Part shown: positions 1-64,000 of the stretch, one piece after another
Position numbering within the stretch: the stretch's first letter is position 1
Layout of the letters: the number at the start of each line of letters is the position of its first letter
Sequence record: NC_010821.1
Strand: one strand, 5' to 3'
DNA length: 64,000 nucleotides
Notes under the pieces: model-generated
The model's input: only the letters and a program-made list of their open reading frames with translations
Databases searched by the model: none
Told to the model about the DNA's origin: nothing
Made by a program: the position numbers and the translations under genes

Positions 1-93
1 GGTTTCGTTGCTCGGATCACCAGCGTTAATGAACTCACTCTGAAGACTCCTCCGATGGCGTCAATCGATGAGGACATTGACGATGCTGCGTAA
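1..93 (+). CDS. 3' end of an upstream gene (partial)
   Basis: Frame 1 is open from base 1 to TAA at 91-93 (GFVARITSVNELTLKTPPMASIDEDIDDAA*) and overlaps the next start. Confidence 0.5.
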   Translation, partial: GFVARITSVNELTLKTPPMASIDEDIDDAA

Positions 94-451
94 ACTCTAC
101 GGTCGTTGGCTGGCAAATCAAATCGAGAAAGTGCTTCATTCAGGTGACTACAATTACCTGCGTCCGTACATGTGCCACGCTGTTCGAAAGGTTCTGCCTT
201 TCCCAGTATGTTTATTGGTGAACGCGCACATCACACGTGTCCTTGCCAGTAATGACACACTACACGGACATATCGCCATGAGATTCCCTGACTTCTTCCG
301 CTGGGATTGGGCGCAACGAGAACCAGTGCATCGGCAGTTCTGGATCTACATGTGCGATGCTTTGCGTCAAGGTCATTTCGACTATGGTAAGATCCCCAAC
401 CTCTATGACCTACGTTTGGTCGGAGCTGACCGGATCGATATTACGGTCTAA
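83..451 (+). CDS. hypothetical phage protein
   Basis: ORF track 68..451; ATG at 83 follows GAGG at 70-73. Confidence 0.65.
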   Translation: MLRKLYGRWLANQIEKVLHSGDYNYLRPYMCHAVRKVLPFPVCLLVNAHITRVLASNDTLHGHIAMRFPDFFRWDWAQREPVHRQFWIYMCDALRQGHFDYGKIPNLYDLRLVGADRIDITV

Positions 452-467
452 CTAAATAGGAGTTAAC

Positions 468-677
468 ATGAAAGTTTATACTGGTCCATTTGGTCATTAC
501 AACGCTGGTAGTGTCGGTGCTGTTCTGAACGCGCTGTGTGAACAAGAAGGTCGTTCCTGTGGTGTGGTTGGTAACTACGTCATCGGTAACGGTAAAGTAA
601 TGCAGAACGGCTTGAACGAGCGGGTTGTTGCTACCTTTGTATGGGATGGCGATGATATCAAGTTCACCTGGCTGTAA
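468..677 (+). CDS. small hypothetical protein (69 aa)
   Basis: AGGAG RBS upstream, phage-typical codons, hairpin immediately downstream. Confidence 0.75.
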   Translation: MKVYTGPFGHYNAGSVGAVLNALCEQEGRSCGVVGNYVIGNGKVMQNGLNERVVATFVWDGDDIKFTWL

Positions 678-691
678 CGGCATAAAGGAGA

Positions 692-721
692 AGCTCACTG
701 GGGCACTACTCCCAGTGAGCT
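692..721 (+). terminator. stem-loop AGCTCACTGGG/CCCAGTGAGCT
   Basis: 11-bp perfect stem after the 468..677 stop, preceded by GGCATAAAG. Confidence 0.6.
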
Positions 722-874
722 AACCGTCGTCTAGGATTAGTGGTCCTGTCCAACGGGTTGACTGCTTAACGTTCAATTCAATTGAATCCCCTCGTGGGAC
801 CAATTTTCAATCCAGTCTTACAGTCTGGTACGATACAATCATTCACATATAATCTACGCAGGAGTAAACTTTTA

Positions 875-1150
875 ATGAATACCCCAGCATCAACCTGCTC
901 CATTGGCGTTGTAACTCAAGAAGTCTATTCCGATTTCGATATGACTCGTGTACTGCGCGAGTTGAAAGAAGCGATGCGTAAGGGTAATCAATCACGCACG
1001 TTCCACCGCAATGACGATCCAGCGTCGGATAAAGCTGGTGAGTTGCATCCAATGCAGGCGGCCCGACTGGCATACAACGGCTGGACTGTCGAGCGTAGCT
1101 TCAGTGCCTATACCGTGAGTGGCTGGGCGATTCGCGATAAAGAAGAATGA
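875..1150 (+). CDS. small hypothetical protein
   Basis: ORF track 782..1150; AGGAG at ~859-863 favours ATG 875; followed by a terminator. Confidence 0.7.
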   Translation: MNTPASTCSIGVVTQEVYSDFDMTRVLRELKEAMRKGNQSRTFHRNDDPASDKAGELHPMQAARLAYNGWTVERSFSAYTVSGWAIRDKEE

Positions 1151-1196
1151 CATAAAGCCTCTCCTTCGGGAGAGGCCTATGTTGTTTATTTTTTTA
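1150..1196. terminator. bidirectional intrinsic terminator
   Basis: GCCTCTCC-TTCG-GGAGAGGC plus T tract, between convergent genes. Confidence 0.85.
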
Positions 1197-2339
1197 CTTC
1201 TCTTGGCCCATACGGCTGAACATTTTCATGATACCGTAGGTTACCTCAGTAACGTGTTTAATAGTGTTAGCTGCAAGTTCCAATACTGGCGACGCAGCTT
1301 TCTCAATATTACCACGTTTGTCATCAGGTAACCCTTTGATGAACTTTGTCAGTTCGTCAACGTCTTTCTCAAGTTTGGCCATTACTGGACCGAGACCCTT
1401 AACCTTCTCGATTACTTGACCGAAGGTTTTAGTCGACTCAGGAATAACAGTCAGCTCGTCACCTTTACCGCCACGATAATTTTTGTTTACCAGTGCGTAG
1501 GCCAGATGGATAGGCCAGTCAGTGGAAGTCCACTCTTTCATCGGAGCGTCAACATCGATTTCTTCAAAGTAAGCACGACCGTCTTTTACTTTAACGGTGG
1601 TGTTGTTCATCAGCATGATATTCAAGAACTTAGACAGAGCTTTACCGTCTGCACCATTCTCAGCCATCTTGCGTACTTTACCCATACCTTCGGCGATCAA
1701 TGCCTCGAGATCCTTGATACCTTTAATCTCCATGTCGAACTGGGACATGTCCATGAGCTCATTACGCATATGGAATAACTGCCAGGCCTCTTTCTGGTTA
1801 ACCAGAACGATTCGATTTTTTGTATTATGCATGTTACTCTTAATGGCGTTCAACTTACCAAGAGCCTGTTTGTAATTGGACATCATGGTGCCAACCGATT
1901 CATCTACCCGATCAGCATAACCTTCCAGGCTACCAACTGCTGTGCTACGGATATGATCAGCGTGTTCACGGATAGCACGAGTGAACCGACGCACGCCACC
2001 TTTGGTATTTTTAAACTCTTCCATAGAGTGGCTATGTGGCCATCCACCGAGAGTAGATAGTTGAGTAAAGATACGTTTATACGATTCCAGTGCTGGTGCA
2101 GTGGTAATACCATCGGCATCTTCAGCCAATGCATCTAGTTGTTCAGCTACGTCTACGGAGTCAACGATCGGATCAAGAGATACATCCGGTGTATCAATAA
2201 CTTCAGTAATGGTGTTATCGATTACCTGGTCACCTTCAATGACACATTCTGGTGGGATAGTGTTCATGAACTCTTCGATTGCTACTTGTTCAGCGGTCTT
2301 ACCTGCTTTCGGTTTATACAGTGGGTTGGTCTTTGCCAT
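1194..2339 (-). CDS. virion inner-head-type protein with acidic propeptide
   Basis: Acidic N-terminal region with A-L-E, S-M-E and S-L-E sites (head-protease S/A/G-x-E motif), then helical domain; resembles phiKZ inner-head paralogue families. Confidence 0.6.
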   Translation of the reverse strand: MAKTNPLYKPKAGKTAEQVAIEEFMNTIPPECVIEGDQVIDNTITEVIDTPDVSLDPIVDSVDVAEQLDALAEDADGITTAPALESYKRIFTQLSTLGGWPHSHSMEEFKNTKGGVRRFTRAIREHADHIRSTAVGSLEGYADRVDESVGTMMSNYKQALGKLNAIKSNMHNTKNRIVLVNQKEAWQLFHMRNELMDMSQFDMEIKGIKDLEALIAEGMGKVRKMAENGADGKALSKFLNIMLMNNTTVKVKDGRAYFEEIDVDAPMKEWTSTDWPIHLAYALVNKNYRGGKGDELTVIPESTKTFGQVIEKVKGLGPVMAKLEKDVDELTKFIKGLPDDKRGNIEKAASPVLELAANTIKHVTEVTYGIMKMFSRMGQEK

Positions 2340-2392
2340 TTCTAAGGTACCTTATAATCTTTAGTTATTTAGCCTGATCAGGGCTGGATATT

Positions 2393-2401
2393 ACAACATA
2401 A
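2393..2401 (-). promoter_or_regulatory. putative late promoter core TTATGTTGT
   Basis: TATG core (phiKZ nvRNAP late consensus) ~55 nt upstream of the structural gene 1194..2339. Confidence 0.4.
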
Positions 2402-2550
2402 CATTGAATTAAAATACTTGATATGCCAACACTGTGTATAAACCCCTACTAAAAGCATAGGATCGCCCGTAGGGCCTTTATTTCTTAATTAACAGATATT
2501 GCGATAGCAATACAACATTGCTTTACTAGCGTAAGCTTAACTACAGTAAC

Positions 2551-2588
2551 GATAAGCCCTCTCACAACAGAGAGGGCATTTATGACGT
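2551..2588. terminator. stem-loop GCCCTCTC/GAGAGGGC
   Basis: 8-bp GC stem with TTTATGACG 3' flank, downstream of the minus-strand triplet. Confidence 0.65.
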
Positions 2589-2614
2589 TAATTACAATGC
2601 TCTCTGCAAGAGGG

Positions 2615-2640
2615 AATAAAGCCCTCCCCTAAGGGAGGAC
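2615..2640 (-). terminator. stem-loop CCTCCC/GGGAGG
   Basis: GC stem right after the stop of 2645..3037; T-rich tail (TTTATT) on the minus strand. Confidence 0.6.
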
Positions 2641-2644
2641 TAGG

Positions 2645-3037
2645 TTATGAACTTACTTCATTGTAGTAATCACGTTTGATCGTATCAAAGTAAGGATCAC
2701 TAACATTCAACTCATGGTCCATGAACAAGGTAGAGTAATTACCTACATCTATTTGATCGTGACTCCAATCTGGATGTGACATACTTTTCTGAACAACCTC
2801 GATCAAAATGCTGTGCATCAAATAGAGTCTTTGCTTAGCTAGATTGAAAGAGTTATAAGTGGAGTAGTCTGTAGGACCCCACCCTTCGATTTCAGCGACG
2901 TATTCAGTAATAGCCGTCATTATACGGATAACGTTCTGTTCAGCCGCGTAAACGATTATGGAGTCACCCTGACGGTATTTGACTCGATGCTTAAGGGTCG
3001 CTATAACTTTTTCTGCAAAGTGGTCAACATTAGCCAT
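2645..3037 (-). CDS. hypothetical protein, member of local 3-gene paralogue set
   Basis: 130 aa ORF; N-terminal pattern and LFMDHEL motif shared with neighbours. Confidence 0.75.
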   Translation of the reverse strand: MANVDHFAEKVIATLKHRVKYRQGDSIIVYAAEQNVIRIMTAITEYVAEIEGWGPTDYSTYNSFNLAKQRLYLMHSILIEVVQKSMSHPDWSHDQIDVGNYSTLFMDHELNVSDPYFDTIKRDYYNEVSS

Positions 3038-3041
3038 TAGG

Positions 3042-3392
3042 TTACTTCCTCTTTAAAGGTTTAGGGAAATCATGATCGATGAATATGCGATTGTATTGGG
3101 TTACACTACTAAGTGCCGTAAATCGATCTATAGCGTCTTGTACGACGTGGTTATCCACATCAATGCGAATGAACTGCCAACGCTTAGAAGTCTTAGTCAG
3201 TTCATTAAATTGTTTCTCATAGGACTGACCGTTACCGGCATTAGGATACATATACCCGAGTAACAGTTTAAACAGATCCTCACGGTTACCGGCATTTACC
3301 ATAACCAGTATCAGTAATCCATACTTAGCGCTGTTGTGTTCAGTAACGGCCTCGAATACCTTAGTGGCCAGTTTCTCAATATGCTTACGCAT
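3042..3392 (-). CDS. hypothetical protein, member of local 3-gene paralogue set
   Basis: ORF track 3042..3425; ATG at 3392 overlaps the upstream stop; IFIDHDF motif. Confidence 0.7.
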   Translation of the reverse strand: MRKHIEKLATKVFEAVTEHNSAKYGLLILVMVNAGNREDLFKLLLGYMYPNAGNGQSYEKQFNELTKTSKRWQFIRIDVDNHVVQDAIDRFTALSSVTQYNRIFIDHDFPKPLKRK

Positions 3393-3714
3393 AAACCGAT
3401 TCCTCATAGTCAAAGATGATGGCACTCAAACCACCAACAGTTAGTAATAGATGATTAGATGGTTCAGGATACGGTGCGGGCTTCTGGAATATATCAACCT
3501 GATGACTAAATACTTCTTTAAGGAACCATTCGAGTCGTTCAAGGGTAGGGAATGGTACCTTGTAATATTCCGTAGCCTTAACCAAAAGACGATCTATAAC
3601 AGGTTTGAGATTCTGCCGTGCAGTATAAACATGAATCCATGCTTTCCGTTTCATTACGTCATGTAACCTAAGTTGTGAAAGAATGTCATCTACGATTTTA
3701 TCAATGTTGTCCAT
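3385..3714 (-). CDS. hypothetical protein, member of local 3-gene paralogue set
   Basis: Track start 3870 lies inside the helicase and across a terminator; ATG at 3714 has an AGGTG RBS. Confidence 0.7.
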   Translation of the reverse strand: MDNIDKIVDDILSQLRLHDVMKRKAWIHVYTARQNLKPVIDRLLVKATEYYKVPFPTLERLEWFLKEVFSHQVDIFQKPAPYPEPSNHLLLTVGGLSAIIFDYEESVYA

Positions 3715-3730
3715 AGTACACCTAAATAAA

Positions 3731-3752
3731 TGCCTCTCCTTTCGGAGAGGCA
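3731..3752 (-). terminator. terminator after helicase
   Basis: TGCCTCTCC-GAAA-GGAGAGGCA followed by TTTATTT on the minus strand. Confidence 0.8.
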
Positions 3753-3769
3753 ATATAACGTTTTCTTTT

Positions 3770-5302
3770 TTAGTCCCAAGCGTCATCACCATCGGAACCG
3801 ATATTGTTACCCGGAATAACTCGAATGCAATAGTCTTCTTCTTTATCGATGTCCCACGGCATAGTGCCAACTGGACTCATTGGGATGATGACATATTGAT
3901 CTTCTTCAGGTGTAAGGGTGTTACGGTGCTTACCACGTTGAATAGCAAAGTAGGCCTTACCCTTACGACGGATGATGTGATGGAACAGTTCAAGGTCAGG
4001 TTCTTGACCCAGACGACGGCAACCGTCATAGTAACCTTTGTTCGCCACAACCTGTACGAAGTCTTCTGTGTTCTCACGTTGCAGTTGCAGTGCATCAGAA
4101 CCCAACTGGTGTGGTGACAAGAAGGTAATGCCTCGTGGAGCAGTATAGTTACGCATGCGACGGAACAACAGTCGAATATCGTCACCAGCTACTTTAGCAT
4201 CCAACCCAGTCTTAGGCAGCATATTGAGATAGTCAACACAAAGGAACTGGAGTTCAAAGCCTTGTGCTTGCAGTCCATCAAGATAGTTGACAAAACCAGC
4301 TACTGTAAATTCAGTAGGGTCAAATCGAACCATCTTAGCTTTAAAGCCATTCTCTTCCAAGCGAGAGCATACATAAGCAGCTGCATCACGTTTGTCTACA
4401 TCACGTCGAATAACAGGTTCACCTGTTTCGTTCTCTTTGAGGTAGCAGTACATATGCATCAAGTTGTCAGAGATCTCGTTCTCAAGTGTTACGAACAAAA
4501 CCAAAGGCTTCTTTGTGGAATCCCGCATAAAGGGTCTGTTGAAAATACAGACGTGTAGGAACACGAACATCGCAAAGTAGGATTTACCTTGGTGTTGTAG
4601 TGCAGCAGTAGTGATAAACTCACCACGGCGCAAAGCACCCAAAGGACCCAGTAGACGGTTAACGCCTTTCCAACCCAAACGGAATGCACCATCGGGCGAA
4701 AGAGTATCTTGTGCTTTCTGAAAGATATCCTCTACGGATTCAGGATCGTCAAAATCGATACTACCCATCTCAGCAGGGTGTTTAGATTCAGCACGAGCTT
4801 TTACATAAGGCTCAAGTTTAGCGCCCATTTCAGACACCATACTAACGATGTCCAGATTACCACGGTCTTGGAAGATCAGTTTTTGCGAATATTCTTTTAC
4901 AACAGTCTTAATAGTCACGTCATTAAGATAAACGTTCAGTGTACCACGGCGACTATTAATGGAACGCATGATAGCCATGCCATCAGGGAAGTTCTCTAGT
5001 ACACCTTGCTCAACCGAATCGTAAAGATAAACTTCTTCACGGCAACTAACACGAACCAGTTGCAATACTTCTTGCAACCCAGGGAAAGCATTCTTTGGCT
5101 TCTGATTAAGTTCATTAACCAGATTGCGCAATTCAAGAAAAGTCTGCCGACCAGAGTCATGGTCAGCGGTGGTTTCTTTTACATCTAAAGAAGATACAAC
5201 TTTATCAATCAGCTCCGTTGACGGTGATGCTGGGGAGTCTTCACGGTGCTCAAGGCACAACAATGTAACGCATTGAACTAATAGCTGTTTGGGAGAAGCC
5301 AT
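3770..5302 (-). CDS. dnaB: DnaB-like replicative helicase (phiKZ gp118-like)
   Basis: SF4 motifs: LRRGE..ALQHQGKS (Walker A), LFVTLEN, LCVDYL (Walker B), SPHQL, RGKHR; synteny next to the capsid gene. Confidence 0.9.
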   Translation of the reverse strand: MASPKQLLVQCVTLLCLEHREDSPASPSTELIDKVVSSLDVKETTADHDSGRQTFLELRNLVNELNQKPKNAFPGLQEVLQLVRVSCREEVYLYDSVEQGVLENFPDGMAIMRSINSRRGTLNVYLNDVTIKTVVKEYSQKLIFQDRGNLDIVSMVSEMGAKLEPYVKARAESKHPAEMGSIDFDDPESVEDIFQKAQDTLSPDGAFRLGWKGVNRLLGPLGALRRGEFITTAALQHQGKSYFAMFVFLHVCIFNRPFMRDSTKKPLVLFVTLENEISDNLMHMYCYLKENETGEPVIRRDVDKRDAAAYVCSRLEENGFKAKMVRFDPTEFTVAGFVNYLDGLQAQGFELQFLCVDYLNMLPKTGLDAKVAGDDIRLLFRRMRNYTAPRGITFLSPHQLGSDALQLQRENTEDFVQVVANKGYYDGCRRLGQEPDLELFHHIIRRKGKAYFAIQRGKHRNTLTPEEDQYVIIPMSPVGTMPWDIDKEEDYCIRVIPGNNIGSDGDDAWD

Positions 5303-5388
5303 TTCGAATCCTTGTAAAAATAGTGGAGTGTATCGTGTATCATTATTAATACAAGTATTAGTTTGTAATGTAAATATAGCAATATCAA

Positions 5389-5399
5389 TATGTAGAACT
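5389..5399 (+). promoter_or_regulatory. putative late promoter TATGTAGAACT
   Basis: TATG core upstream of the capsid operon; identical 11-mer at 52433. Confidence 0.5.
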
Positions 5400-5430
5400 T
5401 TAACCCCTTTAAACCAATAGGTTGTGTACT

Positions 5431-5973
5431 ATGGTCCAACTGCTAGTATTACCTGAAGCTGTGTACGATCAGTACAAAGTAGACGGTGTCCAATTTAACA
5501 GATTGTTAGACACCAACTATATAGCTTGTCCTGACGTGAGTTCAGTCAATGATCTTGCACAGATTGACATTGCGTTGAATGAATTTCCCTTCGTGTTCTG
5601 CCCCGGTACTGGCATTGTCTTGGCCCACAGTCCACGAGTTGGCATTGCTATTGCATCGACTTCTGATGTCGAAAATAAGTTTATGATGCAAGATTTGCAT
5701 AATGCTTTAGAGGAACGCGTCGAAACGCTTTCGCTTCGCCTCGCTAACCAACCTAAGTTAGTAAGTGAATATTCCCTTTATCCTGTAGATGAGAATCTTT
5801 GGGTTGCGGTGCAGAAGAGTCTGCCTATCACCAATAGCGATCCTGAACGGTTAACTTTAATCAGTAACCGTACCTTCTTTGATAGCTTGATCTATGAGTT
5901 GCTGAGAACCTGCAAATTAAGTCAGGTAGCATCAACGAATCTCTTCAACTATTATCTTATGTCTAAGGTCTAG
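5431..5973 (+). CDS. conserved protein upstream of the capsid gene (phiKZ gp119 position)
   Basis: ORF track 5422..5973, ATG at 5431; synteny helicase-X-capsid. Confidence 0.7.
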   Translation: MVQLLVLPEAVYDQYKVDGVQFNRLLDTNYIACPDVSSVNDLAQIDIALNEFPFVFCPGTGIVLAHSPRVGIAIASTSDVENKFMMQDLHNALEERVETLSLRLANQPKLVSEYSLYPVDENLWVAVQKSLPITNSDPERLTLISNRTFFDSLIYELLRTCKLSQVASTNLFNYYLMSKV

Positions 5974-6049
5974 TTCCGGTGAAAAATAGATCTTTCACAT
6001 TTAGATACTTGTTTAAAACCAAAACCCATCCTGCGTAGGAAATTAATTA

Positions 6050-8290
6050 ATGAAACATCTTAAATCTCTGAAGTCTGTATTTAAAGCTACTACTGACGCC
6101 CATCAAACTTTCTCGATGGAAGGTTTTGTAAGCGCCATGAAGAAAGAAGACGATCTGGCAGACGGTCTGTTCCAATCGGCTGAACGCGCTGCTGGTCTGA
6201 TCGACTCGATCGGTACTGAATCTTTCGGTTCTAAGCATGATGATGCACAAACTGCATCCAGCCTGTACAAGCAAATCTCGAAGATTGCTCGTGACTATGG
6301 TTTTGAACAATACCTGTCGGCTGACGAACGTGTTGCCGAAAACCAACTGACCGCTGCTGTTCTGGGTTCCCTGGCTGCAACCAACACCAGCAAATACATC
6401 AAAGCTCTGCGCGGTGTATCGAAAATCGTTCCGTCGACCGAAGACATCAAAACCATCACCCAGACCTATAGTGGTCCTGCTGGCGGTATGGATGTATTCA
6501 CTGGCGAAGAAACCAAAGCTGTAGCTCTGGAAAACTACAACGAAAAATCGCAACGTGACTTCCGCGTTGTTACCGTTGGTTATAACCTGGCTGCTTCCCG
6601 TCAGGACGAGTTCGCTGAACGTATCTACCCAACCACCGTTATCAACCCTATCGAGGGTGGTGTGGTTCAGGTTCTGCCATACATCGCTGTAATGAAGGAC
6701 GTTCACCACTCCGTGAACGGTGCTCGTTGGAAGAACGACGAAGTGAACATGGTTGAAGCATACCGTGATCCGTCGATCCTCGACGACAACGCTACCGACC
6801 TGATCCCAGCTATCGATCCAGCCGGTACCAACCTGCATTACTTCGCTGACCCAGCTCTGATCCCAGCTGAGACTGTTGTTAACGAACAAAACCTGTCGAT
6901 CGAAACCGCTCCTCTGAAGCCTGGTATTCGTCTGGACCTGATGGGTAACTCCAACGCTAACCTGCTGATTGCAGCTAACATGCTGGACGTTTCCGACACC
7001 ATCGACCCTGCTGGTCGTCTGAAAGCTCTGTACATCAAGTTCCAGGATAAAGTGATCAAGTTCAAAGTAGACCGCATGCCACGCGCTGTGTTCCAACCAG
7101 ACCTGATCGGTGATACCCGTGGTGCCAAAGTTGACTTCTGGACCGACGACCTGACTGTAAGCTCCGTAACTCGTACTATCGACGGCGTACAAACCGCTGC
7201 CATGTCCGAACTGGAAGCTCGTGGCTGGGTACTGCGTCTGAGCGTAGACTTCACTGGTAACATCTCCACTTCGAAAGGTGATTCCCGCTTCACCAATGGC
7301 GACGCTACTATTGCCAAGATCCTGAACGCTGACCGTCGCGAAATCGACATCACCGCAGGCGATGGTAAAGTACTGGCTGATACCATTACCGATCTGGAAA
7401 TCGTTGGTTTCGAACTGCAAGTTCGCTTCACTAACACTAACCGTCGTCAGCGCGGTCACCTGCTGCAAACTCGTGCTCTGCAATTCCGTCACCCAATCCC
7501 AATGCACGCTCCAGTGACTCTGCCACTGAGCACCATGGAAGATGAAGGTCCAGGTGAAGTTGTTAAAGCTCTGACTGTTAACACCAACATCCGTAACAGC
7601 AACAACGCTGTTAAGACTCTGTTGAACTACCTGGCTCAACTGCGTGAGCTGACCGGTAACGGCTTCAACCGTCCAGTCATCAACGTGTACGAAGGTGCTC
7701 TGGCCGCTGTAATGCGTCCTACCTACCACTACGACACCATGCATCTGCCAGACATGATCGACACCCTGAAGTCGAAAGACCGTTGGGACGACGTCTGCTC
7801 GGCCATCCTGAACAAAGTTAAAGGTATCCTGTTCCCAGCATACCGTAACTCGAACATCGAAGCTGCCTTCCGAGTAATCTCGGGTAACCAAGACGAGCGT
7901 CCGATCTTCCTGTTCTGCACCGACAAAGAAATCGCCAACTACCTGATGACTAAAGGCGACGACCGCACCCTGGGTGCTTACCTGGAATACGACATCGTAT
8001 CCACTAACAACGAACTGTTCGACGGTAAGTTGGTAGTAGTACCTACTCGTAAGACTCCAGTTGAGAACGACATCCTGAGCTTCGGTCAGTTCTTCTACGT
8101 ATCGACCATCATCGCTGACCTGCCTATCACTCGTGGTGGTAATCAGATCACTCGCGAAATCGCAGCTGTTCCATTCAACCTGCACATCAACAACGTTCCA
8201 TTCGCTCTCGAATTCGACGTTACTGGTTTCGAACAGGTAATGGGCCACTCGATGTGGAACAAACCAGTTGTAGACGCCCTGGGCGCTTGA
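6050..8290 (+). CDS. major capsid protein (phiKZ gp120-like)
   Basis: 746 aa, extreme codon bias, propeptide ending near AVALE/NY (~aa 160), phiKZ-type motifs (QDEFAERIYPT, YVSTIIADLP). Confidence 0.93.
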   Translation: MKHLKSLKSVFKATTDAHQTFSMEGFVSAMKKEDDLADGLFQSAERAAGLIDSIGTESFGSKHDDAQTASSLYKQISKIARDYGFEQYLSADERVAENQLTAAVLGSLAATNTSKYIKALRGVSKIVPSTEDIKTITQTYSGPAGGMDVFTGEETKAVALENYNEKSQRDFRVVTVGYNLAASRQDEFAERIYPTTVINPIEGGVVQVLPYIAVMKDVHHSVNGARWKNDEVNMVEAYRDPSILDDNATDLIPAIDPAGTNLHYFADPALIPAETVVNEQNLSIETAPLKPGIRLDLMGNSNANLLIAANMLDVSDTIDPAGRLKALYIKFQDKVIKFKVDRMPRAVFQPDLIGDTRGAKVDFWTDDLTVSSVTRTIDGVQTAAMSELEARGWVLRLSVDFTGNISTSKGDSRFTNGDATIAKILNADRREIDITAGDGKVLADTITDLEIVGFELQVRFTNTNRRQRGHLLQTRALQFRHPIPMHAPVTLPLSTMEDEGPGEVVKALTVNTNIRNSNNAVKTLLNYLAQLRELTGNGFNRPVINVYEGALAAVMRPTYHYDTMHLPDMIDTLKSKDRWDDVCSAILNKVKGILFPAYRNSNIEAAFRVISGNQDERPIFLFCTDKEIANYLMTKGDDRTLGAYLEYDIVSTNNELFDGKLVVVPTRKTPVENDILSFGQFFYVSTIIADLPITRGGNQITREIAAVPFNLHINNVPFALEFDVTGFEQVMGHSMWNKPVVDALGA

Positions 8291-8385
8291 ACTGGAAAGG
8301 GTGGATTCCGTTACATGGAAGATGGTACTACTGTCAGATATGAAGAAAGCGGGATTGCCCGCCGACTAGAGCGGTGACACTAGAT

Positions 8386-8421
8386 CATACGGCCAGTCCT
8401 TCGGGACTGGCTTTATGTTGT
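8386..8421 (+). terminator. terminator of capsid operon
   Basis: GCCAGTCC-TTCG-GGACTGGC-TTTATGTTGT. Confidence 0.85.
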
Positions 8422-8440
8422 CTTATGGGGTAATACAAAA

Positions 8441-8462
8441 TATTTGAGATTTATATCATTCA
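8441..8462 (+). promoter_or_regulatory. putative early (virion RNAP) promoter
   Basis: TATTTGAGATTTATATCATTCA, exact 22-nt copy at 59889-59910; TTT-N6-TATAT spacing as at 14186. Confidence 0.6.
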
Positions 8463-8501
8463 TTTGATCTTAATATTAATCCTTAACCAAAGGACCCGAT
8501 T

Positions 8502-9020
8502 ATGAGCTTCTTAGCGAACTATTGGAAAGCCGTTGAACGAGCTGTATCTGAGACGGGAATGAATCCAGGGGATATCGTAATCGACATCACCACTGTTAGT
8601 AAAAATACTGACGTGCCTGATGTTGTAGAGTCCTTTGTTAATGATGTAACACAACCCCAACCTGAGCCGGCGCAAGCTGGTAATATGCCCCAACCCAAAA
8701 CTGACTTTGAGGCTAGGGAATCCCTGGCTAGGAGGTCGGCTAGACCAAGCCAAGGAATCGAAGAACTGGAAGAAAACTACGATACCAAAGCTACCACCAA
8801 CAAAACCCGCGTCAAACGAGATGTACGAGTACGTATGGACGAAAGAGATTCCGGGATCACCGTCAGTCCTAATCCGACGAAAGAAGAAAGACGCAAAACG
8901 CGTAAGGCGGAAAACAAGCGTTTAAAGAAACTCGGTGGAGGTAGAAAAGTGAGGTTGATTATTGACGAGGTACGTTTGAATGACAGAACTATATGGTCGC
9001 CACCCGGCGTTGACCGATGA
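8502..9020 (+). CDS. hypothetical protein, disordered with basic C-terminus
   Basis: AGGA RBS; K/R-rich segment TKEERRKTRKAENKRLKKLGGGRK. Confidence 0.7.
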   Translation: MSFLANYWKAVERAVSETGMNPGDIVIDITTVSKNTDVPDVVESFVNDVTQPQPEPAQAGNMPQPKTDFEARESLARRSARPSQGIEELEENYDTKATTNKTRVKRDVRVRMDERDSGITVSPNPTKEERRKTRKAENKRLKKLGGGRKVRLIIDEVRLNDRTIWSPPGVDR

Positions 9021-10017
9021 CATCAAGCACATTGTTACACCAGGGCAACTACCTCGCCATCTGAATACATCGTTTAATAACAACAATGGTTTCAGCTCTG
9101 AAATGAAGTTTATCAATTCGAGTGGCTGGGATCTGTTGATATTGACAGCAGATGGTTTAAGGTTGCATAGTCCAGTCGGTTCTGGTAAATCAGATGGTAA
9201 CTGTTATTTCATGGTACGCTACAAACTAGGTGGTTACGTAGACCTAGACGTAAGTTGGCGTGCTGAGAATGAACCGTTGGTTAGACAGCAACTAGAAGAA
9301 ATCGAAAGACTAGTTTCGGCTTATCGGCAAGACCCTCTAACTGGTAGACCTACTTATCAGGAAGCGGTTATCGATTTTCACTATCGCGTAGAGTGTATTG
9401 AGTTAGATCATTACAAGCATGGTGTGTGGATTCCTGTACTAGGGATTCATCTGTTTCTATCAAATGGTCGAGACGCACTGTGTAAGCACTATGGTCGATC
9501 TATGTACACTGAAGTGATTGCGTTTAATAATGATTTCGCTAACCAAGAGGAGGTATCCCAGGCGACGGGATGTGGAGTCGTCTACTTTGTCAGTAACCCT
9601 ACTGAGAAAGATCCGATAATCATTAGTAATCGACACTTCAGTGGCGTAGTATTACCAACGTACGATCCCGGTCAAAAGCCTGGGGTTCATATCTACAATG
9701 TGGGGCAACGGAATGATACTACGAATAAGCAGTTAACTGACATCGTATTCATTCCAGTTATTGAGTTTGCAAAGAACGGCATTTATAGAAGTAAAGAAGA
9801 ACTGGAAGCAGCTCTAGATAACTTCGCTCGTAATATGAAAAATCAGAAAGACACAGTGGAATATAAAGAACTGCTTGAGAACATCCGACAAACATTCCCG
9901 GAGTTTTATAAGCGTTATGAAGTTCCTAGGAAGCCATTTGATTTGACTACGTTTATGACGGACGTTGTTGCGGGTATCGCAGCTGCCAGTAAGGTAAAAT
10001 CTGTAATAGGTGGTTAA
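8980..10017 (+). CDS. conserved hypothetical protein (gene preceding nvRNAP subunit)
   Basis: 345 aa ORF abutting the RNAP gene; true start uncertain. Confidence 0.75.
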   Translation: MTELYGRHPALTDDIKHIVTPGQLPRHLNTSFNNNNGFSSEMKFINSSGWDLLILTADGLRLHSPVGSGKSDGNCYFMVRYKLGGYVDLDVSWRAENEPLVRQQLEEIERLVSAYRQDPLTGRPTYQEAVIDFHYRVECIELDHYKHGVWIPVLGIHLFLSNGRDALCKHYGRSMYTEVIAFNNDFANQEEVSQATGCGVVYFVSNPTEKDPIIISNRHFSGVVLPTYDPGQKPGVHIYNVGQRNDTTNKQLTDIVFIPVIEFAKNGIYRSKEELEAALDNFARNMKNQKDTVEYKELLENIRQTFPEFYKRYEVPRKPFDLTTFMTDVVAGIAAASKVKSVIGG

Positions 10018-10020
10018 GTA

Positions 10021-11655
10021 ATGATCTCTGAGATGGATGGATTTCTACGTAGTAAGATGCTAGAGCGAACAGCCCCTTTTAATAAGTCTGTAGCTAACGG
10101 GCTGGCACTCGAGCACCTGATGGGGGTTAACGAGGCAGGGCTATGTAATCGTCGAGCTTATATCGACAAGATCTGGGCATTGAACGCACAGATGTTTCCA
10201 GCCGGCTTTAAATATGAAGGTAGTGTGTTGTGCCGTCCTGAACAGATGGCTGCTGAACTAACACGTGAATATGGTTCTAAGCGTACAGCTAACATTGCTA
10301 AAACGAACCATCGGATGATCGCACTCAAGACCTCTTTTAAAGGAGAACCTTGTTTCGATCGGTATATCCTTATTCCGTTCATTAACCAAGATGGTACCTG
10401 CCCACTCAATGGTGCAGTGTATATGCCATCGCCAGTTATGACCGATGTGGGTTATTCGGTACTGGCCAATACAATCTTCATTCCGTTCCGCCGTGCCAAG
10501 CTGACCTTTAAACATGTGGACAACCATTACGTATGCAATGGTCGTCGTGAGATCAAACATGTTATCTGGTCGCAGATCCACAACGAAATGTCTAAGCGTA
10601 CCAAGAAAGATCTCGATAATCGTCATCGTATCGAATCGTGTCTGGCTCATTATTTCTTTTGTGAGTTCGGTGTTAAAGAAACCTTTAAGCGTTGGGCTAA
10701 TGCCGATATTCGTATTGGTAAGTTCTCGGACTTCGATGAACGCAAATACCCACGTGACAAATGGAACGTTTATCAATCGGCAAACTTGGTTGGGAAACAT
10801 CCGACCGGTGACATGGCGGTAGCTATCCCAATCGAATCCGATTCAGACTTCGTACAACGTCTGATGGCAGGTCTCTGGTATGTTGTCGACGCATTCCCTA
10901 ATCGGTTTGTTGAACCCTCTTATCTTGACTCCAGCGAACTCTGGCGTATCATCTTGGGCCTGATGATCTTCGGTGACTTCGAGCACCAAGGTAAACTCGC
11001 TGAGAACGTTGACGCACACATGACCTCGTTCAACGGTTATCTGGACGTCGATACAATCAAAGAGCTGGCATCGGTTAACGTAAAGGTTAACACGATCTGG
11101 GAGCTGCTGTACGAGATCATGACTAGCATGGCTCATCACTTCTATGATACTGACATGGACGAAACCAGTCTGTGGAATAAATCACTGAGTGTACTGCGTT
11201 ATGTATTCGATGATCTCAACTCGGCTGTAACTATGTTCGGTTATGGATTCCAATCCCGACTGGATAAAGACTGGACGATCAATGAGATCAACGATGCACT
11301 CAAGCGTTCGTTCAAGCCTAACACAGCTGTTAGACGACTATCGGTGGACCACGGTGAATTCGATACCGTGAGTTATCCTGGTGATAACAAAGCCATCAAG
11401 CTTACATCGATTGTTGTTCCGCAAGACAAAGCTAAATCTAAAGGTTCGCACAACAAATCGCTGATTGGCGATTCTAGTCGTTTGATTCACGTCTCGCTCG
11501 CTGACGTAGGTCAATATAAGAACCAACCTAAGAACAACCCAGATGGTCGGGGCCGATTGAACCTATACGTTGACGTTGGTCCAGATGGTACCATCCAACG
11601 TGGTAAGGATGATCGCGAGTTCTTAGATTCTGTACAAGCGCGATTCAACCGTTAA
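10021..11655 (+). CDS. non-virion RNA polymerase beta subunit, N-terminal part (phiKZ gp123-like)
   Basis: 544 aa; position after capsid gene; motifs YILIPF..DG, SVLRYVF, QPKNNPDGRGRLNLY typical of this split subunit. Confidence 0.85.
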   Translation: MISEMDGFLRSKMLERTAPFNKSVANGLALEHLMGVNEAGLCNRRAYIDKIWALNAQMFPAGFKYEGSVLCRPEQMAAELTREYGSKRTANIAKTNHRMIALKTSFKGEPCFDRYILIPFINQDGTCPLNGAVYMPSPVMTDVGYSVLANTIFIPFRRAKLTFKHVDNHYVCNGRREIKHVIWSQIHNEMSKRTKKDLDNRHRIESCLAHYFFCEFGVKETFKRWANADIRIGKFSDFDERKYPRDKWNVYQSANLVGKHPTGDMAVAIPIESDSDFVQRLMAGLWYVVDAFPNRFVEPSYLDSSELWRIILGLMIFGDFEHQGKLAENVDAHMTSFNGYLDVDTIKELASVNVKVNTIWELLYEIMTSMAHHFYDTDMDETSLWNKSLSVLRYVFDDLNSAVTMFGYGFQSRLDKDWTINEINDALKRSFKPNTAVRRLSVDHGEFDTVSYPGDNKAIKLTSIVVPQDKAKSKGSHNKSLIGDSSRLIHVSLADVGQYKNQPKNNPDGRGRLNLYVDVGPDGTIQRGKDDREFLDSVQARFNR

Positions 11656-11674
11656 CTTAAAATCAAAGGGTGTA

Positions 11675-13765
11675 ATGATGCATAACTTCAATCCAAACCA
11701 AGGCCTCCCGGTCCCATGCACTGAGGTAGATCCACGGTGGTTTAATAACAATCTTCCGCAAGGTAATGATTGCGTTCCACCGATCCAACTGAGTCAATGG
11801 ATGCAGGCCAACCAACCGGTTGGATTGATGGCTATTGGTTTGGTACGTGGAATGGCACAAGCCGCAGCCAATAAGTCACCGACTCATACGTTCGTTTATA
11901 ACCTGTTCTGTCAGAACGGATTTCAAAATCAGGTATGGCAGCAATGGTGTCAGACAGCTGTAGACTTCACTGAGTTTCTGATCATCGTTCGGCAATACAA
12001 TCCTAATGATGCTGTTAAGAAAGCTGCACAGTGTGTTGTAGAAGCTGCAATGGGTGTAGCGTTCCATACTTACCCAGTGCTTCAGCAAATTACTCCAAAC
12101 AACTTCTGGGCTGGCCTGCAAGGTGCTCAGCAGATGTACCAATCGATGATTAACGATATTCGTTCGCTTCGATCGGGTAATTACAATAACGGGATGCCAA
12201 GTAACCAGTGGCAGGGCGGTCCCCCGCAAGGTAACCTCCCACCGATTAATGTTCAACAACACCAGTCGTACAGTGGTTATCAGAATCATGGAACTCAGGT
12301 AACAACTCAAGCAACTGTCTCGAACTATCAGCACACCAACTCGTCTTATAGCAATGCACCCACCGCCACCAGTGGCGATGTTGCTAACTCGCTGTATGAT
12401 GTACCTGTAAACGAACCTGCTAAACCGCTGGTCCCTAAAGAAGAGATCAGTTCCGGTTATGACTATTACAGCACACCACTTCAACAGGAGTCTGCTCCAA
12501 TGCAATCTTTCCCACAAGCTGCAACTGTAGAAGAAACTACTCTTCCGATTCCATCTAACGTAGCGGAAGTCGTAGTTGACCCAACCTATTATCAACCAAC
12601 CGGTTTCAAACTGGACATCAACCGTGCATACGACTTGATCCATAACCCAGGTGGTATCGTAATCCAACCAGATCAACTGGTGGATTGGGAAATCACTGTA
12701 GGTGATGACACTCCATGGCCTCAGCTGATGGACCCTAACACCTATTGCCGGTTCTTGGTCAAATTCCCCGACGGTATTGTCAAAGAGAAATTCGTTGAAT
12801 GGACCGATGCAATGAACTATCTCCGTCACGAACTCGATGCAGAACTGCGTCGTAAAGCCCACCGCCCTAACGGTATTGTCGTATCGAGTGCAACTCCTAT
12901 CTCCACCATCGGTGGTGATGCAATGAATGCAACTGAAGTTGAATCGCTGGTTAAGGATGGTCACCTGTCCCGTAGCGCTGTACCGCCAGTAATCATCTCC
13001 GGTGTATTCCAAGGCTCGACTGATCTTGAGATCGAAGGTCAAGTCCGCGAAGAACTTTCCAACATGCTGGAAGTAAACTTCAACGATGACATTCCAATGC
13101 CAGCGGTAGAGTATCGTTCTCAGTTCACCCATACGCTCCCACTGAGCGATGAAGCGGTAGAGGCAATCAATGATATCCGTGAAGCTAAAGATCTCGGTCA
13201 AGCCGCCCAAGGTATCAAAGCACTGGCTGTTCAAGGTGTGATCTCCATCCGTGTGATGCATGCACTGAACAAACGTCTGACCGATATTCTGAATACCACT
13301 ATCGCTGATAGCATGGGTCTGACTTGGGCTATCGACGACTTCTGTGAAGAGTATCTGGAACTGGAAGACTTCATCGAACAGAAACGTGGCGCTGCAATGC
13401 GTCGTGTACTGCAAGGTACCGGCGAGCAAGTCCTCAATCGTGCACTGACTATCGTAGCAACTGACGATGGTGGTGAACACACTGCAACACTGTATCACGT
13501 TGTAGATAACTATCTGAACCATCAGGTAGGTTGGGACCTCGCTGATCTGACCACCCTGAATCTGAAATCCGGTAAGCCTGTACTGATCAGTGCTCTGGCG
13601 CACCCAGTGATTCTGGAAACTCTGAAAGGTATGATCACCCGTAATAACAAAGCTCGTGAAGAGTTTAACGCTACCCTGCGTGTTATCACCCGTGATGGCT
13701 TCTATCTGGAAGTCATCAAAGGTCGTCTGATCGAGAACGCTACTCTGTTGAAACTCGTACGTTAA
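11675..13765 (+). CDS. conserved hypothetical protein with Q/N-rich linker (phiKZ gp124 position)
   Basis: 696 aa, strong codon bias, co-transcribed with the RNAP subunit. Confidence 0.8.
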   Translation: MMHNFNPNQGLPVPCTEVDPRWFNNNLPQGNDCVPPIQLSQWMQANQPVGLMAIGLVRGMAQAAANKSPTHTFVYNLFCQNGFQNQVWQQWCQTAVDFTEFLIIVRQYNPNDAVKKAAQCVVEAAMGVAFHTYPVLQQITPNNFWAGLQGAQQMYQSMINDIRSLRSGNYNNGMPSNQWQGGPPQGNLPPINVQQHQSYSGYQNHGTQVTTQATVSNYQHTNSSYSNAPTATSGDVANSLYDVPVNEPAKPLVPKEEISSGYDYYSTPLQQESAPMQSFPQAATVEETTLPIPSNVAEVVVDPTYYQPTGFKLDINRAYDLIHNPGGIVIQPDQLVDWEITVGDDTPWPQLMDPNTYCRFLVKFPDGIVKEKFVEWTDAMNYLRHELDAELRRKAHRPNGIVVSSATPISTIGGDAMNATEVESLVKDGHLSRSAVPPVIISGVFQGSTDLEIEGQVREELSNMLEVNFNDDIPMPAVEYRSQFTHTLPLSDEAVEAINDIREAKDLGQAAQGIKALAVQGVISIRVMHALNKRLTDILNTTIADSMGLTWAIDDFCEEYLELEDFIEQKRGAAMRRVLQGTGEQVLNRALTIVATDDGGEHTATLYHVVDNYLNHQVGWDLADLTTLNLKSGKPVLISALAHPVILETLKGMITRNNKAREEFNATLRVITRDGFYLEVIKGRLIENATLLKLVR

Positions 13766-13766
13766 A

Positions 13767-13793
13767 ACATAAAGCCCCTCCTGAAGGAGGGGC
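13767..13793 (+). terminator. stem-loop GCCCCTCC/GGAGGGGC
   Basis: ACATAAA flank plus 8-bp stem right after the stop; no T tract. Confidence 0.7.
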
Positions 13794-13808
13794 ATCTTAG
13801 AGGATGTA

Positions 13809-14141
13809 ATGATGATCAAATTTAATCTTGCTGACAAAACTACCCTAGCTGGCCGTGAGGCTGTTGTTTATGAAGCTTTCGTAAAAGCACTTCGTGACAC
13901 TACGCTGTCTCGGGCCGGATTGGCTACAGCGATCCATCAGTCTCACCCGGCGATCAAAAACGTCTCACTGGTGGCGCTTAAAGGCGATGGTCCTAACAGT
14001 AGTACACTCCGTGCTAAGTTCTACGATGGTAGTACCGCAACTTTCCATTACACTACCTATACCACTGAAGAAATGAACGTACCAGACAAATGGTCCGCGC
14101 GAGTATCGGCTGGTCCAGATGGTGCCGTTACACTGCATTAA
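13809..14141 (+). CDS. hypothetical protein (110 aa)
   Basis: GAGGA RBS; bounded by two hairpins. Confidence 0.75.
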   Translation: MMIKFNLADKTTLAGREAVVYEAFVKALRDTTLSRAGLATAIHQSHPAIKNVSLVALKGDGPNSSTLRAKFYDGSTATFHYTTYTTEEMNVPDKWSARVSAGPDGAVTLH

Positions 14142-14147
14142 TCCTAG

Positions 14148-14173
14148 TGCCCTCCTTCGGGAGGGCATTATGT
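14148..14173 (+). terminator. stem-loop TGCCCTCC-TTCG-GGAGGGCA
   Basis: 8-bp stem, cUUCGg loop, TTATGT flank. Confidence 0.8.
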
Positions 14174-14185
14174 CATTAAAAGCTT

Positions 14186-14202
14186 TTTAAAGAGTATATT
14201 AC
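14186..14202 (+). promoter_or_regulatory. early promoter (TATATTAC)
   Basis: Exact phiKZ early-promoter core TATATTAC with upstream TTTTTAA, just before an RBS (GAGGTG). Confidence 0.7.
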
Positions 14203-14212
14203 AGAGGTGTAT

Positions 14213-14650
14213 ATGGAAGCAACCTTGACGATCACACGTGAAGGATCGATGTATGCTGATTTTCTGATGGACTCAGCTCCAGTTGGATTTGAAGACTGTT
14301 TAGAAAAATCAGAACTACTGCGCCGACTCCATTGGGGTCAGGCTTTTGCTGAACTTGGTGAACCGATCACCGATAATCTAATTGGTGACCCAGTAGCTAC
14401 ACTTCGTAGAATACATTGTCTTGAAGAGCGAAATATATGCGCCCATGTTACAATGCGTGTCATGGATCTATCAGGCGATCACCTACGAGCGTTCTTTAAA
14501 CCATACGGTCCAATGGCTGATAAACTCCGTGGACTCTGGCTAACCAATCCAACTGGGTTGAAAGCTAAGTTCCGTTACATCCAAGCTAATAATGATGAAG
14601 GCGATTTAACCGTCACCAACATCTATGGCATCGACGTCATTCAAAATTAA
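14213..14650 (+). CDS. head-maturation-protease-fold paralogue, predicted inactive
   Basis: SELLRRL..AELGEP, RRI..LEERNICAHV, FKPYGP, AKFRY, NIYGIDV mirror the gp175-type motifs as I recall them, but His->Glu and Ser->Lys. Confidence 0.65.
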   Translation: MEATLTITREGSMYADFLMDSAPVGFEDCLEKSELLRRLHWGQAFAELGEPITDNLIGDPVATLRRIHCLEERNICAHVTMRVMDLSGDHLRAFFKPYGPMADKLRGLWLTNPTGLKAKFRYIQANNDEGDLTVTNIYGIDVIQN

Positions 14651-14669
14651 CCAATAGGAAATTACCCCA

Positions 14670-15344
14670 ATGCGTATTGACAATACTAAAGTAGAAAGCT
14701 TCAAAAACTGGTTCTTTGGTCGTCCGAATATTAATTTCGATGACCTTGATGATCAGGCATTCAACGAGTTGTCGATCCATGTTGCAGCTGAGAGCGATCT
14801 GCCGAAAGAAGCAGACCCCGAGGCTAAATACTACGTCGAGGCAACTGGTGATACCTATCGCTTCGTCGATGGGGCTTATCAAGTAATAGATGTTTACAGT
14901 TTCGGTGTAACCCAAGCTTACCGTGACGCACCACGTCGCGTGTACGCCCGTGAGACCATTGTGGACCATTCCCATGGCATTCCATCGATCACCGCTGAAC
15001 AGATCCGTAACGGCGCTCCAGCCGGTTTGGCGACACTCTACAACATCCAAGCGTTGTTGATGGATCTTGAACAGATCCGTCGTATTGATGTTTACGGGTA
15101 TAAAACGACCTTGATGGATGTTTTGAGTCAGGGGGCTTATTCCACCAAAGAACAAAACGTTACACACTGGTTCTCCACTCAACACACTCTGTTGTATCGC
15201 CTGCTGGCGTCCAGCATGCGTGCAAAAGACGCGTTCAACAAATCTGTAATCGATGCTCTGTTCAAACACAACTACGTACTGACTTGGGACGATGCTAAAA
15301 ATCGCCCAGTCTTTAAAGTGGATGACTTCATCGTTTATCTGTGA
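14670..15344 (+). CDS. hypothetical protein (224 aa)
   Basis: AGGA RBS, phage-typical codon usage; no recognisable motif. Confidence 0.8.
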   Translation: MRIDNTKVESFKNWFFGRPNINFDDLDDQAFNELSIHVAAESDLPKEADPEAKYYVEATGDTYRFVDGAYQVIDVYSFGVTQAYRDAPRRVYARETIVDHSHGIPSITAEQIRNGAPAGLATLYNIQALLMDLEQIRRIDVYGYKTTLMDVLSQGAYSTKEQNVTHWFSTQHTLLYRLLASSMRAKDAFNKSVIDALFKHNYVLTWDDAKNRPVFKVDDFIVYL

Positions 15345-15351
15345 GGTGGTT

Positions 15352-15630
15352 ATGCGACTTAAAATCTTGGCTGTGTTATCGGTTGTACTATTGGCTGGCT
15401 GCAATAAGGAACCGGATCAAGTCATTGGTACACTGATGGCATCACGTTGTGATGTAGAGTGTGGTGTCGTCATTAACTCGAAAGGCATTGCCAATGATGA
15501 TGTTCTACGTGAGTTCAAAACCTGCGGTGGGGACAATAAAGATCTGATAGGTCGTAAGGTGATTGCCTTCAAGCAGAATCTCGTTCACGGTGAAACCTGT
15601 ATGACAGTATACGAATACCTACAACGCTAA
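15352..15630 (+). CDS. predicted lipoprotein
   Basis: MRLKILAVLSVVLLAG-C lipobox; GAGGTGG RBS; four additional Cys. Confidence 0.8.
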   Translation: MRLKILAVLSVVLLAGCNKEPDQVIGTLMASRCDVECGVVINSKGIANDDVLREFKTCGGDNKDLIGRKVIAFKQNLVHGETCMTVYEYLQR

Positions 15631-15639
15631 AGGTGCGAG

Positions 15640-16089
15640 ATGATTACGCTTGAAACTACAACATCGTTCGTACCTGCCTTCTCTGCGTTACCATTCATCA
15701 AATCTTTAAATCAGTACTATCCCGATATTGAATACTGGTATGTGAATAAAGTCATACCAGGCCTCACGTTAGGTAATGATAAGCTCATTGTCGCACGTGA
15801 TGAACACTTCAATATTGCTGGTATTGCTTTGGGTAAGTTGAGTGACGCTGAAGCGAAGTTGCGTTGTGTTCGTGTACACCCGGATCATCAGAATAGTGGT
15901 CTGGGTATTCGCCTGATCGACAACATGCTTGAGTTGATCGGCGAACGTAAACCTGGGGTGACTGTATCGGAAGAGATGATCAACCTTTACAGTCGTGCCT
16001 TCGTTAAACGCTATGGCTTTGAATTGTCCGACGTAACCAAAGGACGTTATCGCCGTGGCAAACTTGAATATGGATTCAATGGAGCGTAA
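15640..16089 (+). CDS. GNAT-family N-acetyltransferase
   Basis: Acetyl-CoA motif A: VRVHPDHQNSGLG; C-terminal F..RYGF. Confidence 0.85.
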   Translation: MITLETTTSFVPAFSALPFIKSLNQYYPDIEYWYVNKVIPGLTLGNDKLIVARDEHFNIAGIALGKLSDAEAKLRCVRVHPDHQNSGLGIRLIDNMLELIGERKPGVTVSEEMINLYSRAFVKRYGFELSDVTKGRYRRGKLEYGFNGA

Positions 16090-16467
16090 ATGGAATACCT
16101 GATCGACCTCTCGAAGAAAACGTCAGCATATCGTGAAGCATTGCTACGTTATCTGACTGGTGGCAAATACCAGAAAATCGGTTGCTATATGGAGTACCGC
16201 CACCCAACCAAACTTCGCAGCGAATCCCTAGATGACTTCATCCAGCGATACCATCAAACCGATGATCGAAACTGGTGTGCACGTGCCACTGACATCACAG
16301 TGGTTGGTGATGAGCTGGTGATCACGGTCACTCCTTTTGGGGTATGGAAAGATAGCGTTGATTTTGATGAACGTTGGCCTTCTGCGCGCATCATCCAGTT
16401 CAATGGTGAGGTTAAGGAAATCGTTGGGTTTGACTTGATCCTAAAGGCGAACCATAACGATTTCTAA
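16090..16467 (+). CDS. miniature head-maturation-protease-fold protein, catalytic His/Ser retained
   Basis: MEYRHP, F..RY...DDRNWCAR, VTPFG, PSAR, IVGFDLI align with gp175-type GELGHP / FSIR / IVTFD motifs. Confidence 0.6.
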   Translation: MEYLIDLSKKTSAYREALLRYLTGGKYQKIGCYMEYRHPTKLRSESLDDFIQRYHQTDDRNWCARATDITVVGDELVITVTPFGVWKDSVDFDERWPSARIIQFNGEVKEIVGFDLILKANHNDF

Positions 16468-16470
16468 GTA

Positions 16471-16522
16471 GACGACATAAAGCCAGCTCCTTCGGGAGCT
16501 GGCATATGCTGTTATTTTTTTT
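16471..16522. terminator. bidirectional terminator
   Basis: GCCAGCTCC-TTCG-GGAGCTGGC plus T tract, between convergent genes. Confidence 0.85.
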
Positions 16523-16953
16523 CAGTTTTCAGTGTATTCTAACGTAATAGAATCTGAAGGGAGGTACGCTAAACAGGCAGGTGTAGTTGCAATAGTGACA
16601 GTAGGACCTGAGATATTACGATCCAAGAATTCATTATCACTTAAAGGTACACCCAACGTATCACGTAATACCTTTAGAACATCGTAGAATCTCTTGTACG
16701 AGCTAGACTTGCCTGGAACCTTAATACCCCTAAGGTCTTCACTCAATCGCCGCCTAACGTAGTACAGTGTTTGAACACCACCGAAGTTATTACTGTCGGC
16801 TCTAGCCACAATATTAATTCGGGAATTACATTGACCCTGTAACCAAATCTCAGGAACGCTAAAATTAACGTCAGCTGGTTGAATTGGAGGCTTAACCTTG
16901 TTAGCCGTATTAAAAGCGGTTAGTAAACTTTGTTTGATGTCAGTGCTTACCAT
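16522..16953 (-). CDS. virion structural protein (Y-x-R-x-x-L paralogue family)
   Basis: ORF track 16522..16989; ATG at 16953 with GAGG RBS; SLLTAFNTAN..YYVRRRL. Confidence 0.7.
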   Translation of the reverse strand: MVSTDIKQSLLTAFNTANKVKPPIQPADVNFSVPEIWLQGQCNSRINIVARADSNNFGGVQTLYYVRRRLSEDLRGIKVPGKSSSYKRFYDVLKVLRDTLGVPLSDNEFLDRNISGPTVTIATTPACLAYLPSDSITLEYTEN

Positions 16954-16960
16954 GTTGACC

Positions 16961-17833
16961 TCAGTTATAGTGGAGCAGTAAATAACCACTCATGTTGTTA
17001 GCTAACCCACTGACCCGTAATACACACACCTGTTGAATGTCTTTACGTGGAGAGTACCGTGGCAACACGATGCCATTGTAAAGTACACTCAATCTAGCCT
17101 CACCTGAAATAACCTCACCGGCTATGTTCCAGTCCACCACTTCGGTACTACACACGAATGGATAAGTGGTAACATCATTAAGGATTGCTGCCAGCTTACG
17201 ACCACTCGGCCATACGGAAGCACTGGACAAGTCTTTGATGAATTCACGTTCATGGGTGAAATCAAAACCGCTAGTCGTAAACTGACTAACGATTTTACCA
17301 TCTACACTACCTAGAGGTCTAGGGTTAGCGGTGATGAGTTCTAATTTATCACCTACGTTGGCCAATAGCTGCTTAGTGGTATTGACCAGCTCGAATTGAA
17401 CTGATCCTACAAACCGCAATGACTTAGGTGACGCTGTCAGTGTATAGACACGTTGATATTCATCGTACTGTACATGGACAAAATCGTTCAATGTAAATAC
17501 GATGTCATTTAGTTCGCCAATAGCAGCGAGCACTTTAAACGTATTGGTAGGTAAAGCGAAGTCACTGAGTTGTTTGATAGCTGGACCCACAAAGAAACTC
17601 GCTAGGTCTAAACGATCGTAAACATAGTTCTCACGGGTAACCTCAGGTTGAGTGTTGTTTGGGTCGATGCTACGACGAGCATCAACCTCAATCTGTGTCC
17701 GTGTTCCACCCAAAGAAACCATCGATTTAAGTGTTGCGGTGTAAGGAGTCAAATCGGTGAGATACACTTCATTGATCCGATTGATCACAGCAACCCATGG
17801 GTCAGCTGCTAAATAGTCTTTTGTGCTATACAT
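16961..17833 (-). CDS. virion structural protein (phiKZ gp127-like)
   Basis: DPWVAVINRINE..YVYDRLDL motif; synteny before gp128/portal. Confidence 0.7.
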   Translation of the reverse strand: MYSTKDYLAADPWVAVINRINEVYLTDLTPYTATLKSMVSLGGTRTQIEVDARRSIDPNNTQPEVTRENYVYDRLDLASFFVGPAIKQLSDFALPTNTFKVLAAIGELNDIVFTLNDFVHVQYDEYQRVYTLTASPKSLRFVGSVQFELVNTTKQLLANVGDKLELITANPRPLGSVDGKIVSQFTTSGFDFTHEREFIKDLSSASVWPSGRKLAAILNDVTTYPFVCSTEVVDWNIAGEVISGEARLSVLYNGIVLPRYSPRKDIQQVCVLRVSGLANNMSGYLLLHYN

Positions 17834-17835
17834 AC

Positions 17836-20007
17836 TCAACTCTCAAATTTGGGCCAGTCTGTTTCAGTTGGAGGTTCATAGATACCCAGTTCGCCATTCG
17901 GGTCAGGATCGTTGTAAACGGTAATGTTGACATTACTAATACCCAAGCCAATTACAGGCATTGGATAATTACCTTCTTTAAAGGACGTCTCAACAATATC
18001 TACCATTGGATCGATACACCATTTACCTTGTTGACGATAATGCCATGAGATCTCTGGACCCACTACAGCATCGCTGATCAGATAGCGTGCTTTCTCAAGG
18101 GCAGCGTACTGCCTTAGAGCGATGTTAACAATAGGTACAATAAGCGTATCACCGGACGAAGCAGAGATATCACCAATACGGGGCATTACCATACCCAGCA
18201 CATGGAACTTGGTGTATTCCACATTGCGTAGGAATTGTGCAATGTAACTAGACATCTTTGACATCAGTCTAAGGAGTTCACGTTGTACTTCCCCAAGAGT
18301 AATGATCTTAACCAAGTTTGCACCGGTAGCGATGTTAATGGTATCTAACATCAACTGTTCCATGTCTGGATTGGACAAATCGGTAATGTCGAAGCCTTGA
18401 GCCTTAAAGTAATCATCCCATGCAATATCGCCGTCTACCAAGGTACACATGCGGTTCATGTAGTGCATGCGAACAATTTGTTCACAATACCCACGACCAA
18501 CCATGTGTTCTTGGAAACTATATAGTTCCCACTGTTTGATATATCGTTGATGTGCACCAACGCAGTCAAGATAGAACTGCTCTGTGGAGATATAGTCACT
18601 CATTGGAGGTGTCAGGTCTTGGATAGCCGTAATGATCCGATCAGGAATAATACGGATAGGTGACATCTCCCGCAGTTCAGCAAACGTAGGAGACCTTGGT
18701 CGCAATACATCGTAGGCTACGAACTTTGGAATAGTCGGACTTAGCCAACCGCGAGTTTTCATCCAGCAATACATCGTGATGATCCAAGCATCCTTAACCG
18801 ACATGGTCATGTTAACACCATTCTTAGGATTAGGTACTTGAATGAAAGCTCTATAGCGCTGACTTGATGCTAGGTCCAGCCACTCGTTCAATAGAACGTC
18901 CTGTAGACTGCGTACGTTAGACACAGAGCGGTCGATAACCTCAGAGTCATACACACGGGTAGGTAACGTGCTATAAGCTCCGTAACCCATGTCACGTTGG
19001 ATGTCACGCTCGGTATCGAATTGGACCAGAGCGTTGTCACGTGCCAATGGTTCTTCCCGTACTAAAATATTCATCGTAGGTACAGCGGCATTATCTTCAT
19101 CAACCACTTTGAAGTTAATGTCATGCTTAACCATTTCAGCAGAAGCTTTGAAGTCACGTAACAGGTTCTTAGAGTTCTGTTCCAGAGTGTATTCGAGAAT
19201 AGGAATACCGCGATGAGTTAGAATGTTTTGAACCAACCGCTTGAAGTTATCCTTACTACCGGCATGTCGCTGCAAGTAATTAATGTTACGGTATAACCAA
19301 AGCATCTGGTAAGTGTCAAGATAGGGGATGAAGTCATCTAGATGTTGATGCGATGCAAGGTATTCACGAATATGGTAACTATGGGCTTGGTTAGTCTTAG
19401 CTTTGTCTAAGCGCATTGCCATGATAGCAGGTACCATTCGCATATAGAGATTACCTAAGAAACCAGCATGGAACAGTGCATCGACTAAGTTGAACTGATC
19501 GTTGTACCAATGCAAATAGAATGCATCTACCCAATCTTGTAGTTCATAAATCAATATACCCTCTTGTTCCTCGATGTACTGTGCGTCGTAATAGAGGATT
19601 TTCCCATTGGGTGCGTCGATAGCCGTTTGGATGTCAACTGGGAAAAGGATACCTGTAATCAAGTCAACTTGTTTAGGGTATTGACGAGATAAACTTTTAT
19701 ATAGCGTACTACCCGGTACATAAGCCCGTGCAGTAGCTCGGTGGATAAGTAGATTGGCCTTAGTAAATTCAATCATTTCCAGCGTGTCAGCTGAACGAAC
19801 GTACATCATCTCATCGGTTGAATGATATTCCCCGGCTAAGTGCATGTAATATTTCCACGTAGTTGGTTCGTCTTGGTCTACAGTAATTGGATAGTTGCGC
19901 TCTAATTGATAGTTGATTTGTTCAGCAGTTTCACTAAACTTAATAATAACTGACCTTACCAATTTGATAGTGTCAGAACGATAAACATCAAAGTATACGT
20001 TACTCAT
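17836..20007 (-). CDS. virion structural/baseplate protein (phiKZ gp128-like)
   Basis: 723 aa divergent from the portal; TWKYYMHLAGEYH and YLWLYRNI-type motifs. Confidence 0.75.
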   Translation of the reverse strand: MSNVYFDVYRSDTIKLVRSVIIKFSETAEQINYQLERNYPITVDQDEPTTWKYYMHLAGEYHSTDEMMYVRSADTLEMIEFTKANLLIHRATARAYVPGSTLYKSLSRQYPKQVDLITGILFPVDIQTAIDAPNGKILYYDAQYIEEQEGILIYELQDWVDAFYLHWYNDQFNLVDALFHAGFLGNLYMRMVPAIMAMRLDKAKTNQAHSYHIREYLASHQHLDDFIPYLDTYQMLWLYRNINYLQRHAGSKDNFKRLVQNILTHRGIPILEYTLEQNSKNLLRDFKASAEMVKHDINFKVVDEDNAAVPTMNILVREEPLARDNALVQFDTERDIQRDMGYGAYSTLPTRVYDSEVIDRSVSNVRSLQDVLLNEWLDLASSQRYRAFIQVPNPKNGVNMTMSVKDAWIITMYCWMKTRGWLSPTIPKFVAYDVLRPRSPTFAELREMSPIRIIPDRIITAIQDLTPPMSDYISTEQFYLDCVGAHQRYIKQWELYSFQEHMVGRGYCEQIVRMHYMNRMCTLVDGDIAWDDYFKAQGFDITDLSNPDMEQLMLDTINIATGANLVKIITLGEVQRELLRLMSKMSSYIAQFLRNVEYTKFHVLGMVMPRIGDISASSGDTLIVPIVNIALRQYAALEKARYLISDAVVGPEISWHYRQQGKWCIDPMVDIVETSFKEGNYPMPVIGLGISNVNITVYNDPDPNGELGIYEPPTETDWPKFES

Positions 20008-20042
20008 GGTAAGATACTCACTTAGTAATTTGGGAGTTTTAA

Positions 20043-22796
20043 ATGACTCAAAGTAAGAAAGTGGATACTTATCCTAAATTGGCAGCCCTTCGTTTAGGTC
20101 ATGCAGCTACACCTACTAACGCCGTTTTAAACATTCTGCGTAAAGGTGTCAATGACCCAACTGGTTCGGCATCACAACCCAAAGTGGATGTGAACCGCTA
20201 CACTATGGATAAGGTGTCCCGACAGACATCGCAAGATCAGACTGACTCTGATGCAGTTATGCAACTGCTACCAGAACTTCAGTTGGTAAAAACCGTAACC
20301 ATTGGTACGACACTCGATCCAAAGTCGATGTCTGAATCTAACCTTACGTTCACCGTTGACCCTACTGTGTTCGACAGTGAGATTGGTAAGTTGTTGCTTG
20401 AGCCAATTGAAACTTTCTTCAAGAAAGACTATAAGATTGACGACCGCCTCGACCTCATCCTGACGGATTGCTTGTTCACCAAGGGTTCATCGGTGCTATG
20501 CGTATTACCTGAGAACACATTGGACTCTCTGGTAAACGGTCGACAACAAATGTCGATGGAATCTTTTGAACAGATTCGTAATCACGTTAGTGCCTCTAAT
20601 AATAAGCCACTAGGTATTTTAGGATCACCCAAGCCACGTGGTACAGGGCCAAAGATCTCCCTTGAATATCATGATGGGGTTTCAGCAGAATCGGGTGTAA
20701 AAGGTTATGCTGAATTCTTGAAGAAAAACGTTACACTTGAACACATCACTGTAACTGATAACTTCGATGGCCTAAAGATTCCTCAGATGTCTCAACGTAT
20801 CCGTGAGCTTACGATCGCACAGAAACTGCGCGGGCGTAATATCTCTATGGAAGCTGAAGTTCACCACTTCAAGAACAAAGAGATTGAAGAACTCTATCAG
20901 GCTACTCATGCAACTTCTGAACAGACTCAAGTTATTTCCTCACCGAAGTATATGTCACGTCCGTCAGTCGGTCATCCCCTGATTCTTCCACTTCCACCAG
21001 AGTCAGTCATTCCAGTATTCGTATCTGGTCGACCTTACGAACACATTGGTTATTTCCTGCTGGTAGACCATAACGGTTATCCAGTCTCGAAAGACACCAC
21101 TCGTGACTTCTATGGTGAGATGCAGTCGGGTTGGAAGTCCAGTACCCAAGGTGGGTCTAACGCTCAAGGTTCTAGTGAAATCCTTCGACTGACCCGTGAG
21201 GCAATGGGTGACAACGGCAATAAGTCTGAGTACGAAGTAGACCATATCCAACAGGCTTTCAACGCCATCCTGACTAGCGACCTGAACAACCGTCTCCGTA
21301 ACGGGATGTACGATCAGGAAATTGAAGTTGGCATGTCGCAAGAGATCCAGCGGATTATGCTTTACCGTAGCTGGAAAGCTAAGTCGACTCAGTTGGTTTT
21401 CGTACCAGTTGAACTCATGACCTACATCGCATTCGACTACAACAACAATGGTATCGGTGAAACTCTGATTGCTCGTACTAAGATGTTGTCGACAATGCGT
21501 ACCACACTGCTGTTCGCTGAAACCATTGGTGGTATGCGTAACGCAATGGGTCGTAAGAAAGTCCGTATCGAAATCGACCCAGATGATCCAGATCCAGAAC
21601 AAACGATCTCCAACATCCAATCGGTTATCATGGAACAGTCTCACCGGAGTTTCCCTCTGGCTGCACCTGATCCAGGACAAACCTTGGATGCACTGATGCG
21701 TTCTGGTTATGACTTTGAGATTAACTCTAACGACTCGGCCTATGCTTCGACTAAGGTTGAGTTTGACGATTACAATACCAATGTCAATGCTGGTAACCCA
21801 GATCTGCAAGACCGTCTTCGCCGTTATCACATCAGCTCCTTTGGTATTCCACCAGAGAAAGTTGACCCAATGGCTAGTCCAGACTTTGCAACCTCGATCG
21901 TGAACAACGACTTGGTTACGGCACGTGTGGTTAAAGAACGTCAGAAAGCATTGTGTGAACACCTGTCTAAGTTCATCCGTGTATTCTCCGTACATAGTTC
22001 CATTATCCGTGATGCGCTGAAAACTAAGATCCACGACAACGTTTCCATGATCGTATCCCCTGAGTTGAAGAAACTCACGGTAGATGAACTTATCGATGAA
22101 TTCATCTTGGCAATCAGCGTAGGTCTCCCTGCACCAGACAACACTCAACATGAGCGTCAACTGGAAGCATTGGAAGTTTACGAACGCTTGCTGGATAAGG
22201 CACTGGAATCTCATATCACTCCAGATATGTTCCCAGATGACCTCACTGAGATCGCAGGCCTGGCCGATGATATCTTGCTTAACACCAAAGCAATGTTCAT
22301 GCGTCAATACATGGCTACTAACAACATCATGCCAGAGTTGAATATTCTGACCGAGATGGATGGTAATAGACCAGCGTTCAGTCTGTTGGACTTCATCAAT
22401 ACCCAACGTGCAACAACCGTTCAGGCATTCCTTGAATACGCGGCAGGTAAGAAGAAGTTCAAAGATCGTCTGCACTCACTCTACAAAGAAATTATTGAGT
22501 CTATCAATAATGACGCCGATGGCGGCGGCTTTGGTGATAGTGGTGGCGGTGGTTTCGGCGACGAGCCAACTGACGATGAAGGTGGTGGGTTTGATGATGA
22601 TTCGTCGTTTGACGATACATCTAACAATGAACTCGATGACGATTCACAAAATGAATTGGATTCAGATTTCAGTATGGACAATACCCAAGAGTCCGATGAT
22701 CTTGCTGAAGATGATGACGCCTCTGATCTTAATGATCCGATGCAATCAGCTGAAGAAGATGAGAACGAGGAAGACGAAGGTAGTCGCCCTCAGTAG
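20043..22796 (+). CDS. portal protein (phiKZ gp129-like)
   Basis: 917 aa; N-terminal S-M-E/S-L-E processing sites, VFVPVELMTYIAFDY core, acidic G/D-rich C-terminal tail; synteny. Confidence 0.8.
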   Translation: MTQSKKVDTYPKLAALRLGHAATPTNAVLNILRKGVNDPTGSASQPKVDVNRYTMDKVSRQTSQDQTDSDAVMQLLPELQLVKTVTIGTTLDPKSMSESNLTFTVDPTVFDSEIGKLLLEPIETFFKKDYKIDDRLDLILTDCLFTKGSSVLCVLPENTLDSLVNGRQQMSMESFEQIRNHVSASNNKPLGILGSPKPRGTGPKISLEYHDGVSAESGVKGYAEFLKKNVTLEHITVTDNFDGLKIPQMSQRIRELTIAQKLRGRNISMEAEVHHFKNKEIEELYQATHATSEQTQVISSPKYMSRPSVGHPLILPLPPESVIPVFVSGRPYEHIGYFLLVDHNGYPVSKDTTRDFYGEMQSGWKSSTQGGSNAQGSSEILRLTREAMGDNGNKSEYEVDHIQQAFNAILTSDLNNRLRNGMYDQEIEVGMSQEIQRIMLYRSWKAKSTQLVFVPVELMTYIAFDYNNNGIGETLIARTKMLSTMRTTLLFAETIGGMRNAMGRKKVRIEIDPDDPDPEQTISNIQSVIMEQSHRSFPLAAPDPGQTLDALMRSGYDFEINSNDSAYASTKVEFDDYNTNVNAGNPDLQDRLRRYHISSFGIPPEKVDPMASPDFATSIVNNDLVTARVVKERQKALCEHLSKFIRVFSVHSSIIRDALKTKIHDNVSMIVSPELKKLTVDELIDEFILAISVGLPAPDNTQHERQLEALEVYERLLDKALESHITPDMFPDDLTEIAGLADDILLNTKAMFMRQYMATNNIMPELNILTEMDGNRPAFSLLDFINTQRATTVQAFLEYAAGKKKFKDRLHSLYKEIIESINNDADGGGFGDSGGGGFGDEPTDDEGGGFDDDSSFDDTSNNELDDDSQNELDSDFSMDNTQESDDLAEDDDASDLNDPMQSAEEDENEEDEGSRPQ

Positions 22797-22838
22797 ACAA
22801 CATAAGACCCCGACCGTAAGGCCGGGGCTTTATGCCGT
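22797..22838. terminator. bidirectional stem-loop
   Basis: CATAAGACCCCGACC-GTAA-GGCCGGGGCTTTATG between convergent genes. Confidence 0.75.
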
Positions 22839-24124
22839 TAACCTTCTACTCCGATAATACGGAAGTAAGCAGTCTCGTTCTTAACTGGCTGAGCCGGGTA
22901 GCGTCCACCGTTTACAGCTTTCTGTTGTAACCATGGGCGGTGATGAGCATCGTAGTTATTACGTTGGTTCATGGTCGCACAGTACACATATAACTGCTCT
23001 ACTGTTGGAGCTAACTGACTCTTGGCCATACCGGGTTCTTTGATGATGTGATAATCTAGCATCTTACCGTAAGCCCCTACCATCGGCAGTTGCTCTTGCT
23101 TACCATCAATGAATCGACCAGGTTCATTAAGATACTGAACTGGTTCGAAAGATTGGAAGAACGTTGGGGAATCAACAATAACAAAGAAACTCTGACTCAG
23201 TTTAAGGTAAGCCCTAATGACGGAATCATCTTTTAACTGCTGTGCATTGAATAACGTTTCACTATCGGGATCTGATTCAAGCCCTAAGCTACTGAGGTCC
23301 ATATCTTTAACCGATTGAATATACCGATTAAGGAACATCATTCGGCCGAAGCTTAGACGCCAGGTATTATCATTAACCCGCTCGTAAACATCTGAGAGTA
23401 CGTTAAGGTAACCGCCTGTTACCAACAACACCGTTTTGTCTTTGATATCGACATCACTTGGTAGTTTCAAATATGTAGCGTCCCAAAGAGGAGTGTCTTC
23501 AGAAGAAGCGATAATCATTTCATCAGTAATTGGAACAAACTTTAATTTACCAATCGTTTCAAATGAGTATAAACCAATCTGGTTATCATTAGACCTTAGT
23601 ACTGTTTTGTTACCATCGATAATCCTTACGCCATTTACAGTCCAGTCAGTTAAATGGAAATAACCATTTACTGAGATCAAACAGTTATCACGGATTACCT
23701 GTGGCTTAAACTTAGGATGAGTTAACACTAAGTCATCTTTATAGTGAACGGAGATATCTTGGTCAATATGACCATTGGCTGGAGCGGCTTGAATATCGTA
23801 ACCACAATGCCAGGCTTGTGCATACTTAACCAAACGAAGTTTCTCGTTGGGTAGCTGTGCATCAAATGGAAGTGTTTTGTTACCAATAGAAGTCAACCAT
23901 TGTTGTACAGTCAGCATAGGGTCAACACCATTTAAAGTGTATTCCACATTCGACCAGTGCAGTGCCTTTAATACAGGGCTACCTGCTCCTGGGTACTCGA
24001 TGTACAAATAGATATCACCATAGTTTGCAGAGAGCGTACCGATTGGCTCGTCAGCCAAATCAGCCTCGGCCCAGCGACCGTCGCGTCGATCTCGGCGGTA
24101 TCTTGCCCGTACTAATTCGTACAT
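22838..24124 (-). CDS. virion structural protein (phiKZ gp130-like)
   Basis: 428 aa between portal and fibre cluster; GGAGG RBS; NCLISVNGYFH motif. Confidence 0.7.
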   Translation of the reverse strand: MYELVRARYRRDRRDGRWAEADLADEPIGTLSANYGDIYLYIEYPGAGSPVLKALHWSNVEYTLNGVDPMLTVQQWLTSIGNKTLPFDAQLPNEKLRLVKYAQAWHCGYDIQAAPANGHIDQDISVHYKDDLVLTHPKFKPQVIRDNCLISVNGYFHLTDWTVNGVRIIDGNKTVLRSNDNQIGLYSFETIGKLKFVPITDEMIIASSEDTPLWDATYLKLPSDVDIKDKTVLLVTGGYLNVLSDVYERVNDNTWRLSFGRMMFLNRYIQSVKDMDLSSLGLESDPDSETLFNAQQLKDDSVIRAYLKLSQSFFVIVDSPTFFQSFEPVQYLNEPGRFIDGKQEQLPMVGAYGKMLDYHIIKEPGMAKSQLAPTVEQLYVYCATMNQRNNYDAHHRPWLQQKAVNGGRYPAQPVKNETAYFRIIGVEG

Positions 24125-24216
24125 GTTTTACCTCCAGGAGTAAGATTGGACAATTCTATGTGAATTTCACATCATTACGCTAACAACAGCGCACTAGTGC
24201 TTCCTAGGAGGGCGCG

Positions 24217-26433
24217 ATGGCTTACAGTACAACTAATCTGTATCCAGAAGACCTTAACGGGACTAACCCGGCGAACTTGATTACTAACGAACCACAAACG
24301 TTACAAGTACCTGGTCCCGAAGACTACTACTTTATTATCCCGAAGGCGGCCCCGTTCTTCGTTGACTCCGTGAAGGTACTCAACGCTGCAACAATGCAAC
24401 CTTACGTGGAAGGTGATGACTACCAGCTAGGTCACCAATTCATTGAAGCTATGGACTCTACTGGTCGACCCATTGCCGGTAGTATTCGTTTCATGCGACC
24501 TACCATCACCGGTCAAGTACTTATTACTTACCGAACGTTGGGTGGTCCATGGGGCTTCAGTGATCAGGCGATCATGCGTGAGCTGTCGAACAAACTCGTC
24601 AACCCACTCATCCGCAGTTGGGGTGACATTGATCCGCTCCCTTACTCATTCCCACCATTACCCCATGATCAGCGAATCGACACACTTATTGGTTCTAAAC
24701 AGATCAATGACACCTTGATTCACATTGCTGAGATCATGGAAGCAACTGCTGAAGGGACCACACAATCTCACCTTAATGACTTTAATAACCCGCACCGGGT
24801 TAACAAGACCCAGGTAGGTTTGGGTAACGTCCCCAACTTTGCAATGGCTACCGATCAAGAGCATCAAGATGGTACTCGTAACGATTTGTTTACGAATCCT
24901 CGTGGTGTCCTGTTGATGATTCAGAAGTTTGCATTGGTTCCATTAGATGCACACATCGCCGACTATGGCAACCCACATCGGGTTAACAAGTCACAGGTAG
25001 GTTTGGGTAACGTACCAAACTTTGCAAAAGCAACTGCGGCGCAAGCAATAGATCCGACCAACGACTCGACATTCATGACTCCTTACACGGCAGCCCTGCT
25101 CGTGCAAAGTATGTCTAATGATCCACGTCTTGATCAATTGATCCTTGATTTCAACGAACACATCACTGCTAACAACCCGCACAATATCACACCTGCTCTG
25201 ATTGGCACTTACACATCGGAACAAATCGACGATATGATCGATGCTGTTTCCAGAGGTGGTGATGCAGCAACGTTCGACGGCCAAGATGCCGCACAGTGGG
25301 AAGCTAAGTTCCCGTCTAACGCTGACATGAATGCCATCCTCGATGAACTGTTCCAGACATTTGTTGATGCAAGTACCGCTTGGGCTCAATTGGATGTAAG
25401 TGATCCACTCACCCCTGCTGAGAAAGATACCATTGCAGCACGGCGATTGAGTTGGACGTTTGGCGACTACAACGCGTATGCGCTGTATAACTCTCTTGGG
25501 GACGGGGTTATTCAAGCTTCATCCGAAGTCGGTAATGGATTCCCAACTGGGGCAGTTGCTAACATGGTAGGTCGTTGGGGTACCACTAGTAATGGTGCAT
25601 ACTACGTTAACGATAATGGCACTGTTAAAGTTTGGGGTAGTGGTCCGGTTACTTTACCGACTAAGTATACCAACGCTTCAGATGCGGCTTTTGATCCGAT
25701 CGCAGCAGTGTACCCTTCTCTGGATTGGGTAATCCTACATTCTAGAGCTGGTGAGATCCTACGTGTGTCCCGAGGTACTGCCGCCAATGGTACGGGCGTG
25801 GTTCTTAAGAACGGTGACAACATTGTGTGGAGCATGTACCTTAATAACGGTATGGCCGATAACCGAGTATGTGCTATTTACGAGGACTCGGAGTCGAACT
25901 GGTTTGCTTTGGGTGATACTAGCTGGGTGGCGGCTTGTAATGCGTTACTATCGGCAGCCACCGCGGCTGATGCGACTGTGCTCGACGTACGTATTGGCAC
26001 CAATACCCTGGTGATCATCACCGAGACTGGTCCAGATACAGCTAAGGTTCAGAAAGTATACGTCTACGCTATCAACTGGGGTGGAACAATTACTCTAACT
26101 GACGTTAGTGGTACTACGGCTGTTCGTAACCACACTACAGGTGAAGTTCTGATGGCCGACCAACTGACTGGGGTTACTCAGGTAGCCGGCTCGTTTAACC
26201 ATACGGTACTTACTCGTCCGATTGCACCCGATCAAGAGCTTTGCGATCTGTTATCATTCGGTGACGACTCTAACGGTCAACTCGAGATCCCAGCGACATC
26301 GGCACCATTCTTAGCTATCGGTGCAGGTTACGGTTTTACAGTGACCATCAACCAATTCCGCTACGCTGAGTTCTGGGGTGATTCTCCAGACAACTCGCTG
26401 CTGTATCGTGGATCAGCTAGTATCGCACCTTAA
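24217..26433 (+). CDS. baseplate/tail-fibre protein (phiKZ gp131-like)
   Basis: YPEDLNGTNPANLI N-domain, H..D..NPH.V...QVGLGNV repeats, beta-rich C-terminal domain. Confidence 0.8.
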   Translation: MAYSTTNLYPEDLNGTNPANLITNEPQTLQVPGPEDYYFIIPKAAPFFVDSVKVLNAATMQPYVEGDDYQLGHQFIEAMDSTGRPIAGSIRFMRPTITGQVLITYRTLGGPWGFSDQAIMRELSNKLVNPLIRSWGDIDPLPYSFPPLPHDQRIDTLIGSKQINDTLIHIAEIMEATAEGTTQSHLNDFNNPHRVNKTQVGLGNVPNFAMATDQEHQDGTRNDLFTNPRGVLLMIQKFALVPLDAHIADYGNPHRVNKSQVGLGNVPNFAKATAAQAIDPTNDSTFMTPYTAALLVQSMSNDPRLDQLILDFNEHITANNPHNITPALIGTYTSEQIDDMIDAVSRGGDAATFDGQDAAQWEAKFPSNADMNAILDELFQTFVDASTAWAQLDVSDPLTPAEKDTIAARRLSWTFGDYNAYALYNSLGDGVIQASSEVGNGFPTGAVANMVGRWGTTSNGAYYVNDNGTVKVWGSGPVTLPTKYTNASDAAFDPIAAVYPSLDWVILHSRAGEILRVSRGTAANGTGVVLKNGDNIVWSMYLNNGMADNRVCAIYEDSESNWFALGDTSWVAACNALLSAATAADATVLDVRIGTNTLVIITETGPDTAKVQKVYVYAINWGGTITLTDVSGTTAVRNHTTGEVLMADQLTGVTQVAGSFNHTVLTRPIAPDQELCDLLSFGDDSNGQLEIPATSAPFLAIGAGYGFTVTINQFRYAEFWGDSPDNSLLYRGSASIAP
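24787..25027 (+). repeat. intragenic direct repeat pair (58 bp, 52/58 identical)
   Basis: 24787-24844 vs 24970-25027, both encoding NPHRVNK[TS]QVGLGNVPNFA. Confidence 0.85.
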
Positions 26434-26444
26434 GGAGGTGACCT

Positions 26445-26768
26445 ATGGCAATGGCTACCTTTCGAGTTAACCTCGATAAACTGAAGACAGCTATTCTTCA
26501 GTTATTCAATGGTCAACTGCAAAAAGTAACTACTCTTAAAGATCGTTTGAATGAACATACCTTAGCAACTGGTAATGTTCACGATCTTGAACCACGTGAC
26601 ATCGGTTTGGGTAACGTACCTGACTGGACACCTGCCACTAAAGTGCAGGCACAGCAAGGTTTGAGTAACAACGCCTTCATGACCCCACGCCGGGTGGATG
26701 ATTACGCAGACGCTAATATCTTCACCGTCATTGGTGATGCATTTAAAGACGCGGCTGATGATCTTTAA
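26445..26768 (+). CDS. small fibre-associated protein (phiKZ gp132-like)
   Basis: AGGAGG RBS; a single HT..TGNVH...IGLGNV unit. Confidence 0.8.
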   Translation: MAMATFRVNLDKLKTAILQLFNGQLQKVTTLKDRLNEHTLATGNVHDLEPRDIGLGNVPDWTPATKVQAQQGLSNNAFMTPRRVDDYADANIFTVIGDAFKDAADDL

Positions 26769-26781
26769 ACACAACTAAACG

Positions 26782-26819
26782 GCAGAGGGAGCGCTGGTTA
26801 ATCCCAGTGCTTCCCCTGC
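26782..26819 (+). other. intergenic hairpin within fibre operon
   Basis: 16-bp stem with one A-C mismatch and two G-U pairs (GCAGAGGGAGCGCTGG/CCAGTGCTTCCCCTGC). Confidence 0.5.
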
Positions 26820-26842
26820 TGTTATTTTCCCTTGGAGCTGAC

Positions 26843-28210
26843 ATGGCTGACATTTATGTAAAGTATCCGTATGACCCTACTGGGAAGAATGCGGATAACC
26901 TAGTGTCTGGAGAACTACATACACTGACTCCAGTTAGTGGGTTCCCTTACAAAATTATTACCATGAACAATGGTGGCTTCTATGCTCGGACCTGCCGTGT
27001 ATATGACGCTGACTATAATCGCTTGGTGGAAAGTGTAGATTACATCTTAACTTACCGCTACGCACACCTCTCCCAAATGCTGGGACTTGAGGTTGTTAAC
27101 GACATCGTTTTCTTAGATCAGTCCCGTGTTGGCTCCGTGTATATATCGGCTCAGATGGTCGGTAGCGATGTGGCGTTTAGTTTGACCGGTATTCCAGACT
27201 ATGTTGAGTGGTACAGTAATCAAGAAGCTGGGTACTTACCACGAATGTTTGACTACAACGGTAATGAACCAGAATGGGGACCCGGTGAGCTTGATAAGGA
27301 GCGTTGGCGCTTAGACACATACCAACCGTTCAACAATGAGATCTACGAGCTTAGTCGGGCAGCTGAAGGCGGTCGTGGTGTAGGTGAAGACAACTTCCGT
27401 AAACAAGTAAAGGACAAGTACAATGCTTTCCTTGCAATGTTTACAGATCGGTTACAGCGTCACATCGATGATAAAGATAACCCGCACGTTACAACAAAGA
27501 ACCACTTGAAATTAGGGTTACTGCAAAACTACAGACTTGCAACGGTGACGGAGTCTAGACAAGGTGTATCAAACGCACTGTATCAAACGCCTGAGTTGTC
27601 TTGGCAAACCATTGATGCATTAGCTATGCAGCCGCTGAATAGTCATATCACCAACTACAGTAACCCTCACCAGACAACACCTGAGAAGATTGACTCACCA
27701 CGGAAGACTGTGGTTGATTCAACAATAGCTAGTAAGTACCTAGATAACGAAACGGTGGCTAATGCTAACTTGTTCATGAATGGTGCAACAGGCTTCACTT
27801 ATTCGCAGTACTATGCCGCTGTTCGGAGTAATATCCCAGCCGCAAGTTTTGCCGTGATTGGAGGATACTTGAACCCATACCGTCTTGGTCGGGGATCACC
27901 CGCATCAAACACAGTACTTCGTTCAGGTCCTAATCCAAGTTGGCAAACGATTGACTCGCTCATCATTGAAGCTAAACCACGCGCAGCACCGGGTTTAATG
28001 GCTATGGCATTTCCAGGTGGTACTACGCCTTCCAATGCGTTTAACGCTGCCATCCAACAGCCTTGGGCTTACACTGCCAATTTAGGGTCCATCATTTGTT
28101 ATCGCCTAACAGACACGTATGTTTGGGGTGCGGGTAACGGTGCTTGGGGTACAAGCCATAGTGTTCTTTACGTAGCCTATAAATCCGCTGGTGGTTGGGT
28201 TCAAGTGTGA
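26843..28210 (+). CDS. gp131-family tail-fibre-like protein
   Basis: ORF track start 26807; ATG at 26843 with GGAG; YPYDPTG..DNL N-domain plus NPH repeats. Confidence 0.8.
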   Translation: MADIYVKYPYDPTGKNADNLVSGELHTLTPVSGFPYKIITMNNGGFYARTCRVYDADYNRLVESVDYILTYRYAHLSQMLGLEVVNDIVFLDQSRVGSVYISAQMVGSDVAFSLTGIPDYVEWYSNQEAGYLPRMFDYNGNEPEWGPGELDKERWRLDTYQPFNNEIYELSRAAEGGRGVGEDNFRKQVKDKYNAFLAMFTDRLQRHIDDKDNPHVTTKNHLKLGLLQNYRLATVTESRQGVSNALYQTPELSWQTIDALAMQPLNSHITNYSNPHQTTPEKIDSPRKTVVDSTIASKYLDNETVANANLFMNGATGFTYSQYYAAVRSNIPAASFAVIGGYLNPYRLGRGSPASNTVLRSGPNPSWQTIDSLIIEAKPRAAPGLMAMAFPGGTTPSNAFNAAIQQPWAYTANLGSIICYRLTDTYVWGAGNGAWGTSHSVLYVAYKSAGGWVQV

Positions 28211-28219
28211 GGTAATAAA

Positions 28220-29596
28220 ATGATTCCAGTATTACAACCGCTACCCATTGACTGGAGCGGTAAATCGCTACATAACCGAACTAAAGGTGAGATACATAAC
28301 CTCTCCACACAATCAGGATTACCGTATCGGATAATCGTGATGGAACGCGGTTACTTCTACACTGACGATCTGTTCATGATCGACTCACGTGGTTACATCC
28401 TTAAGTCCACTGACTACCAGTGTATCGTACCTAGTAGAGATCTTTTCAATGAGGTTAAGAAAACCGCGTGTGCTGTGATCCTTATCACGAATCCCGATGT
28501 GGGTAACATCGTCAGGGTCGACGCACAGATGGTGGGTGGACGTTATTGCTCACTTAACCCAGCGATCCTTGAAACCGCAATTAACGTCACGTTAGCCGCT
28601 AATCGGAAGATTTATTGGAAAGACATCACAGACAAACCGGATGCGTATCGACCAAATGGTCACCTCCATGCATTGTGGGAACTGTTCGGGTTTACTGAAC
28701 AAACCGGTATCCTCAAACGAATGACTACTGCGATGGATAAGATAGTGGCTAAAGAGTTTGTAGGGTTGTTCGACGAATTCATGATTGAGTGGGGTCCAAT
28801 TGAGGACGGAATGCAAGACGTGGAAAATCGTCTAACTACCCACATCAATGACACTGAGAACCCACATGAGGTAACAGCTGATCAAGCTGGATTGGGTAAC
28901 GTCGTAAATGGACCAGTGGCAACCCAAGCAGACGCACAATTCTCCAGTGACACTAACCGTGGTTCGTACACAACGCCATTGCGAACGAGTCAGTCTATTG
29001 CCGCCAACTTTACTCCAAGGTTGACTGAGCATATTAATGATCTGAATAACCCTCACGCAGATACTGCTGCAAAATTGGGTACCATGACAAACCTCGATTT
29101 TCGTTTGTTGGCTAACCAATTCTACAACCGGGGTGAAACCGTTGCCGCAACAAATAGGTTGCAAGGCCTGGCATTTGCCGATTACACCAACTACATCAGA
29201 ACCAATATCCCAGTAACTGAACTGGTATCGGGTATCTTACCGCAATCCAATTATGTTGGCGTTCCGCAGGGAGATGGATATATCCTTCAACCATCTGCGT
29301 CAGGTTACATGGTGTGGAGACCTTATGTTCAGGCCATCGAACAATGGGTGAAGAAAGGTAATAACATTCTTTACGCGGGTAACTATGGTTCTAACGATCC
29401 CGCGGGCGCACAGGCATGGTTAGGATCTGTCCTAGGTACTAATCACCCTAACGGTACGATTGCTGTTTATCGAGCCATCATGACATGGGGTATTGGTACC
29501 GGCAACGGAGCTATTTCCACAACGGTAAGCGTGACCAGTATGGCCGTGTGCCTCAACGGAGCTTGGACACTCAGTCCAGGCGTATACTCTACTTAA
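28220..29596 (+). CDS. gp131-family tail-fibre-like protein
   Basis: LPIDWSG...N N-domain, GHLHALWELFG, NPH repeats. Confidence 0.8.
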   Translation: MIPVLQPLPIDWSGKSLHNRTKGEIHNLSTQSGLPYRIIVMERGYFYTDDLFMIDSRGYILKSTDYQCIVPSRDLFNEVKKTACAVILITNPDVGNIVRVDAQMVGGRYCSLNPAILETAINVTLAANRKIYWKDITDKPDAYRPNGHLHALWELFGFTEQTGILKRMTTAMDKIVAKEFVGLFDEFMIEWGPIEDGMQDVENRLTTHINDTENPHEVTADQAGLGNVVNGPVATQADAQFSSDTNRGSYTTPLRTSQSIAANFTPRLTEHINDLNNPHADTAAKLGTMTNLDFRLLANQFYNRGETVAATNRLQGLAFADYTNYIRTNIPVTELVSGILPQSNYVGVPQGDGYILQPSASGYMVWRPYVQAIEQWVKKGNNILYAGNYGSNDPAGAQAWLGSVLGTNHPNGTIAVYRAIMTWGIGTGNGAISTTVSVTSMAVCLNGAWTLSPGVYST

Positions 29597-29606
29597 GGGA
29601 GTCAGC

Positions 29607-30914
29607 ATGACTGATATCACAATCTTACCATTCGACCTGACTGGTACGTTGGCTTCTAACCTGCGAGTGAGTGAGGAACATACCCTCACCCTCGTTACAG
29701 GTCGAACCAATAGAATGTTTGCACCAAAGTTCGGTGCTTACTACAAAGAATCCCTGGAAGTCCGAACAAGTGCAGGTGTTAAACTAAATTACGACACTGA
29801 TTATGTCTGCACCTATTACTACGCTGACATCTGGGATCTTAACGCCAAAGAATGTTGCGCGATCATTGTAGTGACCAACCCATTGGTGGGCAACGACATC
29901 AAGATCACATACCAGGCTGTAGGTGGACCATACGCACTAAGTTTGGATGAGCTTAAAGATATCCTGACTGAAGTCGACAACTCACCTGAATCCATCGCCT
30001 GGGATGATATCCGTAATAAACCGTTGCAATTCCCTCCAGCTTTACACTACCACGAATACTGGCAGTTGTATGGACTTGAGTCCACAGTCGAAAACCTTGA
30101 GTTACTCGGTGAAGCATGGGCAGTTGGTCGCAAAGGCGTCCTTGATGATAACCGTTACTATTACGAAGGATACATCGACCTAGCGCAGAAAGCTTTGGAC
30201 GATTACCGAGTCAAGGTAATGGCACATATCACTGATCGATCTAACCCACACTTGACTGATAAAAATAAAGTAGGTCTTGGGTTGATTAATAACTGGGGTA
30301 TGGCTGACGCCACTGAATCAGCCACCATCACGGTCAATAACAAGTACCAGCCGATTGGCGGTGTTTACGATCAGCTGACGAACCATGTATTTCCGGTATT
30401 GGATCTACACGTGCGTGATACTAACAACCCCCACCGAGTACAGTTGACTGACCCATTGTTGAACTTGTATAGTACGGCACAGATCCAGCAACTGATAAAT
30501 CTTAGATTGGCCCGAACTGAGACAGCGTTTGACTCAGCTGCCTTCCAAGCTATCCCGTTGGCTCAGCTCTATGCCAACTTCAGGACTGGATTACCAGCTG
30601 AAAGCGTACTGGCTAACTCGGTACTACCGCAGGCTTTGATTGCCCCTGCTGTACCGGGCTGGAATCCCGATGATTACGTCTTGAATGGCGCAAACCAATT
30701 TCTACCATACTCGGTACTGATGCAAGCTTACAATGACACCCAAGGTAGTGTTTACTACATCGGCGCCACGCCGTTAGCTTCGTGGGCTCATTTGAGTACA
30801 GGTACATACGTAATAACCGGCACATACGTCTCATTTAACAGTTGGCGAACAATGCCCCAACTTTCAGTATATTTAAAAACCGGGCCCGGCAACAGTTGGG
30901 CTCAAGCAGCCTAA
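29607..30914 (+). CDS. gp131-family tail-fibre-like protein
   Basis: LPFDLTG...N N-domain, HYHEYWQLYG, NPH repeats. Confidence 0.8.
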   Translation: MTDITILPFDLTGTLASNLRVSEEHTLTLVTGRTNRMFAPKFGAYYKESLEVRTSAGVKLNYDTDYVCTYYYADIWDLNAKECCAIIVVTNPLVGNDIKITYQAVGGPYALSLDELKDILTEVDNSPESIAWDDIRNKPLQFPPALHYHEYWQLYGLESTVENLELLGEAWAVGRKGVLDDNRYYYEGYIDLAQKALDDYRVKVMAHITDRSNPHLTDKNKVGLGLINNWGMADATESATITVNNKYQPIGGVYDQLTNHVFPVLDLHVRDTNNPHRVQLTDPLLNLYSTAQIQQLINLRLARTETAFDSAAFQAIPLAQLYANFRTGLPAESVLANSVLPQALIAPAVPGWNPDDYVLNGANQFLPYSVLMQAYNDTQGSVYYIGATPLASWAHLSTGTYVITGTYVSFNSWRTMPQLSVYLKTGPGNSWAQAA

Positions 30915-30926
30915 GGTGAAACAAAC

Positions 30927-31532
30927 ATGACTGAAGAAACCGTAGTTGAACGCGAGTACCCTAACCGCGTTCCAGCAACAGCACTATTCAACCGACTCAA
31001 TGGCGAACTGGTGTCTGTGGTCAGCGTTGCTATCGAAGAAGCCCAGTACAACGAAAGCTATTACATTGCCCGGTCGGTAATGTACGACTTCGGTGCGAAT
31101 GGGGACAAGATTGAAGGCAAGATCAACATTAGCGCCAATGGCGTAGTAACCGATGACTTTAAGGTATTGGCTGCCGATGAGCAGACCATTACCATTTACG
31201 AATCACAAATGAACGCTCTCGCCGCTGAGAAGATCACCAGTAAGTTTCCTCTGACCAAGCAAATCAACTTGCTGGCCAATGCAGTTAATAAGTTGGCAGC
31301 TGAGCATGACCTGCTTAAATCCCCCGAGTTTGAAGCCTTGAACGAGATGGTTGAGTTTATCAACTATTGCGTGCAAGTTAACCAGACCAAGAAAGAGCAC
31401 TACGCCAATGACCCAACTGTTAACTACATCAGTGATAAAGCCGCCGCCGATGCGCTGTCTCGACGGATGGAAGGCGGTGTCCATGAAGAAATTGGAGCAA
31501 AAACTATTACCGGTGGTCGCGTTTGGTCCTGA
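30927..31532 (+). CDS. putative tail-fibre assembly/chaperone-like protein
   Basis: Directly after the fibre cluster; I...FPL.KQ.N helix pattern seen in fibre-assembly proteins. Confidence 0.5.
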   Translation: MTEETVVEREYPNRVPATALFNRLNGELVSVVSVAIEEAQYNESYYIARSVMYDFGANGDKIEGKINISANGVVTDDFKVLAADEQTITIYESQMNALAAEKITSKFPLTKQINLLANAVNKLAAEHDLLKSPEFEALNEMVEFINYCVQVNQTKKEHYANDPTVNYISDKAAADALSRRMEGGVHEEIGAKTITGGRVWS

Positions 31533-31965
31533 TGACGCAAAGCAGATCATCGAATACGTTGAGACACTCGATCCAAGTTACTGGTTCCATCGCCTTAAGA
31601 TTAATAGCATCCCGACTAAGGGTACTAATAAAGCCAACTATTGGTTTATGGGTGATGGCCAGATGCCAAAAGCGTTGAAAGAATATCTCAATGAACTGGC
31701 TCCAACTATCGATGGCTTTAAACCAGCCGAGATCTGCTTAAATCGGTACGAGGTGGGAAATGGGATGCCTGAACATATTGACCAGGCATTCTATCGTTAC
31801 AACATGGTTATTCCTTTGAGTAATCATGGTGATGGTCTGTTCGTCGAAGATGAATGGTATGTAGATCGACCGGGCTCTGGTTTGATCATGCCCATCAAAT
31901 CCCCACCACATCATGTTCCAGATGTAAAGCATCGGCGATACACTCTCATCTATCTTTACGACTAG
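31483..31965 (+). CDS. 2OG-Fe(II) oxygenase superfamily protein
   Basis: LNRY..G.GMPEHID (HxD), distal His (PPHHV) and RYTL Arg; ATG at 31483 (track start 31351). Confidence 0.85.
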   Translation: MKKLEQKLLPVVAFGPDDAKQIIEYVETLDPSYWFHRLKINSIPTKGTNKANYWFMGDGQMPKALKEYLNELAPTIDGFKPAEICLNRYEVGNGMPEHIDQAFYRYNMVIPLSNHGDGLFVEDEWYVDRPGSGLIMPIKSPPHHVPDVKHRRYTLIYLYD

Positions 31966-31973
31966 GTAATGCC

Positions 31974-32462
31974 ATGTACAAATATTTTGAACCACTAACT
32001 GAATCTGAAGTTGGTGAACTTATTCAACTTTCGAAAGAAGTTAAGTTTACTAAAGCTGAGGGTTATCGTCGTCGGCGTGGTGCCAATGCACCTCAGGTCA
32101 ACAGCGTCTACAATTTCTCCCGTTGGTTTGACTGGCACTCCAGTCAACGTAAACAGTATAAGACTTATTTCCCAACCACAGTCAGGGAAAAGATTGTACA
32201 AGGCTGGTTCCTTGAACTACCACCACATATCGGATTCCTTGATCTGATGGACTACTGGGTAGGAAAACCACAATCGGGTCGGGTCATCGCAACCGCGTTG
32301 AAAGACCAGTCCATCTGGTTGGATGGAAAAGAACAACGATTAAGTGCCGGTGAACAGATCGGCTTTAGCTTAGAATTATTGCATGAAATCAAAACCTGCC
32401 GTGAGGGTGGTCTCTGGGCATGTGTCATGTTCATGGGCTGCTATACGAAGCATGAAGATTAG
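31974..32462 (+). CDS. degenerate 2OG-Fe(II)/cupin-fold paralogue
   Basis: GWFLELPP..GFLDLMD, GEQIGF..LLHEI, WACVMF parallel the upstream oxygenase strands but lack HxD and Arg. Confidence 0.55.
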   Translation: MYKYFEPLTESEVGELIQLSKEVKFTKAEGYRRRRGANAPQVNSVYNFSRWFDWHSSQRKQYKTYFPTTVREKIVQGWFLELPPHIGFLDLMDYWVGKPQSGRVIATALKDQSIWLDGKEQRLSAGEQIGFSLELLHEIKTCREGGLWACVMFMGCYTKHED

Positions 32463-32500
32463 TGCCCAATCCTACAATGACATTACCCTGAGGATTTACC

Positions 32501-33397
32501 ATGGCCACCACAATTGCTAACCCTATTGACCAACAGTTAATTAACGTAACTCGTACCTGCTATTCCGCATACCTTCAAACTTCCAAGTATCTTGGCCTGA
32601 GTCCTTTTCGGATCATTCCGCACACGACCCTGAACGAGAAGTTTAATATCCAATCGGGTATTGCTCCAGCCGTTGGCGAAATGCCTAACGTGCGTTACCT
32701 CGTAATCGGTAACATGGGTCATTACACTGTTAAAGGGCCAGATGGTTCCGATGAAACCACGAACTACATTCACCGTGCAAACGATGCGGCACTGTATAAT
32801 CAGATCCCATTCGTAATGCGTGAAGTAGGTGATGATATCCCAGCTGATCGCCGTGACCAGTATTGCTTACGCACAACTGAGAACGTCGGTGGTAAGAACT
32901 ACATCGTTTATTATGGTCGTCGCCTGAACATGACTGGTATTCAGCCACAACTGCTGGAACTGACTGTAATCAACGGTATCATCACCGCCACACCATACAC
33001 CCCAACTGTCGACGATCTTAACCCGGTTCCACCAGTTATCTCTAACTCTGGTACGGTGATTGGTTCTAATAAAACTGTCTCGGCTAGTGCGATCGTTAAA
33101 GTTTCGCTAAGCGCAGAAGAAATTCGCGACATTACCAATGCCTATCGTATTCGTACTGGTTCCACCCGATCTCCAACTATTTCTGAGATGGGTCTGTGCT
33201 CAGGTGTAGACCGTCGAGTTACAGCAGCCGGCTCTAACTTCCAATACAACGAAGTTATTGCTTGTCAGATCAACGTCTTCATTGCAACCAACCATCCAAT
33301 CGGCTACAACTCTAGTGGTCTCGACCTCACCTTCGATATCGGTGGTGTTGAACCAATGTTGGGTTCGAACGCAGTGCAGCAAGCAACCTTCCGTTAA
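32501..33397 (+). CDS. virion structural/baseplate protein (phiKZ gp139-like)
   Basis: 298 aa; [32 protein letters not shown] motifs; synteny before RuvC. Confidence 0.7.
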
Positions 33398-33406
33398 GGA
33401 TTGACT

Positions 33407-33970
33407 ATGTTAGTGATGCCTAAAAGCAACGAGCCTTTTAGAATCGCTGGATTTGACCCAGGTGCAAACTTGGGTCTGACTTACCTTGAAGATGCACTGG
33501 ATGGGTCTAACCCTATCGTTCGACGCGTAGAGACAGAGAAGCTGAATCCAGCTGAATATGGCTATAAAGAAATCGCTGAAGTACATGGTAACCGTGTAGT
33601 ACGTCTAATGATCATGTACGACCGCGTGACACAGTTCCTGAGAGAAGTTAAACCGCATGGCGTAGTAGTTGAGGGTAACTACCTCGGACGCTTTGCAAAC
33701 GCGTTTGGATCGCTTGTAGAGTGTGTGCAAGTAATCCGTAGTGCAGTCTATGCCTACGACCCTTTCATGACTTTACACCTCGTCGATCCAACCACAGTCA
33801 AGACTAACATCGGTATGGTCAAGATTCGTGGTACAGACAAAGAAGATGTAAGAAAAGCATTATCTAATTTAAAGTCCCTGGATTGGGATGGTATTAACAT
33901 TGACGATTTGGATGAACACTCCATCGACTCTGTAGCTATTGCCTATTACTACGCTTCGGTTCTACTTTGA
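33407..33970 (+). CDS. ruvC: RuvC-like Holliday junction resolvase
   Basis: IAGFDPG, VVVEG, VKTNIG...KEDV, HSIDSVAI: the RuvC acidic tetrad. Confidence 0.85.
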   Translation: MLVMPKSNEPFRIAGFDPGANLGLTYLEDALDGSNPIVRRVETEKLNPAEYGYKEIAEVHGNRVVRLMIMYDRVTQFLREVKPHGVVVEGNYLGRFANAFGSLVECVQVIRSAVYAYDPFMTLHLVDPTTVKTNIGMVKIRGTDKEDVRKALSNLKSLDWDGINIDDLDEHSIDSVAIAYYYASVLL

Positions 33971-33982
33971 TTGAGAGGTACC

Positions 33983-34441
33983 ATGTATACATTCATAAAA
34001 GGACTTGGAACCAAATCCATAGTCACCGCAGTATGTGTAATCATCTTGGTTCTCGCTGGAAGTGTACGGTTTCTTTATAATGCTAATAATAGCAAACTTA
34101 CTGAAAACGCTACACTTAAAGCAGACAACGTGGTTATGCAACAAAACGAAGTCTTCACAGAAAAATCAGCTGTTATCACAGACCAGACGGTCACGAAAAT
34201 GGTTGATGATTCAGTGAAGGCTAAAACAGCCACAGAAAAGCTACGTAAAGAGAGTCAGCATGAATATGCCAAGAAAGTCGTACCTGCGGCTTCAGAAGGC
34301 GTTTCGGCAAATAGTGACCCTAATGGGGATGAGCGTGCTGGCATTGTCGCTGGCGGCCTGCTCAAAAACTATTGCCGTATCCGCCCAGAAGACCCCGACT
34401 GCCGTGCCCTCGGTTCTGCTGTTGGATTGCCTGATCGATAA
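33983..34441 (+). CDS. Rz: inner-membrane spanin (Rz-like)
   Basis: N-terminal TM (IVTAVCVIILVLAG), periplasmic coiled region, C-terminal Cys pair; overlaps a lipoprotein gene. Confidence 0.7.
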   Translation: MYTFIKGLGTKSIVTAVCVIILVLAGSVRFLYNANNSKLTENATLKADNVVMQQNEVFTEKSAVITDQTVTKMVDDSVKAKTATEKLRKESQHEYAKKVVPAASEGVSANSDPNGDERAGIVAGGLLKNYCRIRPEDPDCRALGSAVGLPDR

Positions 34442-34649
34442 ACCACCAGCAACTTTTGATGCAGTCGTCATGCGACAGCTGTATCCAGATGTTAAGGATG
34501 TTTGGGAAGCCCGGTTCTTGCTTATGTCAGATGCTTATCTATCGCAGACTTCTAACCTAGAGCAATGTGATCTTTCTAAGAAAGCGATACGTAGCTGGAA
34601 CGCACAGCACCTGGAGCTTAACCATGACACTCGAAGAACTACTCAGTGA
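34260..34649 (+). CDS. Rz1: outer-membrane spanin lipoprotein (Rz1-like)
   Basis: Lipobox LALSLAA-C, Pro/Cys-containing mature part; +1 frame overlapping the 3' 182 bp of Rz. Confidence 0.7.
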   Translation: MNMPRKSYLRLQKAFRQIVTLMGMSVLALSLAACSKTIAVSAQKTPTAVPSVLLLDCLIDKPPATFDAVVMRQLYPDVKDVWEARFLLMSDAYLSQTSNLEQCDLSKKAIRSWNAQHLELNHDTRRTTQ

Positions 34650-35037
34650 TCTTGGTACCGACCCCCTTAGCAATAAGGTTAACGGTGCCCCACTGAGAGC
34701 CAGCATCAACGCCGTATTTAAGAAGCTCGGTATACCGGCCATCGATCAGACGACTTCCAGTGAAGTTATTCTTGAAGCCATTTATGGTTTAGAAGATGAA
34801 ACTGTTAAAGCAACTCTTTTGGGTAAGCGTGTTAGTGAAGCTAAAGGGGTCCTTACTTTAAAGCGGATACTAATGGTAACAGCGATCATTGGAACTATTA
34901 TTGCAATCTCCGTGTTTACACATGTAGTACGTGGTGATCATCCACTGACGGCTGAGGAGATTGACCTTGTTAAAAGTATCGGCGGGGGAGCATTTGACCT
35001 TGTAAAAGAGATCTACATTAAACCTGATGCACAATAA
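34624..35037 (+). CDS. membrane protein, holin candidate
   Basis: Hydrophobic segment ILMVTAIIGTIIAISVFTHVV; follows the spanin pair; ATG at 34624. Confidence 0.45.
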   Translation: MTLEELLSDLGTDPLSNKVNGAPLRASINAVFKKLGIPAIDQTTSSEVILEAIYGLEDETVKATLLGKRVSEAKGVLTLKRILMVTAIIGTIIAISVFTHVVRGDHPLTAEEIDLVKSIGGGAFDLVKEIYIKPDAQ

Positions 35038-35042
35038 AAATA

Positions 35043-35081
35043 ACATAAAGCCACCCCTAACATGGGGTGGCTTTTATTATG
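35043..35081 (+). terminator. stem-loop GCCACCCC/GGGGTGGC
   Basis: ACATAAA flank, 8-bp GC stem, TTTT tail. Confidence 0.8.
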
Positions 35082-35130
35082 CTATGTAGTCAAAGTAATT
35101 TTTTACATTAGTAACCGTAGAGGACTTCAC

Positions 35131-35682
35131 ATGAGTGATCGTTTTCCCTACAACCTCCCATCGCGTGAGGCGCTTGTAGAACTGGTCCGCCGTTCTGAGA
35201 ATCGACCTGATCTGCGTGACAACTTTGTCACCTTTGAAGATCTGTTTTTCTCACCGACGCTAGTGGAACCCGGTAGAACTTATATTGAAATGGTCGACCT
35301 CATTACGAGTCATAAAGACTGGTTTGAGTTTCGACGTTTGGATCTTGCGGATAATCGGTGTCTTGGTCCAACGATTAATATTATCGTTCAAGGTAATGCC
35401 ACTCCAGCCAATATTGCGCTGGAAATCAACCGTTCACGTAAAATGTCTTTTGGTGAGAGCGACGTTTCGTTCTCCGACGAAGTGATCGCATATACAGGCG
35501 ATTCGTTTGATTACGATTTTACTGCTCTTTCTGGTAGCTACGCTTACTATGGTACAACCAAGGTTAAAGTTACAGTTGTCCCAACATCTCAATGGACACG
35601 CTACACCGAGAGTGATCTGATTCGTTATACTGAAGTTGGTGTTGAACGTGAACTCGAACACAAAGTAAGTAATTGGAGTTAA
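35131..35682 (+). CDS. virion structural protein (Y/F-x-R-L-D-L family)
   Basis: ATG at 35131 after AGAGGA; REALVELV..FRRLDL; C-terminal R-[YT]-TE repeats. Confidence 0.7.
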   Translation: MSDRFPYNLPSREALVELVRRSENRPDLRDNFVTFEDLFFSPTLVEPGRTYIEMVDLITSHKDWFEFRRLDLADNRCLGPTINIIVQGNATPANIALEINRSRKMSFGESDVSFSDEVIAYTGDSFDYDFTALSGSYAYYGTTKVKVTVVPTSQWTRYTESDLIRYTEVGVERELEHKVSNWS

Positions 35683-35687
35683 TTTTA

Positions 35688-36476
35688 ATGATCCTTAAAA
35701 ACGGCTCAAAAGGCGATGACGTTATTCGTCTACAACGTAAACTGATTGGCCTTGGTTATTCCGTTAAAGATGACGGCGTCTTCGGGGACAATACTGAGAA
35801 AGCTGTAAAAGCTGTCCAACTCAGGTTCAATCTAAAGGATGATGGTATCGTAGGGAATAACACATGGGCTGTATTGGATACTCCTACTACAACTCGTCCG
35901 GCACTAACAGATAAAGATTATCAATGGGCTGCCGATTATCTCCAAGTTGATCTACCCGCAGTTAAAGCTGTAAAAGAAGTAGAGGCACCGGCAGGTGGAT
36001 TCTTACCAGATGGTCGAGTGACTATTTTGTATGAACGCCACGTCATGTTTAAACGTCTACGGGTTAATGGAATTAATCCTGAACCGTTTGCAGCAGCTAA
36101 CCCTTCGATTGTCAACAAGAGTACAGGAGGTTATCTTGGTAAATCGGCAGAGTATACGCGTTTAGAGCAGGCTGAAAAGATTGATGAGGTTTCAGCATTA
36201 GAGTCCTGTTCTTGGGGCGCTTATCAGATCATGGGCTATCACTGGAAGCTACTTGGCTTCGGTAGTGTTCATGACTTTTTAGCCAAGATGAAAGAATCTG
36301 AGCGGGGTCAGTTAGAATGTTTTGTCAAATTCATTAAGGCCGACGCAGCGTTGCTTAAAAATCTGCGCGCTAAAGACTGGGCTAAATTCGCGGCTGGTTA
36401 TAATGGACCTAATTATCGTCAGAACAATTATGACGTTAAGTTAGCCAGCGCGTATACAAAGTTCGGTGGAAAATAA
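35688..36476 (+). CDS. modular endolysin: PG-binding domain + DUF3380-type N-acetylmuramidase
   Basis: LK.GSKGDDV..LQ..L..DG.FG..T PG_binding_1; AV.EVE..GF..GR..ILYERH, SWG.YQIMG, FAAGYNGP motifs. Confidence 0.92.
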   Translation: MILKNGSKGDDVIRLQRKLIGLGYSVKDDGVFGDNTEKAVKAVQLRFNLKDDGIVGNNTWAVLDTPTTTRPALTDKDYQWAADYLQVDLPAVKAVKEVEAPAGGFLPDGRVTILYERHVMFKRLRVNGINPEPFAAANPSIVNKSTGGYLGKSAEYTRLEQAEKIDEVSALESCSWGAYQIMGYHWKLLGFGSVHDFLAKMKESERGQLECFVKFIKADAALLKNLRAKDWAKFAAGYNGPNYRQNNYDVKLASAYTKFGGK

Positions 36477-36549
36477 ATACCCAACACTATGAGTCTTATC
36501 CAACTATAAGACAAAATAGTTGCCTACACTATTTCTGAAGGAATGTAAA

Positions 36550-39500
36550 ATGGCTGATCAAAAGAAAGCTGGTATGATTTCTGGCATGTCGCCTCTGGCG
36601 GTACTGACCGGCGATGAGCTGATGGAAGTATCGTCCCGCCAGCCGGACGGTTCTTGGAAAACATTTTCTATTATCGTAAGTAAGATCCGTACCAATGCTG
36701 GTCTGTCTGCTTATGAAGTTGCCGTAGTTAACGGTTTTGTGGGTACTCAAGCTGAATGGCTTGAATCCCTTAATGGTAAATCTGCTTATCAAGTAGCAGT
36801 AGAACTTGGTTATGTCGGTACTGAGGCCGAATGGCTCGAGTCACTCGTAGGTAAATCGGCATACGAAGATGCCGTCGCCCAAGGTTACAATGGCACACTG
36901 TCCGAATGGCTTAACAGTCTCAAAGGGCAGTCAGCGTACCAAATCGCAGTAGCTAATGGTTTTGTTGGCACAGAAGCGGCGTGGCTTGAATCCCTTAAAG
37001 GTCAGTCGGCCTATCAACTGGCTAAGATCATTGATCCAACCGTTGGTACTGAAGAAGAATGGCTAGCAACGCTGGTAGGTAAATCGGCTTATCAGGTCGC
37101 ACTGGACAATGGTTTTGTTGGCACTGAAGCCGCTTGGTTGAAATCCTTGGAAGGTAAATCTTCTTATCAGGTATGGTTATCCATTCCAGGTAACGAAGAC
37201 AAGACCGAAGTAGAGTTCATCGAGGCCATCACAGGCCAGCAAGGTGAAGATGGTAAATCGGCCTACGAAGTGTGGGTTGAGTTACCTGGCAATGCTGGTA
37301 AAACAGAAGCTGAGTTCTTCGAATCGCTTAAAGGCGAGGGGATGACTCAGGCTAAACTGCAAGAACTGCTGGATCTTGGTTATTACACCACCGAAGGTAA
37401 GTTCGTAGTTAAAGGTACCAACAGTGGTATCGTGTCTAACGCCGGTTACCTGAACTTCCTATTCCTGTTTGACAAGCGTCTGAACAACGTTGATTCTTCC
37501 GACCCAGACAAAGTACCGCAACGGTCTGTCGAAATGGGTCGTATGGAAGCAGAGGGTTACTCTTACTGGAAGAATAGCTCGGCACCATCGGACGAAGGTA
37601 CCCTTCCAGCAGTACCAAACTCCGAAGTTCGGCTGTATGACAACGGCCATTTCCAAATTGGTAGCCTGACTGAATACGTTGATTTCGGTGACGGTAGTAA
37701 AGTAACGGTAGTTACTCCAGCCGGTACTAATACCTACGATCTGGCTGAAGCCACTCAAGGTAGCGATGGTAAGTCGGCTTATCAAATCGCAGTAGATAAT
37801 GGATTCACTGGTACTGAAGCAGAATGGCTGCTCAGTCTCAAGGGTACCAACGGTACGAATGGCACCGACGGGACTGATGGACAATCGACATACCAATTAT
37901 GGGAATCCCAAGCTGGTAACCAAGGTAAGTCGGAAGCTGAGTTCCTAGCCTCCATTAAAGGTGAACCGGGCGAGTCAGCTTATCAGCAAGCAGTCGATGA
38001 GGGTTTTGTTGGTACGATTACCGAATGGTTGGCTAGTCTTAAAGGTGACGATGGCCAATCGGCCTATCAGCTTTGGGAAGCTCTCCCAGCCAATACCGGT
38101 AAATCCGAAGAAGAATTCCTTACCAGTCTTGAAGGCGAGTCAGCGTATCAGGTCTGGCTTGGCCAACCGGGTAATGCTGGTAAAACAGAAGTTGAATTTA
38201 TCGCATCCCTGAAAGGGGCTCGTGGTGAACAAGGTTTGTCAGCTTACCAGATTTGGATCAATGCTGGTAACACAGGTAGCGAAGCTGAGTATCTGGCTAG
38301 CCTGAAAGGTCGTGACGGTACTAATGGTACCAACGGCACGAATGGTGAAGACGGCGCAGGTCTCAATGTAGTGGCTACTGTTAGTCAAGAAGACTTCGAC
38401 CAGATCGTACAAGATGGTACCTCGGTACTTGGTGACGCCTATTTCGTAGGCGAGTTCATGTACGTGTTCAACGGTACCGACTGGGTTAAGTCTAACAGCT
38501 TGCAAGGTCCTACCGGTAAAGGTCTGAACTATCTGGGAGTGTGGCCTAACGGTCAGGCTCTGCCATTGGGTCCTACCTATAACGCTGGCGACACCTACAT
38601 GTGGCAAAACAACATGTGGACGCTGATGGAACAGCCTACCCGTGCGTGGGTTGCTACTGGTGTTCCTGGCCCCGCTGGTAAATCTGCCTATCAGGTCTGG
38701 TTGGAACAGCCTGGTAATGCTGGTAAGACTGAAGCGGAATACATTGCCAGTCTGAAAGGTGACAAGGGTGATGAAGGCGACGTCGGTCCAGATGGTCTCT
38801 CCGCTTACCAAGTATGGTTAGCTCTTCCGGGTAATGCTGGTAAGACTGAAGCGGAATACATTGCATCCCTCAAAGGTGCAAAAGGTGATCCTGCTGCGGC
38901 ATTCGAAATCGTTGATCAACTGACCAACGTATCTGAACTGCCTCGACCAGGTACTCCTGCCAATGCATACTACGTTGGTAAAGACCTGTACGTTTGGTTT
39001 GATTCGAAGTCGGACTACGAGAACCTCGGTTCCCTGGATGGCGCTTCCGCTTACCAAATCTGGCTTGAGAACGGCGGTGTTGGTACTGAAGCTGACTTCC
39101 TTGCTTCGCTGAAAGGTACAGATGGCACTAACGGTACGAACGGGACCAATGGTACAGATGGTAAGAACCTGCAAGTAAATGGTACTCAGGCTAACGAAGC
39201 GGCTATTAAAGCATTGCCTGATCCTGTTAGTCAGGATGCATGGGTTGCTGACGATACTGGTAATCTGTGGATCTACAACGGCACCGATTGGTTTGACGCT
39301 GGTCCATTCCGTGGTCCAAAAGGTGAAGACGGTACAGATGGTACCGACGGCACTAATGGTCAATCGACCTACGAATTGTGGGTAGAACAGCCAGGTAACG
39401 CAGGTAAAACAGAAGCTGAGTTCTTGGCTAGCCTGAAAGGCGCTGATGGTACCGACGGTACGAATGGTACTGATGGGCGTAACGTTACCGTGCTTGGTGG

Positions 39501-40992
39501 ATTGTCGTCACTAGGTTCTATCATTGCTCAACCAAATCCTGCTCAGCAGGATGCATGGACTGCAATGGATACTGGTCGTCTGTATATGTACATCGGTACT
39601 ACGTGGACTGACCTTGGTCAATTCCGAGGTAATCCTGGTGCCCAAGGCGAGCAGGGTGTTGCTGGTCAAGGTCTTGTGATCGTACAAGAAGTTGAGCTGC
39701 TTACTGACCTCCCAGCGGCTTCGACTCTTCGCCCAGGTGACGCAGTCTATGTACTGGAAGATCATAAACTGTATCAAGTGAACGATGCTGGTGTATATGG
39801 TCCCGGTATTCAGATCCAAGGCCCTCAAGGTGCGGATGGTGAAATGGGGCCTCAAGGTCCAGCGGGTACCTCCATTACCATCATGGGTTCGTTTGCTGAT
39901 CTTACAGCCCTGCAAGCCGCACACCCTACCGGTGTAGCCGGTGAAGGTTACCTGATCGGTGACGATCTGTACCTGTATGGTGTTAACCCAACTGGCGGTG
40001 CTACCGAGTGGTACAACGCAGGTCCTGTACGTGGTCCCCAAGGCCTTCAGGGTAACCCAGGCCCTCGTGGTCTGCGTGGCTTGATCGGTGAGACTGGTGA
40101 ACGTGGTTCGTTGTGGCTGGTACTGCCTGAAGGTACCGATACGCCAACACCTGAATATGGTCGGTCCGGTGACTGGGCAGTTAACTCGCAGTTCGACTCG
40201 TTCTACAAGGACGCTTCGACTGGCTGGGCACTGATCGGTCGTCTGGTTGCGGGTGACGTTAACTCACCTCTCCCAGGCCTCGGTAAAGTAGTTCGTGAGG
40301 GTACTGAGTGGGTACCGTTGCCAATCGATGAAGTAACTAGTCCTGTAGTAGGTACTCAATACGTACGTGTTGGTATCGCGGGCGGTAAAACTCAATGGGC
40401 TACACTGACGCTTCCATCAGCAGGTGTACCTGAAGTTCCAGCTAACACTACGGTCCCACAGGGTCGTACCTCTGCTGGATGGGTTGCCGTACTGGCTGCC
40501 CCAACAGGTCAAGTTGCAACTACCCGTTACGAATTGCTTAACGGTGTATTCGTAGCTTCGGCAGTTCAAGCAGCAGCGCCTAGCACTACCGATACAGCGC
40601 TGTGCTATTCGGTGACCTCGGCGGGCGTCGGTTCGTGGGTAACTCCAACGTTTAACCGCTACTCGCTGTTGCAGGATACTGCTGCCCGTAACGGTAACTT
40701 CACCCCAGACTTCTCAGTACAACAGACCTTCCGTATTAACGGTGGTACTGGCTCTAACCCGACTGCGGTGACTTTGCCTGCTGGCACTACTGCACGCACT
40801 ATGTTGGCAGTGTTTGTGGTACAAGGTAACACTAACAAGCTTTCGTTTGTTGCTGGTACCGGTAGCCCAACCATTGGATACAACAACGGTGTTGCAGCAG
40901 CTGACATCGAGTACGGTGCTACCCAGACTGTGATTACTGCATTCTGGAACGGCTTCGGCGGCTGGATCATCTCCAAGGGTCCTTCCTACTAA
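36550..40992 (+). CDS. long fibre protein with SAY repeats and collagen-like G-X-Y segments (phiKZ gp145/146-like)
   Basis: 18 G.S[AST]Y..W/A...G..G.EAE.L.SL.G repeats, G-X-Y runs, 8 aromatic GD.Y...LY modules, C-terminal beta domain. Confidence 0.85.
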   Translation: MADQKKAGMISGMSPLAVLTGDELMEVSSRQPDGSWKTFSIIVSKIRTNAGLSAYEVAVVNGFVGTQAEWLESLNGKSAYQVAVELGYVGTEAEWLESLVGKSAYEDAVAQGYNGTLSEWLNSLKGQSAYQIAVANGFVGTEAAWLESLKGQSAYQLAKIIDPTVGTEEEWLATLVGKSAYQVALDNGFVGTEAAWLKSLEGKSSYQVWLSIPGNEDKTEVEFIEAITGQQGEDGKSAYEVWVELPGNAGKTEAEFFESLKGEGMTQAKLQELLDLGYYTTEGKFVVKGTNSGIVSNAGYLNFLFLFDKRLNNVDSSDPDKVPQRSVEMGRMEAEGYSYWKNSSAPSDEGTLPAVPNSEVRLYDNGHFQIGSLTEYVDFGDGSKVTVVTPAGTNTYDLAEATQGSDGKSAYQIAVDNGFTGTEAEWLLSLKGTNGTNGTDGTDGQSTYQLWESQAGNQGKSEAEFLASIKGEPGESAYQQAVDEGFVGTITEWLASLKGDDGQSAYQLWEALPANTGKSEEEFLTSLEGESAYQVWLGQPGNAGKTEVEFIASLKGARGEQGLSAYQIWINAGNTGSEAEYLASLKGRDGTNGTNGTNGEDGAGLNVVATVSQEDFDQIVQDGTSVLGDAYFVGEFMYVFNGTDWVKSNSLQGPTGKGLNYLGVWPNGQALPLGPTYNAGDTYMWQNNMWTLMEQPTRAWVATGVPGPAGKSAYQVWLEQPGNAGKTEAEYIASLKGDKGDEGDVGPDGLSAYQVWLALPGNAGKTEAEYIASLKGAKGDPAAAFEIVDQLTNVSELPRPGTPANAYYVGKDLYVWFDSKSDYENLGSLDGASAYQIWLENGGVGTEADFLASLKGTDGTNGTNGTNGTDGKNLQVNGTQANEAAIKALPDPVSQDAWVADDTGNLWIYNGTDWFDAGPFRGPKGEDGTDGTDGTNGQSTYELWVEQPGNAGKTEAEFLASLKGADGTDGTNGTDGRNVTVLGGLSSLGSIIAQPNPAQQDAWTAMDTGRLYMYIGTTWTDLGQFRGNPGAQGEQGVAGQGLVIVQEVELLTDLPAASTLRPGDAVYVLEDHKLYQVNDAGVYGPGIQIQGPQGADGEMGPQGPAGTSITIMGSFADLTALQAAHPTGVAGEGYLIGDDLYLYGVNPTGGATEWYNAGPVRGPQGLQGNPGPRGLRGLIGETGERGSLWLVLPEGTDTPTPEYGRSGDWAVNSQFDSFYKDASTGWALIGRLVAGDVNSPLPGLGKVVREGTEWVPLPIDEVTSPVVGTQYVRVGIAGGKTQWATLTLPSAGVPEVPANTTVPQGRTSAGWVAVLAAPTGQVATTRYELLNGVFVASAVQAAAPSTTDTALCYSVTSAGVGSWVTPTFNRYSLLQDTAARNGNFTPDFSVQQTFRINGGTGSNPTAVTLPAGTTARTMLAVFVVQGNTNKLSFVAGTGSPTIGYNNGVAAADIEYGATQTVITAFWNGFGGWIISKGPSY
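38713..38864 (+). repeat. exact 35-bp direct repeat
   Basis: GGTAATGCTGGTAAGACTGAAGCGGAATACATTGC at 38713-38747 and 38830-38864. Confidence 0.9.
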
Positions 40993-41033
40993 GACGACAT
41001 AAAGCCCCTCCTCACGGAGGGGCTTTATGCTGT
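40993..41033. terminator. bidirectional stem-loop
   Basis: CATAAAGCCCCTCC-TCAC-GGAGGGGCTTTATG, perfect 14-bp stem between convergent genes. Confidence 0.85.
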
Positions 41034-41758
41034 TACTTACCATGAACGCTCATCACACTGAAGTATTTAGAGTCGATGAACTCAAAGTCCATGTGTAAGA
41101 GATTCAACATACGGAATGCATTCAGTGATGCCTGCTTCTGGTCAATTGGCGTTTCACTTACGTCCTGCTCAAAGATCTTTGGAGCGATAAAGTTAAAGCA
41201 GTTAAGTTTAACTTTCTCTAACTCAGGTTTATGCATTTTAATCCATTCAGGAAATTCATACATAACACAAGCGGCAAAGTTTTCATTCATTAACTGTGGA
41301 GTCAATTCAGTCATTGGGATACTAACCAACTCAATAGTCAGGGAATCACCGTACAGCTGATGGAATATATCTTCAAGCCAGTCAAGTTCAGTTGAGTTCA
41401 GAACGTATGGCCAGTAGTTAACAGTCATACCCACCGACGTCAAAGGATCAGCCATTTGATTTAAACGGTTGATATGATCGTCAGTTAACAACCTAAGGAT
41501 GAATGGAACAATCCCCGTACGGATAGACCCAGCTAGCGTGGCTTGTGTATTATCGCCGCCACGCTGAGCGTAGGCTTGGGCAAACTCCTCGTTGCTAATG
41601 AGTCCACCACTTAGTCTATCCCAGAAATCATTTTCACGAAGCCAGTATTCTTTATTATTGATAATGGCTTCAGCAGCAGCTGGGTTAATACGGTTGATTG
41701 TACCCAGTCGTGTGTCTAGATGAATGTCTAGTGGAGTAAGGATACGTTTTAATTGCAT
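41033..41758 (-). CDS. conserved HAD-like-fold protein (phiKZ gp147 position)
   Basis: N-terminal ILTPLDIHLDTRLG resembles a degenerate HAD motif I. Confidence 0.55.
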   Translation of the reverse strand: MQLKRILTPLDIHLDTRLGTINRINPAAAEAIINNKEYWLRENDFWDRLSGGLISNEEFAQAYAQRGGDNTQATLAGSIRTGIVPFILRLLTDDHINRLNQMADPLTSVGMTVNYWPYVLNSTELDWLEDIFHQLYGDSLTIELVSIPMTELTPQLMNENFAACVMYEFPEWIKMHKPELEKVKLNCFNFIAPKIFEQDVSETPIDQKQASLNAFRMLNLLHMDFEFIDSKYFSVMSVHGK

Positions 41759-41760
41759 GA

Positions 41761-42222
41761 TTAACTCTTTTGAGCGTATTCTAAAGTAGTCTCTAATACA
41801 ACTCGCATGTTAGTAGTTGCATACACTACAAAGAACAACCAGTAGTTATCTTTAAGGATCTCGACCAAGTCATGATGTTCAACAGCTTTACCAATTGTTT
41901 CATCATCAACGATCATACTCTTACTGGTGAACGGGATTAATCGTGGTACCATTTGTTCAATGACTTCATCGATGTTATCCACACCCTGCAAGAAGGTAGC
42001 CGTAGTACTGATCAAGGTCTGTTGCATTGAGGTAGGTTTGCGGAACTTTTCCCAAACATACTTTTCAACGTATTTAGAATCCATCATTAGCAAATTGAGA
42101 TCTGAACGGATACCATTCAAGATCTCAATAAACCCAGCACTGTGTGCACTGTCTTCACTTAAGAACAATTCATGGATGGACTCAGTTAACGCAGTACGCA
42201 TTTGTTGATTAGCTTCGTGCAT
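41761..42222 (-). CDS. conserved hypothetical protein
   Basis: Track start 42333 overlaps the RNAP gene; ATG at 42222 abuts the upstream stop. Confidence 0.7.
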   Translation of the reverse strand: MHEANQQMRTALTESIHELFLSEDSAHSAGFIEILNGIRSDLNLLMMDSKYVEKYVWEKFRKPTSMQQTLISTTATFLQGVDNIDEVIEQMVPRLIPFTSKSMIVDDETIGKAVEHHDLVEILKDNYWLFFVVYATTNMRVVLETTLEYAQKS

Positions 42223-42223
42223 A

Positions 42224-42898
42224 TTAAACCAAGTTGTTAGCAAGATGCTGAGCCTTGAGGTAAACCGAAAGAGTCTTGTTAGACTTAACAGTTGAGTCGA
42301 ACTCAGACATAATGGAGTTAATGGAAGCCTCACCAGTTTCGATAATAGATCGGTTCATAGCAAGGTATGCTTGTTCGTCACCACCACGACATTTGATCAA
42401 TTCACGGATCATACTGTGCAGGCCTTTAGAGGCGTTAACCTGAAGCTCAGGAGCGGACAACCTAGCGCCTTTAGAGTCACCGGTAGGCTGACCTGTACGT
42501 TGATCGACAACGTGGTTAGAAGAAGGGATAGAGGCCTTCTTAACGAGCATCTGAACTTGCCTACGGAAAGGTACGATGCCAACCATGTGCTTGTTGGCCG
42601 TTTTATAGACCTGACCAGTTTGTTGGTCCGTTAGGATCAGATGTTGGAACAGTTCAAACTCTAGTTCATCAGCGATATCGTAGATACGCTTCATCTGTAG
42701 AGTTTGTTCCTGTAGGTTCGGTGCGTAAAGAGCCATGATCTCGACATCTGTTTCCAGATTCGCAATCCACTGCTCGAAGTCTTTATCTGACATTCGAGCA
42801 AACAGTTCTTCATAGACCTTCACGTTATCTGAACCGGGAAGGAATTTGTCAATAAAATACAAGGCTTCTTTTTCAGCCTTCTTACGATCGATAGCCAT
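42224..42898 (-). CDS. virion RNA polymerase beta subunit, C-terminal part (phiKZ gp149-like)
   Basis: 224 aa; G..PFRRQ.Q...KK, TGQPTG.SKG.RLS.PE (cf. beta GQRFGEME), ELIKCRGGD. Confidence 0.88.
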   Translation of the reverse strand: MAIDRKKAEKEALYFIDKFLPGSDNVKVYEELFARMSDKDFEQWIANLETDVEIMALYAPNLQEQTLQMKRIYDIADELEFELFQHLILTDQQTGQVYKTANKHMVGIVPFRRQVQMLVKKASIPSSNHVVDQRTGQPTGDSKGARLSAPELQVNASKGLHSMIRELIKCRGGDEQAYLAMNRSIIETGEASINSIMSEFDSTVKSNKTLSVYLKAQHLANNLV

Positions 42899-42918
42899 GG
42901 TTAGCTCCAGTTAAAGAA

Positions 42919-43245
42919 TCATAGGATAGAATCCTTAGACTGACACTTGTACATTGGAGCTGCGGCGGTATCGGTACATGCAGGCAGTCTACGCTTACTC
43001 AGGTAAGGTAGTACATTAGCAGTGAAACTACCGATCCACTGCTCAAAAGAATCTGTTTCCAAAAGCGACGCTCGCAATTGAATTGTATCAGCACTGTATT
43101 GCGCCAGTACACCATGAAAGAAATTGTTCAGGGCAGCAATACTATCACAAGAACCCATCCGACGATAAATGTCTTCAGATAGTTCAACGTCACGACCACG
43201 CAAGGCAGTGACAACTAATTGTTTGTAATCGGGTTGAGTTGACAT
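42919..43245 (-). CDS. hypothetical protein
   Basis: 108 aa ORF in the conserved block; AGGT RBS. Confidence 0.7.
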   Translation of the reverse strand: MSTQPDYKQLVVTALRGRDVELSEDIYRRMGSCDSIAALNNFFHGVLAQYSADTIQLRASLLETDSFEQWIGSFTANVLPYLSKRRLPACTDTAAAPMYKCQSKDSIL

Positions 43246-43251
43246 ATAAAC

Positions 43252-43599
43252 CTACTTTATTTCACCACGGTAGATGCACTCCGTGTGTTTATCTAAAAAC
43301 TTGACTAATAAATGTCGGTGACAGAACTTGCCTGGACGGCAGTAACACCCGACTGCTAAAACTTCTACATTAAATAGCTCACTGAAGTATTCTGGAAATT
43401 CAATGAGCCGGTCCTCTAGTAACTGGTTGTAGCCCTTCGTGTAATCGGCTTCAGATAAACCGTTGTACTTATAGGCTGCCAAAAGAGTCCACGTGGGAGC
43501 TAACATCCAATCACCTGACTTAATACTGGTGTCCATGTAGGGCACACCTAAGTCCATAACCTTCCGAACATTTGACAGCTGATAAGTATAAACTTCCAT
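43252..43599 (-). CDS. DUF488/DUF4326-like protein
   Basis: LAPTW.LL and GCYCRPGKFCHRHLL motifs. Confidence 0.65.
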   Translation of the reverse strand: MEVYTYQLSNVRKVMDLGVPYMDTSIKSGDWMLAPTWTLLAAYKYNGLSEADYTKGYNQLLEDRLIEFPEYFSELFNVEVLAVGCYCRPGKFCHRHLLVKFLDKHTECIYRGEIK

Positions 43600-43607
43600 T
43601 AGCTCAC

Positions 43608-44489
43608 TCAGTCATCTGGACATTCACATTTAAGAGCGCCACCATTTTGGTAGACTGTACGGGTATCGCAAGTACCACACAACCAAGACTTACCGCCCAT
43701 ACGTGCAGCCATTTCTTTGGCTACTGCACCAGCAACGTTAGCCAGGTCCTCATCGTCCATGTATTCCAGTTCGTCTAGATGGGTATTACGACAAATTGGA
43801 CGGAGATCACCATCACGAATACCATTGAAAACTACACGTGGTGGACGGTTCATCCAGTTAGGATCATAAGGAGTCGGCCGACCATCAGTAGTAAGAGCTA
43901 GCTCGCCTTTCTTAAAGAGGTGCTGACTACCGCTACCCAACTTGATGTCAAATACAGCTGAATCATGCTGATACCTTTTCCAATTAGGATCGTCCTGATA
44001 GATGCGCTCACCCGCTTCGGTCAGGATAGGGTCACCGACTTGGTGCAAAACCACCAATCTTAGATAAGGATGATTCTCCGGGTTTTGTTCGACGAGAAGA
44101 TTACCCGCTTCATCTCTTTTGTACACCGGGTGGGTATAGACTTCATACTTGCGTTCTTTTGGAGTATCGATGTGCGTTTCATTACCTTGACCGTCAATTA
44201 CAATCGCCATTTCTTTTTCCTTGATCGGAATTGCTTTATTAGCATAGTTAAGTTTAAGTTCGCCTTGACGACGGCGAAGTTTTCGCTTTAATCCAAAAAG
44301 ACTAACGTCGTAAACATCTTCGTGATAACGTTCGTGTTTAGTAGAGCGCCAAGGAACCTTCTTGCCATTAGTATCGATTACAGCATCACCGACTTTAACG
44401 CCATGTGGACCCCAAAGATCTTTTGTATGGTATTCAAACTCTCGCCGAGGTACCTCGATAAGACCGCCGGCTCCTAACTCAAGTATCAT
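43608..44489 (-). CDS. hypothetical protein with short internal repeats and C-terminal Cys cluster
   Basis: ORF track 43608..44501 (TTG); ATG at 44489; repeats K/Q-V/K-G-D/E...G; CGTC..CEC at the end. Confidence 0.7.
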   Translation of the reverse strand: MILELGAGGLIEVPRREFEYHTKDLWGPHGVKVGDAVIDTNGKKVPWRSTKHERYHEDVYDVSLFGLKRKLRRRQGELKLNYANKAIPIKEKEMAIVIDGQGNETHIDTPKERKYEVYTHPVYKRDEAGNLLVEQNPENHPYLRLVVLHQVGDPILTEAGERIYQDDPNWKRYQHDSAVFDIKLGSGSQHLFKKGELALTTDGRPTPYDPNWMNRPPRVVFNGIRDGDLRPICRNTHLDELEYMDDEDLANVAGAVAKEMAARMGGKSWLCGTCDTRTVYQNGGALKCECPDD

Positions 44490-44512
44490 AAACCGTTCCA
44501 ATGTAAGTTGTA

Positions 44513-44548
44513 ATAGACCCGCGCCGAAGCGCGGATCGTTTATGCCGC
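44513..44548 (-). terminator. terminator after uvsX
   Basis: Minus strand GCATAAAC-GATCCGCGC-TTCG-GCGCGGGTC. Confidence 0.75.
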
Positions 44549-46003
44549 CTTAGCGAGCGCTCGTGGGGTGATAGCCGCTTGTTCAGCGTCAGACATCCAG
44601 TAAGGTTTGTAAAGGCCCTTACGCATCCGCAGGAGGTCGTACGTGGACAGGAACTTCTTCTCATTAAGATGTTCGTCTTCTTCGCACATCCAATACCCAC
44701 GAGTCTTATTGAGAATCACATCCCAATCATAACCCATGGCTTTGAGGTCTTCGTAAAGAGCTTTAGGTGTGCAAACTTCTTCAGGGTTATCGGTAGGACC
44801 ATTAGCCCCTTCCAGAACCCAGCGTTGGAATACGATCAACTGAAGCATTTCAGATTGAATCTCCGCTGCACGTTGCAGACTACGCGATTCTTCCAGTTTC
44901 TTACGGACAGTAGTTCGAGACAGCTTGACGTCAGGACAAAGTTCAAGGTAGTAGTTCATCAGGTTACCACCAATCCCCCAGTCGGCTTCTTTACAGTAGT
45001 CGAATTCAGACAGGGATGGTTTAATACCTTCAGACTGTGCAACAAGAATGTTGAATGGTAGATCCGAGATACCATTCTTACCACGCAGGTTCTTAACTTC
45101 CAAGCAACGTAGGTCAGAGTCACCTTGGATCGCCGTAGAGTTATCCAATGGATACTGAGGCATCTTGTCTTTGTTCAACAGTGGTTTGTTGGACAGGATT
45201 TCCCAAACGTTGTTAGGTAGCGAATAGAAGCCGTTAGACACACCTGCAATGGTAGTACCTTTCTTCTGACCAGACAACTTACGTTTGTCAGCAGCGTAGG
45301 GGTCCATCTCGATCACGTCAGCAACGTGAGCTGTCAGCAGCATGTAGGTGTTAGACTTAGCACACAACTGAGGTAGTTGACCAAACAACTGAGCCTTAGC
45401 TTTACCGTTAGCCATGGCGTCCATGTTCAAGCCGCTGCTACCGATAGCATTCTTCTCATACATCGTTGCTACAGCACTAACTTGGAACTTGGAGAACGAG
45501 TCGATGAACCCTACGGTTGGGTACAGGAACTTCTTAGAGTTACCATTGATATCCAAGAATGGACTAGTGCGAAGATAGGTCTTAGATTCTTTCTCTTTTA
45601 CACTCAGTGCATCACGGAACTGTTTGAAGAAATCATCACCAGTGTAACGAGACAAGTCGGTGAAGGTAAACTGTTCGTCATTGACCCAGTCGATATCACG
45701 GAGCTCATCATAGTACTCGCCAATAGTAGACAAGCGACTATGGGGTGTCAATGTACCTTCTGTATCGTAGGTCAGCGCATAGCTGCCTGGAAAGGCACGA
45801 CGGACCATTGCAAGCATGTACATGCAGATGGCCGATTTAAAGTTGTTAGGGCGAGAGCTTACCCCCGTCAGAGATCCAAGACCTCCGTTGAGAATCATCT
45901 CACCGTGTTTACCCTGTTCATACTTACCTGTTGGGATATCCATCAGGCAGCCAATGTTAATAGCTGGCCGGAACGCGGGCTTTTCAAAATGGTTTGCAAA
46001 CAT
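44540..46003 (-). CDS. uvsX: UvsX/RecA-like recombinase (phiKZ gp152-like)
   Basis: P-loop variant GVSSRPNNFKS, YDTE, GFIDSFS (Walker B), LTAHV, KNLRGK. Confidence 0.88.
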   Translation of the reverse strand: MFANHFEKPAFRPAINIGCLMDIPTGKYEQGKHGEMILNGGLGSLTGVSSRPNNFKSAICMYMLAMVRRAFPGSYALTYDTEGTLTPHSRLSTIGEYYDELRDIDWVNDEQFTFTDLSRYTGDDFFKQFRDALSVKEKESKTYLRTSPFLDINGNSKKFLYPTVGFIDSFSKFQVSAVATMYEKNAIGSSGLNMDAMANGKAKAQLFGQLPQLCAKSNTYMLLTAHVADVIEMDPYAADKRKLSGQKKGTTIAGVSNGFYSLPNNVWEILSNKPLLNKDKMPQYPLDNSTAIQGDSDLRCLEVKNLRGKNGISDLPFNILVAQSEGIKPSLSEFDYCKEADWGIGGNLMNYYLELCPDVKLSRTTVRKKLEESRSLQRAAEIQSEMLQLIVFQRWVLEGANGPTDNPEEVCTPKALYEDLKAMGYDWDVILNKTRGYWMCEEDEHLNEKKFLSTYDLLRMRKGLYKPYWMSDAEQAAITPRALAKAA

Positions 46004-46028
46004 TTTTGAGTTTTCCTTTAAGAGTGTT

Positions 46029-46078
46029 AACTACATAAAGTATCAACTACGGTAATTTAATCCGCTTATTTTATGTTA
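46029..46078. promoter_or_regulatory. divergent late-promoter-like TATG cores
   Basis: CTTTATGTAG on minus (46031-46040) toward uvsX; TTTATGTTA on plus (46070-46078) toward the virion gene. Confidence 0.4.
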
Positions 46079-46123
46079 ACAGTGTCGCGACTGTGTTTAA
46101 TAATTTTTATAAGGTACCTTAAA

Positions 46124-47074
46124 ATGAAATATGGATCACTGAGTAAGTACATGGCTGAAGTTGGTGTTGAACCAAGCCAAGAAGATTTCACTGAAGAAGA
46201 AATCGTTTATGATGAAGGCGCACCTGCCCATGTAAATACTGAAACAGAACCATTGGGTGTAGACACCCAACCTGATAACGCACTTTTCAAACAGCTCCAC
46301 ACGATCTCTACAGAAGCTTTGTCTATCGGTAACTTTGCCCGATACTTCTCCCGTAAAGCAGACTCGTTGAATATCACAGTTCAAGAAGGGTTCAAATACC
46401 TGACCACCTATAACTACGAACCAATGGAAACACTACATCCAATGCAGATGGACAACTATGTATCCACATTGGATTTCATGGACCATGAAGATCTTAAAGT
46501 TCCACAACCAACCAGCTTCAAGGGTGAACTACTTCCATATACAGCACTGCTGCTGGAACGCGCCCAGACGATGAACAAAGTTCTGACCAACGTAATTCAG
46601 CCAGCTACCACCCGCTTTGGTCATTACCTGAGCCTGCCTATGGATCGTGCAGAACGTCGTGACTTCGAATATGGTATCAACATCCAAGATGACCGGGATA
46701 AGATGGTTAAGGAAGATGCAGCGTTGTTTGGTAGCAATCGTTCTAGTTCCGCATCACTAGGTCAACTGTTTAACTCGTTCAGTGATTTCGTTTCCGCTGA
46801 GCGTAACATGCAAACAGTAAAAGCTACCTTAGGTGAAGGTGGTATGGATTCTGTTAAGAAAGCCGTACAGGCCCTTACCATTACCGCAGGTGCTCTGATT
46901 AAACGTCTTGGTCAAGACACCAATAACAAACCATCTACTGAGTTTGTTAGAATGATCTCTGATCAACTGACTGAAGTTGCCCGTTGGGTTGAATGGTACG
47001 CAGGTCAAATGACACGCATCATCGAAACTAACAATGCATTGTATGAAGTTGAGAAAGAAATCCTCAAGCTGTAA
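46124..47074 (+). CDS. virion head protein (phiKZ gp153-like)
   Basis: ATG at 46124 after AAGG; acidic N-terminus with S-T-E site; synteny between uvsX and RNase H. Confidence 0.7.
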   Translation: MKYGSLSKYMAEVGVEPSQEDFTEEEIVYDEGAPAHVNTETEPLGVDTQPDNALFKQLHTISTEALSIGNFARYFSRKADSLNITVQEGFKYLTTYNYEPMETLHPMQMDNYVSTLDFMDHEDLKVPQPTSFKGELLPYTALLLERAQTMNKVLTNVIQPATTRFGHYLSLPMDRAERRDFEYGINIQDDRDKMVKEDAALFGSNRSSSASLGQLFNSFSDFVSAERNMQTVKATLGEGGMDSVKKAVQALTITAGALIKRLGQDTNNKPSTEFVRMISDQLTEVARWVEWYAGQMTRIIETNNALYEVEKEILKL

Positions 47075-47116
47075 CGGTATAAAAGCCCTCTCCCGAAGGA
47101 GAGGGCCTTATGCTGC
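47075..47116. terminator. bidirectional stem-loop
   Basis: GCCCTCTCC-CGAA-GGAGAGGGC (TTCG loop on minus) with CTTATGCTG flank. Confidence 0.85.
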
Positions 47117-47118
47117 AT

Positions 47119-47523
47119 TTACCGATGCTTTGCTTCAACACAGTAACCTAGAAGACACTTGATATCAGACTCAAGTTTCTCATCAGTACCATAATTAAGC
47201 CAGCAGGGCATCGACCGGATTATCCGACGAACTACACGATCGCTATTTAAATCTACTTTCTCCAATGGAGGAATGTGTTTCCAGATTACGCTCCCAAACA
47301 GCGTAGGGAACTTCATAGCGTTCGAATCTGCAACCAACTGCATACGCTCATTCAGACGATCAATGCTGTTGTGATCGTATGAACTACACTTAACTAATTG
47401 AGCATGCAGTGAAGCTATTACACACATTCTTCGAAACCCCACGTCACTACGAGCCCACAAGCCATGCCAAAAGCTAATGAGTTTCCGACGTGTGGCTGCT
47501 CTGAATTCAGTAATTAGATTCAT
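47119..47523 (-). CDS. conserved hypothetical protein
   Basis: 134 aa overlapping-adjacent to RNase H. Confidence 0.7.
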   Translation of the reverse strand: MNLITEFRAATRRKLISFWHGLWARSDVGFRRMCVIASLHAQLVKCSSYDHNSIDRLNERMQLVADSNAMKFPTLFGSVIWKHIPPLEKVDLNSDRVVRRIIRSMPCWLNYGTDEKLESDIKCLLGYCVEAKHR

Positions 47524-47533
47524 GAGTTACCCA

Positions 47534-48997
47534 CTATTTTTTCAGTAAGAACTGGGCGTACGGTGATCCAAAGATAGCATGACCATCTTCAGCCGTAAAC
47601 ACAGTTGAATATGAATAGGCACACGGACCCAACGGGATAACCATTATTTCGACCTTAATGCCCTCACAGGCCATTCTATTAAGTTGATTACGGGACGGAA
47701 TGTCAATAGCGAGACAAAGCTTGATATTGACTTTCTGACCCTTGAACTTAATTGGAATGTCAAGGTGTGTAGTGTTCTGAGTAATGGTTTTCTTAAGTTG
47801 AGTAACCGTCTTCTTACCTACTACGACTTCGTAAAAGTCAGCGGTAATGTCAATTAGATCCACCGACTCTCCAAGTTTACCATCAATGTATTCATTAAGC
47901 CGTCTTTCCATCTGACCGAATTCAAACACGGCTTCGTTCGCCATCCTAGGCGGATTGAGAGTCTTACTAATCAACCCCATTTCTGGAGTTGCCAGTACAT
48001 GGATATCATCAAACTTCAGCAGACCGGCTACACCCATCGTTTCGATAGTCTGACGGTAACTAGCTCGACATGCGTTTGTTAAGTTGATAATACCGAGTTC
48101 TGGTAGGTCCGTACCAAGTGCATCGGCATGGAGTTGCTTAAGGCTTTCAAGATATTCATCAAGTTCCTTAGCTTTGTAGACACCAAATGTGGCCTCAGCA
48201 ATACGACGACCAAACAATAAGTCAGCTTTTGCTAGCTTATCTTTAGCCGTATCACGCGGTTTAAAACCAGCGTTATGCATTCGACCCAAGTTATAAGTAT
48301 AGTAAACACCATCGGGCACTAGTCCAGAATTGATGCCAAAAACCATACGGGTTTCAAGCAGCAAAGGTGAAATAGGTTTCTTCTTAAGCTTGGTGACTTT
48401 CTCACCGTCTACTTTAACCTGCACTGGCGTTGATGTAGCTACACCGCCGCCCCGAAGAGCGTTCTGGTCAGCCTTATCATTACCGATGTCGTTACTATGA
48501 CCTTTAACCCACTCGATCTTGAGTTTATACCCACGATCGTCCCAACGTTTCTTCTGCTCTAACAAATCGAGCCAAAGCTCTTTGTTTTCACGCGGAGTTC
48601 CATCAGGCTTTAGCCAATTAGCTTTGATCCACTTATGAACCCACTGCGTTAGACCCTTGATAACGTATTCGGAATCGGGACGCATAACCAAGCTTTGCGC
48701 CCCGGATTCAAATGCGAGTTTAAATCCTTCTATAGCTGCTGTTAACTCAGCCGTATTATTGGTGGCCCGTCCTTCCACCTTACCGAACGCATCGTAAAAC
48801 TCGATAACGGTACAAGTTTCATCTAATGCAACTTCTTTATAACCTTCGGCAGTAGGCTGCTGTTTAGTGCTAGCCTTTGACGACATAGGTTTGTCATGAT
48901 AAGTGTATCCATGGACACCCCATCCCGCCACGTTCTTTTGGAACGACCCATCTGTGTATAACACAATTCCATCACACATCTTAAATACCTCCACCAT
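47534..48997 (-). CDS. rnhA: ribonuclease HI with long C-terminal extension (phiKZ gp155-like)
   Basis: LYTDGS, TNNTAEL, DSEYV, WVKGHS...GNDKAD. Confidence 0.92.
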   Translation of the reverse strand: MVEVFKMCDGIVLYTDGSFQKNVAGWGVHGYTYHDKPMSSKASTKQQPTAEGYKEVALDETCTVIEFYDAFGKVEGRATNNTAELTAAIEGFKLAFESGAQSLVMRPDSEYVIKGLTQWVHKWIKANWLKPDGTPRENKELWLDLLEQKKRWDDRGYKLKIEWVKGHSNDIGNDKADQNALRGGGVATSTPVQVKVDGEKVTKLKKKPISPLLLETRMVFGINSGLVPDGVYYTYNLGRMHNAGFKPRDTAKDKLAKADLLFGRRIAEATFGVYKAKELDEYLESLKQLHADALGTDLPELGIINLTNACRASYRQTIETMGVAGLLKFDDIHVLATPEMGLISKTLNPPRMANEAVFEFGQMERRLNEYIDGKLGESVDLIDITADFYEVVVGKKTVTQLKKTITQNTTHLDIPIKFKGQKVNIKLCLAIDIPSRNQLNRMACEGIKVEIMVIPLGPCAYSYSTVFTAEDGHAIFGSPYAQFLLKK

Positions 48998-49021
48998 TAA
49001 ATTCCTGATCTAGATCATTGT

Positions 49022-49453
49022 CTATTTCAGTACATTGTTAGTACAGGTCTCCATCCACTTTAAGTGGGCTTGCTCGTATTCGGAGTGCATTTTATCGATG
49101 TGAGTTTGAAGCTCTTTCATTTTTACGCCTATCATCTTGTCTAAAGCCGGTAGATCTTTAGCAGTTGCCAAATCGACAGCTGTAAGATATTTAGGTTTCT
49201 GAGCATCGCGGGGTAGGACGAAAGCATCACAAGAAACTAACTTACGTTCCTTAGTGGGCTGTTTTACTTTCGGGGTCACCCGGTCCGATACCTCTTTCGT
49301 TTGTTGTTCTTGCCGCCAGGTCGACGTAGAGGTAGATTCATAATGAACCACCGTATTCTGATTTTCATTGACGTATGTAGGTGCGTAAACCACGCACGCA
49401 GAAAGGGTAAGGCATACGCCTAGTAGTAAAGCAATTTTAGACATGTGGTTCAT
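49022..49453 (-). CDS. predicted lipoprotein
   Basis: MSKIALLLGVCLTLSA-C lipobox; C-terminal coiled coil. Confidence 0.7.
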   Translation of the reverse strand: MNHMSKIALLLGVCLTLSACVVYAPTYVNENQNTVVHYESTSTSTWRQEQQTKEVSDRVTPKVKQPTKERKLVSCDAFVLPRDAQKPKYLTAVDLATAKDLPALDKMIGVKMKELQTHIDKMHSEYEQAHLKWMETCTNNVLK

Positions 49454-49466
49454 CCCCTTAAAGGTC

Positions 49467-49754
49467 TTATTTCAGAATATCGCCGAACATCTGACGACGA
49501 AGCAACAAAGCGTCTGTGGCTTTCGATTCATCAGGCTTAGCACACATACTCTCGATGAGTATAAGTTTCTCTGACTTAGCTACACTAAGCTCAACCGTGG
49601 TGTAGAACTGCATTAGGATCGAAATCGCCAAGCAGCCATATACAACAAGGATGTGCAGATTTGCCAGCGCAATTTCTTTTATAGTGAGGTCCCCAAAGAG
49701 AGCTCGCCGAAAGAATGGCCAAAAAAGGAGCAAGGCTCGAATAGTCAAACTCAC
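49467..49754 (-). CDS. small membrane protein
   Basis: GTG start with GAGGA RBS; hydrophobic segments (ALLLFWPFF; LHILVVYGCLAISILMQF). Confidence 0.6.
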   Translation of the reverse strand: MSLTIRALLLFWPFFRRALFGDLTIKEIALANLHILVVYGCLAISILMQFYTTVELSVAKSEKLILIESMCAKPDESKATDALLLRRQMFGDILK

Positions 49755-49940
49755 CGGAATATCCTCAGGTCAGTAATAAACTAAGCCTACCCATGTAACC
49801 ATAAAGGCTGAAGCATAGACTTGTTGACGGTATTGGTTCTACTAAAGCAAAACTATACCCGACGATTTAAATTAACGCAAGTAGAATTACTGATTGTATA
49901 GATGGTGTTCCATCAAAGCTCTACTCACGAGGAAAGTACA

Positions 49941-51251
49941 ATGTACGAATTGAAAGGCTTTTTCGAATATCCAGCGTATATCAATAACACGGTGGATACA
50001 GTAGCTGTTCTCGGTGAGATCTCCGACAACAGTCTAACCTATGCAAAAGACAAGACTATCCTAACCGGGTCGTCCACCCCAAACGTAGGTCTGATCTCAT
50101 TTCATAGTGTAAGGGACGAAAATGTCGTTCCAGTTGAAGGTGTGTACTATGAACAAACATTGAAGCTCGGTGAGTATATCTTTAACCAAGCTCAAGCAGG
50201 TACTATCACCAACAACCCAACGGCTTTACGTCAGATGATCATGGCCGAGTTTAGCGGCATTGTTCTGGACTTTACGTCTGGTGTAATGCTGACTAACGGT
50301 AACGTTTGGATGCCCGAGTATATCGAGGTTAAGCTCGCTACTCTGGATAATGAAGATAACCGGGTAATCGTTTGGTTAGCTGATGATTCTTTCGCCGCCC
50401 AGTATGATGGGTATGTGATTGAAGTCATTCAGCCTATTTTACCAGTTGATGATTTCTTTAAAGATCCATTGCAAGTAAAGATTCTTCTGGACTCCTACAA
50501 CATCGTTGAGAAACTTGAAGAAGCTCAAGCTCGCCGGGCTCAGTATCCGTATACTCATCTTCGAGCATTCGAATTTGATTACGTAAACCCTGCTGATCAG
50601 ACTAAACGTTGGTCAGCTAAGTGGTTGGTGATCATCTATGGTGAAGCAGGTAATAACCCCGATATCATCAAAGATGCTATCGTTAAAGATATTCTGGACC
50701 AGTCCACACATCCACGGGAAGATTGGGAAACTATCCTCCCAGATTTGTTTCTGACCACCGAGTTTATCTTTACCCCACTGTGGACCAAATACTCGGTACC
50801 TAACTCAGATTTCCGAGCTGGTCTGTATTCCCCAGTCTTCGACCCTAACACTGATATTAATCTGGTATTGCGTACTGCACGTGGACCTGCTTACACCGAC
50901 GTGTTTGTTCGAGCTAACTATCAGTCCAGTGTTAACATCTATAAGTCTCTGGCTTTTGGTGTTGTCGGTAACCCACAGAACCGTAATGGTGTAACTAAGT
51001 TCTATACGAAGTTCCCTGACTACGTTGTAACTGAGGTTGGTAGCGGTGATGCTAACCGTGTTAGTCCTGAAACGCTGGAGTGGATGATGCTGTTCTCAAC
51101 GCTGATCAAAGCGGCTGAGACCATGACTCGCTACACCAGTGTGCCACGCGGGATCTCTCGTATGGTTCGTGATGGTATTGTGTATGCTTCGGCATTCTAT
51201 AAGAACGTCAACTATCTGGTCGCTGCTAAATCATCGGTTGAATCGATTTAA
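49941..51251 (+). CDS. virion structural protein (phiKZ gp157-like)
   Basis: ATG at 49941 after GAGGA; GELS..S.TY, VWLAD..F..QYD.Y.I motifs. Confidence 0.7.
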   Translation: MYELKGFFEYPAYINNTVDTVAVLGEISDNSLTYAKDKTILTGSSTPNVGLISFHSVRDENVVPVEGVYYEQTLKLGEYIFNQAQAGTITNNPTALRQMIMAEFSGIVLDFTSGVMLTNGNVWMPEYIEVKLATLDNEDNRVIVWLADDSFAAQYDGYVIEVIQPILPVDDFFKDPLQVKILLDSYNIVEKLEEAQARRAQYPYTHLRAFEFDYVNPADQTKRWSAKWLVIIYGEAGNNPDIIKDAIVKDILDQSTHPREDWETILPDLFLTTEFIFTPLWTKYSVPNSDFRAGLYSPVFDPNTDINLVLRTARGPAYTDVFVRANYQSSVNIYKSLAFGVVGNPQNRNGVTKFYTKFPDYVVTEVGSGDANRVSPETLEWMMLFSTLIKAAETMTRYTSVPRGISRMVRDGIVYASAFYKNVNYLVAAKSSVESI

Positions 51252-51255
51252 AATG

Positions 51256-51280
51256 AGGAGAGGGAAACCTCTCCTTTTAT
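51256..51280 (+). terminator. stem-loop AGGAGAGG-GAAA-CCTCTCCT-TTTAT
   Basis: 8-bp stem, GNRA loop, T tail. Confidence 0.75.
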
Positions 51281-51293
51281 AACGGAGCCCCAC

Positions 51294-51779
51294 ATGAAAA
51301 TCTTTGAACTCCCTTTATCGGTAAACACGTTGGGTTCCGATCCAACTCTTCATTTATTTAATGCTTTAAATGAAGCGTACCCTGAATACGAACTAACCCG
51401 TGAGAACTCCAGGATTCTAAAGATCCAGCCCGCGGTTACCAGTACGTATCCCAATCTGACCTACCTCAGGATTCAGAAAGGGGATGATCCAGAGGACGTT
51501 TTCGAATTCTTTTATAATCGTTACAACATCAATGACTATATAACTAACCCGTTGTTTACAGCCAGTGAAGCTGCACAGGCTGCCGCTCTACCAAACTCGG
51601 CAAAACTAGTTGATGTGATTTCAGCCAAGGTTCAATTGAACATGCAACCTAATGACTTCTGGACCAGTATCAATAGCCTTGATTATAGTGGTGGTACAGA
51701 TGGACCTAACTGGTCAATGCAATCGGTTTACGATTCAGTTTACTGGTGTGGCAGTATGTATGTATGGTTACACACCTAA
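51294..51779 (+). CDS. virion structural protein (Y-x-R family)
   Basis: GGAG RBS; LFNALNEAYP..FFYNRYNI; S.YW.GS C-terminus. Confidence 0.7.
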   Translation: MKIFELPLSVNTLGSDPTLHLFNALNEAYPEYELTRENSRILKIQPAVTSTYPNLTYLRIQKGDDPEDVFEFFYNRYNINDYITNPLFTASEAAQAAALPNSAKLVDVISAKVQLNMQPNDFWTSINSLDYSGGTDGPNWSMQSVYDSVYWCGSMYVWLHT

Positions 51780-51802
51780 GACAATCTTCAAGAGTTAAAC
51801 AC

Positions 51803-52426
51803 ATGGCTAATAACCTTATTCCAAAAGTAGGTACGAAAGGTAGGTTTGTATTAAAGCCACCGTTCGACGCTGCGATGATTCCGAATACGCTCTACACCAT
51901 GACCGCGGAGCGGACATTCGACGAGATCGATACATTCGGCACCAACATCTATACTCAGTTCTACCAACCTTTCAATATACCTGAAGCGCAGGTAGCGACT
52001 GATCGCGCAGCGGGTGCGGTCATTATTACATTGATGGCCGACTCAGCCCGCCCTTTATATGTCCCATCGACATATGTACAGTCATACCCAGATCTCAACT
52101 ATAAACCGTATAATCAATACATCGCGGTTCTGTCTTTTGGTCCTCTGGCAGACGATACTTTGTTTGAACCTACCGTCCAAGCACTGAAGAATACAACCAG
52201 TGAGTTCTTGGGTGTAGAACCTGAAGTTCATATTGCATTCATGCCGTTAACAGACATCATCACACCTGAGCAACATGATAACCAAGAAGCTGCACGGCAG
52301 GCCGCTATTAGTAATCGCAGTACCGATTATGCCCGTCTTTACGAAGTTCAAGCGCAGAACGCTCAACTTCAACAACGCGTCAACATCCTTGAGAAGATCG
52401 TTAAAGACAACGGTCTACTTGATTAA
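51803..52426 (+). CDS. virion structural protein
   Basis: ATG at 51803; P.VGTKGRF.LK.PF, LYVPSTYV.SYP, LS.GPL motifs; C-terminal coiled coil. Confidence 0.7.
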   Translation: MANNLIPKVGTKGRFVLKPPFDAAMIPNTLYTMTAERTFDEIDTFGTNIYTQFYQPFNIPEAQVATDRAAGAVIITLMADSARPLYVPSTYVQSYPDLNYKPYNQYIAVLSFGPLADDTLFEPTVQALKNTTSEFLGVEPEVHIAFMPLTDIITPEQHDNQEAARQAAISNRSTDYARLYEVQAQNAQLQQRVNILEKIVKDNGLLD

Positions 52427-52432
52427 CAACCT

Positions 52433-52443
52433 TATGTAGAACT
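52433..52443 (+). promoter_or_regulatory. putative late promoter TATGTAGAACT
   Basis: Same 11-mer as 5389; upstream of the head-protein pair. Confidence 0.5.
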
Positions 52444-52469
52444 ACATCCCTATTACCCGGAGTAATTAA

Positions 52470-54311
52470 ATGTCTCGAGTTAAATTATTCGACTTCATCG
52501 GTTCGATTGCAAACGAATCGGTAAGTCATGACGCTGCAACGCACGTCGAAGTGAATACCAAAAACGATCTTCCTAAAAACGTACAGGAAGATACCGACAA
52601 AGTGGAAGTTGATAAAGACGTATCGGCTGATGCAACCAATACCAAAACTAGTGAGCCAGGTCCTAAGGACGGCGGTGGTGACGGTACGGCTGAATTCCAT
52701 TCTGCTGAGAAAGCTGCCACCCACATGAAAGTTGGAGATGTCGCCAAAAATATCGATCGTGATCAAAACGGTGGTCGTGACATCGACACCCTGCCTAACA
52801 AGGTAAACGCCAAAGATGGTTTGAGCTCAAGTGACATTAGTACTTCGGTTGAAGAACATTCTGATAAAGTCGAATCCGAATCTGAAGCAACTGAACTGGA
52901 GTCGATGGACGCTAGTGGTGCAGAAGAAGTTGGTGCAGCAGACGACATGATTGTCGATCTGGATTCCGAAGAAATGGAAATCTCTGGTCTGACTGAAGCC
53001 ACTGATAAAGGCCTGTCGGTAGCCGACGCTGCTTTCGCTAAAGTAGACGAACTCAATAAAGGCGTTGCCTCGATTGAGCGCTACATTGAGATGCTTGATC
53101 GCATTGATCGAGCCGGTCGTGAGTTTACTCCTGAACTCCGTCAGTCTATTAGCTGGGGTCTGGAATCGATCGATGGCGAACTGTTCTTTGATGAACGCGT
53201 AGCACTGGAATCGTGTGATCCGTCTGCACGCGTATCGCTTGAAGCTACAGGCGTGGCTGCCTCCGGTGCCCGCGAAGGTACTATTGATGATGGTGAAGAT
53301 CCGGGCGAAGTAAGTAAGGGTCTGAGTGCCAAACTTAAGAAACTGGTTGAAGCCAGTATCCGAATGTTCTGGCGTGCTGTTAATGCCGTAGTCGACATCT
53401 TCAACCACATGACCGGTGACATGAAGAAGATTCGTGACCATCTGTCTGACCTGCGTTCTAAAGCTAAGGTGCTGGATGGCGGTAAAGAGTTTAAAATGAA
53501 AGGCGCTCATCGCTTGATGGTTGGTGATGAATTTGTTGGTGATGGTCGTCAAGCTGTTGATCGTGTAACCCGCGTAGCTAACGAGCTGTTGATCGCATGG
53601 CCTAACCAACTCGGTAAGATCGTACAGAAGTGGGGTCAAGGTCGTCGTGGGGCAATGAGTAAGACTGAAGATGGTCATAACAACCATATCAATGAAGCTC
53701 GCCTGAAAGATGAATTTGCTGACGCCATTCGCCGTTCCTTCCGTGATATGCAAGCCCTGAGCCCTAATGACCGCGACAAAGTACCGTCCGGTTTCTTGGG
53801 TGTGGATAAGTTGATGTGGTCCGGTCCTCTGGCTGGCAACCGTGCTCTTTACATCGGTACCTCCGATGGCGGTAAGGACATGAAAGGTGCCATCAACTTT
53901 AGCTTCTCGGCTATTCCAGGTGAATCCACTCACGCTGGTGAAATTACCGTTGAGACCCCAACTGCTGGTGAGGCAATCGCCATCATTCGTGAACTTGAGA
54001 AAATGACTCATTTCATCGATGACGCCAAGCAAGGTATGAATACTATCAAGAAAGTCTACGATGGTATCTTCGGTGATTCAATCGAGCGTTTCTCACGTAC
54101 CGTGGCCTCTACACCACAGATGGAAGAATACTACCGTGGTGGTGATCTTGCTCTGACTGTATCACGTGTTACCTTTGATGCTAACCGTGAGTTCTTGGGT
54201 TACATGACCAGTATGGTTAAAGCCTACATTGGCTTCATCAGTGCTTCTATGAAAGCTGAAGGTGGTGGTGAGCAAGGGGACATCGAAGGTTCGGCAACCC
54301 GCGTAGATTAA
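52470..54311 (+). CDS. inner-head/ejection-type protein (phiKZ gp162-like)
   Basis: Long acidic propeptide with many S/A/G-x-E sites (SVE, GLE, ALE, SLE), then conserved helical domain. Confidence 0.75.
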   Translation: MSRVKLFDFIGSIANESVSHDAATHVEVNTKNDLPKNVQEDTDKVEVDKDVSADATNTKTSEPGPKDGGGDGTAEFHSAEKAATHMKVGDVAKNIDRDQNGGRDIDTLPNKVNAKDGLSSSDISTSVEEHSDKVESESEATELESMDASGAEEVGAADDMIVDLDSEEMEISGLTEATDKGLSVADAAFAKVDELNKGVASIERYIEMLDRIDRAGREFTPELRQSISWGLESIDGELFFDERVALESCDPSARVSLEATGVAASGAREGTIDDGEDPGEVSKGLSAKLKKLVEASIRMFWRAVNAVVDIFNHMTGDMKKIRDHLSDLRSKAKVLDGGKEFKMKGAHRLMVGDEFVGDGRQAVDRVTRVANELLIAWPNQLGKIVQKWGQGRRGAMSKTEDGHNNHINEARLKDEFADAIRRSFRDMQALSPNDRDKVPSGFLGVDKLMWSGPLAGNRALYIGTSDGGKDMKGAINFSFSAIPGESTHAGEITVETPTAGEAIAIIRELEKMTHFIDDAKQGMNTIKKVYDGIFGDSIERFSRTVASTPQMEEYYRGGDLALTVSRVTFDANREFLGYMTSMVKAYIGFISASMKAEGGGEQGDIEGSATRVD

Positions 54312-54320
54312 GGAACCAGT

Positions 54321-55514
54321 ATGACTACCCGATCCGACTATAAAACACTTATTCATGATTGGGAAAAGACTGGCAAGCTGTTTGCTTCTTTAGAACGATA
54401 CCAAGCAATCCTTGGTGACGAAGAAGTATCCAGTGAAGACGTAGCTTTCGTAATGAGTACTGCTCTTGAAAACATCGACCCTGAGTTCGATATCAAAGAG
54501 GGTAGTACCATTACTCTGCGCGCTATTAAAGAAGCACTCGTTGCAGCAGCTAAGGTCGCATGGGAAATCCTTAAACAGATCTACCAGTACCTTAACGCCT
54601 TGTATGTTCGATTCACTGGGAGTATCCGTCGTGTACGGGGCAATCAGGTTCGAGTGATGCGACGCTTGGCTTCTTTGGGATCTAAGACCTCGTATTCCAG
54701 TACGATCAACGTAGCTGGTTTGCAAAGACTTAGTGTTGACGGTAAGTTCGTCGGTATCGATATGTCCAACCTTCAGGACATTAAAGCTATCGCCAACTAT
54801 ACCCTCACTGTTTATCCACGTTGCGTAACGCAGATTGCACGTAATGCAAGCCGTCAATTCCTTAACCTTTTGGATACCGCTAATGGCGAAAATAACAAAG
54901 AAGTAAGTAAGCAACTTATTGAGGTGCTATCTGAGATCTTTGAACGTAATTTTCGTGAGCCGCCAGACTCGTCCGATGTACGTCAAGGTGAGATTGGTGG
55001 ACAAACTAAGTTCCTAAAGCGTAGTACTGCTCTGGTGGGTAACTCTGCATTTGTCTACACCGATCCACGTGTGATCGGTAATGAGTTCGGTAAGACTAAC
55101 GGTAATGCAGCTGATACCGTAGCCAGTGCCTTACACATGAACTTCCAAGAACTCAGTTTAAACGTAGCCGACAAATCTGAGCGTGAGATTGAGTTACCTA
55201 CCGTACGTGATCTTACACAACTGACTGAAGAGATCTCGAGAATCCTGACTATCGCTGAAAAGGCGGAATCAGGTAGACGTGATTTCAACTCGGTTAAAAC
55301 AGTTGTTGACGATGCTATTCGTCAAGCTATGGACAGCACCGAAAACAAAGCGGTTATACCTGTAGCACAGACGGTAATGACTGTACTGGGTGAAGTATCT
55401 AAGAAGCTCGCTGAGCCAATGGATAACTTCATGCATTGGTTAGCCATTACTCTGAACGTCTGGTTGAACTTCATCGATCACTGTGTTGACCACTATGAAC
55501 GTGAAGGTATCTGA
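54321..55514 (+). CDS. inner-head/ejection-type protein (phiKZ gp163-like)
   Basis: Paralogue of the previous gene (RL..DG.FVG motif); SLE and ALE sites. Confidence 0.75.
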   Translation: MTTRSDYKTLIHDWEKTGKLFASLERYQAILGDEEVSSEDVAFVMSTALENIDPEFDIKEGSTITLRAIKEALVAAAKVAWEILKQIYQYLNALYVRFTGSIRRVRGNQVRVMRRLASLGSKTSYSSTINVAGLQRLSVDGKFVGIDMSNLQDIKAIANYTLTVYPRCVTQIARNASRQFLNLLDTANGENNKEVSKQLIEVLSEIFERNFREPPDSSDVRQGEIGGQTKFLKRSTALVGNSAFVYTDPRVIGNEFGKTNGNAADTVASALHMNFQELSLNVADKSEREIELPTVRDLTQLTEEISRILTIAEKAESGRRDFNSVKTVVDDAIRQAMDSTENKAVIPVAQTVMTVLGEVSKKLAEPMDNFMHWLAITLNVWLNFIDHCVDHYEREGI

Positions 55515-55554
55515 CGACATATTGCCCAGCCTTAGTGGCTGGGCTTTATGCCGC
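55513..55554. terminator. bidirectional stem-loop
   Basis: GCCCAGCC-TTAGT-GGCTGGGC with GACGACATA / CTTTATGCCG flanks. Confidence 0.8.
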
Positions 55555-55820
55555 TACGATGTAGTGGTTAAGTTAGGTCGTCCAGTTGCGGTGTCGCCAC
55601 AACTAGCTCGTGATCCAGCCATGCAGACCGGAATACCATTTACAAATACCTTAGCGGAACCTGTAATCATCACTGCACCTTGGTGCGGGCCAGATCCATG
55701 TGGTACAACTTCACAACCTACGACGGCTAAAGGGTTACTGTTGTAGAAGACCTTCTCGTTAGGTCCCGGTTTAATGATACCTCCTGCGGTATCCAAGTTG
55801 CATACGGAAATACCTGCCAT
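55554..55820 (-). CDS. PAAR-like spike tip protein
   Basis: PHG.GPH, GS..VFVNG.P, RASCG motifs; ATG at 55820 overlaps the spike stop. Confidence 0.88.
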
Positions 55821-56659
55821 TAGATAAAGTCCCAACGGGTGCACTTGGCTGTAATAGCTGGAGAGTCCAACGTCATCGAGCCAGATGCTTTAATAGTAGT
55901 GGTAGCAGACTCACTGGTGTAAGTCTGAGTCTTAGAAGTAATCGTACTCGGTGTCCACTCATGGGTTGTACCACCCACAGTCATTTTGATGTACTGGTCT
56001 GCTTTAAGATCAATCCATTGCTTCTCAACGTTAATGAATGAATCGTTTGCATTGCGTAGTCGGACACGAGTTTCCTTAGAATTGATTTCAAAGAAGTTAC
56101 CTACATCATCAGCGACTGCTACTGAACCATCTTTGGTATTTATCTGGACGGTGTAAGCAAACGGCTCACCATTCTTTTTAGTTGTTTGTAGATTGACATA
56201 TCCATTTAGTGGAGACACAATAGTCGTATAACAGCTGTCGAGTGATTGACCAGCTCCACCCGCATTGGGGGTTGCACCGTAGGCATTGACAACATGCTCT
56301 AGGGTACGTAGTCCATTACGCATGTTCATGCTACGCCAGAAGTATTTGGTCGAGTTACCCAAACGGTAGATCTCAACGAGTTCACCTCGACGGACGTCAG
56401 GTGGGGTAACACGGTTATCATCAAACGGGTACCATTCACATTCCAGATCGCGAGTAGCGGTACCTTTTACTTCGTAGGCGTTACCCTTAGCATCAATACC
56501 CTTCAAAATATCCTGTACTGGGTTATGTGTTACTTCACCATCAGTTGCAGATGCGGACTCAACCGGTAGTGCTTGGATGATCCTAGAGTCGTAAGATTTG
56601 TTCTTAGTAACATACCCAACACTGAATAAAAATAGTGCAGATTTAATATCAGTAGCCAT
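55820..56659 (-). CDS. baseplate central spike (phiKZ gp164-like)
   Basis: OB-fold N-domain ([19 protein letters not shown]), beta-helix-like C-terminus; upstream of PAAR. Confidence 0.82.
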
Positions 56660-56717
56660 TGTAATTAACCTTTTACTTGGTTGTATAGATCTATAAGATT
56701 ACTTAAGGATTCTCAAA

Positions 56718-59207
56718 ATGCAAATTAGTCTAATGCGTCTGAAGTCGTATAAGCGACTGATGCGTTCAGGTATTCAATCCTTCGAATGGACCCCTACCAA
56801 ACAACTGATGCTGATCATTGGTTCAAACGGTTCGGGTAAGTCGAGTATCATGGACGAGCTATCACCGCTTCCGGCCCGACACAAAGCTTTTCTTAAAGGT
56901 GGCGAAAAGGAATTTCATTGTTATCATAATGGCAACCTCTATGTCCTTAAGTCAGTTTACAATCATGGTACAGGTGACCACTCATTCATCCGTAATGATG
57001 AGGAGCTTAACTCGGGTGGCACATTCAAGATCCAAGAAGACCTCTGCCTCCAAGAGTTTGGCTTGACTCGTGAAATCCACGACATCATGACCGGTCGTAC
57101 TCTCTTTACTGACTTGAGTACAGCGGAACGACGTAAGCTATTGACTAAGATGTCTGTAGTTAATCTGGATTATGCATTCGATATCTTCCAGAAACTGAAG
57201 ATTGAATCTCGCTCTCAGAAAGGTACAGTGGATACTATCACTCGTCGACTGGTTAACGAGAACCATGACATTCCATCTGATGCCGAAATGCAATTGATGC
57301 GTTTGGACAACCAGAAACTGAATGATCGATTGAATCAATTGTTCACTGCTCGTCAACCAAATGTTAAGCAAGGATTCAATAATGAAGAAGAAGCCGCTTC
57401 AGCTCTCTCCCAACTTGTTGAGCGTGCTAAAAGTTTGCTCTATAGTTACCCTAAGCTACCCGCGGGGTTTATTTCGAATTCCAGAGAAGACTTCGCAGAA
57501 CAAAAGCAACTCGTTGCAGGACAATGTTCCGCTATTCAGGCCGTAATCCAACGGATGGCTGAAGAACTAGAGTCCTTGAGGGGTTCTAATAGTGCGGAGT
57601 TTGAAGTTTCACCTGAGCAGCTAACTGGACTGCAATCGGAGATAGAACAACTACAAGCTCGTATTGACGAAGCACAGGCTAAGTTCGACCTAACTAAACC
57701 AAAGTTACCGATCTTTAACTTAGACCTCACCAACGATCCCCTAGGACGTCTGGAAGGTATGTTCTCTCGATGGATGGCTTCTATTAATGCTTTCCCTGAA
57801 AACGCCGATGGTTATATCTCGCGTCATGCCTATGAAGCCACAGTGCAGAACGCACAAGCTAACCATGAGAAGCGACGTAAGATGCAAGAGGCCTATCAGA
57901 TTGCTAGCCAAAGGTTGGCTCGACTGAAAGGTTGCGATACTGTAGTTTGTGTTAAGTGTGAACATGAGTTCAAACCGGGGATGGATGAATCAGAAGGTCC
58001 TCGACTGGAAGACTATCTGTCTAAGCTTAGTCTGAAGATGGATGAAGTTGATCTGGCCATCAAGCAAGACGAAGAATACATCGACCTCTTTAAAGAGTAT
58101 CGAGTGCATGTTAGTAACTTTGCAGCACTCAACGGCTCGTATTCTGACTTCGGTACTTTGTGGGATCATCTTGCTCAATCGCAGATTATGTTCCGTACAC
58201 CTAAGACGTTGATGGTAGATGCAGTAGAATGGCATACAGCGATGAAAAGCTACTTAGCCATACGTATGGACTCCGCTAGACTGGTAACGCTCCAAACGCG
58301 TCTACAGACGCTTAAAGAGATCGATTCTGATTCGGTTGCTTATACTCGTAAACGAATCCTCGAACTGGAACACAGTGTAGCAGATAAATACCGTGAGCAG
58401 TCTGAGACTACCCAGTTTCTTCGTGAGATTGAACAAGGCGAACGTGGCATCGCAGACATGAACCGTGAGATCGAATTGTTGTTGACCCGTTATACGGAAT
58501 GGCGTAAACGAGCAATGTCTCATGCGGAATGGTTGTTGGACAAAGCGTTCGAATCTGAGATCACTGAAACACAACTGCAATTGGCTGAAGGTACTCGTAG
58601 ACTCAATATCTCTGAACAGCGTGAGAACTCTATTCGAGTATTGGAGAACGAAGTTAACTCAGCTAAAGAAGTTTCGTCTGACCTTAACCTCCTGATTAAA
58701 GCATTGTCTCCAAATGGTGGTTTACTTGGTCGTTACCTGCTCGGCTTTATGCAAGGCGTGGTAAGTTACGTGAACGCATTCATTGGCGAAGTCTGGACTT
58801 ATCCAATGGAAGTACTACCCTCTAAAGTAGAGAAGGATGAACTCGATTACAACTTCCCATTGAATGTTTCTAATGGTGCTGTAATTGCAGATGACATCGC
58901 ATTGGGTTCTGACTCACAACTTGAGATGGTTAACTTTAGTTTCGAACAAGCAGTCCGTAAGTTCTTGGGTATGGAAAACTATCCATTGTTCCTTGATGAA
59001 TTTGGACGTACGTTCGATGAGCAACACCGAGCTAACTTGATTCCGTTTATCAGTCGCTTGATTGAGAACGGTCATTACTCACAAATTTTCTACATTTCCC
59101 ACTTCAGTAGTGAGCATGGTGCATTCAACAGTGCCGAGTACATGGTGCTTGATCCTACCAACATTACTGTCCCTGTAGCCTTCAATAAAAACGTGGTGAT
59201 TCGATAA
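56718..59207 (+). CDS. sbcC: SbcC/Rad50-like ATPase (phiKZ gp165-like)
   Basis: IIGSNGSGKS, long coiled coils with CVKC hook, LFLDEFG, ISHF. Confidence 0.9.
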   Translation: MQISLMRLKSYKRLMRSGIQSFEWTPTKQLMLIIGSNGSGKSSIMDELSPLPARHKAFLKGGEKEFHCYHNGNLYVLKSVYNHGTGDHSFIRNDEELNSGGTFKIQEDLCLQEFGLTREIHDIMTGRTLFTDLSTAERRKLLTKMSVVNLDYAFDIFQKLKIESRSQKGTVDTITRRLVNENHDIPSDAEMQLMRLDNQKLNDRLNQLFTARQPNVKQGFNNEEEAASALSQLVERAKSLLYSYPKLPAGFISNSREDFAEQKQLVAGQCSAIQAVIQRMAEELESLRGSNSAEFEVSPEQLTGLQSEIEQLQARIDEAQAKFDLTKPKLPIFNLDLTNDPLGRLEGMFSRWMASINAFPENADGYISRHAYEATVQNAQANHEKRRKMQEAYQIASQRLARLKGCDTVVCVKCEHEFKPGMDESEGPRLEDYLSKLSLKMDEVDLAIKQDEEYIDLFKEYRVHVSNFAALNGSYSDFGTLWDHLAQSQIMFRTPKTLMVDAVEWHTAMKSYLAIRMDSARLVTLQTRLQTLKEIDSDSVAYTRKRILELEHSVADKYREQSETTQFLREIEQGERGIADMNREIELLLTRYTEWRKRAMSHAEWLLDKAFESEITETQLQLAEGTRRLNISEQRENSIRVLENEVNSAKEVSSDLNLLIKALSPNGGLLGRYLLGFMQGVVSYVNAFIGEVWTYPMEVLPSKVEKDELDYNFPLNVSNGAVIADDIALGSDSQLEMVNFSFEQAVRKFLGMENYPLFLDEFGRTFDEQHRANLIPFISRLIENGHYSQIFYISHFSSEHGAFNSAEYMVLDPTNITVPVAFNKNVVIR

Positions 59208-59332
59208 TGCCAAACGCAATTGATATCGTACATTATGCTGTAACCCAACTAGCCTACCCCTTCTGGTCATTATGTGCAGCTGCCGGCGTCTGGCACACAA
59301 TTATTAATTTCGTAGAGGAGATGAAAAAATGA
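59207..59332 (+). CDS. 41-aa hydrophobic peptide (not in ORF track)
   Basis: TAATG coupling to the sbcC stop and ATGA coupling to the next gene; MPNAIDIVHYAVTQLAYPFWSLCAAAGVWHTIINFVEEMKK. Confidence 0.6.
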   Translation: MPNAIDIVHYAVTQLAYPFWSLCAAAGVWHTIINFVEEMKK

Positions 59333-59655
59333 CACCAGATGACGCGATCGTACTTCTCACACTGACCCTAATGATCGGTGGGATACTTTATTGCCTAGGA
59401 CGCATGGCTGGGTGGAGCATCCTATGGTGTTACTTTGTCGGTAGTGCGATCATCGAACTTAGCGTGCGATTGATTAAGGTACCATTAAAGAAACTAGATG
59501 AATGGTCATCCGCAAGGACACTGAATCGTTTACTACTTGAAACAGAGAAAGCTGATGCTCGTCGTAAGCTAGTACGGGATGCACTTGCACCAACGAACCC
59601 ACATACTCTACAAGTACGTCAACGTCGGCACATTACTAACCCAATGATCCAATAG
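59329..59655 (+). CDS. small membrane protein
   Basis: GAGGAG RBS; two hydrophobic segments then basic tail. Confidence 0.7.
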   Translation: MTPDDAIVLLTLTLMIGGILYCLGRMAGWSILWCYFVGSAIIELSVRLIKVPLKKLDEWSSARTLNRLLLETEKADARRKLVRDALAPTNPHTLQVRQRRHITNPMIQ

Positions 59656-59663
59656 GTGACCAT

Positions 59664-59843
59664 ATGTTTAAAGACTATGTATTACTGGCGTACATCGCAA
59701 TCATGTGCACGCCACTTCTGTGGTTCGTGAGGCCTCACAAGATTCCTGGTAATGTTAAATGGTACTACGGGCACGTGATAGTGGTAATCATCTCACTCAT
59801 CGGTCTTGCAACATACCGCTATAACTACCCATCGGTGTTATAA
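59664..59843 (+). CDS. 59-aa two-TM membrane protein (not in ORF track)
   Basis: AGGTG RBS; MFKDYVLLAYIAIMCTPLLWFVRPHKIPGNVKWYYGHVIVVIISLIGLATYRYNYPSVL; stop abuts a terminator. Confidence 0.7.
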   Translation: MFKDYVLLAYIAIMCTPLLWFVRPHKIPGNVKWYYGHVIVVIISLIGLATYRYNYPSVL

Positions 59844-59878
59844 ACATACGGCCTCCCTTCGGGGAGGCTTTATGACGT
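59844..59878 (+). terminator. stem-loop GCCTCCC-TTCG-GGGAGGC
   Basis: ACATACG / TTTATGACG flanks. Confidence 0.85.
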
Positions 59879-59888
59879 TAATACATTT

Positions 59889-59910
59889 TATTTGAGATTT
59901 ATATCATTCA
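59889..59910 (+). promoter_or_regulatory. putative early promoter
   Basis: Exact copy of 8441-8462. Confidence 0.6.
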
Positions 59911-59939
59911 CTAGCAGTATAGGTAAGGAAACACTATTC

Positions 59940-60392
59940 ATGTTGTTGAGCGATGTAACTAATCAACTAGGTGCCGGTAGTGCGTATGAGTTCCTCACGG
60001 CATCGCAGTGGGTCAGAGCAAGGCAAGACATACGTGTGTACTACAAAGGCACCCAAATCAACGTAGTGGTGCGCAAAGGGGGGTTCTGGTTCGTAACGAA
60101 CGTAGGTACAACACTTAGATATGTTAGACTCACTTCACAGATCGCTGACCAACTAATTATTAGTCAACGAGATGCTAATTACCTTCTTGATCTACCTAGT
60201 AAAGTAGACAAAGAAGATCTTGATATCCAACAACCTAAACGAGAAGACTCTATGGATGAAACAAGCAACGGCTTCACTGACTTACAAATGAAGAACATGG
60301 CTTTTGCCATGGGTATGTTTTGCGTCGCTACTGCAACAGTGTTTGGTGTTAAGACTGTAGTTAATATTGTTCCTAAGGGGCGAGGTAAATAA
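59940..60392 (+). CDS. hypothetical protein with C-terminal hydrophobic segment
   Basis: ATG at 59940 after TAAGGA (track start 59892 lies in the promoter). Confidence 0.6.
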   Translation: MLLSDVTNQLGAGSAYEFLTASQWVRARQDIRVYYKGTQINVVVRKGGFWFVTNVGTTLRYVRLTSQIADQLIISQRDANYLLDLPSKVDKEDLDIQQPKREDSMDETSNGFTDLQMKNMAFAMGMFCVATATVFGVKTVVNIVPKGRGK

Positions 60393-60515
60393 TACTGTTA
60401 GGTCTACCTCTATGTAGAGGGGAGTTATCTTAAAAGTTTATTCATATAAACTATAGAGCTAAGCTCTATACTCCTTTTTCTTAAATTAGAGACAGACCAA
60501 CATAAGGCAAGCGGT

Positions 60516-60776
60516 ATGAAAGATAATTGGTATAACCGTGTTAAGAAAGCTGTACAAGAAAACATTCCAGTAATCGTAACTATCGGCACTACAGTCGCAG
60601 CAGTAGCTGCGGTTATGTATGCTAAGGATGAACTAGACGAAACAGTCAAAGGCAACAATGAGTTATTGAAAACGATTGAAGAGAAAATTGCTATTGCTAT
60701 TGAGTCACCAACCATTGTTAAAGTTGAAATAGGTGACGAGATTGAATTGTTTGGTACAGGTAATCGTACCGATTAA
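60516..60776 (+). CDS. small single-TM protein
   Basis: IPVIVTIGTTVAAVAAVMYA; stop abuts a hairpin. Confidence 0.7.
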   Translation: MKDNWYNRVKKAVQENIPVIVTIGTTVAAVAAVMYAKDELDETVKGNNELLKTIEEKIAIAIESPTIVKVEIGDEIELFGTGNRTD

Positions 60777-60815
60777 CGACATAAAGCCCCTCCCGTGAAG
60801 GAAGGGCTTGTATTA
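60776..60815. terminator. bidirectional stem-loop
   Basis: ACGACATAAAGCCCCTCC/GGAAGGGCTT with one mismatch, between convergent genes. Confidence 0.7.
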
Positions 60816-61340
60816 TTTCTGAGGTAGGTCGTCTAAAAGACCCATCTCTCTGGAACGTTGTTCAAGCTGTTCTTTGTTAACGACATCCATACGGCTGATG
60901 AATTTATCAGAGGCTTCAATGATGACACCTTGATCACCCTCACCTTTGGCATGGCCTTTCTCGAAAGCTTCAGGTAGTTCTCCAAGGTCTTGGGATTGAG
61001 TAGGCTCACTTGGTTCTCGCTTAAGGAACGGATGTGCACCACCTGACTGTTGCACCGATTGTGCAATGGCGTTAAGAATACTGAGGGCGTCATCGCCTTT
61101 CTTCTCATCAACCACCAGTCGACGTTTAGCAATCGTGACTTTATCCATTGAGTCGGCTACTTTCAAGAGAAGTTCGACACCATCTTTATCAGTAGGTAGA
61201 CCTTCTGGACCAGCCGTAAGTTTGTGCAGTAAGCGACCTTTTAAACGTTGAGTATGTTTAAGTTGGTCATCGAAGTCTAATTCGGCGTAGTCAACATCGG
61301 GTTGTTCTGGATCTACGAATAGGTTATTAATTGGTTCCAT
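60813..61340 (-). CDS. conserved hypothetical protein
   Basis: 175 aa; helical N-half (LPTDK..V.LLLK..D.MDK) and acidic C-half. Confidence 0.75.
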   Translation of the reverse strand: MEPINNLFVDPEQPDVDYAELDFDDQLKHTQRLKGRLLHKLTAGPEGLPTDKDGVELLLKVADSMDKVTIAKRRLVVDEKKGDDALSILNAIAQSVQQSGGAHPFLKREPSEPTQSQDLGELPEAFEKGHAKGEGDQGVIIEASDKFISRMDVVNKEQLEQRSREMGLLDDLPQK

Positions 61341-61403
61341 GAAGTTATACCTGACTGGATATAGTTATGTCGTACGACACGTTTAATTGAAAGGGTCTAT
61401 AAA

Positions 61404-61940
61404 ATGATAGATAAAATCGAACGTTTGCTGAGGCGTTGGTCTAAATCAACTCCAAAAGCAACCTACTTTAAATACCTGGAACAGTTTGAAAAGGCAGATA
61501 CGTCGATCACTACTCTACCGATTATGTTGGTTGAGTTCTGGCGTCGGGTTGACCTTAAGCACTTTGAGACAGGTCCAACCCTTAAAGAAATGATGTATGA
61601 AAAGGTTCATGTTCGACATAAATCGATTTCTGAACTAGCGGCTATCTTGGCTATGGCGACTGGGTCGCTTGCCCAAGACGATGAGAACTTCATTCATGAG
61701 ATCTCTATCAATCAGTTCGCAGTCTTCGAAGACCTGACCATGGATGATTACTTTGCCAATTCGAAAGGGGGTTCTGTATCCTATTCGGAAGGTGTTGCTA
61801 TCTTGCGTCAAGCAATGTTAGCACATGGCGATGTGATCGAAAATATGCCACCTGGGTATCATTGCCGGATGTTGAATCGGATGTACAATGATATCCTGAA
61901 CGTTACAGTTACCATCGTAAACCAAATGAAGGACTCCTAA
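61404..61940 (+). CDS. conserved hypothetical protein
   Basis: AAGGG RBS; stand-alone TTATGTCGT upstream (61365-61373). Confidence 0.75.
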   Translation: MIDKIERLLRRWSKSTPKATYFKYLEQFEKADTSITTLPIMLVEFWRRVDLKHFETGPTLKEMMYEKVHVRHKSISELAAILAMATGSLAQDDENFIHEISINQFAVFEDLTMDDYFANSKGGSVSYSEGVAILRQAMLAHGDVIENMPPGYHCRMLNRMYNDILNVTVTIVNQMKDS

Positions 61941-62002
61941 CAATCAGGTCAAATTTAACCGTAGTATCGAACCCTGTTTAATTCACCGTAGGTGTAGAGC
62001 TA

Positions 62003-62758
62003 ATGGATTCTGTAAACGATTTGTTGTCCGATCCACTTAAGGGCACTAAACGCGCGCAAGGCGTACTGTGTTATTTGTTCCGTGAAGCATTGTTGTGGCG
62101 TAAGATGAACCGCTTTACTTGGGGTCGTCTTCAAAACAACTATTTCTTGAAACCCCATAATCAGGTTAAACCTGATAAAGGTAACTTGAATAAAGTGCTG
62201 ATCGCAGATGACATGAACTGGCAGGCTTTCTGCAAAGCTATTGACTTCCTCAATCCACACAAAGCGTATCTTGATATCAAGCTACACTGGAAAGATGGTA
62301 GTACTAGCGACTATCGGGTTGTAGTAGACCCGACTGATCCAGAAGACAAACCAACTGCCAACGAATTCCACTGGACAGATTGTGAAATCTTTAAGCGTGC
62401 AAAAGATCCATCTTTGTTGATGGCTCATCTGTACCGTCACATCGCAGCCAGTGAAGGCTCTAAACACCCTGACCAACTCGTTTGGTGGGAAAAGCTGTTT
62501 GAAGATTATACCAAGAACCCGGCTAACGTCGTAGGTATGACTCAGACTGAGATAAACAAGAACGTTCAAGGCTTGAAGCGATCCATCGTCGATCCGCGTT
62601 TGAGCTGGAACGGGTTTCGTAAAGGACTGCATCTGCTTCGCCCTAAAGCGGAGGAGTACACCTTAACACTACAATGGGCGGATAACCCTGAGTTGCGTAA
62701 GACTCTACCCGATTCAATTCATCCGATCTATATCGCTGATCCTTATTTCGTGGAGTGA
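62003..62758 (+). CDS. conserved protein with two internally duplicated domains
   Basis: Halves share L..L[FY]R...W..L...Y...P.N...L......[ML][NS]W..F.K.[IL]..L.P...L...W. Confidence 0.75.
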   Translation: MDSVNDLLSDPLKGTKRAQGVLCYLFREALLWRKMNRFTWGRLQNNYFLKPHNQVKPDKGNLNKVLIADDMNWQAFCKAIDFLNPHKAYLDIKLHWKDGSTSDYRVVVDPTDPEDKPTANEFHWTDCEIFKRAKDPSLLMAHLYRHIAASEGSKHPDQLVWWEKLFEDYTKNPANVVGMTQTEINKNVQGLKRSIVDPRLSWNGFRKGLHLLRPKAEEYTLTLQWADNPELRKTLPDSIHPIYIADPYFVE

Positions 62759-62761
62759 CAT

Positions 62762-63298
62762 ATGGTCGATACACAACGAGCTGATGCGGTATTGGAAACG
62801 GTTAAAACAAGCCTTAGAGCTGGCGAGCGGTTTTTGCTTTACCTTGCGTTTGTTAACGGTAAAACAAAACCACCCAAATATCACAACGGTCATATGAGAT
62901 CGCTGGCTCAGCGTGGACTTATTGAACTACTTCCCACCGGTGAATACAAACTGACTTTGGCGGGCGTAGACACATACACCCAGATTTATCTGAACGACGT
63001 AAAGATTGGCGCACGGGATGAAGTTACGACAATCAACTACTTCCGCTGTCACTTCAGTGAAAGATTGCGCGAGGGTTTCGAGGGACCAGTGATCGTATGC
63101 AGTAATGAGGGTGTAATCAATTACACCAAAATGCTCCAGATCACAGAACACCTGAGTCTTAGTCCACGTACGGTTGAATGTGACTACGCCGTGCTGGATT
63201 TCATTGACGAATACACGGGTGAGTCACATGATCTTTATCCGGGTGACACCGTGGTAATGAACAGTGACGGTTACGTAATCCACAAGTTCTCGGAGTGA
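62762..63298 (+). CDS. hypothetical protein with winged-helix-like N-domain
   Basis: SLAQRGLIELLPTGEYKLTLAG is a typical wHTH recognition helix and wing. Confidence 0.6.
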   Translation: MVDTQRADAVLETVKTSLRAGERFLLYLAFVNGKTKPPKYHNGHMRSLAQRGLIELLPTGEYKLTLAGVDTYTQIYLNDVKIGARDEVTTINYFRCHFSERLREGFEGPVIVCSNEGVINYTKMLQITEHLSLSPRTVECDYAVLDFIDEYTGESHDLYPGDTVVMNSDGYVIHKFSE

Positions 63299-63300
63299 TA

Positions 63301-63678
63301 ATGAGCGTACTTGATCTGTCTGATCCAACAACCTGCCCAAAACAGTTTGACTTCGGCTTCGAGTACCCTAAATCTACATTGACGGGAATTACGTTCCTGT
63401 CATATGAGGGTCTTAGAGCTTACATCATCACAGGTTCAAAACACAACGAGTACTTACAAGGGAACATCGCTTACGCTAACCAGAACTACAAAGCTGATTA
63501 CATCTACGTGCCAGCTTTGAAGGAACTCATGGAATCGACGCTACGTATTGAAATTGCGAAGTATCCTTTCTTGGGTTTGAAGTATGGACCTAAGACTGAG
63601 GTTATCTGGTCTAAGATCGGAATCACTCCCGCTCAACAAGAGTGGGTTGAAACAGTACGGAAGGTACTGTCGAAATAA
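63301..63678 (+). CDS. hypothetical protein
   Basis: GGAG RBS; coupled to the upstream stop. Confidence 0.7.
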   Translation: MSVLDLSDPTTCPKQFDFGFEYPKSTLTGITFLSYEGLRAYIITGSKHNEYLQGNIAYANQNYKADYIYVPALKELMESTLRIEIAKYPFLGLKYGPKTEVIWSKIGITPAQQEWVETVRKVLSK

Positions 63679-63744
63679 AGTAGTAAATCCAAAATAGCCG
63701 CCTGACCAATTCCGTTCAGGCGCTTAACTTAAAAGGTAGTACAT

Positions 63745-64000
63745 ATGAACGTTAAAGAAGAAACCCTCAAGTTGCAAGTCCTGACCACTAAAGCTCTGGC
63801 ATGGATCAATACTAAAGCGATCAAAGAAGAACGGGTCACCATCCAACAACTAGCACAGTCTCTACGTGTATCAGTTGCAAAAGCAAAGGAGATCGTAGGA
63901 TTCCTGATGCGCGGCCCAGGTGATAATGATCGTCTTGCCAACACATACCAGATCTTCGTTCAGGGGAATCAAATTCCAGATTGGATGAGGCCACATTTGT
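63745..64000 (+). CDS. HTH-like protein, 5' part (runs off window)
   Basis: AAAGGT RBS; MNVKEETLKLQ..VTIQQLAQSLRVSVAKAKEIV; open to the window end. Confidence 0.6.
   Translation, partial: MNVKEETLKLQVLTTKALAWINTKAIKEERVTIQQLAQSLRVSVAKAKEIVGFLMRGPGDNDRLANTYQIFVQGNQIPDWMRPHL

Follow-up and report, generated by a model that had tools for sequence, protein, structure and literature searches.

A probable early operon of the giant Pseudomonas phage 201phi2-1 and the variable accessory-gene slot that it occupies

In the giant Pseudomonas phage 201phi2-1, the five genes gp206-gp210 (~2.3 kb) probably form a polycistronic early operon placed in a variable accessory-gene slot of the conserved genome backbone. 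We propose that the injected virion RNA polymerase would recognise a TATATTAC-type promoter (14175-14202) soon after DNA entry, that transcription would run across the five closely spaced genes and halt at a two-way hairpin (16482-16503), and that the five products would act separately rather than as a single machine. The stable core of the operon would be the gp206-gp207 pair, with single genes gained or lost by lineage. What the analyses establish directly is the gene content, the regulatory motifs with their conservation, the residue states, and the independent assortment of the genes. Early timing and co-transcription are what we infer from sequence motifs, and the biochemical roles suggested below for each of the products should be read in the same conditional way.

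Location and boundaries of the gp206-gp210 unit

The region examined is 100% identical to Pseudomonas phage 201phi2-1 (EU197055 / NC_010821), genome bases 137700-140600, and was analysed as part of a window of 64 kb (the whole stretch of 64,000 nucleotides, genome bases 124001-188000; genome coordinate = window coordinate + 124000). All positions given here are window coordinates. The region carries six genes, gp205-gp210, all on the + strand (Table 1), and the backbone around the unit is conserved, with the MCP, the nvRNAP subunit gp203 and gp204 on one side and virion genes on the other. A mass-spectrometry detection note is attached to gp211-gp215 in GenBank and is absent from gp205-gp210; on the basis of these entries the products of gp205-gp210 are non-virion.

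The initial annotation had delimited an accessory cassette of five tightly spaced genes at 13809-16522, set into the conserved core between the nvRNAP block and the baseplate genes. Its setting in the core and its nvRNAP side (gp203) are borne out, but the term "baseplate" is not, as gp211-213 (homologues of phiKZ gp126-128) are annotated only as virion structural proteins; gp214 is a homologue of phiKZ gp129, which was named portal in a TnSeq preprint. The interval likewise agrees with the gp206-gp210 unit, whose successive genes are indeed separated by only 19, 7, 9, and 0 nt (the gp210 start codon abuts the gp209 stop codon), but it also takes in gp205, which lies upstream of the promoter and outside the unit. 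gp205 had no match in Pfam, PHROG, NCBIfam, or PADLOC, and its homologues (27-44% identity) occur only in Serwervirus-like relatives, often with a tandem second copy of ~76 aa. The hairpin that precedes it lacks a T-run on the + strand, its canonical TTTATG tail being confined to the minus strand. Since only ~15 nt lie between this hairpin and the gp205 start, there is no room for a promoter of its own, and gp205 is probably read through from gp204.

Table 1. Genes and predicted regulatory features in and around the gp206-gp210 unit (window coordinates)
Feature	Position	Strand	Description
Hairpin between gp204 and gp205	13774-13793	.	G+C-rich; -18.5 kcal/mol, z = -3.5
gp205	13812-14141	+	109 aa, orphan small protein, outside early-promoter unit
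Intrinsic-terminator-type hairpin	14145-14170	+	Predicted to close the upstream transcript; ATTATG tail; -19.8 kcal/mol, z = -4.7
Early-class (virion RNA polymerase type) promoter, predicted	14175-14202	+	AT-rich upstream part, TATATTAC at end
gp206	14213-14650	+	145 aa, S80 prohead protease paralogue, truncated, predicted to be catalytically dead
gp207	14670-15344	+	224 aa, phiKZ gp125 family
gp208	15352-15630	+	92 aa, predicted lipoprotein precursor
gp209	15640-16089	+	149 aa, predicted GNAT-fold N-acetyltransferase, distantly RimI-like
gp210	16090-16467	+	125 aa, second and shorter S80-like paralogue
Two-way intrinsic terminator, predicted	16471-16521	.	Core stem 16482-16503; z = -5.2 on +, -6.1 on -

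The unit had also been described as opened by a terminator and a promoter and closed by a bidirectional terminator, and our predictions are consistent with both descriptions. At its upstream end, none of 200 shuffled sequences folded as well as the strong 14145-14170 hairpin, which is kept in 10/11 Serwervirus-like relatives, and a hairpin with TTATG stands ahead of TATATTAC at five other sites (in 201phi2-1, phiKZ, Psa21, RVTF4, and Viktualia). The putative promoter that follows, just upstream of gp206, has the features of phiKZ-type early promoters, namely an AT-rich element ending in TATATTAC and -10/-20/-30 regions. Such conserved regions of early promoters have been described in a study that mapped transcript starts and ends of 201phi2-1, found the early motif at only six of the mapped starts, and pooled its time points (PMC11512511). 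The gp206 site agrees in full with the promoter consensus published for 201phi2-1 (as quoted in PMC7058600, Table 2), is the only zero-mismatch match to the 17-mer TTTAAAGNGTATATTAC, and shares ~28 nt almost unchanged with the site that precedes gp262. Although TATATTAC occurs just once in the 64 kb window, at 14195-14202, the 8-mer taken by itself shows no enrichment there (2.2 copies expected; at least one copy in 91/100 shuffles), and it is the extended motif rather than the 8-mer that argues for a promoter. A ribosome-binding site (AGAGG, 14203-14207) follows directly. In 11/11 Serwervirus-like relatives, the gp206 orthologue is preceded by TATATTAC or, in two of them, by TATATCAC.

At the downstream end, the core stem is predicted to fold strongly on both strands, with a T-run on the + side and a canonical TTTATG tail on the - side, and would serve the operon on one side and the convergent virion gene gp211 on the other. 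Every relative examined has a corresponding convergent hairpin, and in phiKZ the minus-strand transcript end T058 was mapped to the orthologous hairpin.

Gene content of the interval across relatives

Gene content was compared across 11 Serwervirus-like relatives, the lipoprotein and GNAT being counted over 10 of them and gp210 over 9 complete intervals. Only gp206 and gp207 are constant in all 11. The lipoprotein gene (gp208) is present in 5/10 relatives, once on the downstream side of the GNAT gene; the GNAT gene (gp209) is intact in 8/10, a remnant in one and absent from one, and the combination of the two recurs in 5 relatives. An orthologue of gp210 was found in 0/9 complete intervals, and hence the bracketing of the unit by two protease-fold genes, which was pointed out at the outset and is true of 201phi2-1, is specific to this phage. 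At least five different architectures occur among the 11 genomes, and of the 10 genomes in which the interval is complete, only 201phi2-1 has the full five-gene set. In this interval phiKZ has a single gene, the gp207 homologue, and other relatives have two to six, which agrees with the accessory nature ascribed to the unit.

It had been suggested that the five genes constitute one dedicated host-takeover or counter-defence system in which protein cleavage, acetylation, and an envelope lipoprotein work together. A single promoter of predicted early class, a single terminator, close spacing, and non-virion products would all suit such a system, but comparison of the relatives reveals that the genes assort independently: apart from the uniqueness of the five-gene set, gp208, gp209, and gp210 are each missing in several close relatives that keep the promoter and gp206-gp207, and GNAT and gp210-like genes stand alone at other loci. 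Moreover, PADLOC detected no defence component in the locus except for a chance-level match of 10.8 bits, gp206 appears catalytically dead, and the triad is not conserved in the gp210 subfamily. The distribution has already largely refuted the idea of a single system, which we regard as highly improbable. The genes may cooperate where they coexist, independent assortment notwithstanding, and early non-virion genes could plausibly act in host takeover or counter-defence as a general expectation, apart from the results presented here.

gp206 and gp207 form the constant part of the operon

gp206 matches PHROG 7478 (E 4e-40), PF20034 (15.3 bits, below the gathering cut-off of 23.4) and, in BLASTP, gp268 (E 1e-7). 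Both gp206 and gp210 are homologous to the catalytic core (gp268 residues ~58-205) of the S80/PF20034 prohead proteases, such as phiKZ gp175, 201phi2-1 gp268, and SPN3US gp245, with which they have the E-x-x-H-P, K-P-x-G-P, S-x-R, and D motif positions in common, and the PF20034 matches of both span only profile positions ~51-106 of 229. They are about half as long as the 280 aa prohead protease and are devoid of its ~80-residue C-terminal part. Whereas gp268 has a mass-spectrometry note in GenBank, gp206 and gp210 have none and lie behind an early-type promoter, not among late genes.

The catalytic triad was mapped by anchoring on the published H77/S153/D178 of SPN3US gp245 (PMC5694885), which corresponds to H90/S176/D199 in gp268. 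At these columns gp206 has E50/K119/D141 and ends just past the Asp column (alignments A2 and A5), so that the catalytic His and Ser are lost and the original designation of gp206 as a dead protease appears correct from its residues. The same tendency is seen in the whole group of 35 short S80-like entries (gp206, gp210, and 33 other representatives), in which a large alignment reveals Asp in 35/35, Ser in 3/35, and the full triad in 0/35, versus 14/17 full-length proteases; besides gp210, the triad is kept by 0/34 short representatives. Despite lost catalysis, Glu, Pro, Arg, and Asp are invariant in the short-paralogue family. gp206 was previously named as a diverged protease match and a "cryptic protease", and such truncated genes were presumed inactive (Ali et al. 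2017, PMC5694885); gp210 is not mentioned in that study. The "cryptic protease" paralogues listed there (SPN3US gp117, Kwan gp144, and PhiPA3 gp143) belong to the same family as gp206, whereas gp210 represents a shorter subfamily and is the sole short member examined with all three triad letters. Considering its loss of His and Ser, gp206 would most likely be a binding module rather than an enzyme.

gp207 is the conserved anchor of the interval. It matches PHROG 14839 and is a member of the phiKZ gp125 / PhiPA3 gp144 family, with homologues at the same genome position in Viktualia, Phabio, PhiPA3, PS119XW, phiKZ, Psa21, and RVTF4. Its AF2 model is poor in the N-terminal half (mean pLDDT 65.6), and a structural search with this model gave no match. 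Two leads on this family are that phiKZ gp125 tolerates transposon insertions (TnSeq), whereas gp123, gp124, and gp128 do not, suggesting that it would be dispensable for phiKZ in the laboratory, and that PhiPA3 gp144 was detected once in RecA proximity labelling.

The constancy of this pair raises the possibility of a two-gene module composed of a short dead S80 paralogue and a gp125-family partner (e.g., a peptide-binding decoy or adaptor plus an effector), with the other genes as passengers on the same transcript. The gp206 and gp207 orthologues are adjacent in 11/11 Serwervirus-like relatives (13-19 nt from stop to start), the gp207 homologue is immediately preceded by short S80-like genes in Phabio, PhiPA3 (two copies), and PS119XW (two copies), and the invariant non-catalytic residues argue for a selected surface. 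However, no short S80 paralogue was detected beside the gp125-family gene or slot of phiKZ, Psa21, RVTF4, and Noxifer, short paralogues also occur away from gp125-family genes, and in hhalign gp207 does not resemble the absent C-terminal portion of the protease (probability 0.4%). We hold a two-gene module of this kind to be possible but doubtful, and continue with the reading of an early operon whose products act separately.

A predicted lipoprotein and a GNAT acetyltransferase

The signal peptide of gp208 ends in ...LLAGC, with a lipobox (LAGC) and a predicted lipidated Cys17. The lipobox and four further Cys columns are invariant in 6/6 family members, which supports the earlier assignment as a putative lipoprotein. 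Matches to Pfam LPAM_1 (12.6 bits, cut-off 20) and to the entry-exclusion lipoprotein TrbK (NCBIfam, residues 4-22) are weak and confined to the signal peptide, and for the mature domain, which holds the four conserved cysteines, relatives were detected only in Serwervirus-like phages. Exclusion lipoproteins are encoded by phages, for instance Llp of T5 and Cor, as well as by plasmids, and gp208 is likewise small, predicted to be early, and provided with a classical lipobox. It may be a disulphide-bonded envelope lipoprotein, most likely with a role at the cell surface such as receptor block or phage exclusion.

gp209 had been identified as a GNAT protein, in accordance with three Pfam models above their cut-offs, namely Acetyltransf_7 (32.2 bits, cut-off 27), FR47 (30.3, 22.1), and Acetyltransf_1 (27.7, 20.7), and with a predicted acetyl-CoA loop (QNSGLG, motif Q/R-x-x-G-x-G/A) that is intact as read from the translation. 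It also matches PHROG 13728, and no solved structure was found for it by sequence at E <= 0.01. Assignment as RimI (ribosomal protein S18 acetyltransferase) was considered and rejected, this weak best match scoring 30.1 bits, far under the NCBIfam equivalog cut-off of 86.4. Identity is 78-87% in close relatives and 43-73% in distant jumbo phages, in which the gene lies at other loci; GNAT homologues at unrelated loci were observed in Erwinia, Kosakonia, Proteus, Ralstonia, and Burkholderia jumbo phages. A known phage GNAT acetyltransferase with which gp209 may be compared is AcrVA5. RimI-like group-1 GNATs of jumbo phages and Rac of phiKMV-like phages have been described (PMC7824862), with which gp209 has the predicted GNAT fold and intact acetyl-CoA loop in common, but it differs from the Rac phages in that no similarity to phiKMV-like phage proteins could be detected. 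gp209 would be a highly conserved GNAT moving among jumbo phages, likely with a host protein as its target, possibly in the translation or transcription machinery.

gp210, a second protease-fold paralogue

gp210 is a second protease-fold paralogue that is found in this slot only in 201phi2-1. It exceeds the PF20034 cut-off (26.9 bits) and matches PHROG 7478 strongly, and H38/S98/D115 fall at the triad columns in alignments A2 and A5 and in hhalign, in keeping with the initial annotation of a predicted mini-protease-fold gene; a 52-sequence alignment instead puts D93 at the Ser column. Its AF2 model (pLDDT 88.7) matches gp206, other short paralogues, and full-length prohead proteases in BFVD, and gp210-like genes are present at other loci in Viktualia and Phabio.

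A purely non-catalytic reading does not predict all three triad letters in gp210. By analogy with Rac of phiKMV-like phages, for which acetylation has been reported to mark a host protein for cleavage, gp210 might be an active minimal serine protease working with the adjacent GNAT, whose gene it directly follows; the aligned His38, Ser98, and Asp115 and the confidently predicted fold, with Ser98 and Asp115 in strands, would be compatible with this. Nevertheless, ~55 N-terminal residues of the fold are missing in addition to the C-terminal region, the nearest relatives have Tyr, Asn, or Arg for His and Ala or Gly for Ser, the Ser column itself varies with the alignment used, and the best PDB match of the model, T4 gp21, is weak (E 0.07, TM 0.41-0.44). 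Furthermore, the GNAT has no gp210-like neighbour in all other phages examined, and gp209 is not detectably similar to phiKMV-like phage proteins. In our opinion an active gp210 that works with the GNAT is very unlikely.

Conversely, both gp206 and gp210 might be degenerating copies of the prohead protease gene that serve no function, considering their truncation, the loss of catalytic residues, the presumed inactivity of such genes (PMC5694885), and the orphan status of gp210 among 5.8 billion proteins (word-indexed search). Such decay is distinctly unlikely, as the reading frames are intact, gp206 has orthologues with 33-75% identity behind a conserved promoter in 11/11 relatives, the family retains invariant columns and its folds are predicted with confidence, and several paralogues per genome are kept in many jumbo phages. 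A broader and quite speculative idea, to which we give only a small chance, is that nucleus-forming jumbo phages possess a distinct and widespread class of early pseudoproteases, the short S80-like proteins, which would derive from the capsid maturation enzyme, would have been co-opted as modules that bind peptides, and would usually be coupled to a member of the gp125 family. gp210 would then be a rare member with a kept or regained working His-Ser-Asp centre, acting on host or phage proteins early, possibly with the adjacent acetyltransferase.

Implications

These analyses correct an over-annotation, as the RefSeq "head maturation protease" products gp206 and gp210 are truncated non-virion paralogues, one of them almost certainly inactive. 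They also indicate that an apparently neat five-part system is a mosaic around a two-gene core, which calls for caution in guilt-by-association predictions in jumbo phages. Three leads emerge: a family of pseudoproteases whose non-catalytic signature is invariant, a GNAT whose conservation across jumbo phages far exceeds that of their core genes, and a fast-evolving lipoprotein that is predicted to be disulphide-bonded and made early.

Genomic context and transcription signals of the gp206-gp210 unit

The window belongs to Pseudomonas phage 201phi2-1 (Serwervirus; genome bases 124001-188000, 100% identity) and the finding spans gp205-gp210. These genes are preceded by the gene for the major capsid protein, by gp201-202, by gp203 (a non-virion RNA polymerase subunit), and by gp204 (a homologue of phiKZ gp124); downstream, on the opposite strand, are the virion protein genes gp211-213 (phiKZ gp126-128) and then gp214, whose homologue, phiKZ gp129, is the portal according to the phiKZ TnSeq preprint. 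Because the downstream genes encode these virion proteins and a portal homologue, the "baseplate" label given to this block by the initial annotation is not established. In the sequence annotation, a mass-spectrometry virion note is attached to gp211-215 and is absent from all of gp205-gp210. The ORFs are as initially described, including their tight spacing (gaps of 19, 7, 9, and 0 nt between successive genes of gp206-gp210). The unit of five genes stands, but gp205, which the initial annotation had included within its coordinates, falls outside and sits between two hairpins 5' of the promoter. No further paralogue of any of the six genes was found in the 64 kb window, and NCBIfam and PADLOC profiles gave nothing useful for gp205, gp206, gp207, and gp210. 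gp205 represents a small family confined to Serwervirus-like phages, with two tandem copies (~76 and ~106 aa) in most relatives and a single copy in 201phi2-1. In PhiPA3, one break splits the match to the gp204 homologue in two, and the locus is recorded as a short forward gene and a long antisense ORF, which is probably a frameshift, sequencing, or annotation problem in the record.

Coordinates of features in the 201phi2-1 window and in comparison loci (L-numbers)
Feature	Sequence	Position	Strand	Remark
Hairpin 3' of gp204	window	13774-13793
gp205	window	13812-14141
Opening hairpin	window	14145-14170		z = -4.7 vs shuffled sequence
TATATTAC	window	14195-14202		single copy
gp206	window	14213-14650	+
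gp207	window	14670-15344	+
gp208	window	15352-15630	+
gp209	window	15640-16089	+
gp210	window	16090-16467	+
Closing hairpin core	window	16482-16503	both	z = -5.2 / -6.1 vs shuffled sequence
gp205 family	L003	4932-5475
gp204 homologue (gp140/gp141)	L005, PhiPA3	2697-4803
gp207 homologue (gp144)	L005, PhiPA3	5857-6528
gp126 and gp127	L007, phiKZ	8923-10247
CDS0053	L023, Viktualia	3501-3911
gp342	L024, Phabio	3501-3887
gp209 homologue	L025, Erwinia AH06	4001-4444
gp209 homologue	L026, Ralstonia RSF1	4001-4435

The unit was initially described as opened by a terminator-type hairpin with a promoter and closed by a two-strand hairpin, and these boundaries are supported by folding far better than that of shuffled sequence, by the extended motif, and by conservation of the promoter motif in all 11 Serwervirus-like relatives. 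The count of the TATATTAC 8-mer was rejected as statistical evidence, since one copy against 2.2 expected in the window is not above chance and is uninformative by itself; the promoter call rests instead on the extended element. The 17-mer TTTAAAGNGTATATTAC is unique at zero mismatches, the 28-nt stretch with TATATTAC at its end is nearly identical to a site 5' of 201phi2-1 gp262, and the arrangement of hairpin, TTATG, AT-rich stretch, and TATATTAC is also found 5' of phiKZ gp121 and of the corresponding genes in Psa21 and RVTF4. The site agrees with the consensus that PMC7058600 quotes for 201phi2-1 promoters and with the early-promoter description in the 201phi2-1 ONT-cappable-seq study (PMC11512511). 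A promoter motif (TATATTAC or TATATCAC) precedes the gp206 orthologue in 11/11 Serwervirus-like relatives, 10 of which also keep the hairpin, while the coding sequences have drifted to 33-75% amino-acid identity. These sequence signals suggest that gp206-gp210 are transcribed early and together. For phiKZ, all that the transcript-map supplement shows is the end of a minus-strand transcript at the orthologous hairpin, with no start 5' of gp125. The hairpin 3' of gp204 carries a canonical TTTATG terminator tail on the minus strand only, and no minus-strand gene lies within 2.7 kb upstream of it; its role may be to terminate antisense transcripts, or it may be the remnant of a two-way terminator like the one at this position in Phabio and phiKZ.

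Distribution of the interval genes in related phages

The initial annotation had suggested that the five genes form a co-regulated module and had named independent assortment among relatives as an outcome refuting it. The interval bounded by the gp204 and gp211 homologues was compared across nine cultured phages and those metagenomic contigs with close gp206 or gp207 homologues. Among distant relatives, the interval holds one gene in phiKZ (gp125), two in Noxifer, four each in PhiPA3, PS119XW, Psa21, and RVTF4, and six in Phabio. In every relative of the Serwervirus-like clade (gp204 59-76% identical), gp206 and gp207 occur side by side. The lipoprotein gene (gp208 type) occurs in only 5 of 10 relatives, in one of them 3' rather than 5' of the GNAT gene; the latter is intact in eight of 10, while one further relative retains a short remnant and another lacks it. 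Two relatives carry unrelated small genes at the last position, and none has a gp210-like gene in the interval (nine complete intervals). At least five architectures exist among 11 genomes. This independent assortment of gp208, gp209, and gp210 largely refutes the reading as a five-component system, only gp206-gp207 being constant. In the close relative ERR13731090_390365, a metagenomic contig, the GNAT gene 3' of the gp207 homologue survives only as a short N-terminal remnant (one deletion-type break), and an unrelated 69-aa ORF comes next, which shows directly that the slot has lost a gene.

The sole surviving linkage is that of a short S80 paralogue beside a gp125-family gene. This adjacency is also found in Phabio, PhiPA3, and PS119XW, the latter two having two tandem short paralogues, but not in phiKZ, Psa21, RVTF4, and Noxifer. 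Psa21 gp178 was considered as a short S80 paralogue and rejected. The other interval genes of Psa21, RVTF4, PhiPA3, PS119XW, and Phabio have no PHROG match.

Protease-fold paralogues gp206 and gp210

Both gp206 and gp210 match PHROG 7478 and align with residues ~58-205 of gp268, the prohead protease of 201phi2-1 (BLASTP E 1e-7 and 3e-5, respectively), while the Pfam Peptidase_S80 cut-off is passed by gp210 and missed by gp206. Alignment of the two with gp268, phiKZ gp175, and the OBP, Kwan, and SPFM16 proteases reveals three invariant columns (SPFM16 H77, S153, and D178), which are exactly the residues of the published catalytic triad of SPN3US gp245 (PMC5694885). These columns hold Glu, Lys, and Asp in gp206 and its orthologues and His38, Ser98, and Asp115 in gp210; at residue level, the initial labels of a dead protease and a mini-protease, respectively, therefore appear right. 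Placement of Ser98 is backed by alignment with gp210's nearest relatives, by profile-profile alignment, and by the correspondence of gp210 R-I-I-Q-F-N to gp206 R-Y-I-Q-A-N, but contradicted by a 52-sequence alignment, which shifted the residue. The gp210 model is confident (pLDDT 88.7). In the PDB it comes closest to the T4 gp21 capsid protease, though weakly (E 0.07, TM 0.41-0.44), and its matches in predicted structures from viruses are gp206, short proteins of Phabio (three), Psa21, RAY, and others, as well as full-length prohead proteases.

Searching 1.84 billion representative proteins with a profile yielded 51 relatives at E <= 0.001, which were aligned with gp206 and gp210. All 35 short entries (<200 aa, counting gp206 and gp210) retain Asp together with the S-x-R Arg, whereas His is present in 7/35 and Ser in 3/35, with Gly instead of Ser in 17. 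In this large alignment the full triad is found in none of the 35 short entries versus 14/17 full-length proteins, which argues that the short family as a whole is non-catalytic, with gp210 as the apparent exception. In gp210's nearest relatives, the His column is Tyr, Asn, or Arg and the Ser column is Ala, Gly, or Ser. A search of solved-structure sequences with the short S80 profile gave nothing meaningful. Diverged, truncated prohead protease paralogues have already been reported as "cryptic" and presumably inactive by Ali et al. 2017 (PMC5694885), who name 201phi2-1 gp206 and PhiPA3 gp143 and do not name gp210. The two proteins may act as non-catalytic protease-fold binding proteins, gp210 possibly still being active. 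RefSeq NC_010821 calls both "head maturation protease", a name transferred through PHROG 7478; it is an over-annotation, the true protease being gp268. The nearest relatives of gp210, namely Viktualia CDS0053 and Phabio gp342, lie in another genome region, where they adjoin genes for ribose-phosphate pyrophosphokinase (PRPP synthetase) and nicotinamide phosphoribosyltransferase (NAD salvage); a tRNA-splicing ligase gene is also adjacent to CDS0053.

gp207, the lipoprotein, and the GNAT

gp207 is a member of the phiKZ gp125 family and anchors the interval by its position in all phiKZ-related Pseudomonas phages examined other than Noxifer, in which no gp207 homologue was detected. Its predicted model is poor (pLDDT 65.6, <50 in the N-terminal half) and has no PDB match better than E 0.28; a weak profile similarity to the BRCT domain of microcephalin (E 0.012) was rejected as not significant. 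A detached C-terminal part of the protease has been suggested for SPN3US gp117/gp118 (PMC5694885), and we rejected this for gp207 (hhalign probability 0.4%). According to phiKZ TnSeq, gp125 tolerates transposon insertions, whereas flanking gp123, gp124, and gp128 do not. In the supplementary tables, these three have zero insertions in the selected library, and insertions are present in gp126 and gp127, which encode virion proteins, as they are in gp125. PhiPA3 gp144, the gp207 homologue, was in the top 25 of RecA-miniTurboID labelling inside the phage nucleus in one of three trials (PMC10643120). gp207 might serve as a partner.

The identities first assigned to gp208 and gp209 hold. The former has a classical lipobox and four further Cys that are invariant in six otherwise fast-evolving homologues, and is a putative envelope lipoprotein; the latter is a distantly RimI-like GNAT with an intact acetyl-CoA loop, and would be an acetyltransferase. 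A search of solved-structure sequences with gp209 found nothing. GNAT identity is 78-87% in Serwervirus-like relatives and 43-73% in jumbo phages of Erwinia, Kosakonia, Proteus, Ralstonia, Burkholderia, and Sinorhizobium, in which the gene lies amid unrelated genes. The Erwinia AH06 protein is 73% identical to gp209, and those of Kosakonia, Proteus, Ralstonia (RSF1), and Burkholderia phages are 56-66% identical; the neighbours differ in every genome. A gp207-like gene beside the GNAT gene in AH06 and RSF1 was rejected, the ~200-aa upstream neighbours being dissimilar to gp207 and to each other. Since the prohead proteases of phages with such GNATs are only ~28-36% identical to gp268, the GNAT either moves between jumbo phages by exchange or is under unusual constraint.

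Evolutionary implications

Taken together, gp206-gp210 are best read as an early polycistronic operon in a variable accessory slot, not as a five-component system, in which a conserved two-gene core (gp206 and gp207) would have received lineage-specific additions. Most elements of the locus are already in the literature or annotation. What is new is a second S80 paralogue (gp210) with an apparently complete triad, the predicted family-wide loss of catalysis in short S80-like proteins while Asp and Arg remain invariant, the presence/absence matrix for the interval genes, and the unusual conservation of the GNAT.

Follow-up and report, generated by a model that had tools for sequence, protein, structure and literature searches.

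The analysed stretch of DNA (64,000 nucleotides, hereafter the window) corresponds, at 100% identity, to bases 124001–188000 of the genome of Pseudomonas phage 201phi2-1 (NC_010821 / EU197055). The open reading frame at 14213–14650 on the forward strand is gp206, whose stop-free translation of 145 aa is 100% identical to the record, and a second frame relevant here, at 16090–16467 on the same strand, is gp210. Both products are named "hypothetical protein" in GenBank and "head maturation protease" in RefSeq, the latter name having probably been transferred from PHROG-type annotation. The genuine prohead protease of this phage is gp268, encoded outside the window (genome positions 192375–193217), and its record mentions both mass-spectrometric detection in the virion and a resemblance to phiKZ gp175. 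A scan of the whole 201phi2-1 record with PF20034 yielded matches at exactly three places, and the giant phage carries three S80-like genes, namely, gp206, gp210, and gp268.

Organization of the gp206–gp210 unit

gp206 heads a five-gene unit (gp206–gp210) that is bracketed by hairpins. The features of this unit and its flanks are listed below in window coordinates.

14149..14166 (+), perfect 7-bp, GC-rich hairpin with a TTCG loop, located after the stop codon of gp205
14174..14209 (+), predicted early promoter of the virion-RNA-polymerase type, comprising an AT-rich element, a TATATTAC core, and GTG
14213..14650 (+), gp206, S80-like protein
14670..15344 (+), gp207, homologue of phiKZ gp125, phrog_14839
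15352..15630 (+), gp208, small protein with a lipoprotein-type signal MRLKILAVLSVVLLAGC ending in LLAGC
15640..16089 (+), gp209, GNAT acetyltransferase
16090..16467 (+), gp210, second short (mini) S80-like paralogue, 125 aa, from another subclade
16482..16503 (no strand assigned), 9-bp GC-rich hairpin between the convergent genes gp210 (+) and gp211 (−), at which the unit ends

No family match was found for gp208. Viktualia and two metagenomic contigs share with 201phi2-1 the arrangement gp204 – small ORFs – gp206 – gp207 – (gp208) – GNAT – convergent virion genes, and a mini-protease gene is situated upstream of a gp207 homologue in Phabio (gp193), PhiPA3 (gp143), and PS119XW (gp147) as well. 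The gp207 homologue follows the mini-protease gene directly in 201phi2-1, Viktualia, the two metagenomic contigs, and PS119XW, and a gap of ~55–70 nt separates the two genes in PhiPA3 and Phabio. The genome of Phabio contains three mini S80-like genes, gp193 plus the tandem pair gp341–gp342, the latter adjoining the genes for ribose-phosphate pyrophosphokinase and NAMPT; Viktualia has one mini S80-like gene at the equivalent metabolic locus. On the other side of the downstream hairpin, gp211 and gp212 (16522–17839, −) carry DUF7941, a domain of two very abundant virion proteins of phage Goslar, gp22 and gp23 (2026 preprint).

The last gene of the unit, gp210, matches phrog_7478 over its full length (E 5.3e-32) and Pfam Peptidase_S80 above the cut-off (E 3.4e-6). 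A preliminary description of this DNA had taken gp210 for an active mini-protease. This holds for two of the triad residues, His38 and Asp115, which are retained, but the assignment of the Ser depends on the alignment: comparison with the nearest relatives points to S98 (PSARII in gp210 vs. PAARII in cluster P0054), whereas both hhalign and a large MAFFT alignment place D93 in this column. For this reason, the status of gp210 as an active enzyme is not established.

A word-index search with gp210 retrieved only gp210 itself, and the gene is absent from the equivalent site in Viktualia and in the two metagenomic contigs. In a 99%-identical relative from a rhizosphere metagenome (195-kb contig), gp206–gp209 are kept, and 648 other letters take the place of gp210 (joint 16121 to 16495). 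The end of the cassette (gp210, window 16090–16495) is a swappable, variable slot.

Homology, fold, and catalytic residues of gp206

The preliminary description had presented gp206 as a catalytically dead paralogue with a protease fold, based on a series of motifs shared with gp210 and with the canonical head protease. The translation contains every motif quoted there, and the relationship is borne out by profile alignment, by a family match, and by the predicted fold. The match of gp206 to phrog_7478 ("head maturation protease") has E 4.4e-40 and covers the full length of the protein (residues 2–145); the match to Pfam Peptidase_S80 (E 0.011, 15.3 bits) is below the 23.4-bit cut-off. Alignment of the canonical S80 profile with the profile of the mini proteins by hhalign gave a probability of 99.4% and E 1.9e-21 over 109 columns. 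In this alignment, residues H90, S176, and D199 of gp268 are paired with E50, K119, and D141 of gp206, and these columns coincide with the published triad H77/S153/D178 of SPN3US gp245. When 1.84 billion representatives were searched exhaustively with the HMM of the mini proteins, 47 proteins were returned at E ≤ 1e-3, a mixture of short (125–173 aa) and full-length S80 proteins, with E-values for full-length proteases down to ~1e-8. Direct comparison of gp206 with gp210 gave a BLASTP E-value of 1e-4, and phrog_7478 is matched by both. These sequence comparisons establish that gp206 is genuinely homologous to the S80 prohead protease, represented by 201phi2-1 gp268 and phiKZ gp175.

The AF2 model of gp206, built from eight sequences, has pLDDT 81.7 and pTM 0.74, one of the five models being confident. 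The sole significant match of this model in a Foldseek search of the PDB is the T4 protease gp21 (5JBL; E 1.2e-4, probability 1.0). The VIA-align superposition with 5JBL has Z 10.7 and rmsd 3.3 Å for 127 of the 145 residues, spanning model residues 1–145, and the next-best VIA match after T4 gp21 has Z 4.9. No match was obtained when PDB sequences were searched with the S80 profile (HMM), so that the link to T4 gp21, a member of S77, is made via fold comparison only. An independent ESM Atlas model of gp206 (pTM 0.80) has Peptidase S80 (TM 0.73) and S77 (TM 0.68) as the nearest structural clusters. The extent of the superposition, together with the Atlas neighbours, indicates that gp206 is the complete protease core rather than a fragment. 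A weak match to the model was also observed for a herpesvirus assemblin, the KSHV protease (Z 3.2). In contrast to T4 gp21 and assemblin, with which its sequence identity is ~10–14%, gp206 has no catalytic dyad.

The codons at the triad positions of gp206 are the following.

14360–14362 (+), E50, replacing the catalytic His
14567–14569 (+), K119, replacing the catalytic Ser
14633–14635 (+), D141, the third residue of the triad, kept

The substitutions of His by Glu and of Ser by Lys, noticed already from the translation, coincide with the hhalign columns. The motif at the His column is ELGEP in gp206 vs. ExGHP in active enzymes, and the motif at the Ser column is AKFR vs. FSIR (FSxR). Given the replacement of both residues, gp206 very probably does not function as a serine protease, and hence the RefSeq label "head maturation protease" is functionally misleading for this protein, the real protease being gp268. 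All framework positions that do not vary among active enzymes are preserved in gp206 (E47-x-G-x-P51, R66, C76, P97-x-G99, R121, and D141). Glu50 and Lys119, which occupy the places of the former His–Ser dyad, are probably joined by a salt bridge.

The enzymes of MEROPS family S80 (phiKZ gp175, 201phi2-1 gp268, SPN3US gp245; PF20034) have in common with gp206 the homologous core, the predicted fold, and an identical order of motifs, i.e., ExGxP, R, CAH, PxG, xxR, D. One structural difference is in length, gp268 having 280 aa and gp206 145 aa: relative to gp268, gp206 is devoid of the ~40-aa N-terminal extension (the leader) and of the ~80-aa C-terminal one. It ends four residues past D141, right after the last core strand, and therefore has no counterpart of the C-terminal prohead-targeting, self-cleaved segment of the real protease. 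Unlike gp268, gp206 has no virion mass-spectrometry flag in the genome record, and its early-type promoter, predicted from sequence, differs from the late morphogenesis context of the S80 enzymes.

The core of this finding is already published: Ali et al. 2017 (PMC5694885) described a diverged prohead-protease paralogue in SPN3US (gp117) and named 201phi2-1 gp206 as a paralogue of this kind, diverged, truncated, and presumed to be inactive. What is added here is the residue-level picture, the putative early promoter, the selection analysis, a census of 36 members, and the third paralogue, gp210. The "cryptic protease" family of short, diverged, non-virion proteins (SPN3US gp117, homologues from Erwinia phages, PhiPA3 gp143; phrog_7478) includes gp206, which also fits the size typical of the group, about 125–165 aa with no protease extensions. 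Its members differ in the residues retained: SPN3US gp117 is reported with both Ser and Asp kept, whereas gp206 has neither Ser nor His; PhiPA3 gp143 has kept His and has Gly at the Ser column, whereas gp206 has lost both catalytic residues.

The census was based on an alignment of 48 sequences, 36 mini proteins and 12 full-length proteases, with the following results (numbering of gp206).

His column (50): H in 12/12 full-length and 7/36 mini proteins, the latter having 12 different residues in total
Ser column (119): S in 12/12 full-length and 2/36 mini proteins, the latter also having Gly (14), Lys (9), and Ala (4); 9 different residues
Asp column (141): D in 12/12 full-length and 36/36 mini proteins, i.e., invariant in 48/48 aligned sequences
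E47, P51, G99, and R121: each in 12/12 full-length and 36/36 mini proteins
R66: 12/12 full-length and 35/36 mini proteins

Judging by this alignment, His and/or Ser are gone in nearly all of the 36 mini homologues. A quick maximum-likelihood tree separates the full-length enzymes from the mini proteins by a branch with SH-aLRT 86, a moderate value obtained from a short alignment, and places gp206 and gp210 in different mini subclades. In the nearest non-orthologous cluster to gp206, P0010, His is present and the Ser column is occupied by Glu; the loss of Ser therefore predates the change of His to Glu. The Glu/Lys pair is seen again in cluster P0011. A check of the fusion proteins P0018 and P0028 for extra informative Pfam domains found none.

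These data bear on the possibility that gp206 is still an enzyme, with a non-canonical catalytic set formed, e.g., by Lys119, Glu50, Asp141, or Cys76. Residues C76, D141, and R121 are indeed conserved across the mini family, and the orthologous group of gp206 is invariant for E50 and K119. Against this, the family as a whole accommodates 12 and 9 residue types at the two catalytic positions, with Gly the commonest at the Ser column, and hence no alternative catalytic set is conserved through them. No protease class is known to use an arrangement of this type, and residual catalysis of this kind seems highly improbable.

Promoter region and flanking hairpins

The hairpin at 14149..14166 is a probable terminator closing the upstream unit, as suggested by its sequence and position; it is not listed by a consensus terminator scan because the stem is not followed by a T-run. 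Directly 3′ of the hairpin is TTATG (14168–14172), and both elements are also conserved in Viktualia and two metagenomic relatives. The TATATTAC core of the predicted promoter occupies 14195–14202 (+), 10 nt before the ATG of gp206, and a conserved GTG (14207–14209) is located 4 nt past this core.

Within the window alone, TATATTAC shows no enrichment, with one copy found vs. 2.2 expected. Genome-wide, there are 26 forward vs. three reverse copies, with ~8 expected per strand, and 21–24 of the 26 forward copies lie upstream of ORFs within an extended consensus of ~45 nt, ttAtTAgAA..taTTT.Aa...TATATTACta..GTGaAttaa, which the gp206 site fits. It is only this genome-wide extended consensus, and not the count in the window, that makes TATATTAC at gp206 credible as a promoter. 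The block comprising the hairpin, TTATG, the AT-rich element, TATATTAC, aRaGGTG, and ATG is kept in three relatives despite the saturation of synonymous sites. The original proposal that gp206 is the first gene behind an early-type promoter thus agrees with the genome-wide class of TATATTAC sites and with their conservation, the putative designation "early" being derived from the promoter motif alone. Searches for RNA runs of this phage retrieved only metagenomic DNA-type contigs, and read placement revealed relatives but no expression. No TATATTAC was found near the syntenic mini-protease genes of Phabio, PhiPA3, and PS119XW.

Early promoters of jumbo phages are conserved AT-rich motifs centred near position −10 and read by the virion RNA polymerase, and the core of phiKZ late promoters is TATG (PMC7598289). 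Application of the −10 rule from that work places the predicted transcription start near the GTG at 14207–14209. With a start ~6–7 nt after the motif, the leader of gp206 would be only ~4–6 nt, and the early mRNA would be nearly leaderless. The distance between the motif and the ATG is 26–49 nt at most sites of this class vs. 10 nt at gp206, and the latter arrangement is kept in the three relatives. An apparent Shine-Dalgarno sequence, AGAGG, would fall upstream of the predicted start.

As TTATG contains the late-promoter core TATG, dual transcription of gp206, both early and late, is possible. The GC-rich hairpins of this region (13774–13793, 14149–14172, and 16482–16503) are regularly followed directly by (T)TTATG(T), containing the phiKZ TATG core; judging from this arrangement, hairpin–TTATG junctions may combine a terminator with a late promoter.

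Selection and possible functions of gp206

Orthologues of gp206 form seven or eight clusters with 61–75% identity, and E50 and K119 are present in all of them. Their length is 145 aa throughout, with the exception of cluster P0007 (167 aa), for which a longer N-terminus was called, and no relative has a disrupted 145-aa frame. Pairwise dN/dS values for 201phi2-1, Viktualia, and the two metagenomic contigs are 0.09–0.14, with dS largely saturated; these values indicate that gp206 is under purifying selection.

The loss of the catalytic residues and of the C-terminal region, as well as the published description of gp206 as truncated and presumably inactive (PMC5694885), could also be accommodated by a decaying, functionless relic of a protease duplication, which is close to the 2017 "cryptic protease" reading. 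It is contradicted, however, by the low dN/dS, the intact frame, the conserved promoter, the synteny across several genera, and the size of the family, which comprises at least 36 clusters, all sharing five invariant positions, with R66 retained in 35/36. This explanation was rejected on account of dN/dS and conservation, and we regard it as barely credible.

In phiKZ, gp175 was the sole S80-type protein found, and no mini paralogue was detected; therefore, the function of the mini-protease is not universal in the phage family. Data on the essentiality of mini homologues were sought in transposon-sequencing papers on phiKZ and PCH45, phiKZ being devoid of such a gene.

The reading of gp206 as a pseudo-protease is well supported. 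In its complete form, it describes gp206 as a catalytically inert, stand-alone copy of the S80 prohead-protease core that is early, acts outside the capsid, and binds rather than cuts, and we consider this form probable. According to this scheme, gp206 would be made early, from a promoter of the class that the injected virion RNA polymerase is expected to read, would stay outside the capsid, and would bind its target through the former active-site cleft with no cutting. As for the nature of the target, a host-directed role in takeover or counter-defence is ranked first because of the early promoter, the patchy multi-copy distribution, and the high variability of the two cleft positions across the family, and its chances may be put at slightly below even. 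Regulation or shielding directed at the phage's own protease or at S/A/G-X-E substrates is favoured by paralogy, and is a possible but more doubtful role.

Pseudo-enzymes often regulate their active paralogues. Among proteases, cFLIP and iRhoms are regulatory pseudo-proteases, i.e., inactive paralogues of active proteases that are retained under selection. Their fold and biology are unrelated to those of gp206, and the likeness is an analogy confined to the retention of an inactive paralogue. By comparison with cFLIP and caspase-8, gp206 might be a regulator of morphogenesis that pairs with gp268 (or gp210) or with propeptides of head proteins and delays processing until the prohead is complete. 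This would be in line with its being a protease paralogue with a preserved framework, in which two Arg residues do not vary among the active enzymes, and with its conserved position among head and virion genes. On the other hand, an early promoter accords poorly with a function late in assembly, head maturation in phiKZ proceeds with no mini paralogue at all, and gp206 is not recorded in the virion. Prediction of a complex between gp206 and gp268 was not supportive, with a score of 0.00, which, per the tool, is evidence neither way and hence not evidence against pairing. On balance, a role in morphogenesis seems unlikely.

As stated in the preliminary description, prohead proteases trigger CBASS, and the literature confirms this background. 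According to a preprint (10.1101/2023.05.21.541620), prohead proteases activate CBASS and escape mutations map to these proteases; further, the CD-NTases of CBASS are activated by prohead-protease cleavage of a surface loop (PMC12991175). Since it is the protease activity that is sensed, an inactive copy would not set off the defence on its own, leaving only shielding of the loop or binding of the protease. Accordingly formulated, gp206 as a counter-defence shield or decoy would bind, uncut, the protease-sensitive activation loop of a host sensor, e.g., a CBASS CD-NTase, or of a different protease-sensing defence, or would bind the virion-borne protease, so that abortive infection would be averted. 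Besides the published loop cleavage and escape mutations, such a role would be consistent with the early-type promoter preceding gp206, with the patchy, multi-copy, fast-evolving mini family, and with the presence of gp268 in the virion. However, purifying selection and lineage-fixed E50 and K119 leave no arms-race signature within the orthologous group of gp206, and the published work on CBASS and proteases covers T4-like and T5-like phages rather than nucleus-forming ones. We hold the shield or decoy role to be rather improbable. A low probability is likewise assigned to gp206 being an early substrate trap or inhibitor of extra-capsid prohead-protease activity, either virion-borne or exerted on host loops such as that of the CBASS CD-NTase.

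The observation on gp206 is real and already known in kind. Returning to the pseudo-protease reading, the nucleophile is lost, yet the gene is under purifying selection, and such genes are found in multiple copies within a genome and across several genera of nucleus-forming jumbo phages, which argues for a function other than cutting. Because CBASS senses prohead-protease activity, whether dead copies manage this signal or restrain the phage's own protease is a directly testable question. If gp206 were indeed a substrate trap, the mini-S80 family of jumbo phages would represent diversifying protease-fold binders for host takeover or counter-defence.

Follow-up and report, generated by a model that had tools for sequence, protein, structure and literature searches.

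The Pseudomonas jumbo phage 201phi2-1 is phiKZ-like, forms a nucleus and belongs to the genus Serwervirus. Its gp210 protein is almost certainly a truncated paralogue of gp268, the S80 prohead protease of the same phage. We lean towards reading gp210 as a minimal serine peptidase that has kept its activity and, produced early, remains free in the cell, and we give this reading a probability of about 0.45. Prohead proteases are normally confined inside assembling capsids. If gp210 is active, no smaller enzyme of the assemblin/gp21 fold is known, and it would work in the cytoplasm; if it is inactive, it would illustrate clearly how a virus can turn an enzyme into a binding module.

The stretch of DNA analysed here (the window, 64,000 nucleotides) corresponds to nt 124001-188000 of 201phi2-1, window position 1 being genome position 124001, and its 14000-17000 segment is 100% identical to this phage. 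Positions below are those of the window unless the genome is named, and the features discussed are collected in Table 1.

Table 1. Features of the gp206-gp210 cassette (window positions), codons of the aligned catalytic residues, and neighbours of gp210-like genes at related loci (positions within each locus).
Feature	Position	Strand	Description
Terminator hairpin, GC-rich	14149..14166	+	Putative end of the upstream gp205 transcript; followed by ATTATGT, like other hairpins of the region
Early-promoter-type motif (ATTAAAA..TTTTTAAAGAG TATATTAC)	14174..14202	+	Matches the extended motif at other 201phi2-1 sites
gp206	14213..14650	+	First cassette gene; second truncated protease paralogue, with Glu at the His and Lys at the Ser position
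gp207	14670..15344	+	Homologue of phiKZ gp125, unknown function
gp208	15352..15630	+	Small predicted lipoprotein; signal peptide ending L-A-G-C (...LLAGC)
gp209	15640..16089	+	GNAT acetyltransferase (RimI-like)
gp210 CDS	16090..16467	+	125 aa, ATG start; minimal-core paralogue of S80 prohead protease
His38 codon	16201..16203	+	Aligns with catalytic His90 of gp268 and His85 of T4 gp21
Ser98 codon, in P-S-A-R	16381..16383	+	Aligns with Ser176 of gp268 (S-V-R); S-x-R also in T4 gp21, at Ser140
Asp115 codon	16432..16434	+	Aligns with Asp199 of gp268; invariant in 17/17 mini-family representatives
Bidirectional terminator	16482..16522	.	Between convergent gp210 and gp211; hairpin 16482-16503, 9-bp stem with 7 GC pairs; T8 on + strand
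263-aa/122-aa neighbour genes, L005	632-1420, 1840-2205		
263-aa/122-aa neighbour genes, L007	1867-2655, 3102-3467		
263-aa/122-aa neighbour genes, L008	850-1632		
263-aa/122-aa neighbour genes, L009	1898-2395, 2796-3161		

The gp210 start codon is joined directly to the stop codon of gp209 (TAA-ATG) and has a GGAG Shine-Dalgarno sequence 5 nt upstream. The gene product is hypothetical in GenBank and a 'head maturation protease' in RefSeq, which gives gp206 (14213-14650) the same name; NCBIfam has no model for gp206, gp207, gp208 or gp210. Homology of gp210 to the prohead protease is correct but not new, and the earlier note on this DNA, which treated the protein as new, was overtaken by this name and by a family description from 2017. 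According to that paper, diverged and truncated prohead-protease paralogues occur in SPN3US (gp117), Erwinia phages, 201phi2-1 (gp206) and PhiPA3 (gp143) and are cryptic and presumably inactive; gp210 is not among the paralogues named (Ali et al. 2017, PMC5694885). Our literature search found no functional study of any member of this mini family. The RefSeq name over-states present knowledge for both gp206 and gp210, and for gp206 it is an over-annotation.

The experimentally supported prohead protease homologue of 201phi2-1 is gp268, a virion protein of ~280 aa with a full-length Pfam S80 match (1e-90). Its gene lies outside the window, 53 kb from gp210. The sequence record carries a virion mass-spectrometry remark for gp268 and for the gp210 neighbours gp211-gp219, and none for gp210. 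In this respect gp210 resembles the Chimalliviridae 'cryptic protease' paralogues (PHROG 7478), which are not virion proteins either. It also shares with them the family HMM (5e-32), a size of ~120-150 aa, a truncated S80 core without the C-terminal propeptide and the presence of a full-length S80 protease, here gp268, in the same genome.

The translation of gp210 contains, in the order given in the earlier note, the five strings MEYRHP (residues 34-39), DFIQRYHQTDDRNWCAR (49-65), VTPFG (80-84), WPSARI (96-101) and IVGFDLI (111-117). The consensus of 26 full-length S80 proteases reads E.KHPEP, Y..RIR.IDDDRVCAHIR, KP.GPFG, YFSVRSIT and EISTWDFVGEGG. Measured against this consensus, the protease motifs given in the earlier note were roughly right, except that 'GE.GHP' is nearer to the GELNHP of T4 gp21.

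The resemblance of gp210 to S80 proteases is far beyond chance. The Pfam Peptidase_S80 model (PF20034) matched gp210 with 26.9 bits (E 3.4e-6; gathering score 23.4), a match that spans only residues 28-74, the 47 residues around the histidine, and profile positions 60-106 of 229. phrog_7478, 'head maturation protease', matched residues 1-119 with 5.3e-32. BLASTP aligned residues 33-91 with residues 85-167 of gp268, and the identity to S80 proteases is ~25% over 60-80 residues. When the 17-sequence mini family was compared with the 26 full-length S80 proteases, hhalign returned a probability of 99.0% (E 2.7e-18, 110 columns) and placed gp210 15-118 on gp268 66-202; individually, 11 of the 17 family representatives match S80 at E<=0.01. 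The profile matches thus came out as the earlier note had expected of a prohead-protease relative and, together with the structural match to T4 gp21 described below, bear out its description of a stripped-down protease domain of the T4 gp21/phiKZ gp175 fold.

The family is small. An exhaustive phmmer search with gp210 over 1.84 billion representatives found 10 relatives only, of 123-136 aa, and a profile search beyond phmmer added the gp206 group. Among the open reading frames of the window and of a 40-kb flanking stretch containing gp268, the family HMM found gp210, gp206 and gp268 and nothing more. A word-indexed search returned gp210 alone, an IMG/VR search returned 201phi2-1 itself alone, and no relative was confirmed in a metagenome scan. 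Searching PDB chains by sequence alone with the family profile gave a best E of about 1, for MHC and RNAP subunits, and hhalign against the single T4 gp21 sequence aligned the His region alone, with negligible probability.

We modelled gp210 with AlphaFold2 from the family alignment (mean pLDDT 92.6, pTM 0.83). The BFVD model of gp210 superposes on it with TM 0.97, and the ESM Atlas has a model of its own (pTM 0.81), 122 of whose 125 residues superpose on S80 proteases (TM 0.78). In a Foldseek search of the PDB, T4 gp21 was the top hit but fell short of significance (E 0.15), so that VIA-align was required. In a Foldseek-independent comparison of the model with 48,161 PDB chains, T4 gp21 (MEROPS S77, PDB 5JBL) came top with Z 9.5, and a second-look alignment gave Z 9.8 with an rmsd of 2.5 Å over 106 residues (~105 residues and 2.5-2.6 Å in the two taken together). 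Residues 1-120 of the model span gp21 40-173, including gp21 H85, S140 and D168, although the two proteins share 11% identity, have no significant sequence-only match, and gp210 lacks gp21 residues 1-39 and the C-terminal tail. The next folds were the herpesvirus assemblins of VZV (1vzv, Z 5.7) and HCMV (Z 4.4-4.9, with 8j3s at 4.4), and the remainder was background. The gp210 model is thus a superposable beta-barrel of the assemblin/gp21 fold (clan SH serine proteases). Unlike gp210, herpesvirus assemblin is much larger and has a Ser-His-His triad; its activity depends on dimerisation.

As the full-length S80 comparison we used the model of P0019, a protein 89% identical to gp268. Every main strand and the three core helices of P0019 are kept in gp210, and what is gone are the N-terminal 50-60 residues, a beta-hairpin after the histidine, a helix before the serine strand and everything beyond the aspartate strand. 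Since the strands and core helices are kept and the peripheral elements are gone, gp210 as modelled is the bare barrel of the protease. With the P0019 model as query, T4 gp21 was not in the Foldseek shortlist and a second look gave no protease, while the 125-aa mini protein retrieves gp21 first; it seems that the peripheral elements of S80 proteases hide the common core from 3Di searches.

By alignment, gp210 has His38, Ser98 and Asp115 at the catalytic positions. The corresponding H90, S176 and D199 of gp268 are invariant in the 26 S80 proteins and match H77, S153 and D178 of SPN3US gp245, the triad that Ali et al. assigned to that protein, along with a triad for T4 gp21 (PMC5694885). gp210 shares with the S80 proteases (phiKZ gp175, 201phi2-1 gp268, SPN3US gp245) a homologous beta-barrel core and the E-x-x-H-P, R, C-A, P-x-G, S-x-R and D motifs. 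The E-L-N-H85-P of T4 gp21 aligns with E-Y-R-H38-P of gp210, and gp21 has the S140-x-R and V-D168 motifs too.

The surroundings of these residues are much reduced. Compared with S80 proteases of ~280 aa, gp210 lacks the N-terminal 60 residues, the internal hairpin, the helix, the G-E-G-G loop and the autocleaved C-terminal region; the hhalign alignment stops at gp268 residue 202, and gp268 203-280 has no counterpart. The C-terminal propeptide and the prohead and virion association that characterise S80 proteases are thus not found in gp210. It retains about 9 of the 39 positions that are >=90% conserved in S80 (E35, H38, P39, R53, P82, G84, S98, R100 and D115). Absent are K31, G33 (invariant), G41, Y42, G48 and N54 in the N-terminal part, N168/P169, S179 and T181 in the middle, and the invariant V-G-E-G-G loop, A209, K211, L217 and E218 after the aspartate. 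Hence, the 'apparently intact active site' of the earlier note is an over-statement, as some 30 of the 39 S80-conserved positions, including K31/G33 and V-G-E-G-G, are gone. The MAFFT alignment probably mis-registers the first strand of gp210; judging from the structural alignment, strand 2-6 with the invariant Tyr14 is probably the equivalent of the G-Y-Y-T-L strand with Tyr60. Arg65 of gp210, which follows the C-A motif, takes the place of a histidine (His128) that is invariant in S80; by motif correspondence T4 gp21 also has arginine there, so that Arg65 does not count against activity. Two further residues of gp210 have no counterpart in true S80 proteases: Glu110 (16417-16419), which is conserved only in the three lineages that keep both His and Ser, and His122 (16453-16455), part of a C-terminal-tail [ND]-H-x-[DS] motif present in 8 of 11 gp210-like proteins independently of the triad.

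A maximum-likelihood tree resolved three groups: the gp210-like minis (11 representatives, support 97/93), the gp206-like minis (6 representatives) and the true S80 proteases. gp210 is thus in a clade separate from gp206. His and Ser occur together in only four of the 17 mini-family representatives, namely gp210, P0002, P0012 and P0003, and the other 13 lack one or both. In all six gp206-like proteins the His column holds Glu and the Ser column holds Lys, and SPN3US gp117 lacks an aligned His. The presumed loss of catalytic residues described for the cryptic paralogues does not apply to gp210, in which all three are kept. Within the gp210-like clade, His is kept in five proteins and Ser in five, mostly according to a both-or-neither pattern (both in four, neither in five, one in two). 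The seven other gp210-like proteins have I, N, V, R, Y, Y and H in the His column and A, S, A, G, G, A and G in the Ser column. Apart from the start Met, nine residues are invariant in 17/17: E35, P39, R53, C63, A64, G84, R100, I111 and D115. Because most members lack His and/or Ser and these other residues do not vary, the function shared across the family is not catalysis, and Asp115, invariant also in members without His or Ser, gives no evidence of catalysis.

The lineages that kept the pair nevertheless show a pattern suggestive of selection. The terminal branches leading to gp210, P0002/P0012 and P0003 are each about 1 change per site long, and all of these proteins have kept both His and Ser. 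Fifty-four alignment columns vary freely in the other seven gp210-like proteins; five of these are invariant in the trio, and the His38 column is among the five. The Ser98 column holds A, G or S in other gp210-like proteins. The E-x-x-H-P and P-S-A-R contexts are strictly kept in the three lineages. As the branches are long and both residues are kept at columns that vary elsewhere, the alignment points to apparent purifying selection on the His38/Ser98 pair in the gp210 lineage, an argument that draws on three independent lineages, a small sample, in a clade whose internal branching is poorly settled.

These observations can be read in two ways that are nearly level. We lean slightly to an active peptidase because gp210 has the complete catalytic barrel and because selection has apparently preserved the triad together with the motifs around it. 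gp210 would then be a non-virion, minimal-core paralogue of gp268 that is produced early, remains free in the cell without entering proheads, and cuts as a small serine peptidase via His38, Ser98 and Asp115. Its specificity would probably differ from that of gp268, since gp210 has lost the N-terminal segment and the post-Asp loop, and candidate substrates are host proteins or early phage proteins. Cleavage at S/A/G-x-E sites, as suggested in the earlier note, is pure conjecture.

Alternatively, and with only somewhat lower probability, gp210 is a pseudo-protease whose groove serves as a binding surface that holds a peptide segment without cutting it, and His38 and Ser98 are relics or contribute to binding only. 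Such a protein could act as a regulator, a chaperone or a competitor of a protein otherwise engaged by a real protease or a host factor. This would account for the invariance of fold-defining and groove residues in a family in which 13 of 17 members have lost His and/or Ser, apparently independently in at least five lineages, and in which the gp206 clade has uniformly replaced both residues. It also fits the absence from gp210 of the N-terminal segment and the Gly-rich loop, which are invariant in real S80 enzymes, and the presumption of inactivity for the paralogues in Ali et al. 2017 (PMC5694885). What argues against it and for the active peptidase is that three long-branch lineages have kept both His and Ser, within strictly conserved E-x-x-H-P and P-S-A-R contexts, although the two columns accept many residues in other relatives.

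Sequence signals delimit a compact cassette of five genes, with an early-type promoter motif in front, a terminator behind and gp210 in last place; gaps of 0-19 nt separate gp206, gp207, gp208, gp209 and gp210. The gp205 gene is followed by a hairpin, then ATTAAAAGC-TTTTTAAAGAG-TATATTAC, which reaches to 14202; after AGAGG, gp206 starts at 14213. The exact octamer TATATTAC occurs once in the window. The same octamer, preceded by the same ATTAGAA...TTTAAAG blocks, is found upstream of small genes of unknown function elsewhere in the genome, for example at genome positions 4225, 19919, 22127, 42524 and 189878. Early promoters of 201phi2-1 have been described as conserved at -10, -20 and -30 (PMC11512511), and the motif before gp206 agrees with this description. 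The claim that gp210 lies at the end of an early-promoter operon was therefore sustained as to the motif, the terminators and the last position, and the early timing is a suggestion that comes from the motif. The octamer directly follows the terminator hairpin and ends 10 nt before the gp206 start, so that the gp206 leader would be very short and consist of the AGAGG ribosome-binding site alone. Within the cassette, gp208 could be a membrane-anchored exclusion or envelope factor; its PHROG matches to Rz-like spanins are weak and confined to the signal-peptide region.

The cassette brings a triad-keeping and a triad-losing member side by side in one operon, which amounts to a natural comparison. 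Because the two share an operon, gp210 catalysis lends itself to direct testing, and the phage, which forms a nucleus, already serves as a laboratory model.

Physically, gp210 lies between gp200, which encodes the major capsid protein, and gp211-gp220, which are virion genes. The earlier note had placed it outside the morphogenesis genes, and this is right in that it belongs to a separate early-type cassette 53 kb from gp268, but not in that it lies between capsid and virion genes. We therefore considered whether gp210 might be a morphogenetic helper, a prohead core or scaffold-like part or a modulator of gp268 that is removed before maturation and so is absent from virions. Its location among head and virion genes, its fold, which is that of a prohead-core protein, its placement in head and packaging by RefSeq and PHROG, and its BFVD structural neighbours, which include entries named 'prohead core scaffold protein', would all suit this role. 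We nonetheless regard it as improbable. The cassette promoter is early-type rather than late, unlike the head-gene context of S80 proteases, and the cassette is insulated by terminators. Moreover, gp210 lacks the C-terminal region that is cleaved off true proteases and for which prohead targeting was inferred (PMC5694885). T4 gp68 was examined as a precedent for a protease-derived core protein and dropped, as it has no sequence relation to gp21.

The genomic context in related phages also speaks against a helper of head assembly. Viktualia, the nearest relative, has the same cassette with the acetyltransferase gene last and no gp210 there. The gp210-like gene of this phage, with 30% identity, is found at 30 kb, next to genes for RtcB ligase, PRPP synthetase and NAMPT; in Phabio the gp210-like gene is beside the same PRPP synthetase and NAMPT genes, and the metagenomic contig with P0002 has RtcB and thymidylate synthase nearby instead. 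These are accessory genes and not head genes. In contrast, the gp206-type paralogue always adjoins a homologue of phiKZ gp125 (the gp207 type), in Viktualia, PhiPA3 and Phabio alike. Given these varied neighbourhoods and the absence from the Viktualia cassette, gp210-type genes are, as judged from gene order, mobile accessory genes with no fixed position and outside the head module. gp210 may have come by translocation from an RtcB block; 201phi2-1 was not among the best 12 RtcB matches listed. No TATATTAC-type motif was found within 4-6 kb of gp210-like genes at four related loci, and early expression can therefore not be generalised to all gp210-like genes.

That gp210 is a decaying duplicate without selected function, its catalytic residues merely not yet mutated, is the least credible reading: the gene is accessory, is absent from the Viktualia locus and has few homologues in very large databases, but its reading frame is intact, has a good ribosome-binding site and is tightly coupled to gp209, its fold is predicted with high confidence, and relatives at 26-45% identity have kept the same length and the nine invariant residues, which indicates long-term purifying selection.

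In related phages, gp210-like genes have RtcB, PRPP-synthetase and NAMPT genes as neighbours, which would fit an accessory, conflict-related role. The gp210-type minis might be early counter-defence or host-takeover factors, although we consider this unlikely: they would act on a host protein as free minimal proteases, or as decoys they would tie up host immune sensors designed to be cleaved by prohead proteases. For CBASS CD-NTases, activation through cleavage by prohead proteases has recently been reported (Hobbs and Kranzusch 2026, PMC12991175).

Some further observations concern the neighbourhoods of these genes. On the metagenomic contigs of P0002 and P0003 the gp210-like gene is directly flanked by genes for two conserved proteins, one of 263 aa that belongs to no family and one of 122 aa that corresponds to phrog_16193 and has a signal-peptide-like N-terminus. 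A few kb from the gp210-like gene, Viktualia has a homologue of the 263-aa protein only and Phabio has both. No homologue of either protein was found in the parts of the 201phi2-1 genome examined.

Within the window, a 653-codon open reading frame lies antisense to gp204 (11876-13837, minus strand). It begins with TTG, is unannotated and lacks support from any family, and so is most probably a random frame opposite a long gene. GC-rich hairpins with 4-nt loops, three of four of the TTCG type, recur at 8391-8412, 13774-13793, 14149-14166 and 16482-16503, with (A/T)TTATGT after them on one strand or on both. From their sequence they look like the standard terminator module of the phage, some copies being bidirectional.
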